Source: Candidatus Sumerlaeia bacterium
Lineage (GTDB): Bacteria; Sumerlaeota; Sumerlaeia; SLMS01; JAHLLQ01
Reading direction: 5' to 3'
DNA: 21,300 bases
NCBI GenBank assembly: GCA_033761985.1
Contig: JANRMB010000161.1
Coordinates: forward strand, 1 to 21,300
Shown here: positions 1 to 21,300 of the stretch, piece by piece
Layout of the letters: each line of letters starts with the position of its first letter
Numbering within the stretch: position 1 is the first letter of the stretch
The notes under the pieces: model-generated
The model's database searches: none
Told to the model about the DNA's origin: nothing
The model's input: only the letters and a program-made list of their open reading frames with translations
Position numbers and translations under genes: made by a program

Positions 1-84
1 CCCCACCGTGGCCGCCTCCACTTCCAGAAATAGACCCATTTCCGCGGAACTACACACCGCCCACAATCAGATTTTCTTACAGAA

Positions 85-125
85 ATTCAGGAAACTCGCA
101 GAACCCGCCGCCAAGCCTTTTCGAA
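85..125. repeat. Direct repeat copy A (about 41-bp core; diverged similarity continues to about position 53). Duplicates the last 10-12 codons plus stop of the PAP2 gene.
   Basis: aattcaggaaactcgcagaacccgccgccaagcctttt (85-121) matches aattcaggatacccgcagaacccgccgccaagcttttt (955-992). On the minus strand copy A still encodes ...FEKAWRRVLRVS*, with only synonymous differences in the RVLRVS codons. Further upstream, 'cgcccacaatcagat' (around 57-71) resembles 'cgcccacatagcagaat' (around 901-917). Confidence 0.75.
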
Positions 126-175
126 TATGTTCAATTTTGAAGCTTATTGACTCACGGAGTTTCGAGCGAGCCTCT

Positions 176-490
176 CTATTTTGAGATCGCCTCGGCACTT
201 GAGATGGATAGCTTCATTCCGAGGCTACGTAACACACTTCCAAGGGTTTCAAGGGTGGGATTTCCCTCTTCGGAAAATGCCTTATAGATGTTCCGACGGC
301 TGACATCGGATTCGCGTGCGATTCTCGTTGCTCCATGAATTTCAATCACTTGCCGCATAGCCAGCAGGAATGCACTGTAATCACCATCCTTTTCGGCTTC
401 CTCAAGGGAGACTTGGAGGAAGCTCCGAGCATAGTCCAAGTCGGCGAGTTGTTCCCGCATGTAATTCTGAAACGTTGGGTAATCAGCCAT
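176..490 (-). CDS. higA: HTH-type antitoxin of a HigB/HigA-like type II TA pair (addiction-module antidote protein, TIGR02684-like), 104 aa
   Basis: The track ORF 176..640 is an in-frame upstream extension. The real start is Met51 ('MADYPTFQNY...'), whose ATG (490..488) overlaps the toxin stop by 8 nt in the classic toxin-first higBA layout. The C-terminal 'LAMRQVIEIHGATRIARESDVSRRNIYKAFSEEGNPTLETLGSVLRSLGMKL' is the conserved HTH of this antidote family. Confidence 0.8.
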   Translation of the reverse strand: MADYPTFQNYMREQLADLDYARSFLQVSLEEAEKDGDYSAFLLAMRQVIEIHGATRIARESDVSRRNIYKAFSEEGNPTLETLGSVLRSLGMKLSISSAEAISK

Positions 491-821
491 TTTCTTTCTC
501 TTCCTTTCGATCAAGGTAATCACGCCAAAATTCATGAGCTTGTTTGATGTCGTGCGACTGGCTTTTCTTATCACCCCCGCATAGCAGAACAACCAAAGTG
601 TTCCCATCTTCACCAAAATAAACCCGATATCCTCCACCAAACGTCATTCTCAGTTCTTGAACACCACCACCAACAGATTTGTGATCGCCAAAGTTGCCAA
701 AGCCAACTCGAAGGATGCGGGCTTCTATCCGCTGACGGGTAGTCATGTCTCGCAAATCAGTTAGCCATTCCAAAAGGGGAACTTTACCGTTTTGCGTTTG
801 GTAGAAGATTATTGTTTTCAT
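483..821 (-). CDS. higB: RelE/ParE-superfamily toxin, HigB-like addiction-module killer protein (TIGR02683-like), 112 aa
   Basis: 112-aa ORF. The signature 'GGVQELRMTFGGGYRVYFGEDGNTLVVLLCGGDKKSQSHDI' matches the conserved core of this killer-protein family (GPGYRVYF...LLCGGDKSSQ). An RBS-like GAAAGGG sits 8 nt upstream of the ATG at 821. The stop overlaps the higA start. Confidence 0.85.
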   Translation of the reverse strand: MKTIIFYQTQNGKVPLLEWLTDLRDMTTRQRIEARILRVGFGNFGDHKSVGGGVQELRMTFGGGYRVYFGEDGNTLVVLLCGGDKKSQSHDIKQAHEFWRDYLDRKEEKENG

Positions 822-843
822 CGCCCTACCCTTTCTTCAATGT

Positions 844-855
844 GCACTATAGTGC
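844..855. promoter_or_regulatory. Perfect 12-bp palindrome GCACTATAGTGC (embedded TATAGT, -10-like) 23-34 nt upstream of the higB start; candidate autoregulatory operator/promoter of the TA operon
   Basis: Read directly: positions 844-855 are self-complementary. TA operons are typically autorepressed by the antitoxin binding palindromes that overlap the promoter. A TTGACT (-35-like) lies at 867..862 on the minus strand, but the spacing to TATAGT is non-canonical. Confidence 0.4.
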
Positions 856-954
856 GCGCGCAGTCAAATGTCATTGTCGCAATCCGCAAGAAAACAAAAC
901 GCCCACATAGCAGAATGTCTGAGTTAGCATAACCTACAGATGATTTGTTAGGTA

Positions 955-996
955 ATTCAGGATACCCGCAGAACCCGCCGCCAAGCTTTTTCCAAA
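955..996. repeat. Direct repeat copy B, the authentic 3' end of the PAP2 gene; partner of 85..125
   Basis: Same alignment as copy A. Copy B is contiguous with the PAP2 reading frame (…NFLEKAWRRVLRVS*, stop at 959..957). Confidence 0.75.
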
Positions 997-1640
997 AAGT
1001 TGGTTTGTTGCAGCAGCATCCAGAAGAGCATCCCCTGCCCCATTCCCACCAACACATCCGAAGGGAAGTGCGCCACATCCATTACCCGACTCCCGATGCA
1101 CAAAATCCCCAGCGCCACAAATAGCGGTGATGCTTTCGGGTAGTACGTGCAATAACCCATCATCAGAAAACCCGCCACTGTGGAATGGCCACTCGGGAAA
1201 CTCCAATAATCGGAATTCAACAGCAGCGACAAATCCTGCCGCCAAGCGACGAAAAATCGCCCCATTTCCTCCAAGGGGACTTCGGCAATAAAATCCTTTT
1301 TGCGATTATACTCGGGCCGCTCCCGACTGAACACAATCTTCAACAGGATATTGAACAATCCCGCCACATAACTCCCCACGATAATCCGAGGGAAGGCACT
1401 GTGGCGGTTTTGACAAAGAAAGAGGATCAGCGCACCGCCCAAAACGATTCCTGCCGTGGAGGCAAAAAACTTCCCGAGCATGAAGAAGTTCTCGTGATCG
1501 AGATACTCCTTCATGAACCTCATCAACTCATCGTTGAAGATCAACTCCACGGGAATCATCCCGAACCCTAGAAGAATCAGGAACAGGCTTGCCGGAAAAG
1601 CCACCGGATAAGAGCGGGGAAGTTCGGCAAGCCAGTTCAT
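957..1640 (-). CDS. PAP2-superfamily membrane phosphatase (phosphatidic-acid phosphatase type 2 / undecaprenyl-PP phosphatase-like), 227 aa
   Basis: Carries the three PAP2 signature motifs: KIVFSRERP (KxxxxxxRP), SFPSGHS (PSGH) and SRVMDVAHFPSDV (SRxxxxxHxxxD). Several hydrophobic spans are present. The start ATG at 1640 lies 2 nt after the thrS stop (1643). Confidence 0.8.
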   Translation of the reverse strand: MNWLAELPRSYPVAFPASLFLILLGFGMIPVELIFNDELMRFMKEYLDHENFFMLGKFFASTAGIVLGGALILFLCQNRHSAFPRIIVGSYVAGLFNILLKIVFSRERPEYNRKKDFIAEVPLEEMGRFFVAWRQDLSLLLNSDYWSFPSGHSTVAGFLMMGYCTYYPKASPLFVALGILCIGSRVMDVAHFPSDVLVGMGQGMLFWMLLQQTNFLEKAWRRVLRVS

Positions 1641-1642
1641 GG

Positions 1643-3802
1643 TTAGAAGGAGAGAGTTGCCTCAGCGGAGATTTTGGCGAGGAACTGTTCGATGGGGATA
1701 GCGCCCTGGTCCCCTTCGGAACGACTCCGAACCGCCACGGTGCGGTTGTTTTGTTCCTGCTCCCCAAGGATGAGCATGTAGGGGATTTTCTGCATTTGGG
1801 CGTCGCGGATTTTGGCTCCGACTTTTTCATCCCCGGCATCGAGCGTGGCACGGATTCCCGCTTTCTTCAGTAGTGCCGTTACCTCACGGGCGTAGGTAAT
1901 GTACTTCTCCGAAAGACTCATGACGCGCACCTGTTCCGGAGCAAGCCACGTGGGGAAGGCCCCGGCGAAGTGTTCGATCAAAATGCCGATGAACCGCTCA
2001 AAGCTGCCGTAGAGAGCGCGGTGAACAACGACGGGCATCGCTTCTCCCCCGTCGCTCGTGGTGTAGCGCAGATTAAACCGAGAAGGAAGCTGGTAATCGA
2101 GCTGAATCGTCGCCACCTGAAACTCACGTTTCAGACAATCGCGTACGATGAAGTCGATCTTCGGCCCGTAGAAGGCGCCATCGCCCTCGTTGATTTTGTA
2201 CTCCATGCCGTTCGCTTCAATCGCCTGCTTGAGTGCTGCTTCGGCACGGTCCCACTGCTCCTGTGTCCCCATGGCCTTCGCCGGTTTGGTGGAAAGAAAC
2301 ACGTTGGCAAATTCCATATCCACCGCCTTGTACACACGGCGAACCATGGCAATCACACGGGTGATTTCCTCGGCAATCATGTCCTCAGAAACAAAGATGT
2401 GGGCGTCGTCCTGACAGAATTGCCGAACGCGTGTGAGGCCGGAGAGCGTTCCGGAAGCTTCGTTCCGGTGAAGTACGCCTTGGTCACTGATGCGCAACGG
2501 AAGCTCACGGTAGCTACGGCGCCGATCCCCGAAAATCAGCATGTGGCAAGGGCAGTTCATGGGTTTGAGCGCCGCCACATCCCCTTCAGAGCCGGAAAGA
2601 AGGATGAACTCCCCTGCACGTTTTTCAAATACCTGCCAATACTTGCTGGCGATTTGTGGGCAAACACGAGGTTCGAGCATCAGCGTGAGGCGCTCTTCCG
2701 GAGTTTTTGCCGCCACAAGTTCTTCGTGGAGGTTTTTCTGATCCTTGATTTCATTCCAGAACTTGTTGGACCACTCCACCACTTCAGCCGGGGTCAGCAT
2801 CCGAGCTTCCTGCCCGGGAACGATGAACATGTCGTCGCGGTAATGCTTCCAGTGACCGCTTGTCTCAAAGAGATCCTTGCGGAAGAGCATCGGCGTAAAG
2901 ACTTCCTGATAATCCTGCTCCAAGTGAAGGTCGCTGCTCATGCGCTTCAGCACATCATACATTACCTTGCCCTTGGGAAGCCAGATGGTCTCCCCTGCCG
3001 CCCACTCATGGTGCATGAAGAGCCCGAGCTCCTTGCCCAACTTCCGGTGGTCGCGCTTTTTGGCTTCCTCTTGAATCTCCAAATATTCCTTGATGCCTTT
3101 TTTATCGGGGAAGGCCGTTCCGCGGATGCGGGTCAACTGATCGTTCCGGGAGTCGCCCTTCCAATAGGCGCCAGCCACGGAGAGGAGCTTGAAGTTCTTC
3201 AGAAAACCTGTATGAGGAAGGTGTGGGCCGCGGCACAAATCCACGAATTCCCCCTGCGCATACACACTGATGGTGTCTCCCTCGGGAATGCGTTCAATCA
3301 AATCCAGCTTATACTTTTCGTTGCGGGCGGCAAACAACTCGCGAGCCTCGGATCGGGTAATCTCCCGACGCCGAATCTCCAACGCCTCATTGGCAATTTT
3401 TTCCATCTCAGCTTCAATACGGGGAAAGTCCTCCACACCAATTGGGGGAACCGTCTTGATATCATACCAAAAGCCCTCTTCCGTGGGAGGGCCGTCTTCC
3501 AAATAGGCGTTCGGGTACAGGCGCTTCACGGCCTGAGCCATCATGTGGGTGCAACTGTGGCGAAGGATTTCCAAAGCCTCAGCATCCCGACTGGTGATGA
3601 GCGAAACTTGAGAATCAGCGGTAATCGGGAGGTTTAAATCCTGGGTTTTGCCGTTCACTTTGACGGCATAGCTCGCCTTGGCGAGACCTTCGCCAATGGA
3701 ACGGGCGATTTCCAGTCCCGTTACAGGGCCGGGAAAAGACTTCTGGGAGCCATCGGGAAGAGTGATCACGACGGGTTGTGCTTGGGGTTCTTGTGTGGAC
3801 AT
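1643..3802 (-). CDS. thrS: Threonine--tRNA ligase (ThrRS), about 719 aa from Met32 of the track ORF
   Basis: N-terminal TGS domain ('VITLPDGSQKSF'); 'RHSCTHMMAQA' corresponds to E. coli RHSCAHLLGHA; 'PMNCPCHMLIF', 'FYGPKIDF', 'RAxxGSxERFIGILxExxAGxFPxWLAP' and a C-terminal anticodon-binding domain are all colinear with E. coli ThrRS. An insertion of about 80 aa precedes the MNCP motif. Start is called at 'MSTQEPQ' (ATG 3802); the 31-codon upstream extension in the track is probably untranslated. Confidence 0.9.
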   Translation of the reverse strand: MSTQEPQAQPVVITLPDGSQKSFPGPVTGLEIARSIGEGLAKASYAVKVNGKTQDLNLPITADSQVSLITSRDAEALEILRHSCTHMMAQAVKRLYPNAYLEDGPPTEEGFWYDIKTVPPIGVEDFPRIEAEMEKIANEALEIRRREITRSEARELFAARNEKYKLDLIERIPEGDTISVYAQGEFVDLCRGPHLPHTGFLKNFKLLSVAGAYWKGDSRNDQLTRIRGTAFPDKKGIKEYLEIQEEAKKRDHRKLGKELGLFMHHEWAAGETIWLPKGKVMYDVLKRMSSDLHLEQDYQEVFTPMLFRKDLFETSGHWKHYRDDMFIVPGQEARMLTPAEVVEWSNKFWNEIKDQKNLHEELVAAKTPEERLTLMLEPRVCPQIASKYWQVFEKRAGEFILLSGSEGDVAALKPMNCPCHMLIFGDRRRSYRELPLRISDQGVLHRNEASGTLSGLTRVRQFCQDDAHIFVSEDMIAEEITRVIAMVRRVYKAVDMEFANVFLSTKPAKAMGTQEQWDRAEAALKQAIEANGMEYKINEGDGAFYGPKIDFIVRDCLKREFQVATIQLDYQLPSRFNLRYTTSDGGEAMPVVVHRALYGSFERFIGILIEHFAGAFPTWLAPEQVRVMSLSEKYITYAREVTALLKKAGIRATLDAGDEKVGAKIRDAQMQKIPYMLILGEQEQNNRTVAVRSRSEGDQGAIPIEQFLAKISAEATLSF

Positions 3803-4076
3803 GGTGGGAAATGACCCAACTTTCAAAGAAACTGGAGCCCTACGAGCGGCTCGGCACGGGAAACAAGCAGCAAAACAAGTGGCACTGTCAACCATGTTGG
3901 GTTTTGAAGGCGAGGTTAGAAGTGTTAGAAATTCACCAATAACCCGTGAGCAGGCAAGGTACTGATTCAGTGGGTAGGGAGTATTTTGAGATCTTGATCA
4001 CCTCTCTCGGATTCTGTAATTGCCCCTCTATTTCGACGTTGAGAGAATAGAATTACCTACCGATCCAGGATTTCGC

Positions 4077-7022
4077 ATGATACACCTGCGGCGTTTCCAT
4101 TTTTGTCTCAGCAGCGTGTTTCTGTTGGCGGCTTCCGTTGCAGGTGCAGCCACGGTGGATTTGTCCAGTGCCTTGGTGCTCGCTTCGGAAAAGCTCGATG
4201 AACCCGGGGTGTTTTATCTTCAATTGAATCCGGCAAATACCTACACGGGAAGCGCCTCCATTGGTTTTCCCTTGGAACTGGATTGCAACGGTGCCGTCTT
4301 GGATCTTGCTTCCAATCAATCAGGTGGTACATTTGCCGGAATCACGATTCTACCGGATCAATTGCTGCGGATTTCCAATGGTACGGTGCAAAATGCCGAT
4401 GTGGCGCTCAACTTTATGGGGAGGAGTTCGGGAACCATTCAACAGATGAATTTCACCCAATGTGAACAAGGTATCGCGCATCCGGGGAATGGCTCCCTGG
4501 TGATCGAACAAAGCCAATTCAGCAACTTTCCCACGGGAGACACCTGGGCAGTGAACGTTGGGTATGCGGGGAATCAAGGGGCGGTACATTTGACGGTGGA
4601 ACAGATCACGGTGACTGGTCCACGATTTGGGATTCAAGCCCGCACGGGTTCAACGGTAACGGTGACGGGTTCCGAGTTTGTTGGAGCGGAACAATCGATT
4701 ACTCTCGCTGGCGGAAGCCTTGGGATCACCGGGTTGAATACGTTTTCATCCGCTTCGTTTGTCCACGTGAATGCCAGCAATTACTTTGGGGATCGACCAG
4801 TACTAACGGTGACAGGGCAGGAGTTTCAGAGTGCCCCATTTGGAATTCTTGCGACTCGTTCCATCCTGAACTGTACCAACACCGTTTTCCAAAACTGCAC
4901 TCAAGGAATTTCCATTCAAGGCGGAAGTACCACAATATCAGGTGGGGAGTTTAACTCCTCCGAGGATACCGGGGTGATTGTTCTTCCCACACAAGATGGC
5001 GAAATCCCCACGATACAGCTCACGGGGACAGTGGTGGATTCCTGTGGCGTTGGTGTTAGTGTTACCAATGGCACAACCACTATCGATGAAGCCACATTCC
5101 AAAATAACATCCAAGGGATTGTAGCCCAAGGAGGCGACCTTACCGTAACGGATTCTCTGTTGGAAGAGTTTGTGTCAAACGCGGAAACGTATGGGATTCA
5201 AGCGTTGCCTCTTAATAACCAGCGCCCAGTGGCAGCGCTCCGGAACAACACAGTTCGTGATGCGGACTTTGGTTTTCTGGGAACAAACGCCCGCGTGGTG
5301 ATTGAATCATGCTCCTTCACAGGCCATGAACAGGGTATCGCTTTGTTGCAGGGGACGGGTGACTTCGGAAACCCATCCACGATAGTGGGAAGCACAGTCC
5401 AGAATTGCAGCGCTTTTGGTGTAAACATCCCCAACGGGGGATTTGTGAAGTTGGAAGACTCCCAAATTCTCCAGTGCTACATTGGTTTGGAAGTGGAAAA
5501 CGGCGTGAGTGCGGAATTGAATTCGGTTACCATTAATGGTTTGGGGCTGGTGACACCGGGAGTGGGAATCGGTGCCATTGGCAGTGTCACTTTGGACATC
5601 GATTCCAGCACCATTCAAGGGCATCTGAACAGCGTGTATTTGGAAAAGGACTGCTTGTTTACCTCTCGGAACACAGCGTTTCTCGATCCCTGTTTTTCCG
5701 GAATAATCTTTTACGACAACACAACAATCACCGTGGAAGATAGCAGCTTTCTGCGGAATGGTCAGGATGGTATCTTCACGGATGTGGAGATAACAGAGTC
5801 TGGTGTCACACGAGTCGCACGACCCAGTTTTTCCACGGTGCGGAGGAATCTTTTTGATGAAAGCGGCATCGGAGAGATTGATCCGGATTGCTCGCGATTC
5901 AATGCCGCGGGGACAGGGATTGCTCTTTTCGGGAACGGAAACCACACCATTGAATACAATACGATTTTGCGAAGCAGAGACGTGGGAATTGCCTTGCTCA
6001 ATGGCGCCACAGCCGCCATCCGCCGAAACACGATTCAGGATAATCGGGGGACAGGGATCTTTCTCCAGAGCGCCGGAAATGCCTTGGTGGAGGAAAACGT
6101 GGTGGCCTTCCACCAAAACTCCGAACAGGCAGGCGTACAGATTTTCGGAAGCAACGGGGCGGTGTCCTTCAATCGAAATCTGGTTCATGGGAACGAGATG
6201 GGTTTGATCAATCGCCATTCTGCAGATTATCACTACTGGACTGAGAACGTGATCAGCGGTCAGGAACAGTATGGATTTCTCATCGAAGAGGGACGGGCGG
6301 ATGGAGTTCGAAACGTCTTCCTTGAAAATACCTTATATCAAATATTCAGCAGTTCCACGGAGCGCACCGGCCTCACAGGGGGAGTGATTTTTTCCACCTC
6401 GCGGCGAGGTGTCTTTACGCAATCAACCACCGCGTTCACCTATTGCGTTCAGAATTGGTGGGGTGGAACTTCGGCAATCAATGAGGCGTTCAGCGTTGTT
6501 CCCCAAGGGCGCATGGGGTACCAGAATACCGACACCACACAGTTTTTGACCTCGCCAAGGCAGGACATATTCTACTGGATTGGAAACGGTGGGAATCCAT
6601 CAGTCATCTCCTCGGGGTCAACACCCTACGCCACTCTCACCACTGGAGTTTTGTCCTCACCAAAGGAAGCCCTTGTGGTGGTACGCGATACAACAGCAGG
6701 TGCTGCACCCATTGCCCCTGCAGGAGCCTTGATTCAGACTCCCGTGCATGTGTGGTCCACACGGGAGTTTGGGCTCGCAAACAGGGGAATCATCCTCCAA
6801 TTACGGGAGACATTCGAATCCAACAACACTATTACCTTGGCTCGATTCAATTCCACCAATCAGGTTTGGGAACCCATGGGGAAGGTTCTCGGTCGAGCAG
6901 TGGGGAACGAAACGGTTTTCCTTTCCCTGTTGGAAGAGCACCAACCTCTGGGAGTCTATTACTGGATTGAACTGGACGAACCGGCAGTGGAATTCAGGTC
7001 GGGCTGGTTGATCAATGGTTGA
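4077..7022 (+). CDS. Secreted right-handed parallel beta-helix repeat protein (PbH1 / pectate-lyase-fold), about 981 aa, function unknown
   Basis: Start chosen at 'MIHLRRFHFCLSSVFLLAASVAGAATV' (ATG 4077), which gives a classic signal peptide with an AXA-type site. The body has many repeats of the G-I/V-x-x-x-x-N/S-x-x-I pattern (for example NCTQGISIQGGSTTISGGEFN, DSCGVGVSVTNGTTTIDEATFQNNIQGIVAQGG, RDVGIALLNGATAAIRRNTIQDNRGTGIFL) diagnostic of the parallel beta-helix fold. The antisense ORF 5307..6233 is rejected. Confidence 0.75.
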   Translation: MIHLRRFHFCLSSVFLLAASVAGAATVDLSSALVLASEKLDEPGVFYLQLNPANTYTGSASIGFPLELDCNGAVLDLASNQSGGTFAGITILPDQLLRISNGTVQNADVALNFMGRSSGTIQQMNFTQCEQGIAHPGNGSLVIEQSQFSNFPTGDTWAVNVGYAGNQGAVHLTVEQITVTGPRFGIQARTGSTVTVTGSEFVGAEQSITLAGGSLGITGLNTFSSASFVHVNASNYFGDRPVLTVTGQEFQSAPFGILATRSILNCTNTVFQNCTQGISIQGGSTTISGGEFNSSEDTGVIVLPTQDGEIPTIQLTGTVVDSCGVGVSVTNGTTTIDEATFQNNIQGIVAQGGDLTVTDSLLEEFVSNAETYGIQALPLNNQRPVAALRNNTVRDADFGFLGTNARVVIESCSFTGHEQGIALLQGTGDFGNPSTIVGSTVQNCSAFGVNIPNGGFVKLEDSQILQCYIGLEVENGVSAELNSVTINGLGLVTPGVGIGAIGSVTLDIDSSTIQGHLNSVYLEKDCLFTSRNTAFLDPCFSGIIFYDNTTITVEDSSFLRNGQDGIFTDVEITESGVTRVARPSFSTVRRNLFDESGIGEIDPDCSRFNAAGTGIALFGNGNHTIEYNTILRSRDVGIALLNGATAAIRRNTIQDNRGTGIFLQSAGNALVEENVVAFHQNSEQAGVQIFGSNGAVSFNRNLVHGNEMGLINRHSADYHYWTENVISGQEQYGFLIEEGRADGVRNVFLENTLYQIFSSSTERTGLTGGVIFSTSRRGVFTQSTTAFTYCVQNWWGGTSAINEAFSVVPQGRMGYQNTDTTQFLTSPRQDIFYWIGNGGNPSVISSGSTPYATLTTGVLSSPKEALVVVRDTTAGAAPIAPAGALIQTPVHVWSTREFGLANRGIILQLRETFESNNTITLARFNSTNQVWEPMGKVLGRAVGNETVFLSLLEEHQPLGVYYWIELDEPAVEFRSGWLING

Positions 7023-7084
7023 CGTTTTCAATCAAGCCTGCACGCTGTTCTGTGTCCCCGAATTCATCCCTCAAAGGGTAGTGA

Positions 7085-8635
7085 ATGCTCCGTAACCTGT
7101 GGTCATCCTTTCTGGCAAAACTTCGGCAAATTGCCTTTGCCACGCGTTTGGCAGTGACCCTGCTCACCCTTTTGCTCTTGGTGTTCAATCTGGCGCTTTG
7201 GGTATTGGCGGTCCGCTTGTTTCAAATTCAGGAAACCGCAAGCCGCCAAACCATTCGAGCCAGTGGAGAATTGATTTCCAAAGCGATTTCCCCAAGCGAT
7301 TTGTTCTTTCTGCAAATTGCTTATGACCCCGTATTGGAAGCCACAGACTTTGAGCGTTTGGCCATTTACCAGGACAGCACCTCCGTGGCGAACCTGCAAA
7401 ACTCCTTCGCCAAATCAGCCTCCAACGATCCAGGAAATGAAGAATCCGGAGCGTTTGAATTAGCTCTGATTACTCCGGATGGTTGGCTGGCACTGGATGC
7501 CGAAGGACTGAAACTGGAACCTGTTCTTCCCACCTATTTTGATGCAGGAGAAACTCTCGATCGCGCGAAGGACGGTTTGGTTGCCCTGTCCCCTTGGACG
7601 AATCTCTCCCCCACGGAGGAGAATAATCAGGAAGGAATTCAGCGGATTCGCCATGCCTACTTCCCCATTTTTGCCTCAGAAAGCTCGATCCTTACCAACT
7701 CCTCTGCTCCACGAACTCCGATTGCGATTCTTCAACTCAGTTATCACGAACCCGTCTCACGATTAATGCTGGTTCTCCCCCGCCGATTGTCCCTCATCGC
7801 CCTCATCAGTTTCGTGTTGGTTGTTTCCCTTTGGATCGCTTTCAACCGCATTATCAGTCGCTCACTCAAAATCCAACAAGCCGCGGAACAGGGGGACAGA
7901 CTCCGAGCATTGGGGAACTTAACCGCCGGCGTGGCACATGAAATCCGCAACCCTCTGGGAATCTTGTTACTAACTCTGGAGGAACAGCGGGCGATTGTGC
8001 GGAAGATGGAAGATTCACCCCTGAAGCAAGACCTTCAAAAACTGGAGGGCGAACTCCACAGCGAAATCAAACGCCTAGAAGACTTGAGCGAACAATTCCT
8101 CGCCTTCACACGGGGACACGTCAGCAAAAAGCGCCTTCCCCTCGATCCGCCCAAACCGTTTCGTGAACTCACTGAGCAGACAGTAAAGTTATTCTCGAAG
8201 TCCCTGGCTTCGGATATCCGCATGGACTTTCAATCCACTTTGCAACCTGAGGATAAAGCGGCGGTGAATCCCCAGGAATGGCGTCAGATTCTTCTGAATA
8301 TCCTTCAAAACTCCGCTCAGGCCATGGAGCAAAAAAAAGGGGTGATCAAGGTGGAACAATTCCGCCAAAATCATCTATTGGTGACTATCGTAAAAGATAC
8401 CGGATTAGGGATGGACAAACAAACCATCGCACGAGTTTTTGATCCCTTCTTCACCACCCGCGCCGAAGGAACCGGCCTTGGGCTTTCACTCTGCAAAAAA
8501 CTGGTGGAAGATGCACGGGGTTCTTTGGAGTTGGAAAGCGAGCCGGGCAAAGGATGCACCGTCACCATACGTATCCCGGTGTTGAATACAGAGACGTTAA
8601 ACGAGCCGAGCTTATCCGGAATCAAGTCCTACTAA
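7085..8635 (+). CDS. Sensor histidine kinase (two TM helices flanking a periplasmic sensor of about 180 aa; HisKA + HATPase_c), 516 aa
   Basis: H-box 'LGNLTAGVAHEIRNPLGIL'; N/G boxes 'LLNILQNSAQAM', 'DTGLGMD', 'GTGLGLSLCKKLVE'. N-terminal TM 'LAVTLLTLLLLVFNLALWVLAV' and second TM 'LSLIALISFVLVVSLWIAF'. An RBS-like AAGGGTAG sits upstream of the ATG at 7085. Confidence 0.9.
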   Translation: MLRNLWSSFLAKLRQIAFATRLAVTLLTLLLLVFNLALWVLAVRLFQIQETASRQTIRASGELISKAISPSDLFFLQIAYDPVLEATDFERLAIYQDSTSVANLQNSFAKSASNDPGNEESGAFELALITPDGWLALDAEGLKLEPVLPTYFDAGETLDRAKDGLVALSPWTNLSPTEENNQEGIQRIRHAYFPIFASESSILTNSSAPRTPIAILQLSYHEPVSRLMLVLPRRLSLIALISFVLVVSLWIAFNRIISRSLKIQQAAEQGDRLRALGNLTAGVAHEIRNPLGILLLTLEEQRAIVRKMEDSPLKQDLQKLEGELHSEIKRLEDLSEQFLAFTRGHVSKKRLPLDPPKPFRELTEQTVKLFSKSLASDIRMDFQSTLQPEDKAAVNPQEWRQILLNILQNSAQAMEQKKGVIKVEQFRQNHLLVTIVKDTGLGMDKQTIARVFDPFFTTRAEGTGLGLSLCKKLVEDARGSLELESEPGKGCTVTIRIPVLNTETLNEPSLSGIKSY

Positions 8636-9828
8636 AGCTCAATCAGCAAAAGCGAAATATCATCCTGCGGGTTAACCTCTTCTCCACATCCACACCATTG
8701 AGTAAGAGCATTTTCCAACGAGGGAAGCACTTGGGAGAATTCCGTGGAACGCGATTTTCCCAATTCCTCGGTTACTCGATTCGTACCCAAAAGTTCTCCC
8801 GCTCTGTTAGCCAGCTCCACTACTCCATCAGAATACAGCAACAACCGCTCGCCTGGAATCAGGGAGAGGATCTTATCTTTGAACTCAAGATCCGGGAGAA
8901 AACCGATGGGCAACTGCCCGGATTCATGGATCTTGACTTCGCCATTCGGTTGCTGCTGTATCAACGGGGGGTGCCCTGCCGAACTAAACTTGAACGTGCG
9001 CGTCTGGGTATTCAGGATCCCATACACGATGGTAAAGTACTGGCCCTCTGACTCCGCAGAAATTTGAAACCGTTGATTCAGATTCGATAAGACCTGCGCC
9101 GGGGAAAGCACATCCCATCGCGAACCAACCCGACCAAACAACGCGGAGTGATCACGTTCAGCGGAGAGCAAACGACTCAGAGTAACACTTAGCAGCGAAG
9201 AGGCAACACCGTGCCCACTAACATCGAGGAGATAAATCCCCCAACGGTTTTCACCCAGTGGCACAACGTTGAAAATATCACCAGCCAACTCTTCGCAGGG
9301 AATCAGATTCCAAGAAACTTTGAAAGGAAGGCTTTTGGCGTCTTCCAAACGGGGAAGCAGCGACTGCTGAACCCGTGCCGCCGCTCGGAGATCTTTCTTA
9401 ATCATCTCATGTGCTGACTGGAGTTCCCGATATTGGCGGCGGAGTTTGGACTCCAGTTCCAATATTCGATTGGCGGAATGGATTCTCGCGTGGAGTTCGG
9501 CTCGATCAATGGGTTTGGAAAGGAATTCATCGGCCCCTGCTTGAAAGGCCTCCAAAAGGCTTTCCTTCCCTTCCCTTACCGTAAGTAACAGCACAAACGT
9601 ATAATAGAGCTCGCGTTGGTGTGCCCGTATTTTTTGGCACAACTCCAACCCGTTAAGATGGGGCATCTCCCAATCGGTAATCACGATGGGGAATCCACCC
9701 TCCTCCAAAATAAGGGCCCACGCCTTCTCCCCGTCATCACACTCCACCACCTGATGCCCCATGTTGCGTAATGTCATGGAGAGCAACATCCGGGAGGTGC
9801 GATCATCTTCAGCAACGAGGATTCTCAT
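8632..9828 (-). CDS. Response regulator receiver domain fused to a PP2C-family (SpoIIE/RsbU-type) serine phosphatase, about 398 aa
   Basis: REC: 'MRILVAEDD...', phospho-acceptor context 'PIVITDWEMPHLNGLEL', 'LLLTVREGKE'. PP2C: 'DIFNVVPLGENRWGIYLLDVSGHGVASSLL', 'LLLYSDGVVEL'. Start is set at Met11 (ATG 9828), which forms an ATGA overlap with the Hpt stop; the track start at 9858 is less likely. The stop overlaps the HK stop by 3 nt (convergent). Confidence 0.85.
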   Translation of the reverse strand: MRILVAEDDRTSRMLLSMTLRNMGHQVVECDDGEKAWALILEEGGFPIVITDWEMPHLNGLELCQKIRAHQRELYYTFVLLLTVREGKESLLEAFQAGADEFLSKPIDRAELHARIHSANRILELESKLRRQYRELQSAHEMIKKDLRAAARVQQSLLPRLEDAKSLPFKVSWNLIPCEELAGDIFNVVPLGENRWGIYLLDVSGHGVASSLLSVTLSRLLSAERDHSALFGRVGSRWDVLSPAQVLSNLNQRFQISAESEGQYFTIVYGILNTQTRTFKFSSAGHPPLIQQQPNGEVKIHESGQLPIGFLPDLEFKDKILSLIPGERLLLYSDGVVELANRAGELLGTNRVTEELGKSRSTEFSQVLPSLENALTQWCGCGEEVNPQDDISLLLIEL

Positions 9829-10160
9829 AATGTAACGTGAGGCTCCATCATATTCCAAGTGCGCTGTGCGATGGTTTCAATAGTTTCCCAATCGATCAAA
9901 TCCCTCTCAGCGTTCAGCTCAATCAAATGAAACAACGCTGCAAGCGGCTCGGCGCCAACATTTCTACATGCACCGCGCATCCCGTGGGCCAGTTGCTTGC
10001 GCTTGGCAGTCTCTTGTGGAGCAAGTGATTTGAGTTGTTGAAGCTGCTCGAAAAGATCCTGACGAAAAGTGATCAATAATTCAGAAATGAAGGCCCGATC
10101 CCCTTCGGTAAGTTCATCCAATCGAGCAGGATTGTAAAGTTCTGCATCGGATGGGTTCAT
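9825..10160 (-). CDS. Hpt-domain histidine phosphotransfer protein, 111 aa
   Basis: 'KQLAHGMRGACRNVGAEPLAALFHLIE' fits the Hpt HxxKGxxxxxG helix motif. Size and helical composition are typical. It is translationally coupled (ATGA) to the downstream REC-PP2C gene. Confidence 0.7.
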   Translation of the reverse strand: MNPSDAELYNPARLDELTEGDRAFISELLITFRQDLFEQLQQLKSLAPQETAKRKQLAHGMRGACRNVGAEPLAALFHLIELNAERDLIDWETIETIAQRTWNMMEPHVTL

Positions 10161-10187
10161 GGGATCGGGCTCCTCTATTTGGAGAAA

Positions 10188-10850
10188 TTAATGCAGTTGT
10201 TTTTGTACAGCCGCGGTGGATTCCTCAATTTTATCCACTTCCTCATCCAATTTACGCATCGCCTGCTCTTGTTCCTGGAACTTGAGCCGCTGATAAGTTT
10301 CGGAAATGAGCCAGCCATCAAGCCCGCTTCTGGAGGCGTTGTACAGTTCGATGGCGTGGTTGACGAGTTCCTTGGCGGTGGCAGCCCCTTCCCAGCCGAG
10401 GCTGAGTGTACGGGAACCTTCCAAGTCTTTGTAGACAGCGAAAAAGTGTGCCACTTCCACAAGGAAGTGTGGAGGAACGTCTTTGATGTCTTTCATGGAA
10501 CCAAAGTAGGGATTGTGCTTCGGAACACAGAGGATCTTGTCGTCTGGCTCACCCTTATCCAGCATCTTGAAAACGCCGATGGGGCGTACCTCGATCAAAC
10601 AACCGGTGAAAGTGGGCTCATTGATCATGAGTAACACGTCCAAAGGGTCATGGTCGTCGTAATAGGACCGGGGGATAAAGCCGTAATCTCCGGGGTAAAT
10701 CATGGGAGAATAAAGGGTGCGAGACATCTCATAGATGCCCTTTTCCTTATTGAGTTCGTACTTATTGCGGGAGCCTTTGGGGATTTCCACGATGACGTTG
10801 AGTGAATCGGGGACGTTTTTTCCGGGTTCCAAGTCGTGCCAAGGGTGCAT
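10188..10850 (-). CDS. ppa: Family I inorganic pyrophosphatase with a C-terminal coiled-coil extension of about 40 aa, 220 aa
   Basis: 'VIVEIPKGSRNKYELNKEKG', 'YPGDYGFIPRSYYDDHDPLDVLL', 'IEVRPIGVFKMLDKGEPDDKILCVP', 'HFFAVYKDLEG' are colinear with E. coli Ppa (176 aa). The extra tail 'ISETYQRLKFQEQEQAMRKLDEEVDKIEESTAAVQKQLH' is heptad-like. Confidence 0.9.
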   Translation of the reverse strand: MHPWHDLEPGKNVPDSLNVIVEIPKGSRNKYELNKEKGIYEMSRTLYSPMIYPGDYGFIPRSYYDDHDPLDVLLMINEPTFTGCLIEVRPIGVFKMLDKGEPDDKILCVPKHNPYFGSMKDIKDVPPHFLVEVAHFFAVYKDLEGSRTLSLGWEGAATAKELVNHAIELYNASRSGLDGWLISETYQRLKFQEQEQAMRKLDEEVDKIEESTAAVQKQLH

Positions 10851-11060
10851 GGGTGGTGCCCACTTTCAATATGCTGGAATGGAGCGTTCGGCGCACAGTA
10901 AACGCTTGATTGAAGGGTCTAGTATAGTTCTCCAGAGGGATGCAACCGCTGAAAGATAAACGGAGGGTGATTTTTTATGGAAACGGGAAATTCTCGATTC
11001 GTCCATCCACCGATTCAAAATGAGCAATCCCACTCCAATATAACTCGGTGAACTGAAGAA

Positions 11061-12659
11061 TCAACGCGGGGAAATCGGCATTCTCCCCACAAAATGGCGG
11101 ACGACGGGATCAGACTCTCCCCGGTGAAAACTATCCACAACCTTTTCGATTTGTGCGTCGGCTTTGGTCACTCGCTCATGCTGGCGGATATGCTCGGCCC
11201 AGCTTTCCAATTCAAAGGATTCCACAAACACACCCATCTGCTCCACTTGTTCGTGTAACGACCAACGATAGGCACCATCCCTCAAACGGGCGACTTTGAG
11301 CGCCATAATCGCCTGAAGAAAAGCCTCCCGATCCTTTTCCTCAATCCTATACTCCACCGTGACCAGAACCGGCCCTTGTTCAAGGGCGATATGGCGACCA
11401 ACCGGTGGTTCTGGCCAGGGATGAGCAGCAGCCAGGGAATCGGGTTGAGGCTGCCGTAACGGCAGAAGAATCGCCGCCATCGCAAACAAGAATCCGCCTA
11501 GTCCTGATATGCGGAGAGCCATCATGCTCCCAAAGGATTCCGCCATCAGCCCCCAGATCATCCCCCCCAACGCCATGGAACCTGCAAAAACAATCAGATG
11601 TATTCCAAGACCTCGCGCACGCACCCAGGAGGGTAGCTCCGTCTGGGCGGCCAGGTTCAGTGTTGTCATTCCCAACAACCAACACACTCCCAACCCAACT
11701 AAAACCATGCCCGCATGTAGCCAATTCTGGCAAAAACTCAGTAGGATCACACCGCTTGAAAGACCAATCGTTCCAACCAGGGAAAGCGCTTGTTGACTCA
11801 ATGACTTTCTGAGTTTGGGAAGGAACACTACACCCAAAATGGCGCCAAAACCCAGCATCGTCATCAGGATTCCATACGTCGTGGCCGATGTGGACAAATG
11901 ATTTCGCGCAAAGAGAGGAAGAAGAGCCCACATCGCACTTGCAGGTAGAACAAATAGAATCGCTCGCCAAAGCACTTTTTGAAACAACGGTGAATTTCTG
12001 GTATACCGAAAACCAATTCTAACAGCACCGAAGAGAGACTCCGGAGGAAGCTTGACCAATGGTGCTTTGGGCTTCCATCGGTAGAGAACCAAGATGATTC
12101 CCAAAAACGACAGCCCATTGAAGAGGAAAACAAATGGAGGTGCCGAAAATCCCAAAATAACGGCGGCAATCGCGGGGCCCACGGCTCGGGCGATGTTGAC
12201 CGAGGAACTCCCCAAAGCCAGGGCATTCGGAAGGGAGGAGGATGGTACAAGGTCAGGAACAGTTGCCTGTAATCCGGGTGTTGCGAGAGCCGTTGCGATA
12301 GCCAGTAACGCAGTAAACAAGAGTAAGAGAACTGGATTCAATAACTCAAAATGCGCCAGACCCGCCAAAGCCAAACACAGAATAAACATGAACATTTGTG
12401 TTCGAAGAATCAACAACCGACGATCAACAATATCGGCCAAAGCACCAGCAGGCACACCCAGAAGAAAGATGGGAAGCGTTGCGGCAATTTGAATGGATGT
12501 AACGACAAGGGCAGAATCGGTAAATTCCGTCATCAGCCACCCAATGGCCACGTCGTGAGCATTGGTGCCGATCTGAGAAAACACCATCGCAATCCAGAAG
12601 GCTCGGAAAATAGGGATGGAGAGTGGAGCTACTGGTTTTTCGGGCGGGGGTTGTGTCAT
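11061..12659 (-). CDS. MFS transporter (12-TM, EntS/DHA-like) fused to a C-terminal cytoplasmic ABM/Dabb-like (antibiotic-biosynthesis-monooxygenase fold) domain, 532 aa
   Basis: The first 410 aa or so are hydrophobic with MFS-like loops ('GALADIVDRRLLIL', 'GLGIHLIVFAGSMALGGMIWG'). The C-terminal 'VLVTVEYRIEEKDREAFLQAIMALKVARLRDGAYRWSLHEQVEQMGVFVESFELESWAEHIRQHE' has the ferredoxin-like ABM pattern. The antisense and overlapping ORFs in the track are rejected. Confidence 0.7.
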   Translation of the reverse strand: MTQPPPEKPVAPLSIPIFRAFWIAMVFSQIGTNAHDVAIGWLMTEFTDSALVVTSIQIAATLPIFLLGVPAGALADIVDRRLLILRTQMFMFILCLALAGLAHFELLNPVLLLLFTALLAIATALATPGLQATVPDLVPSSSLPNALALGSSSVNIARAVGPAIAAVILGFSAPPFVFLFNGLSFLGIILVLYRWKPKAPLVKLPPESLFGAVRIGFRYTRNSPLFQKVLWRAILFVLPASAMWALLPLFARNHLSTSATTYGILMTMLGFGAILGVVFLPKLRKSLSQQALSLVGTIGLSSGVILLSFCQNWLHAGMVLVGLGVCWLLGMTTLNLAAQTELPSWVRARGLGIHLIVFAGSMALGGMIWGLMAESFGSMMALRISGLGGFLFAMAAILLPLRQPQPDSLAAAHPWPEPPVGRHIALEQGPVLVTVEYRIEEKDREAFLQAIMALKVARLRDGAYRWSLHEQVEQMGVFVESFELESWAEHIRQHERVTKADAQIEKVVDSFHRGESDPVVRHFVGRMPISPR

Positions 12660-12910
12660 AAGTCCTCGCGACGAGTGGAAGCCGCAGATTCACGCATAGC
12701 CACGGTTTGTCCATCGGGTCCGCCACAAAGATGCGCGGTTGTGGTGGGAGGCGGAGAAAGAAAACGGTCGGTGGCCATATAACCAACCGTCATTGCAACA
12801 ACCAGCATAGCTCCCACCAGATTGGGAGGGCTGGGAAGGGGAATATCCAGCCAGCGACACCCTGCGCCGATGGCAAGACCGATCCCCAAGCCGATTAAGA
12901 TTTTGATCAT
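12656..12910 (-). CDS. Small membrane protein, XapX/DUF1427-like N-terminus with a Pro/Thr-rich tail, 84 aa
   Basis: 'MIKILIGLGIGLAIGAGCRWLDIPLPSPPNLVGAMLVVAMTVGY' resembles XapX-domain mini-proteins (two short hydrophobic helices). An RBS AAGGAA sits 7 nt upstream. Its stop overlaps the MFS start (ATGA), so the two genes are coupled. Confidence 0.45.
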   Translation of the reverse strand: MIKILIGLGIGLAIGAGCRWLDIPLPSPPNLVGAMLVVAMTVGYMATDRFLSPPPTTTAHLCGGPDGQTVAMRESAASTRREDL

Positions 12911-13005
12911 GGAAAGTTCCTTTTGAATGGAAAGAGTCTGGGATTTAGGATCACTGATGAATGATGTTGGGAGATGCTTATCAAAATGAATCCAAGCGAT
13001 TCGTT

Positions 13006-14847
13006 CTAGAAGACAAAACAGTCACAACCGCCATCCAGAAGGCCCCGGGGTCCAAGCATCCAAGCCGGGCCATTCCATCCGGGAGAAGGCTTGCTATGAG
13101 CCTCGCAACCGCAACCGACTTTATGATTCAATGGTGGGCTCATGAAGGGATTGTAATATCCACCAAAACGGTTCACCGGTGCCCAATCAGGACTGGGGGG
13201 AGGTATTGGAGGATCAAGGTAAGTGTACTCCCCGCTTCCATAGACAACCTTTCCGCCGAGTATAGTCAGCACGGATTCCAAAGATTTGATTTCCTCATCA
13301 GGGATGGAAAAATAATCGGAGGAAAGAACCGCAAGATCCGCCAACTGACCGGGGATAAGTTGTCCGCGTTTCCCCTCCTCGCGAGACATCCAAGTCCCCC
13401 CGGAGGTGAATAGCTGAAGAGCCTTTTCCCGACTAAGACAATTCTTTTCGGAATACATTTTCAGTCCACCCAGAGTACGACCCGTCGACATCCAATACAG
13501 AGCCACAAACGGGTTGTAACTCGCTACGCGCGTGGCATCCGTTCCGGCAGACACCGGAAGTCCTGACTCGAGCATTCGCCTGATCGGTGGTGTGGACTCC
13601 GCCGCAGCAACGCCATAACGGTGAACAAAATACTCACCCTGGTAAGCCATTCGATGCTGAACCGCAATCCCTCCCCCCATTGCAGCGACGCGTTCAATAC
13701 TCCTGTCTGAGATGGTCTCACAATGATCCAAAAACCAATGCAGACGATCAATGGGGGCGTGACGGTGAACGCGTTCAAAAACATCGAGGAATCGGGAGAT
13801 GGATTGATCGTAAGTTGCATGGAGACGGAACGGCCAACCATTCTCCGCCAAAAAGGTAACGACCTTTTCCAGGTCGCCCTCAAGATTGGGAGAGAGATCG
13901 GGCCGCGGCTCCAAAAAATCCTCAAAGTCTGCGGCAGAGAAAACAAGCATTTCACCCGCTCCGTTACAGCGAAGATAATCATCGCCTTGACCGGGTTTCA
14001 CCATCTTGTTCCATCTCTGGAAGTCTTCCAGTTCACCACCTGGTTTCTGAGTGAACAAGTTGTAGGCGATGCGGAGAGTCATTTCTCCCCGCTCGTGAAG
14101 CTGTTGAATGATTTGGTAATCATCGGGATAGTTTTGAAAGCCACCACCCGCATCGCAAACCGAAGTTACACCCAAACGGTTGAGCTCCCGCATAAAGTGC
14201 CGAGTGGAATTATACTGATCTTCTGGTGGGAGTTTGGGCCCTTTGGCAAGGGATGCATAGAGTAGCATGGCGTTGGGTTTGGCAATCAGGAGCCCGGTGG
14301 GATTTCCTTGTTTATCGCGTTGAATTTCTCCACCAGGAGGATTGGGCGTATCACGGGTGTAGCCGCATGCTCTAAGAGCCGCTTTGTTCAGCAACGCTTG
14401 GCAATACAGATGAAGAATAAATACCGGAGTATCAGGTGCCGCGGCATTAATCTCATCCAAAGTGGGCAAACGCTTCTCCGCAAATTGGAATTCGTTGAAT
14501 CCCCCCACCACTCGAACCCATTGGGGAGCAGGAGTTCTGGAGGCTTGATCCTTGAGCATTTCCAACGCATAGGCCAGCGAGGGGACTCCATCCCAACGGA
14601 GTTCCATGTTGTAATTCAGCCCTCCGCGGATGACGTGAAGGTGAGAATCATAGAGACCCGGAATGACCGTGCGGTGATTGAGATCAATCACTTTTGTGGA
14701 CGCGTCAGCATGGGGAAAAACCTCCGCCTCGGTCCCAACCTTTAGAATTTTTCCATCGGCGATGGCTACTGAACTGGCGAAGCCTGCACCCGGGACTCCG
14801 GAGTACACTTTCCCATTCTTGAGAAGAATATTTGCAATCTGTGGCAT
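13006..14847 (-). CDS. Amidohydrolase-family (Amidohydro_3 / YtcJ-like metal-dependent TIM-barrel hydrolase) protein with a Cys-rich C-terminal tail, about 613 aa
   Basis: HxH metal motif 'YDSHLHVIRGG', later 'FLDHCETI', and 'AGTDATRVASYNPF' with the conserved Asp. Start is set at 'MPQIANILLKNGKVY' (ATG 14847), which has AGGA 9 nt upstream; the track start at 14877 is possible. The tail 'HKVGCGCEAHSKPSPGWNGPAWMLGPRGLLDGGCDCFVF' is unusual. Confidence 0.8.
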   Translation of the reverse strand: MPQIANILLKNGKVYSGVPGAGFASSVAIADGKILKVGTEAEVFPHADASTKVIDLNHRTVIPGLYDSHLHVIRGGLNYNMELRWDGVPSLAYALEMLKDQASRTPAPQWVRVVGGFNEFQFAEKRLPTLDEINAAAPDTPVFILHLYCQALLNKAALRACGYTRDTPNPPGGEIQRDKQGNPTGLLIAKPNAMLLYASLAKGPKLPPEDQYNSTRHFMRELNRLGVTSVCDAGGGFQNYPDDYQIIQQLHERGEMTLRIAYNLFTQKPGGELEDFQRWNKMVKPGQGDDYLRCNGAGEMLVFSAADFEDFLEPRPDLSPNLEGDLEKVVTFLAENGWPFRLHATYDQSISRFLDVFERVHRHAPIDRLHWFLDHCETISDRSIERVAAMGGGIAVQHRMAYQGEYFVHRYGVAAAESTPPIRRMLESGLPVSAGTDATRVASYNPFVALYWMSTGRTLGGLKMYSEKNCLSREKALQLFTSGGTWMSREEGKRGQLIPGQLADLAVLSSDYFSIPDEEIKSLESVLTILGGKVVYGSGEYTYLDPPIPPPSPDWAPVNRFGGYYNPFMSPPLNHKVGCGCEAHSKPSPGWNGPAWMLGPRGLLDGGCDCFVF

Positions 14848-14864
14848 GACTTTAATCCTAGATT

Positions 14865-15629
14865 CTAAGCGTTCCAACCGCCATCAACAGTCAAATTTTC
14901 TCCATTGATAAACGCAGAAGAAGGTTGAGCAAGGAAGGCAACAGCATCGGCAATTTCCTCCGGCTTTCCATAACGCCCCAAACTGGTCAGCTGCCGTTGA
15001 ATACCGGAATTAGGCCCTGAGGCTGGATTCAATTCAGTATCCGTTGGACCGGGTTGAACACAATTGACGGTGATTCCATAAGGGCCAAGATCTCTGGACC
15101 AACCGCGCGTGAGGCCATTAACCGCGAACTTTGTTGAACTGTAGAGCGCAATCGCCGGCATCGGAATTCGCTCACCCAAGCACGACCCAATATTGATGAT
15201 TCGCCCCCAACCGGTAATCAACATACGGCGGGCAGCTTCCTGTGAGAGGACAAATAGAGAACGCACATTCACCTGATAAAGTTCATCGAAGTCCTCTAAT
15301 GAACATTCCGTCAGAGAACCGAAACGCCCAATTCCTGCGCAGTTGACCAGTACATCCAGCTTACCTGCGAATCGCCCCTGAAAAGAGTCATCCAATTGGG
15401 CGATCAGATTGCTGGCACCCTCCTGATGGGACAAATCAGCTCCTATTGCTTCGGCTTCACCACCAGACTTTCGAATCGATTCAACAACCTCGGCGGCACG
15501 ATCCGGACTTGAATTGTAATGAACAAGCACCGAAGCCCCTTCCCGGGCGAGACGCACGGCGCTTGCAGCTCCAATGCCTCGCGAGGAACCAGTTACCAAA
15601 GCGAACTTACCGGATAAAGACCCCGTCAT
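14865..15629 (-). CDS. SDR-family NAD(P)-dependent oxidoreductase (FabG-like), about 254 aa
   Basis: 'GKFALVTGSSRGIGAASA' (TGxxxGIG), 'NCAGIG' (NAG) and the catalytic 'YSSTKFAVNGLTRG' (YxxxK). Start at Met3 (ATG 15629) gives GGGAG 7 nt upstream; Met1 at 15635 is the alternative. Confidence 0.85.
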   Translation of the reverse strand: MTGSLSGKFALVTGSSRGIGAASAVRLAREGASVLVHYNSSPDRAAEVVESIRKSGGEAEAIGADLSHQEGASNLIAQLDDSFQGRFAGKLDVLVNCAGIGRFGSLTECSLEDFDELYQVNVRSLFVLSQEAARRMLITGWGRIINIGSCLGERIPMPAIALYSSTKFAVNGLTRGWSRDLGPYGITVNCVQPGPTDTELNPASGPNSGIQRQLTSLGRYGKPEEIADAVAFLAQPSSAFINGENLTVDGGWNA

Positions 15630-15656
15630 TATCATACTCCCAGATGCAAAGTAAAT

Positions 15657-15682
15657 GTCCCCGAGTTGAAGAACCCGGGGAC
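15657..15682 (-). terminator. GC-rich hairpin (GTCCCCG / CGGGGAC, 7-bp stem) followed on the minus strand by ATTTACTTT; candidate intrinsic terminator after the isochorismatase-like gene
   Basis: Seen directly in the 62-bp gap between the YcaC-like stop (15698) and the SDR start. The loop of about 12 nt is long and the T-tract is weak, so confidence is modest. Confidence 0.3.
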
Positions 15683-15697
15683 TTGCTCTTGTCGGAA

Positions 15698-16351
15698 TTA
15701 GTGCCGGAAGCCGCCTTTGCTTTCAGGCATCTTATGCACCATCGTGTTTGCGTACTCCACCCCAACGCCGTAGGCGCCGCTGTGCTCTTCAACGGTGGCA
15801 ATTACATCGTTGTAGGTTTCTTTGCGAGACCAGTCCCGTTGGAACTCAAGAAGGACTTGCTGCCAGGTAACGGGGATAACACCGGCCTGCACCATACGCT
15901 GCATGGCATAATCGTGGGCTTCTTTACTGGTTCCACCAGAGGCATCCGCCACGGCATAAACGTCGTAACCTGCAGCCTTGGCTTCCAAGGCGGGAAAGCA
16001 AAGACAGACCTCCGTCCAGAGAGCCGCCATAACGAGTTTTTTCCGGCCATGCTTTCTCACGGTGTCCACAAACTTGGCATCCTCCCAGGAATTCATGGAA
16101 GAACGTTCGATGATTTCCGTACCAGGAAAGACATCCTTCAACTGGGGCCAAATGTGCCCACTGAAGGACATGGTTTCCACTGCTGTAAGAACAACAGGAA
16201 CATGAAAGGTTTTGGCGGCTTTAGCCAAACCCACCACGTTATTGATCAGAGTTTGACGGTCAATATTGGCGACCCCAAACGTCATTTGGGGTTGGTGATC
16301 GATGAAGATTACCGTGCAGTTTTGCGGTGTGAGGAGTTCAAGATTGCTCAT
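15698..16351 (-). CDS. ycaC: Isochorismatase-family cysteine hydrolase (YcaC-like), 217 aa
   Basis: Starting at 'MSNLELLTPQNCTVIFIDHQ' the protein aligns end to end with E. coli YcaC (MTKPYVRLDKNDAAVLLVDHQ…). Catalytic-triad context 'VMAALWTEVCLCFPALEA' matches 'IIAGVVTEVCVAFPAL'; 'YAVADASGG' matches 'FVVTDASGT'. The ATG 12 nt upstream (16363) is probably not used. Confidence 0.85.
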   Translation of the reverse strand: MSNLELLTPQNCTVIFIDHQPQMTFGVANIDRQTLINNVVGLAKAAKTFHVPVVLTAVETMSFSGHIWPQLKDVFPGTEIIERSSMNSWEDAKFVDTVRKHGRKKLVMAALWTEVCLCFPALEAKAAGYDVYAVADASGGTSKEAHDYAMQRMVQAGVIPVTWQQVLLEFQRDWSRKETYNDVIATVEEHSGAYGVGVEYANTMVHKMPESKGGFRH

Positions 16352-16647
16352 GACGTAACCCATTCCTTGAAAGTCGATGAATTTGTTTCAATTTATGAGT
16401 AAATCCGTAGACGAAGAAGACGAGATAAACCACTAGCCTATAGGAGAATAAATCGATAGCCCTTTTGGATCGCTTCAATCCCATCCACCCTATCTGAACG
16501 CCATCTCACCCGCGAAGTGATGGTAAAATCGGTTGAAATAGGGGAAATCCACCAAAAGGAATGCATCAACACGTACATCCCAATCATGGAATCGTTCTAC
16601 GCCATCAATTGTCTTGCTCCACCCCATCCCCAATCCTGAGCATTCAA

Positions 16648-16672
16648 AATAAATTCGGTGTGAATAAATTCG
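16648..16672. promoter_or_regulatory. Tandem direct repeat AATAAATTCG-n5-AATAAATTCG about 100 bp upstream of the flotillin start; candidate transcription-factor (for example response-regulator) binding site
   Basis: Exact 10-bp repeat at 16648-16657 and 16663-16672 (15-bp periodicity), located in the 370-bp intergenic region upstream of the flotillin gene. Confidence 0.3.
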
Positions 16673-16772
16673 CTCCTTTGGAGTAGTGTCGGCGGTGAAT
16701 CCAAGGCCGATGCAACCATCCCAATCGGGTTATGCCTTTTTACACCCAAACCAATTAGGGGAATCCAGTTCG

Positions 16773-18866
16773 ATGAGTCTTTCCAATTTCTTTTCACTAT
16801 TCAAACGTGTCCGCACGGGTCAGGCGATTGTCCGCACCGGCATGGGAGGCCTGCATGTCTCTTTTGATGGCATTATGGTTATTCCGTTTTTCCATCTTTA
16901 TGAGACCATGGACATCTCATTGAAGCGCGTGGAAATTGAACGCGTGGGGAAAAACGGCTTGATTTGTAAGGATAACATGCGTGCCGACATCAAGGTTGCA
17001 TTCTTTGTTCAGGTGAATCGAACCAAGGAGGATGTGCTGCGCGTGGCGGGATCCGTGGGGTGTGCCCGTGCCTCAGACCCCGAAAAACTGACCGAACTCT
17101 TCGATGCCAAGTTCTCCGAGGCTCTCAAAACCGTGGGGAAACACTTCGAGTTCGTGGAACTCTACAACAGCCGCGAACGCTTCAAGGAAGAGATCCTCAA
17201 GATTATTGGTCGCGATCTGAACGGTTACTTTCTCGACGACGCCGCCATCGATTATCTTGAGCAGACCGACAAAGATATCCTCTCCATGGATAACATCCTG
17301 GATGCCGAGGGGATCAAGAAAATCACTCAGCTCACGGCAATAGAAGCCATGCAGGCCAACAACATTGAGCAGGAAAAAAACAAAACCATCACAAAGCAAA
17401 ACGTGGAAGCGGAAGAAGCCATTCTACAATTGAACCGCCAACTGGAGGAAAAGAAGGCGATTCAACAGCGGGAGATCTTCTCCATCCGCGCCCGCGAGGA
17501 AGCCGAGACCAAGAAAATTCAGGCGGAGGAACGCAAGAAGTTCGAAACCGCCCGCATCTCTGCCGATGAGGAAATCGAAATAGCCCAACAGAACAAGGAA
17601 CGCCAAGTTCTTGTGGCGATGCGCAGCAAAGAGGGCACCGATGCCGTGGAGCAGGAACGCGTCATTCGTGCGCGTGATCTGGAAATCAATGAACGCGAAC
17701 GTATTGTAACCATCGCCCAAATTGAAAAAGACAAAGCGGTGGAAGCCGAGAAGAAAGAAATTCAGGAGATCATCCGCGAACGCGTAGTAGTGGAAAAAGC
17801 CGTGGTGGTGGAAGAGGAAGCGATTAAAACAACACGCTCCAAAGCCCAGGCGGATCGCGAAAAACTCGTCGCCTTAACCAAGGCAAGCGAAGAGGCGGAA
17901 GAATCCCTGATACTGGAAGTCAAAAAAGCCGAAGCTCTCAACGAAGCGGCAAACCTCAACGCCAAACGCGTGGTGGTGGAAGCCGAAGCAGAGCAACTCG
18001 CCAGTGCGAAAAAAGCAGAGGCAATCAAAACACTCGCCGATGCGAAAGCCGCGGAAGCCGCTGTGGCTGGTTTGGCCGAAGCCAACGTGATGCAGGCCAA
18101 AGCAACAGCACACTTGAAAGAAGGCGAAGCCCAGGCCGTAGTTTTGGAACGCATGGCCACAGCAGAAGCAAAAGGCATTCAAGTAAAAGCAGAAGCCAAG
18201 CGCCTGGATGGAGCCGCCGAAGCCGAAGTACTCCGCGTGAAGCAGGAAGAAGAAGCCAAAGGATTGATGGCCAAAGCGGAGGCGATGGAAAAAGAGGGGA
18301 CAGTGGAAGCCGCCGTACTTGCCAAGAAGTACCTTGCCGAAGCCGAGGGCATCAGCCAGAAAGCCGACGCCATGAAGAAACTCGACGGCGTGGGGCAAGT
18401 GCACGAGGAATTCAAACTTCGTCTTGCGAAAGAGAAGGAAGTGGAACTCGCCCAAATCGCGATTCAAGTGGATATGGCCAAATCCCAAGCCGAAGTTCTC
18501 GGCGAGGCGTTGCGTTCTGCAAAAATCGAAATCGTGGGCGGAGAAACACAGTTCTTCGATCGAATCGCTGGAGCCATCACCCGTGGGAAAGCCGTGGATC
18601 GTTTGGTGGAAAACAGCACCGTTATCGATCAGGTTCGCCAGGGATTGATCGGTAATGAAGGGGAAAATCTCGCCAAGCTCCGCGAGGTGATTTCCACCAT
18701 GGGATTGAAGGCAGCCGATGTTCGTGATTTGAGTGTTGCAGCAGTATTGGCTCAAATGATTGCGAAGGCGGATAACTCCGAATTGAAAAATACCCTCGTG
18801 GATCTTCTCACCGTTGCTGGAGAAAAAGGCGTCGCCTCAAAACCTGCAGCTTCGTTCATCAGCTAA
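16773..18866 (+). CDS. Flotillin-family SPFH (band-7) domain protein with a long EA-rich coiled-coil region, about 697 aa
   Basis: SPFH core 'QAIVRTGMGGLHVSFDGIMVIPFFH...ISLKRVEIERVGKNGLICKDNMRADIKVAFFVQV', then about 300 aa of E/A/K repeats (flotillin 'EA repeats', for example AEAEAEQLASAKKAEAIKTLADAKAAEAA). The C-terminal 'KIEIVGGETQFF...GAITRGKAVDRL' matches the flotillin C-terminus (KITLVSSGSG...GEVLDILTRL). Start is set at 'MSLSNFF' (ATG 16773, AGGGGAA 11 nt upstream). No N-terminal TM helix is evident. Confidence 0.85.
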   Translation: MSLSNFFSLFKRVRTGQAIVRTGMGGLHVSFDGIMVIPFFHLYETMDISLKRVEIERVGKNGLICKDNMRADIKVAFFVQVNRTKEDVLRVAGSVGCARASDPEKLTELFDAKFSEALKTVGKHFEFVELYNSRERFKEEILKIIGRDLNGYFLDDAAIDYLEQTDKDILSMDNILDAEGIKKITQLTAIEAMQANNIEQEKNKTITKQNVEAEEAILQLNRQLEEKKAIQQREIFSIRAREEAETKKIQAEERKKFETARISADEEIEIAQQNKERQVLVAMRSKEGTDAVEQERVIRARDLEINERERIVTIAQIEKDKAVEAEKKEIQEIIRERVVVEKAVVVEEEAIKTTRSKAQADREKLVALTKASEEAEESLILEVKKAEALNEAANLNAKRVVVEAEAEQLASAKKAEAIKTLADAKAAEAAVAGLAEANVMQAKATAHLKEGEAQAVVLERMATAEAKGIQVKAEAKRLDGAAEAEVLRVKQEEEAKGLMAKAEAMEKEGTVEAAVLAKKYLAEAEGISQKADAMKKLDGVGQVHEEFKLRLAKEKEVELAQIAIQVDMAKSQAEVLGEALRSAKIEIVGGETQFFDRIAGAITRGKAVDRLVENSTVIDQVRQGLIGNEGENLAKLREVISTMGLKAADVRDLSVAAVLAQMIAKADNSELKNTLVDLLTVAGEKGVASKPAASFIS

Positions 18867-18874
18867 TTCACTCT

Positions 18875-18907
18875 ATGTCCCCCTTTGGCAATTTCCAAAA
18901 GGGGACA
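18875..18907 (+). other. Strong stem-loop (11-bp stem TGTCCCCCTTT / AAAGGGGGACA, 11-nt loop) in the 80-bp gap between flotillin and the downstream gene
   Basis: Seen directly. It is not followed by a U-tract (next bases CAGATATCGACTT), so it is more likely an intercistronic processing, stability or attenuation element than a terminator. Confidence 0.4.
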
Positions 18908-18946
18908 CAGATATCGACTTAGGCCCAAGGAGGTAATGTGGCAACC

Positions 18947-21300
18947 ATGAGCGTGGAGACAAAAGAGTCGGTTGTGCTGGAAGGCGGAACATACGAAATC
19001 CTCCGCAAGCGCCTGCAGGATCACGCCAAGGATCTTCAGTCGCGGGTGAACGCCCTCAATAGCGAGCGTAAAGCGGTGTTCGGTTCCATCGAGCCCAAAT
19101 TGCTCGCCACGGAACGCATCACCACGGAAAATAACTGCACCCCAAGGGACATCGCTGCCTTGGGGGACACGTTCCTCTTCGCCTACAACGTGCAATTCGG
19201 ACTCAAGTCCACCACAGAGCTTGCAGATGTTTTTTCCGTCTATGAATTGAAGGAAAGTACGTTTGAAGCCCGCCCCCTCTCGCTGCTACAAGATGCCCAG
19301 TTCCTTGCGGATTTCAACAACCTCTACAAGTACTACAAGCACACATTCTTCGATCGCTTCTTTGTGGTGGGGCCCAATCTGTATATGGTTTTCCGCATCG
19401 GAAAATCCCCCACAGACCTCAAGGCGTTCAAGTGGCTCATTACTCCAGAGAAAACACTGAAGTACATCGACAACCGATCTGACCACGAATACGTCTTCCC
19501 CACCCAGCATGAGTTTCAGTGGAAGCGCACCTCCAGAGATCATTATCGGGATGGTCGGCACCCACACATTTCGATTGAAGATCGCGTATTCGTTGAGTGC
19601 GTCGGTGGTGATCTCACCATCAAAATTGAGGATAACACTGAAGTTGGAAAAGGGATTTTCAGCGAACCCGTCAATGACCCGGAGCAAAAACTAGACGACG
19701 CGGAAATTCACTACGCAGTCGTGGGGCATCTAATCCTCTTTAAGATTAAACCCTACCGCGAACTCGCCTACCGTTATTACATCTATAACGAGAAAATCCA
19801 CGAAGCAGGTCGATTTGATGAAATCGCCGATTCCTGCGTGATGCTTCCTGATGACCAGGGATTGATTTTCCCCAACGGCTTTTATTTGGTCTCCGGCGAT
19901 TACAAACGATTCGATTTCAAGCTGGAGAAGATGCTCTTTGAGCGGCGCATCACTTCACCCAACGGCGAAGATACACTGTATGTTTTCTACAATCGTGAGT
20001 CCGGGCTTTTCCTGCTCCTGAGCTATAACCTTATCGATCAATCGGTGAAAACTCCGATTCAGTGCCAAGGGTATGCCTTTTTTCACCAAGGAGAGATGCT
20101 TTACTTCCGAGCGGAAAGCTCCCCACAAAAGCACCATGCTGTGCAAGTGTGGCAAACCCCGTATGTGTGCCCCGACTATGTGCCGCCCGTGGAGCAAAAA
20201 AGTTTTCTTTTCAAAATAGGCAACAAAGACATCGTTCGTGCCATGGCGGAAAGCCAGAACATCATCAACCTAACCCAGCGCGAGGACTCCTACCAAAGCC
20301 TTTACGATGATATCTACGCGCTGAGTGTTTCCGTTCTGGATTCCTACTTCTGGATCAACAATCCCGAGGCGCACAACCTGGGCGAGGCGCTGGCCAACGT
20401 TCGGGATTCCGCCTCCGCCGCGATTGATGAATTCGACAAAGTTCGCCTCATTCGGAAGACCACCGCAGACCGAATCGGAGAAGTTCAAACAAGGGCCGAG
20501 AAGCTCCTCAAATCCATCAAACCTGAACTCATGGAACGAGTGGATGCCTTTGTGGGAAGCCTCTCCCAGTTGCGCACACTGCGGGGTGAAATCATCGCAT
20601 TGCGCGAACTTCGCTATGCGGATCTCAACACAATCCAATCCTTGGAAACCCGTGTGGTGGAGCAGTCTCAGAAACTCTCCGAAGCCACCGTGGAGTTCCT
20701 TCTCAAACCCGATGCCCTGAGCGTGTACCACGAAAAAGTGGAAGCCGTGAATGCCAAAACCACGGGAATGCAACGCGCTGTGGAAGCCAAGGATATCGAG
20801 GAGGAAATCACCACCATCTCCAAAGAAGTGGAAACCATGATTGAAGTCGTCGGGAATTTGAAAATTGCCGATGCCACCAAATCCACGCAAATCATCGATG
20901 GTTGCTCCGCCATTTTCACGCGACTCAATACGGTACGGGCAGAGCTTCGCAACCGGAAGAAAAAACTCCAAAGTGTGGAAGCTGTGGCGGAATTCAACGC
21001 CCAACTCAAACTGCTGGATCAAAGCGTGGTGAGCTATCTGGATATCGCAGACTCACCGGCGAAATGCGATGAGTATCTCAACAAACTCCTGGTGCAGTTG
21101 GAGGAATTGGAAGGCCGGTTTGCGGATTTTGAAGAGTACGTGATTCAACTTTCCGAAAAGCGCGCCGAGCTGACCAGTGCGATGGAATCCCGCAAGCTTG
21201 CCTTGCTCGAGGAAAAAAACAAACAAGCCACGGGGTTTCAAGCCGCAGCAGACCGCATTCTGAAAGCAATCGCCGGCCGTGTGGATGCCTTCAAATCCAT
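18947..21300 (+). CDS. Large conserved-hypothetical protein, 5' part (at least 784 codons; continues past the window end). N-terminal globular, beta-rich half of about 470 aa and C-terminal coiled-coil half of at least 300 aa. Not in the ORF track because it has no in-window stop.
   Basis: Reading frame 2 is free of stop codons from 18938 to 21300; every line was checked codon by codon. A consensus SD AAGGAGG (18927-18933) precedes GTG at 18938 and ATG at 18947 (MSVETKESVVLEGGTYEILRKRLQ…). Composition is protein-like. The C-terminal part is heptad-rich (…LRTLRGEIIALRELRYADLNTIQSLETRVVEQSQKLSEATVEF…LVQLEELEGRFADFEEYVIQLSEKRAELTSAMESRKLALLEEKNKQ…). No Walker A/B, GTPase or other catalytic motif is recognisable. 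The antisense ORFs 20270..21022 and 20668..21009 are rejected. Confidence 0.75.
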   Translation, partial: MSVETKESVVLEGGTYEILRKRLQDHAKDLQSRVNALNSERKAVFGSIEPKLLATERITTENNCTPRDIAALGDTFLFAYNVQFGLKSTTELADVFSVYELKESTFEARPLSLLQDAQFLADFNNLYKYYKHTFFDRFFVVGPNLYMVFRIGKSPTDLKAFKWLITPEKTLKYIDNRSDHEYVFPTQHEFQWKRTSRDHYRDGRHPHISIEDRVFVECVGGDLTIKIEDNTEVGKGIFSEPVNDPEQKLDDAEIHYAVVGHLILFKIKPYRELAYRYYIYNEKIHEAGRFDEIADSCVMLPDDQGLIFPNGFYLVSGDYKRFDFKLEKMLFERRITSPNGEDTLYVFYNRESGLFLLLSYNLIDQSVKTPIQCQGYAFFHQGEMLYFRAESSPQKHHAVQVWQTPYVCPDYVPPVEQKSFLFKIGNKDIVRAMAESQNIINLTQREDSYQSLYDDIYALSVSVLDSYFWINNPEAHNLGEALANVRDSASAAIDEFDKVRLIRKTTADRIGEVQTRAEKLLKSIKPELMERVDAFVGSLSQLRTLRGEIIALRELRYADLNTIQSLETRVVEQSQKLSEATVEFLLKPDALSVYHEKVEAVNAKTTGMQRAVEAKDIEEEITTISKEVETMIEVVGNLKIADATKSTQIIDGCSAIFTRLNTVRAELRNRKKKLQSVEAVAEFNAQLKLLDQSVVSYLDIADSPAKCDEYLNKLLVQLEELEGRFADFEEYVIQLSEKRAELTSAMESRKLALLEEKNKQATGFQAAADRILKAIAGRVDAFKS

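Follow-up and report, generated by a model that had tools for sequence, protein, structure and literature searches.

How did a toxin–antitoxin (TA) pair come to lie against the 3′ end of a PAP2-family phosphatase gene, bracketed by two diverged copies of that gene end? The question is raised by a 21.3-kb stretch of DNA, referred to here as the window, from a Candidatus Sumerlaeia metagenome-assembled genome (MAG). There is little documentation of how chromosomal TA modules move when no plasmid, phage, transposon or integron carries them, and the usual label for them is “mobile cassettes”. The initial annotation of the locus proposed a recently acquired mini-insertion with att-like direct repeats. 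The insertion is upheld by the analysis below; the att-like character of the repeats and the recent date are not.

The Toxin–Antitoxin Cassette

The inserted cassette occupies positions 144..936 and is read from the minus strand, as are all of its parts. It is about 0.8 kb long, with 793 nt by the permissive repeat limits and 805 nt by the strict ones, and has a GC content of 0.47. A sigma-70-like promoter, ATGACA-17-TATAGT, is found at 846..874 as a consensus match only, and its −10 element is overlapped by the perfect 12-nt palindrome GCACTATAGTGC (844-855). This palindrome is likely to be the HigA operator, and GTAGCTTATAAGCTAC-like palindromes occupy the equivalent position in four other loci of the family. 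The higB-type toxin gene (483..821, 112 aa) lies 5′ of the higA-type helix-turn-helix (HTH) antitoxin gene (176..490, 104 aa, ATG at 490-488) in one operon, with an overlap of 8 nt. A tail of 44 nt follows the higA stop (132..175) and folds into a hairpin of −9.5 kcal/mol. With a predicted promoter and operator, an intact toxin, an antitoxin and a hairpin, the cassette appears to be complete and autonomous.

The toxin is assigned by TIGR02683 (115.7 bits, cutoff 62.85) and by PF05973 to the RelE/ParE family, and none of the 20 invariant residues of the family alignment is missing from it. The antitoxin matches PF21716 (51.2 bits, cutoff 27), scores slightly under the cutoff of TIGR02684 (50.8 bits against 53.7) and has a weak HTH_3 match. 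The HigB protein is an mRNase, and HigA is its labile repressor-antidote. A search of the PDB by sequence returned no significant match, and the toxin is only about 20% identical to any solved HigB. Its AlphaFold model (pLDDT 92.5) has as its best match the HigB of S. pneumoniae, 6af4 (TM 0.72-0.75, E 3e-6), and also matches HigB1 of M. tuberculosis, 7nbu. The model thus predicts a HigB fold and not a DNA-cutting fold. A profile match to the serine recombinase YokA (E = 0.046) was dismissed as noise.

The pair shares with the type II HigBA modules of the HI1419/HI1420 family (TIGR02683/TIGR02684) a toxin-first order, overlapping genes, an HTH antitoxin, a palindrome at the promoter and a RelE/ParE-superfamily toxin with a HigB-like fold, the last known for the window toxin from the model. 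Solved relatives include S. pneumoniae HigBA (6af3/6af4), M. tuberculosis HigB1 (7nbu) and V. cholerae HigB2 (5ja8). Modules of this type are common on plasmids, whereas the copy in the window is chromosomal and belongs to a poorly sampled phylum. Its predicted activity would be ribosome-dependent cleavage of mRNA by the toxin, with neutralization by the antitoxin. The closest toxin elsewhere is 64% identical. The TA family is present in 938 plasmid records, and the cassette is probably of plasmid ancestry. Complete E. coli genomes were considered in the hope of chromosomal empty sites of the family and were set aside, with 523 of 524 places found on plasmids.

The insert is compositionally atypical, by a difference that is modest but real. 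Its GC content is 0.466 against 0.514 for the contig, which ranks it among the lowest 1.3% of windows of its size, and higB has the lowest GC3 of the 14 genes (0.398). The GC values that had been sampled earlier (0.383 at 481-540, 0.500 at 241-300 and 0.583 at 1981-2040) were exact.

The Duplicated Gene End

The PAP2-family phosphatase gene (957..1640, minus strand, 227 aa; PF01569, 68.8 bits) is intact, and its last 14-18 codons and stop lie within the proximal repeat. A repeat search of the window aligned 84-131 with 954-1001 over 48 nt without gaps, at 88% identity and a start-to-start spacing of 870. Within this stretch is an exact 20-nt core, CGCAGAACCCGCCGCCAAGC, at 97-116 and 967-986. 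When up to three mismatches were allowed, the core had these two matches only in the 21.3-kb window, and shuffled sequences give an expectation of 0. Gapped local alignment under strict scoring extended the repeat to 1001..937 against 131..68 (about 65 nt), and under permissive limits to 1014..937 against 143..68, with 62/79 positions identical (about 78 nt, 78%). The alignment scores of 69 and 42 compare with shuffle maxima of 28 and 17. An earlier estimate of a 40-bp core reaching about 90 bp with divergence was therefore roughly right.

When the two copies are read on the minus strand, it is evident that they reproduce the final codons and stop of PAP2, as had been proposed. The proximal copy (937..1014; ungapped core 954-1001) holds the PAP2 codons ending in NFLEKAWRRVLRVS, with the stop at 957-959 and then some 20 nt of 3′ flank, and constitutes the true end of the open reading frame (1640..957). 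The distal copy (68..143; ungapped core 84-131) reads ASKLNIFEKAWRRVLRVS, a run of 17 sense codons with a stop on either side, followed by about 19 nt of 3′ flank. The proximal copy completes PAP2, and the distal copy is a dead, non-functional fragment of it. Beyond the distal copy, positions 1..67 are presumed to be the original DNA 3′ of PAP2; the contig ends at position 1, with the far flank beyond it unseen.

Divergence between the copies is 12% in the core and about 22% overall, with indels. In the RVLRVS codons the only differences are CGG/CGA and GTA/GTT, both synonymous, in agreement with the initial annotation. Of the six differences within the 48-nt core, five fall at third codon positions, and over three loci the figure is 15/20 (P = 0.006 against an expectation of 45%). 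The gene end is conserved at the protein level, with FEKAWRRV in the window and FERTWCRV and FERGWRRV in the orthologues.

Two sources of orthologues were found. The PAP2 homologue search gave one relative at 57% identity (L001/L002), and a scan of the genome collection gave one at 56% (L003). In both available loci PAP2 is located after ThrRS and is followed by other, variable DNA. The TA pair is absent downstream of PAP2 in L001/L002 and L003, which are distant loci (PAP2 56-57% identical) with unalignable 3′ flanks. Together with the atypical GC content, this favors the view that the pair is an insertion rather than core genome. Positions 1..67 of the window have no similarity to the DNA 3′ of PAP2 in L001. 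The searched collections contain no close relative of the Sumerlaeia MAG, and the 90%-identity cluster of its PAP2 has one member.

Mobility Functions

The statement that no integrase or transposase is present was confirmed for the contig: no such domain was found in any large open reading frame of its 21.3 kb or inside the insert. Searches of the contig for a tRNA, a tmRNA or any Rfam RNA were likewise negative. No terminal inverted repeats bound the region 132-953, and neither of its ends carries an attC-like palindrome. An IS, MITE or transposon was rejected on the lack of terminal inverted repeats and on the length of the duplication, which is 48-78 nt and not 2-14 bp. An integron gene cassette was rejected as well, since there is no attC imperfect palindrome with R″/R′ core sites and no integrase, and the neighbors of the cassette are ThrRS and PAP2.

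Sister Loci of the Same Family

A set of 80 metagenome loci of the same TA family provided 56 testable unrelated loci. A flanking direct repeat was called when its score exceeded the null maximum, and displaced windows served as the control. Repeats flanked the TA pair in 8/56 centered tests, against 19/568 displaced windows (3.3%; Fisher p = 0.0015). With tandem arrays left out, the count was 6/56 (p = 0.018), so that only about 10% of the family loci show flanking repeats. The apparent repeats of L059 and L075 are tandem TA copies, a different phenomenon. The locus L060, in which the TA pair lies between ThrRS 3′ fragments, was left out of the evidence, as both pieces are fragments and the contig begins inside the repeat. 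A looser comparison of flanks by blastn and tblastx gave weak matches as commonly in displaced controls (20/92) as around TA pairs (19/62). From it only strong matches tight to the cassette were kept, and it was then replaced by the stricter displaced-window control.

The repeats of the sister loci are pieces of neighboring host genes, taken from the 3′ end, the 5′ end or the interior, and are 21-151 nt long. In L035 the repeat comprises the last 12 or more codons and the stop of a lactonase gene, in L038 the first 16 or so codons of a radical-SAM-like gene, and in L045 a stretch of 117 nt within an open reading frame. The cassette ends of five repeat-flanked family members share no terminal sequence. 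The downstream repeat copy begins 43-46 nt past the antitoxin stop in three loci.

For one of these loci, L035, an empty site is available. In L084, whose lactonase gene is 91% identical to that of L035 at the nucleotide level, the end of the gene runs straight into the DNA that follows it, with no TA pair, and this stretch matches the fragment copy and far flank of L035 at 83.5% over 260 nt. A decayed remnant with the same junction is found in L085. The repeat of L035 corresponds to host sequence of single copy, part of it non-coding flank, and target-derived DNA supplies the last codons of the antitoxin. With one such site in L084 as its counterpart, the repeat was most likely made from the target and not carried by the element.

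Probable Mode and Age of the Insertion

The reading favored here, which is held to be probable though by no means secure and which rests partly on the analogy of L035, is that a HigB/HigA cassette of about 0.8 kb was inserted at the 3′ end of the chromosomal PAP2 gene with a target duplication of about 65-78 bp. For the repeats, duplicated target DNA is a better reading than element-borne att sites. The different host targets, the variable repeat lengths, the unconserved cassette ends and the single-copy site of L035 together argue for an origin of the repeats in the target. The duplicated target would comprise the last 14-18 codons of PAP2, the stop and some 17-20 nt of 3′ DNA. The copy joined to PAP2 would keep the gene whole and the copy beyond higA would be left as a non-functional fragment. 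The description of the pair as a compact, self-contained insertion at the PAP2 3′ end accords with the duplicated gene end, the cassette’s own predicted promoter and operator, the two intact genes and the hairpin.

Such an insertion may need no dedicated recombinase and could proceed by illegitimate or short-homology recombination of the host. Candidate routes are the joining of a linear fragment at staggered positions, template switching during replication, and a single crossover of a circularized fragment. The module might then be kept through addiction, with HigB acting as the mRNase and HigA as its labile repressor-antidote. The direct repeats could later mediate precise loss of the module through homologous recombination.

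The claim that the module was recently acquired is not sustained, in view of the divergence between the two copies and their indels. The L035-type insertion is, moreover, shared by lineages whose flanking genes have an identity of only some 80%. The insertion event appears to be old.

Several observations weigh against the favored reading. The excess of third-position differences, in the window and over three loci, would be unexpected if the fragment had simply decayed and is better suited to the import of a diverged allele. Codon-position bias was accordingly tried as a means of telling in situ duplication from an imported allele, and was given up as suggestive but weaker with the full L035 repeat, where it amounts to 9/15 and where the fragment has clearly decayed further than the other copy. 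Beyond the distal copy of the window, 67 nt of contig remain. Repeats flank only about a tenth of the family loci, with a displaced-window control that is not zero, and a recombinase acting in trans would be possible in a genome of which a single contig was seen.

Alternative Explanations

The first alternative is homologous import, which is considered unlikely. It supposes that a fragment or circle of related Sumerlaeia DNA, already carrying a PAP2 3′ end linked to the TA pair, recombined at the resident PAP2 end, so that one of the two copies is xenologous. The route would be a Campbell-type single crossover in the 20-nt core, or homology-facilitated illegitimate recombination anchored in PAP2 or ThrRS. 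Import would account for the mostly synonymous differences, as if both copies had evolved as coding DNA, and for a perfect 20-nt core with mismatches on its flanks. It also finds a parallel in the lactonase series, in which L035 and L086/L087 have the same cassette beside the same anchor gene and differ in the other flank. An earlier event would still be required to link the cassette with the PAP2 end, and 48-78 nt at 78-88% identity is a very poor RecA substrate. The intact copy of L035 stands close to its relatives (90%, against about 91% for the rest of the gene) while the fragment copy is the outlier at 77%, and a mosaic test of the lactonase 3′ end gave no clear drop in identity against close relatives. 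The coding and non-coding divergence counts in the window are small numbers that fit both import and the favored target duplication.

Displacement arrays offer a documented case of the second of these routes. In T6SS effector-immunity and Rhs loci, homology-facilitated illegitimate recombination leaves orphaned 3′ fragments (PMC5361080). The window resembles them in having a new module beside an intact gene, an orphaned 3′ fragment downstream and no sign of a recombinase. In the arrays, however, the incoming DNA takes the place of a 3′ region that varies within one gene family, whereas in the window an unrelated cassette has been added together with a short duplicate that includes non-coding flank.

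Site-specific integration is judged less probable still. It would involve a miniature element with an attP-borne PAP2 end, moved by a recombinase of the tyrosine or serine type with its gene at another place, or the remnant of a larger island whose integrase has been lost. Integrative elements typically enter the 3′ end of a gene and restore its reading frame, and the PAP2 end is such a target. The identical 20-nt core within imperfect arms resembles attL/attR, and the near-constant distance of the downstream copy from the antitoxin stop in three loci points the same way. Phages and islands in tRNA or protein genes, including those mobilizable in cis without an integrase, similarly have repeats that bracket foreign DNA, a restored gene end and a core in imperfect arms. 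Unlike these, the window has neither a recombinase gene on its contig or in its insert nor a tRNA or tmRNA target. The “att” of the family is a different host sequence, from a different part of a different gene and of a different length (21-151 nt), in every case, and conservation is lacking at the ends of the element. The non-coding flank and the antitoxin codons that L035 takes from its target would be unexpected for a defined attP. On these grounds, and on that of the single-copy site of L035, the term att-like was abandoned in favor of target duplication.

An assembly artefact, in which two strain variants of the PAP2 end were joined around the TA pair in a chimeric metagenomic contig, is very improbable. 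The contig is from a MAG and ends 67 nt beyond the distal copy, and contig ends often fall at repeats. However, the longest exact match between the copies (20 nt) is shorter than the usual assembly k-mers, the artefact would need a k-mer common to the cassette tail and the PAP2 interior, of which none was seen, and other studies have yielded the same architecture in independent assemblies. That the cassette fell by chance between copies of a dispersed REP-like repeat already in place is scarcely credible, this reading having nothing in its favor beyond the existence of two copies, which are the only ones in the window at up to three mismatches, are not palindromic in an inverted-repeat check and are coding sequence conserved at the protein level in the PAP2 orthologues.

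Comparison with RM Insertions

Insertion with long target duplication has been described for restriction-modification (RM) units (Nobusato et al. 2000, Gene 259:99; Furuta, Abe and Kobayashi 2010, PMC2853133). These units are small and addictive, lack mobility genes and are flanked by direct repeats of tens to hundreds of base pairs (PMC2853133). The repeats are duplicated host sequence, often over the 3′ end of a neighboring gene, as with the 46-bp repeats that overlap 15 bp of HI0105 (PMC2853133). [quoted passage not shown] The authors suggest that double-strand breaks made by the cargo drive the process (PMC2853133).

Furuta et al. (2010) defined such insertions by an addictive unit, an insert of less than 20 kb, the absence of a mobility gene, repeats of more than 30 bp, a single-copy target in a relative and a repeat that is not dispersed. 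The window holds a complete addictive unit in an insert of about 0.8 kb, with no mobility gene on the contig (beyond position 1 unseen) and with repeats of 48 nt, or 65-78 nt when gapped. The single-copy target was found for the sister locus L035, in L084.

The window and the RM insertions are alike in having repeats over a gene end (48-78 nt over that of PAP2), no mobility genes (on the contig, in the window) and, at the level of the family, an enrichment of flanking repeats. They differ in the divergence of the repeats, which are 78-88% identical in the window and mostly more than 93% in RM units, and the empty site is documented for L035 only. They differ also in cargo. That of the window is a type II TA pair, and its toxin, with a predicted mRNase (HigB) fold, is not a DNA endonuclease, so that double-strand breaks made by the cargo would be inapplicable as a driver.

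The recombinase-free footprint known for RM genes has apparently not been described so far for TA cassettes. By itself the window is a modest result, an apparently old and ordinary TA insertion that left PAP2 intact. The window and its sister loci together present a footprint of a promoter-to-terminator cassette, a host duplication of 20-150 nt and no recombinase, which matches the description given by the Kobayashi group for RM units. It is tentatively suggested, with more doubt than confidence, that the TA cassettes of the family, perhaps along with TA cassettes in general, are RM-like recombinase-free hitch-hikers with long, variable target duplications, held by addiction and able to exit precisely through their repeats. 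If so, the footprint would arise from a general host pathway, such as template switching or illegitimate joining, and not from DNA breakage by the cargo as proposed for RM units; long target duplication would then be host-driven and independent of any nuclease activity of the cargo. Were the footprint general, it would also provide a searchable signature by which TA acquisitions could be dated and traced in genomes and MAGs, and orphan gene-end fragments beside TA loci would be explained.

A further likeness is to the TA cassettes of integrons, such as higBA of the Vibrio superintegron, which are also compact, have their own promoter and are bounded by repeated sequence. The window differs from them in having no attC palindrome, GTTRRRY core, integron integrase or cassette array, and its repeats are instead the coding sequence of a housekeeping-type neighbor.

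Organization of the Toxin–Antitoxin Locus

The window is the entire 21.3-kb contig of the Candidatus Sumerlaeia MAG, and all of its relevant features lie on the minus strand. The threonyl-tRNA synthetase (ThrRS) gene (3895..1643) is followed by a PAP2-family phosphatase gene (1640..957), a spacer of 132 nt and a toxin gene encoding 112 amino acids (821..483; TIGR02683/PF05973). The antitoxin gene (490..176; PF21716), encoding an HTH protein of 104 amino acids, shares 8 nt with the end of the toxin gene. The toxin has each of the 20 residues found to be invariant when 35 family members are aligned. Its AlphaFold model (pLDDT 92.5) is nearest to solved HigB toxins, including Streptococcus pneumoniae HigB (6af4; TM 0.72–0.75) and Mycobacterium tuberculosis HigB1 on the ribosome. 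The model lies further from the ParE-type gyrase poisons, and “higBA” is on this evidence a fair name for the pair, the function of which is presumed from homology and fold.

A sigma-70-like promoter is predicted upstream of the toxin gene (874..846), with a perfect palindrome, GCACTATAGTGC, overlapping its −10 element (844-855). An equivalent palindrome occupies the same position in four other members of the family. The 44 nt located 3′ of the antitoxin stop codon form a hairpin when folded. Together, the predicted promoter, the palindrome and the downstream hairpin would make the unit transcriptionally self-contained. Operator-like palindromes cover the −10 region in 5/5 cassettes, in the window and approximately 20–35 nt upstream of the toxin start in the sister loci L038, L041, L045 and L035. 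Their position and symmetry are conserved but their sequence not strictly so, being GTAGCTTATAAGCTAC-like as against GCACTATAGTGC in the window.

Elsewhere on the contig, a 726-amino acid ORF (16686-18866, plus strand) and a 250-amino acid ORF (20270-21022, minus strand) match no Pfam family at E ≤ 0.001. A 555-amino acid ORF (1970-3637, plus strand), antisense to the ThrRS gene, is almost certainly a shadow ORF and not a gene.

The Flanking Repeat

The cassette is bracketed by direct repeats of 48 nt (84-131 and 954-1001) with 88% identity and a spacing of 870 nt. Within them, a 20-nt core is matched exactly; the window contains this core only twice, against 0 occurrences expected by chance. 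When gaps are allowed, the homology reaches 1001..937 against 131..68 or, with permissive settings, to 1014..937 against 143..68 (62/79 identical), and both scores far exceed those of shuffles. The genuine PAP2 terminus (ending in NFLEKAWRRVLRVS and a stop codon), together with approximately 20 nt of 3′ flank, forms the proximal copy. Its distal counterpart is a 17-codon fragment without a start codon, ASKLNIFEKAWRRVLRVS between two stop codons, and the contig ends 67 nt beyond it.

The initial annotation is thus confirmed in its observation of a repeat-bracketed TA unit, and it was correct that the differences in the RVLRVS codons are synonymous only, as it was in its three sampled GC values. 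Its interpretation of the locus, a recent insertion with att-like repeats, holds in part. The absence of an integrase or transposase, which it had also reported, extends across the 21.3-kb contig. No tRNA, tmRNA or Rfam family was detected on the contig, and terminal inverted repeats and attC-like palindromes are lacking at both ends of the insert. As explanations of the locus, an integrase acting in trans, a chimeric assembly and a repeat that existed beforehand are all less likely.

Repeats at Sister Loci

A scan of metagenome contigs yielded 80 loci of the same TA family. At each locus, the 400 nt upstream of the toxin gene were compared with the 400 nt downstream of the antitoxin gene. A repeat was called at a score above 13, the maximum reached by mismatched flanks (n = 368, none above). 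With the window itself left out, 8/56 TA-centred comparisons exceeded this score, against 19/568 displaced pseudo-cassettes from the same loci (Fisher p 0.0015); with two tandem TA arrays removed the count is 6/56 (p 0.018), these statistics describing 56 short metagenomic loci with thresholds picked after the data were seen.

The repeats involve varied targets. In L035, 44 nt (89%) duplicate the final 12 codons, with the stop codon, of a convergent lactonase gene, while 47 nt (81%) in L038 duplicate the first ~16 codons of a divergent radical-SAM-like gene. The L045 repeat (117 nt, 86%) lies within a small ORF split by the insertion, and L041 and L047 carry repeats of 21 nt (95%) and 151 nt (91%). 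The inserts measure 722–1044 nt in the clear cases and have no terminal sequence in common except the internal operator. The “att-like” label is not supported by this comparison: different host genes and gene parts, repeat lengths of 21–151 nt and unconserved ends argue against an att site borne by the element and for duplication of the struck target.

The distance from the antitoxin stop to the downstream repeat copy is 44 nt in the window, 43 nt in L045 and 46 nt in L035, three unrelated loci, and each of these spacers contains a hairpin without common sequence. This may be either coincidence or a terminator constraint. The repeat-flanked unit of L045 (L045:61-1245) lies directly downstream of a YD/Rhs-repeat-like ORF (...YRYDPTGQL...), and the split ORF may belong to a toxin-immunity region. 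Head-to-tail arrays of the family comprise two full pairs in L059 (2471-3875) and at least three in L075 (1697-3390), with units of ~715–745 nt, diverged paralogues and inter-unit DNA of 78–83% identity. These could represent the amplification step proposed for repeat-flanked restriction-modification (RM) units. In L060 (1-1568), a TA pair lies between two ThrRS 3′ fragments, the downstream one 5′-truncated and frameshifted; this locus was set aside as uninterpretable because the contig begins inside the repeat.

A Single-Copy Site in a Relative of the Lactonase Locus

A homology search with the L035 lactonase returned a graded series of relatives. In L084 (lactonase 91% identical in nucleotides), the gene end runs directly into the following DNA with no TA between; over 260 nt, this stretch aligns at 83.5% with the fragment copy of L035 and the sequence that follows it. 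By the junction alignment, the target duplicated in L035 begins ~63 nt ahead of the stop and extends ~35 nt past it. Target-derived DNA encodes the final ~8 codons and stop of the L035 antitoxin (PAGRTARV; L035:2332-2760, reverse-complement 860-1288); its homologue in L084, which lacks the TA, directly follows the lactonase stop. The antitoxin ORF thus contains the insertion junction.

In L085 (91%), the junction matches that of L035, but no more than 138 nt from the 3′ end of the antitoxin gene and 45 nt of the toxin-upstream region survive (L085:1340-1523). L086 (~81%) has a full antitoxin gene at the same place (L086:3724-4380) with another far flank; the gap is too short for a toxin gene and none was called. 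The antitoxin gene is absent from L087 (~79%). L085 and L086 form a decay series of this insertion, suggesting that the toxin gene disappears before the antitoxin gene. The most parsimonious reading is that the insertion at this site is old and has decayed or been lost in some lineages, and L084 may represent precise loss via the repeats.

The main rival explanation would make one of the two repeat copies a foreign allele, introduced from a diverged relative by homologous or homology-facilitated illegitimate recombination (compare PMC5361080). Third codon positions hold 5/6 of the differences in the window and 15/20 when three loci are pooled (P = 0.006, with 45% expected), as a foreign allele would predict. 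However, the homology is short and diverged, and in L035 the bias drops to 9/15 over the full repeat, where the fragment is a decayed copy. That fragment is 77% identical to the relatives and the intact copy 90%, a pattern expected of a duplicate that arose in situ and later decayed.

Precedents and Mechanism of Insertion

Its anatomy, and analogy with the sister loci, place the PAP2 locus among cases of “insertion with long target duplication”, as defined for RM units by Nobusato et al. (2000) and Furuta et al. (2010) (PMC2853133). The RM footprint comprises repeats of >30 bp, often over the 3′ end of a gene, with atypical GC and no mobility genes, and flanking repeats are enriched at RM units relative to average genes (PMC2853133). 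The reviews covered mention this mode for RM systems only (PMC3874152, PMC2654758), and direct repeats flanking a mycoplasma TA pair have been called “scars of recombination” (PMC8562856). A search of the literature, of which coverage was incomplete, found no account of type II TA cassettes that had been inserted with long target duplication. The footprint is known; for this class of cargo, a prior description seems to be lacking.

What is directly observed is the structure, the lack of any recombinase signature and, at the lactonase site, the target origin of the repeats. The insertion would have been made by host recombination: a linear fragment may have been joined illegitimately at staggered positions, the template may have been switched during replication, or a circularized fragment may have entered by a single crossover. 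Addiction exerted by the TA pair could then have stabilized the insert. Furuta et al. suggested a property shared by RM systems, such as double-strand breakage, as the cause of the footprint (PMC2853133); a predicted HigB-fold mRNase, however, does not fit this idea.

Age, Composition and Distribution

The initial annotation had regarded the cassette as a self-contained insertion at the PAP2 3′ end, and the promoter-to-hairpin unit, the duplicated gene end and the lack of TA genes at orthologous loci bear this out. Its further claim of recent acquisition is contradicted by the divergence of the repeat copies, 12% in the core and ~22% overall with indels, the non-coding part being approximately two-thirds identical. 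Judged by this divergence, the event would not be recent, and this is a TA insertion that is genuine but old.

The composition of the cassette is still not fully ameliorated. The atypical GC noted earlier holds in a windowed profile, with the insert (0.466) among the lowest 1.3% of equal-sized contig windows (mean 0.516); its trinucleotide usage is not unusual for the contig. The GC3 of higB (0.398) is the lowest of 14 genes, the others ranging from 0.47 to 0.66.

The obtainable orthologous PAP2 loci are L001/L002 and L003, with PAP2 proteins 56–57% identical and a much more similar ThrRS; they are too distant for an empty-site comparison at the level of the junction. Each has the order ThrRS–PAP2, then different DNA, then a shared ~668-amino acid gene, and no TA lies downstream of PAP2 in either. 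The DNA downstream of PAP2 is therefore variable in the lineage, and the TA is not ancestral to the group. The interval from PAP2 to the ~668-amino acid gene differs in every Sumerlaeota relative and is a local hotspot of variable content, holding a 51-amino acid ORF on the opposite strand in L001 (3322-3700) and ~2.4 kb of AT-rich sequence, in which the ORFs are rich in repeats, in L003 (6697-9175).

The toxin family is very widespread, with >900 relatives in many phyla, the best match being just 64% identical, and 938 plasmid records, many of them conjugative or mobilizable. Across 5,426 complete E. coli genomes, the TA family has its local representative (query L088:1180-1862) at 524 sites, of which 523 are plasmid-borne (IncX4, for example); in this species the family is essentially a plasmid addiction module.

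What the first reader, a model, noticed from the sequence alone, without database searches (positions are those of the whole stretch)
16648..21300. Flotillin plus an unannotated giant coiled-coil protein: candidate two-gene system missed by the ORF track
A gene of at least 784 codons starts 80 bp after the flotillin stop, behind a textbook AAGGAGG SD. It runs uninterrupted to the window edge, so the six-frame track, which requires an in-window stop, does not list it. Its product has no motif I can assign. It has a globular, beta-strand-rich N-terminal half (…YMVFRIGKSPTDLKAFKWLITPEK…, …GFYLVSGDYKRFDFKLEKMLFERRITSPNGEDTLYVFYNRESGLFLLLSYNL…) followed by hundreds of residues of heptad coiled coil. 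The upstream flotillin is itself atypical: it has no membrane anchor and a eukaryote-like layout. The pair shares a 370-bp upstream region carrying a tandem 10-bp direct repeat and is separated by a structured hairpin rather than a terminator. A soluble SPFH scaffold with a giant coiled-coil partner is not a described bacterial module (known partners are NfeD/YqiJ-type). This is the most likely site of a new system, possibly membrane-remodelling or stress/defence.
Basis: partly seen in the sequence, partly recalled or inferred. Interest (0 to 1): 0.8.

Follow-up and report, generated by a model that had tools for sequence, protein, structure and literature searches.

The report
Flotillin with its beta-propeller AAA+ ATPase partner
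The long unlisted gene next to the flotillin is real, but it belongs to a catalogued family (DUF3686, a beta-propeller and helical rod that ends in an AAA+ ATPase in full-length relatives), its pairing with flotillin was already reported by comparative genomics in 2024, and this copy is unusual only because it has lost the flotillin's membrane anchor and the usual YqiJ partner gene.

Summary
A YqiK-type flotillin gene ends at 18866. An open frame of 784 codons starts 80 nt later and runs off the window.

Most of the interpretation does not hold. The downstream protein matches Pfam DUF3686 (E 6e-187) and DUF7902. Its N-terminal half models as a beta-propeller followed by helical bundles. Full-length relatives are 1,600-1,900 aa and end in an AAA+ ATPase module.

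The linkage to flotillin is real. In 65 genomes with enough upstream sequence, 60-61 have a flotillin ortholog directly upstream on the same strand. Of 62 loci, 56 also have a YqiJ/NfeD-like membrane protein. Bacteroidota add CesT-PspA, and pQBR103 adds a yjfI-pspA cluster.

This operon was already described by Ravi et al. 2024 (PMC11237479). No experiments exist.

The window copy is an abbreviated variant. It has no YqiJ-like gene, and its flotillin lacks the N-terminal TM helix that all 62 complete orthologs, E. coli YqiK and about 116 of the 120 closest homologs carry.

Most likely function (inferred, not shown): a cytoplasmic ATPase working on or at the flotillin scaffold in envelope-stress handling. 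The 'DNA repair' name is unsupported. Nothing points to a defence system.

The parts
16648..16672 (+). Two exact copies of AATAAATTCG (16648-16657 and 16663-16672, 15-nt spacing) in the region upstream of the flotillin gene. Function unknown; a possible regulator or promoter element.
   Evidence: the repeat finder; no sigma-70-like promoter found in 16300-19100.
16686..18866 (+). YqiK-type flotillin (SPFH2) gene. The longest ORF starts at GTG 16686. The start best supported by homology is ATG 16773 (697 aa). It lacks the N-terminal TM helix that its orthologs have.
16806..17249 (+). SPFH/Band_7 domain of the flotillin (residues 12-159 counted from ATG 16773).
   Evidence: Pfam PF01145, E 2.5e-8, 34.6 bits.
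17460..18450 (+). Ala/Glu/Lys-rich helical 'flotillin' region (approximate limits). Residues 231-560 are A 20%, E 19%, K 12%. ATPase-linked flotillins are about 150 aa longer than E. coli YqiK, and the extra length lies beyond YqiK residue ~438.
   Evidence: median ortholog length 710 aa.
18876..18908 (+). Intercistronic stem-loop (about 12 pairs, 6-nt loop) with no T-tail. It is not an intrinsic terminator by the consensus scan and occurs only once in the window.
18927..18933 (+). AAGGAGG Shine-Dalgarno-like motif, 13 nt before ATG 18947 and 4 nt before the in-frame GTG 18938.
18947..21300 (+). 5' part (784 codons, about 45%) of the gene for the beta-propeller / helical-rod / AAA+ ATPase ('DNA repair ATPase' in NCBI naming). 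It is cut by the window edge.
19031..20350 (+). DUF3686 domain (residues 29-468). It is modelled as a beta-propeller with about seven four-stranded blades; the blade count is my reading of the DSSP strand list.
   Evidence: Pfam E 6.4e-187; AF2 model pLDDT 86; Foldseek hits to WD40/DCAF1, CyRPA, PON1 and prolyl-oligopeptidase propellers.
20711..20962 (+). DUF7902 helical domain (residues 589-672) inside the helical rod.
   Evidence: Pfam E 1.4e-22.

Best explanation
The region holds an abbreviated copy of a widespread, conserved envelope-associated operon. The canonical order is yqiJ-like (NfeD-type membrane protein), then a YqiK-type flotillin, then a cytoplasmic protein of about 1,750 aa built of a beta-propeller (DUF3686), a helical rod (including DUF7902) and a C-terminal AAA+ ATPase. 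This operon is often extended by CesT/YjfI-PspA genes.

Proposed mechanism (inferred, not shown):

1. The flotillin oligomerises into a cytoplasm-facing SPFH ring or cage on the inner membrane, as solved SPFH complexes do.

2. The ATPase has no TM segment or signal peptide. It docks on or next to this scaffold through its propeller and rod, and oligomerises through its AAA+ module.

3. It uses ATP to remodel protein assemblies at that site. The target could be the flotillin/PspA scaffold itself or proteins held by it. The role would be the ATP-dependent arm of membrane-stress handling.

In this genome the 5' end of the operon is missing. There is no yqiJ-like gene, and the flotillin begins where the TM helix of its orthologs ends. 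The pair here is therefore either a derived anchor-less variant or a copy on its way to decay.
For: Shown:

- Family assignment of both proteins.
- Full-length architecture: DUF3686 + DUF7902 + AAA/AAA_5 at about residues 1280-1405, total 1,620-1,906 aa.
- An invariant Walker A (PPGYGKT) and conserved Walker-B and sensor-like motifs in 70 homologs.
- Synteny: a flotillin directly upstream on the same strand in 60-61 of 65 loci, and YqiJ-like in 56 of 62, across Planctomycetota, Bacteroidota, Verrucomicrobiota, Desulfobacterota, Omnitrophota, Eubacteriales and Gammaproteobacteria.
- PspA, CesT-like, XRE-S24 and PLD neighbours. pQBR103 has a yjfI-pspA-...-SPFH-ATPase cluster.
- The ATPase has essentially no hydrophobic segments, so it is cytoplasmic.
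- The same operon was reported independently by Ravi et al. 2024.
- Truncation: 62 of 62 complete orthologs, YqiK and about 116 of the 120 closest database homologs have the TM helix. The window gene does not, and no upstream frame encodes one. No YqiJ-like ORF was found in the six-frame translation of the window.

Inferred from established knowledge:

- SPFH proteins form membrane-attached cages that organise AAA+ or protease partners (HflK/C-FtsH; QmcA-YbbJ; cited in PMC13086221).
Against: - No experiment exists on any member of this family.
- Physical contact between the flotillin and the ATPase is untested.
- The AAA+ clade is unresolved. PDB sequence matches cover only about 38 residues around the P-loop. 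The AF2 model of the module is poor (pLDDT 69) and has no significant structural match. Whether it threads substrates or acts like MoxR/dynein-type remodelers is therefore unknown.
- Walker B is DD rather than DE, so ATPase activity may be low or regulated.
- About 5 of 65 loci have the ATPase without a neighbouring flotillin.
- In the window itself the AAA+ part is not visible, and the flotillin lacks both its anchor and YqiJ, so this particular copy may not work like the canonical system.
Confidence: 0.55

Rival explanations
1. Client-directed chaperone or unfoldase. The flotillin platform only concentrates damaged or unassembled membrane-associated proteins. The ATPase binds them through its propeller and unfolds or extracts them. 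This follows the logic of HflK/C-FtsH but without a protease domain. The scaffold itself is not the substrate.
For: SPFH scaffolds are known to corral AAA+ proteases. S. aureus FloA-NfeD stabilises unfolded proteins (literature cited; PMC11222466 listed). Beta-propellers are common substrate- or peptide-binding modules. CesT-type chaperone genes are neighbours.
Against: No pore-loop or threading signature could be established. No protease or partner chaperone is conserved in the operon. This rival is not separable from the main explanation with sequence data.
Confidence: 0.25
2. The window copy is a decaying remnant. A deletion removed yqiJ and the 5' end of the flotillin gene, so the remaining ORFs are no longer a working system in this organism.
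For: All complete orthologs have the TM helix and most have YqiJ. The window has neither, and the ORF begins within the position of the TM helix.
Against: Both reading frames are intact over 697 and 784 codons. They align end to end with orthologs at 45-58% and 49-55% identity and keep the family-invariant residues. Plausible start codons with purine-rich SD-like motifs exist. There is no composition break. L003, L022 and L046 also lack a recognisable YqiJ-like gene but keep the pair.
Confidence: 0.2
3. Anti-phage or conflict system. The ATPase would be a sensor or effector, and the flotillin would carry out membrane-directed abortive infection.
For: Patchy distribution across phyla with high identity suggests horizontal transfer. 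Copies occur on megaplasmids. XRE-S24 repressor-like, PLD/HKD and DUF559 endonuclease-like genes occur nearby in some loci.
Against: PADLOC gave only a weak LmuB match confined to the helical rod. There are no phage copies. About 50% identity is retained across phyla, which is unlike fast-evolving defence genes. Flanking genes in the window and most loci are housekeeping genes, not defence islands. The recurrent neighbours are envelope-stress genes.
Confidence: 0.08
4. A DNA-repair ATPase of the SMC/SbcC/RecN type, as the Pfam and NCBI names say.
For: The names are 'ATPase involved in DNA repair' and 'DNA repair ATPase'. The long helical region gives weak matches to LmuB and to a synaptonemal-complex protein.
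Against: There is no P-loop in the first 784 aa. The N-terminus is a beta-propeller, not an ABC head. The only NTPase is a C-terminal AAA+ module. The matches are confined to helical low-complexity segments. The genomic context is membrane-related in every phylum. My inference is that the name was carried over from coiled-coil similarity.
Confidence: 0.03

Closest known systems
PSP-associated operon of Ravi et al. [quoted passage not shown]
   Same: The flotillin and ATPase families are the same, in the same gene order and on the same strand. I rebuilt the same operon independently in Bacteroidota loci, including the divergent cHTH-S24 regulator. The paper also notes abbreviated flotillin/YqiJ(/ATPase) operons.
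   Different: The window has no PspA, CesT or YqiJ gene, and its flotillin has no TM helix. The paper gives no Pfam name and no experiments. Its mechanism is a general 'chaperone-like / membrane dynamics' proposal.
E. coli yqiJ-yqiK and B. subtilis yuaF-floT (SPFH2-NfeD2 operons; Hinderhofer et al. 2009, PMC2636767)
   Same: The flotillin is a clear YqiK homolog (E 3e-45). Canonical relatives of the window operon carry a YqiJ_N-type membrane protein upstream.
   Different: E. coli has no third gene. ATPase-linked flotillins are about 150 aa longer. The window copy lacks both the anchor and YqiJ.
HflK/C-FtsH (and prohibitin-m-AAA, QmcA-YbbJ): SPFH cages organising an AAA+ or protease partner
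   Same: It pairs an SPFH scaffold with a dedicated AAA+ protein encoded or acting together. This supplies the working analogy for the mechanism.
   Different: FtsH is a membrane-anchored classical-clade AAA protease enclosed on the periplasmic side. The ATPase here is soluble, has no protease domain, has a propeller and rod N-terminal to one AAA+ module, and is not homologous to FtsH beyond the P-loop region. There is no evidence that it sits inside a cage.
Vps4/CdvC acting on ESCRT-III (PspA/Vipp1/Snf7 superfamily)
   Same: An AAA+ ATPase is genomically linked to a membrane-remodelling scaffold. PspA is in the same operon in about 20 of the 80 loci and in pQBR103.
   Different: There is no MIT domain, and no demonstrable Vps4-type (meiotic clade) AAA signature. 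The linkage is tighter to flotillin than to PspA.
MoxR / AAA_5 (dynein-related) chaperone-like ATPases
   Same: The Pfam AAA_5 profile aligns over nearly its whole length (positions 2-126 of 139) and passes its cut-off. The motif layout (Walker B followed by a Q/H-x-x-P-E segment, then an 'NP...R' segment) resembles MoxR-type modules by my reading. Some sources name fragments 'MoxR-like ATPase'.
   Different: No VWA partner gene is present. The PF00004 match is equally strong over the P-loop half. The structure model is too poor to place the clade.

Membership tests
Flotillin / YqiK-type SPFH2 proteins | SPFH (Band_7) domain | tested here: met
   PF01145, E 2.5e-8, 34.6 bits > 23.6 on the N-terminal 276 aa. 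The full-length protein gives no hit, presumably because of compositional bias in the A/E-rich half.
Flotillin / YqiK-type SPFH2 proteins | Sequence homology to a named member through the SPFH and coiled-coil regions | tested here: met
   32% identity over 433 aa with E. coli YqiK, E 3e-45. The closest database homologs are named 'flotillin family protein' or 'YqiK'.
Flotillin / YqiK-type SPFH2 proteins | N-terminal membrane anchor (TM helix or hairpin) | tested here: not met
   Maximum hydropathy is 1.25, against 2.98 for YqiK and >=1.6 in 62 of 62 complete orthologs. No hydrophobic ORF lies upstream in any frame.
Flotillin / YqiK-type SPFH2 proteins | NfeD/YqiJ-type gene in the same operon | tested here: not met
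   A profile of 57 YqiJ-like neighbours found nothing in the six-frame translation of the window (best E 1.3). The gene could lie beyond the window.
DUF3686-type beta-propeller / rod / AAA+ ATPase ('DNA repair ATPase' of NCBI) | DUF3686 domain at the N-terminus | tested here: met
   PF12458, E 6.4e-187, profile positions 1-448 of 448. 49-56% identity to homologs over 99% of the fragment.
DUF3686-type beta-propeller / rod / AAA+ ATPase ('DNA repair ATPase' of NCBI) | DUF7902 within a helical rod after the propeller | tested here: met
   PF25472, E 1.4e-22; helices 420-783 in the model.
DUF3686-type beta-propeller / rod / AAA+ ATPase ('DNA repair ATPase' of NCBI) | C-terminal AAA+ module with Walker A/B | not testable with these tools
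   The window ends at codon 784, whereas the module lies at about residues 1280-1405 in full-length relatives. The contig could not be extended.
Flotillin-ATPase envelope operon (Ravi et al. 2024) | Flotillin gene immediately upstream of the ATPase gene, same strand | tested here: met
   80-nt spacer in the window. The same arrangement occurs in 60-61 of 65 loci.
Flotillin-ATPase envelope operon (Ravi et al. 2024) | CesT/Tir-PspA dyad in the extended form | tested here: not met
   No tblastn hit of PspA or CesT-like cluster members in the window. These genes are optional in the published description.
SMC/SbcC/RecN-type DNA-repair ATPases | N-terminal ABC-type Walker A head separated from a C-terminal head by an antiparallel coiled coil | tested here: not met
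   No P-loop in residues 1-784. The N-terminus is a beta-propeller. The NTPase in relatives is AAA+.
Known anti-phage defence systems (PADLOC-DB 2.0) | Significant match of either protein to a defence-system model | tested here: not met
   Only LmuB at E 1.9e-6 to 4.7e-5, confined to the helical rod; nothing for the flotillin.

The most novel reading that the evidence does not exclude
The propeller-rod-AAA+ protein is the missing ATP-driven remodeller of bacterial membrane scaffolds. It would assemble or disassemble flotillin cages and/or PspA (ESCRT-III-type) polymers during membrane repair, playing the role Vps4 plays in archaea and eukaryotes. In this genome, an anchor-less flotillin would be a soluble cage protein brought to the membrane only through that machinery.
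Probability: 0.15. Interest if true: 0.75.

Novelty: new member of a known kind. Interest (0 to 1): 0.35.

Why it matters
SPFH/flotillin scaffolds are found in all domains of life, and several are now known as membrane cages that organise AAA+ machines. What bacterial flotillins do mechanistically is still open. A dedicated, highly conserved ATPase partner would give a direct experimental handle on flotillin and PspA dynamics. It keeps about 50% identity from Planctomycetota to Bacteroidota to Gammaproteobacteria and forms 254 clusters at E<=1e-30.

This window adds little to that question. It is another instance of an operon already noted in 2024. Two practical points do follow:

- The 'DNA repair ATPase' label that annotation pipelines propagate has no support in the domain layout or the genomic context.
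- An anchor-less, YqiJ-less flotillin variant exists, which could be a natural separation-of-function allele if it is expressed.

Tried and rejected
- Exact-sequence look-ups of the flotillin with three alternative starts found no contig.
- Two metagenome scans found nothing: an exact 44-mer from the window end, and a synonymous-degenerate pattern for the unusual flotillin N-terminus. The ORF could therefore not be extended, and no second anchor-less copy was found.
- Literature searches for 'DUF3686', 'PF12458', and 'flotillin' + 'DNA repair ATPase' gave 0 papers. The relevant paper was found only through PspA/CesT/band-7/propeller terms.
- PDB sequence searches found no relatives of the propeller-rod or the flotillin. 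They found only P-loop-level matches for the AAA module.
- The AF2 model of the AAA module was poor (pLDDT 69, core poorly modelled), and Foldseek found nothing significant, so clade assignment was abandoned.
- Rfam gave no hit in the window.
- The hairpin arm is not a repeated element in the window.
- The terminator and promoter consensus scans were not above the shuffle background.
- The NCBIfam SlaB hit (E 0.003, 16 bits against a 700-bit cut-off) was dismissed as helical-region noise.
- The Foldseek top hit to IFT-A (TM 0.11) was considered as a 'coat-protein-like' lead. I rejected it as too weak, because only the propeller matches generic propellers.
Full report
**1. What is in the sequence**

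The ORF list shows a 726-codon ORF at 16686..18866 (+). It shows nothing after it on the + strand. Translating from ATG 18947 gives 784 codons with no stop up to the window edge.

The spacer is 80 nt. AAGGAGG lies at 18927-18933. In-frame starts are GTG 18938 and ATG 18947.

The spacer folds into a stem-loop of about 12 pairs at 18876-18908 (centroid -20.6 kcal/mol). It has no T-tail and is not called as a terminator.

The decamer AATAAATTCG occurs twice, at 16648 and 16663.

The rest of the window holds unrelated housekeeping-type genes: ThrRS, a beta-helix protein, a histidine kinase, a response regulator-SpoIIE phosphatase, pyrophosphatase, an MFS transporter, an amidohydrolase, an SDR and an isochorismatase. 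There is no composition break around the pair.

**2. The upstream gene is a YqiK-type flotillin that has lost its anchor**

- The whole protein gives no Pfam hit. Its N-terminal 276 aa match Band_7/SPFH above the curated cut-off.
- It aligns with E. coli YqiK at 32% identity over 433 aa (E 3e-45). The alignment starts at YqiK residue 29, directly after YqiK's TM helix.
- Hydropathy confirms the absence of an anchor: maximum 1.25, against 2.98 for YqiK.
- This is not a property of the family. All 62 complete orthologs next to DUF3686 genes have an N-terminal TM helix. The six without one are cut by contig ends.
- About 116 of the 120 closest homologs in the 5.8-billion-protein collection also have the helix.
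- In a multiple alignment, the window protein's first residues (SLSNFFSLFKRV) align with the last turn of that helix and the basic stretch after it.
- No upstream frame encodes a hydrophobic peptide.

The simplest reading is a 5' truncation, not a 'eukaryote-like layout'.

**3. The downstream gene belongs to a catalogued family**

- The 784-aa fragment matches Pfam DUF3686 ('ATPase involved in DNA repair', E 6.4e-187, residues 29-468) and DUF7902 (E 1.4e-22, residues 589-672).
- Homologs are about 50-56% identical over the whole fragment. Sources name them 'DNA repair ATPase' or 'AAA family ATPase'.
- The propeller domain alone finds 735 clusters (50% identity) at E<=1e-3 and 254 at E<=1e-30 among 1.84 billion representatives.
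- An AlphaFold2 model built on a 20-sequence alignment (mean pLDDT 86, pTM 0.65) shows an N-terminal helix, a beta-rich domain (about 50-405), and then helices of 15-58 residues separated by short loops.
- Foldseek against the PDB matches the beta domain to beta-propellers: the DCAF1 WD40 domain, CyRPA, paraoxonase and the prolyl-oligopeptidase propeller. From the strand list I count about seven four-stranded blades (my inference).
- The helical part is a rod of bundles rather than one long heptad coiled coil.
- In 70 genomic loci the complete ORF is 1,620-1,906 aa.
- Pfam finds a single AAA+ module at about residues 1280-1405. PF00004 matches the P-loop half, and AAA_5 matches over nearly its full length.
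- The module has an invariant PPGYGKT Walker A, a YLDDIQH Walker B and a conserved 'MAGNPYTE...DMLANRAD' segment.
- The window fragment contains no P-loop.
- No PDB relative exists by sequence, except for about 38 residues around the P-loop of p97/VCP-type ATPases.
- My model of the AAA module was too poor to place its clade.

**4. The linkage is real and conserved, and the operon normally has three genes**

A scan of one genome per species found at least 586 relatives. I kept 80 loci with up to 10 kb on each side.

- A flotillin ortholog (45-62% identity to the window's) lies directly upstream on the same strand in 60-61 of the 65 loci that have more than 2.5 kb upstream.
- Clustering all neighbouring ORFs showed a third conserved gene upstream of the flotillin in 56 of 62 loci. 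It encodes a membrane protein of about 225 aa with 2-5 TM segments that matches Pfam YqiJ_N.
- Bacteroidota loci add PspA, a CesT/YbjN-like protein and a divergent XRE-S24 regulator. Some loci add a PLD/HKD protein.
- On the P. fluorescens megaplasmid pQBR103 the pair closes a ten-gene cluster: yjfI-pspA-rhomboid-DUF2491-DUF350-DUF1190-GspS-like-hypothetical-SPFH-'DNA repair ATPase'.
- The window has no YqiJ-like, PspA or CesT-like gene.
- There are no copies in phage genomes.
- PADLOC gives only a rod-confined LmuB match.

**5. Prior knowledge**

- Hinderhofer et al. 2009 defined SPFH2 (flotillin-like) operons with YqiJ/YuaF-type NfeD partners. They do not mention an ATPase (PMC2636767).
- Ravi et al. 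[quoted passage not shown]
- The same paper states that abbreviated operons with flotillin, YqiJ and sometimes the ATPase are widely distributed.
[quoted passage not shown] This is the arrangement I rebuilt independently.
- I found no experimental work on the ATPase.

**6. How it most likely works**

Shown:
- the family identities;
- the cytoplasmic nature of the ATPase (no hydrophobic segments);
- tight synteny with an anchored flotillin and a YqiJ-type protein;
- recurrent association with PspA-type envelope-stress genes.

Inferred: SPFH proteins form membrane-attached rings or cages that organise partner machines (HflK/C-FtsH; QmcA-YbbJ). By that analogy, the flotillin provides the platform. 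The ATPase docks through its propeller and rod, oligomerises through its AAA+ module, and uses ATP to remodel protein assemblies at that site. The target could be the scaffold (flotillin or PspA) or proteins held by it. I cannot separate these two targets with sequence data.

The 'DNA repair' name is contradicted by the domain layout and by the context. It probably came from coiled-coil similarity (my inference).

For the window copy, the missing anchor and missing YqiJ leave two possibilities. It may be a derived, still-functional soluble variant, or an operon decaying from its 5' end. Both ORFs are intact and keep the family-invariant positions. That argues against advanced decay but does not settle the point.

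**7. Side observation**

The flotillin-ATPase spacer is significantly structured in the window (z -3.2 against mononucleotide shuffles). The same holds in 15 of 31 orthologous loci with 30-300-nt spacers, and several of those have z below -4. A terminator-less stem-loop there could set the flotillin:ATPase ratio. This is untested. The dinucleotide-shuffle z for a slightly longer window stretch was only -1.5.

**8. Verdict**

The pair is a genuine, conserved and experimentally untouched module, but it is neither family-less nor undescribed. The window instance is an abbreviated member that lacks the anchor and YqiJ.

- Novelty: new member of a known kind.
- Interest: 0.35.

Noticed in passing
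window 18867-18946; L016, L019, L025, L028, L029, L031, L043, L044, L045, L051, L080 (flotillin-ATPase spacers): The intergenic spacer between the flotillin and the ATPase gene is strongly structured in the window (z -3.2) and in 15 of 31 orthologous loci (several z < -4). There is no T-tail in the window. It may be a conserved-in-kind intercistronic stem-loop that sets the expression ratio.
   Followed up: partly
L011 9373-9912, L018 9536-9958, L020 9536-9958, L023 9341-9898: In Hymenobacter loci a small DUF559 (Vsr-like endonuclease fold) gene sits between the flotillin and the ATPase gene. It looks like an inserted selfish or mobile gene, not a system component.
   Followed up: partly
L082 (P. 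fluorescens SBW25 plasmid pQBR103, record 84437-97641): The megaplasmid carries a ten-gene cluster on one strand: yjfI, pspA, a rhomboid protease, DUF2491, DUF350, DUF1190, a glutathionylspermidine-synthase-like gene, a hypothetical gene, SPFH, and the 'DNA repair ATPase'. This is a plasmid-borne envelope-stress supra-operon in a genetically tractable host.
   Followed up: partly
L055 9986-12784 and L077 116-2917: Two loci have DUF3686 ORFs of only 932-933 aa. L055 also lacks the flotillin. These may be split genes, frameshifts or pseudogenes.
   Followed up: no
L008 (C-terminus of the 1865-aa ORF); proteins P0280, P0293, P0329: Some family members carry extra repeats: TPR near the C-terminus in L008, TPR families listed for P0280 and P0293, and ankyrin families listed for P0329. 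This suggests variable partner-binding ends.
   Followed up: no
AAA module of homologs (e.g. L007 13643-14812): Walker B is an invariant D-D (YLDDIQH) rather than D-E. The segment after it resembles MoxR/AAA_5 modules, while the P-loop half resembles classical AAA. The clade is unresolved.
   Followed up: partly
window 16686-18866 compared with L081 4865-6523 (E. coli yqiK): ATPase-linked flotillins (median 710 aa) are about 150 aa longer than YqiK (553 aa). The extra length is in the A/E-rich helical region and the C-terminal tail. This could mean a taller cage or a docking tail for the ATPase.
   Followed up: no
window 7085-8635 (+) and 8632-9858 (-): A histidine kinase gene and a convergent response-regulator-SpoIIE (PP2C phosphatase) gene overlap by 4 bp at their 3' ends. 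A 1000-aa right-handed beta-helix protein gene lies just upstream (4020-7022).
   Followed up: no
window 17073-18755 (- strand ORFs of 98-293 aa): Several long antisense ORFs lie inside the flotillin gene. They are probably artefacts of the A/E/K-rich, purine-skewed coding sequence (AT skew up to 0.52).
   Followed up: no
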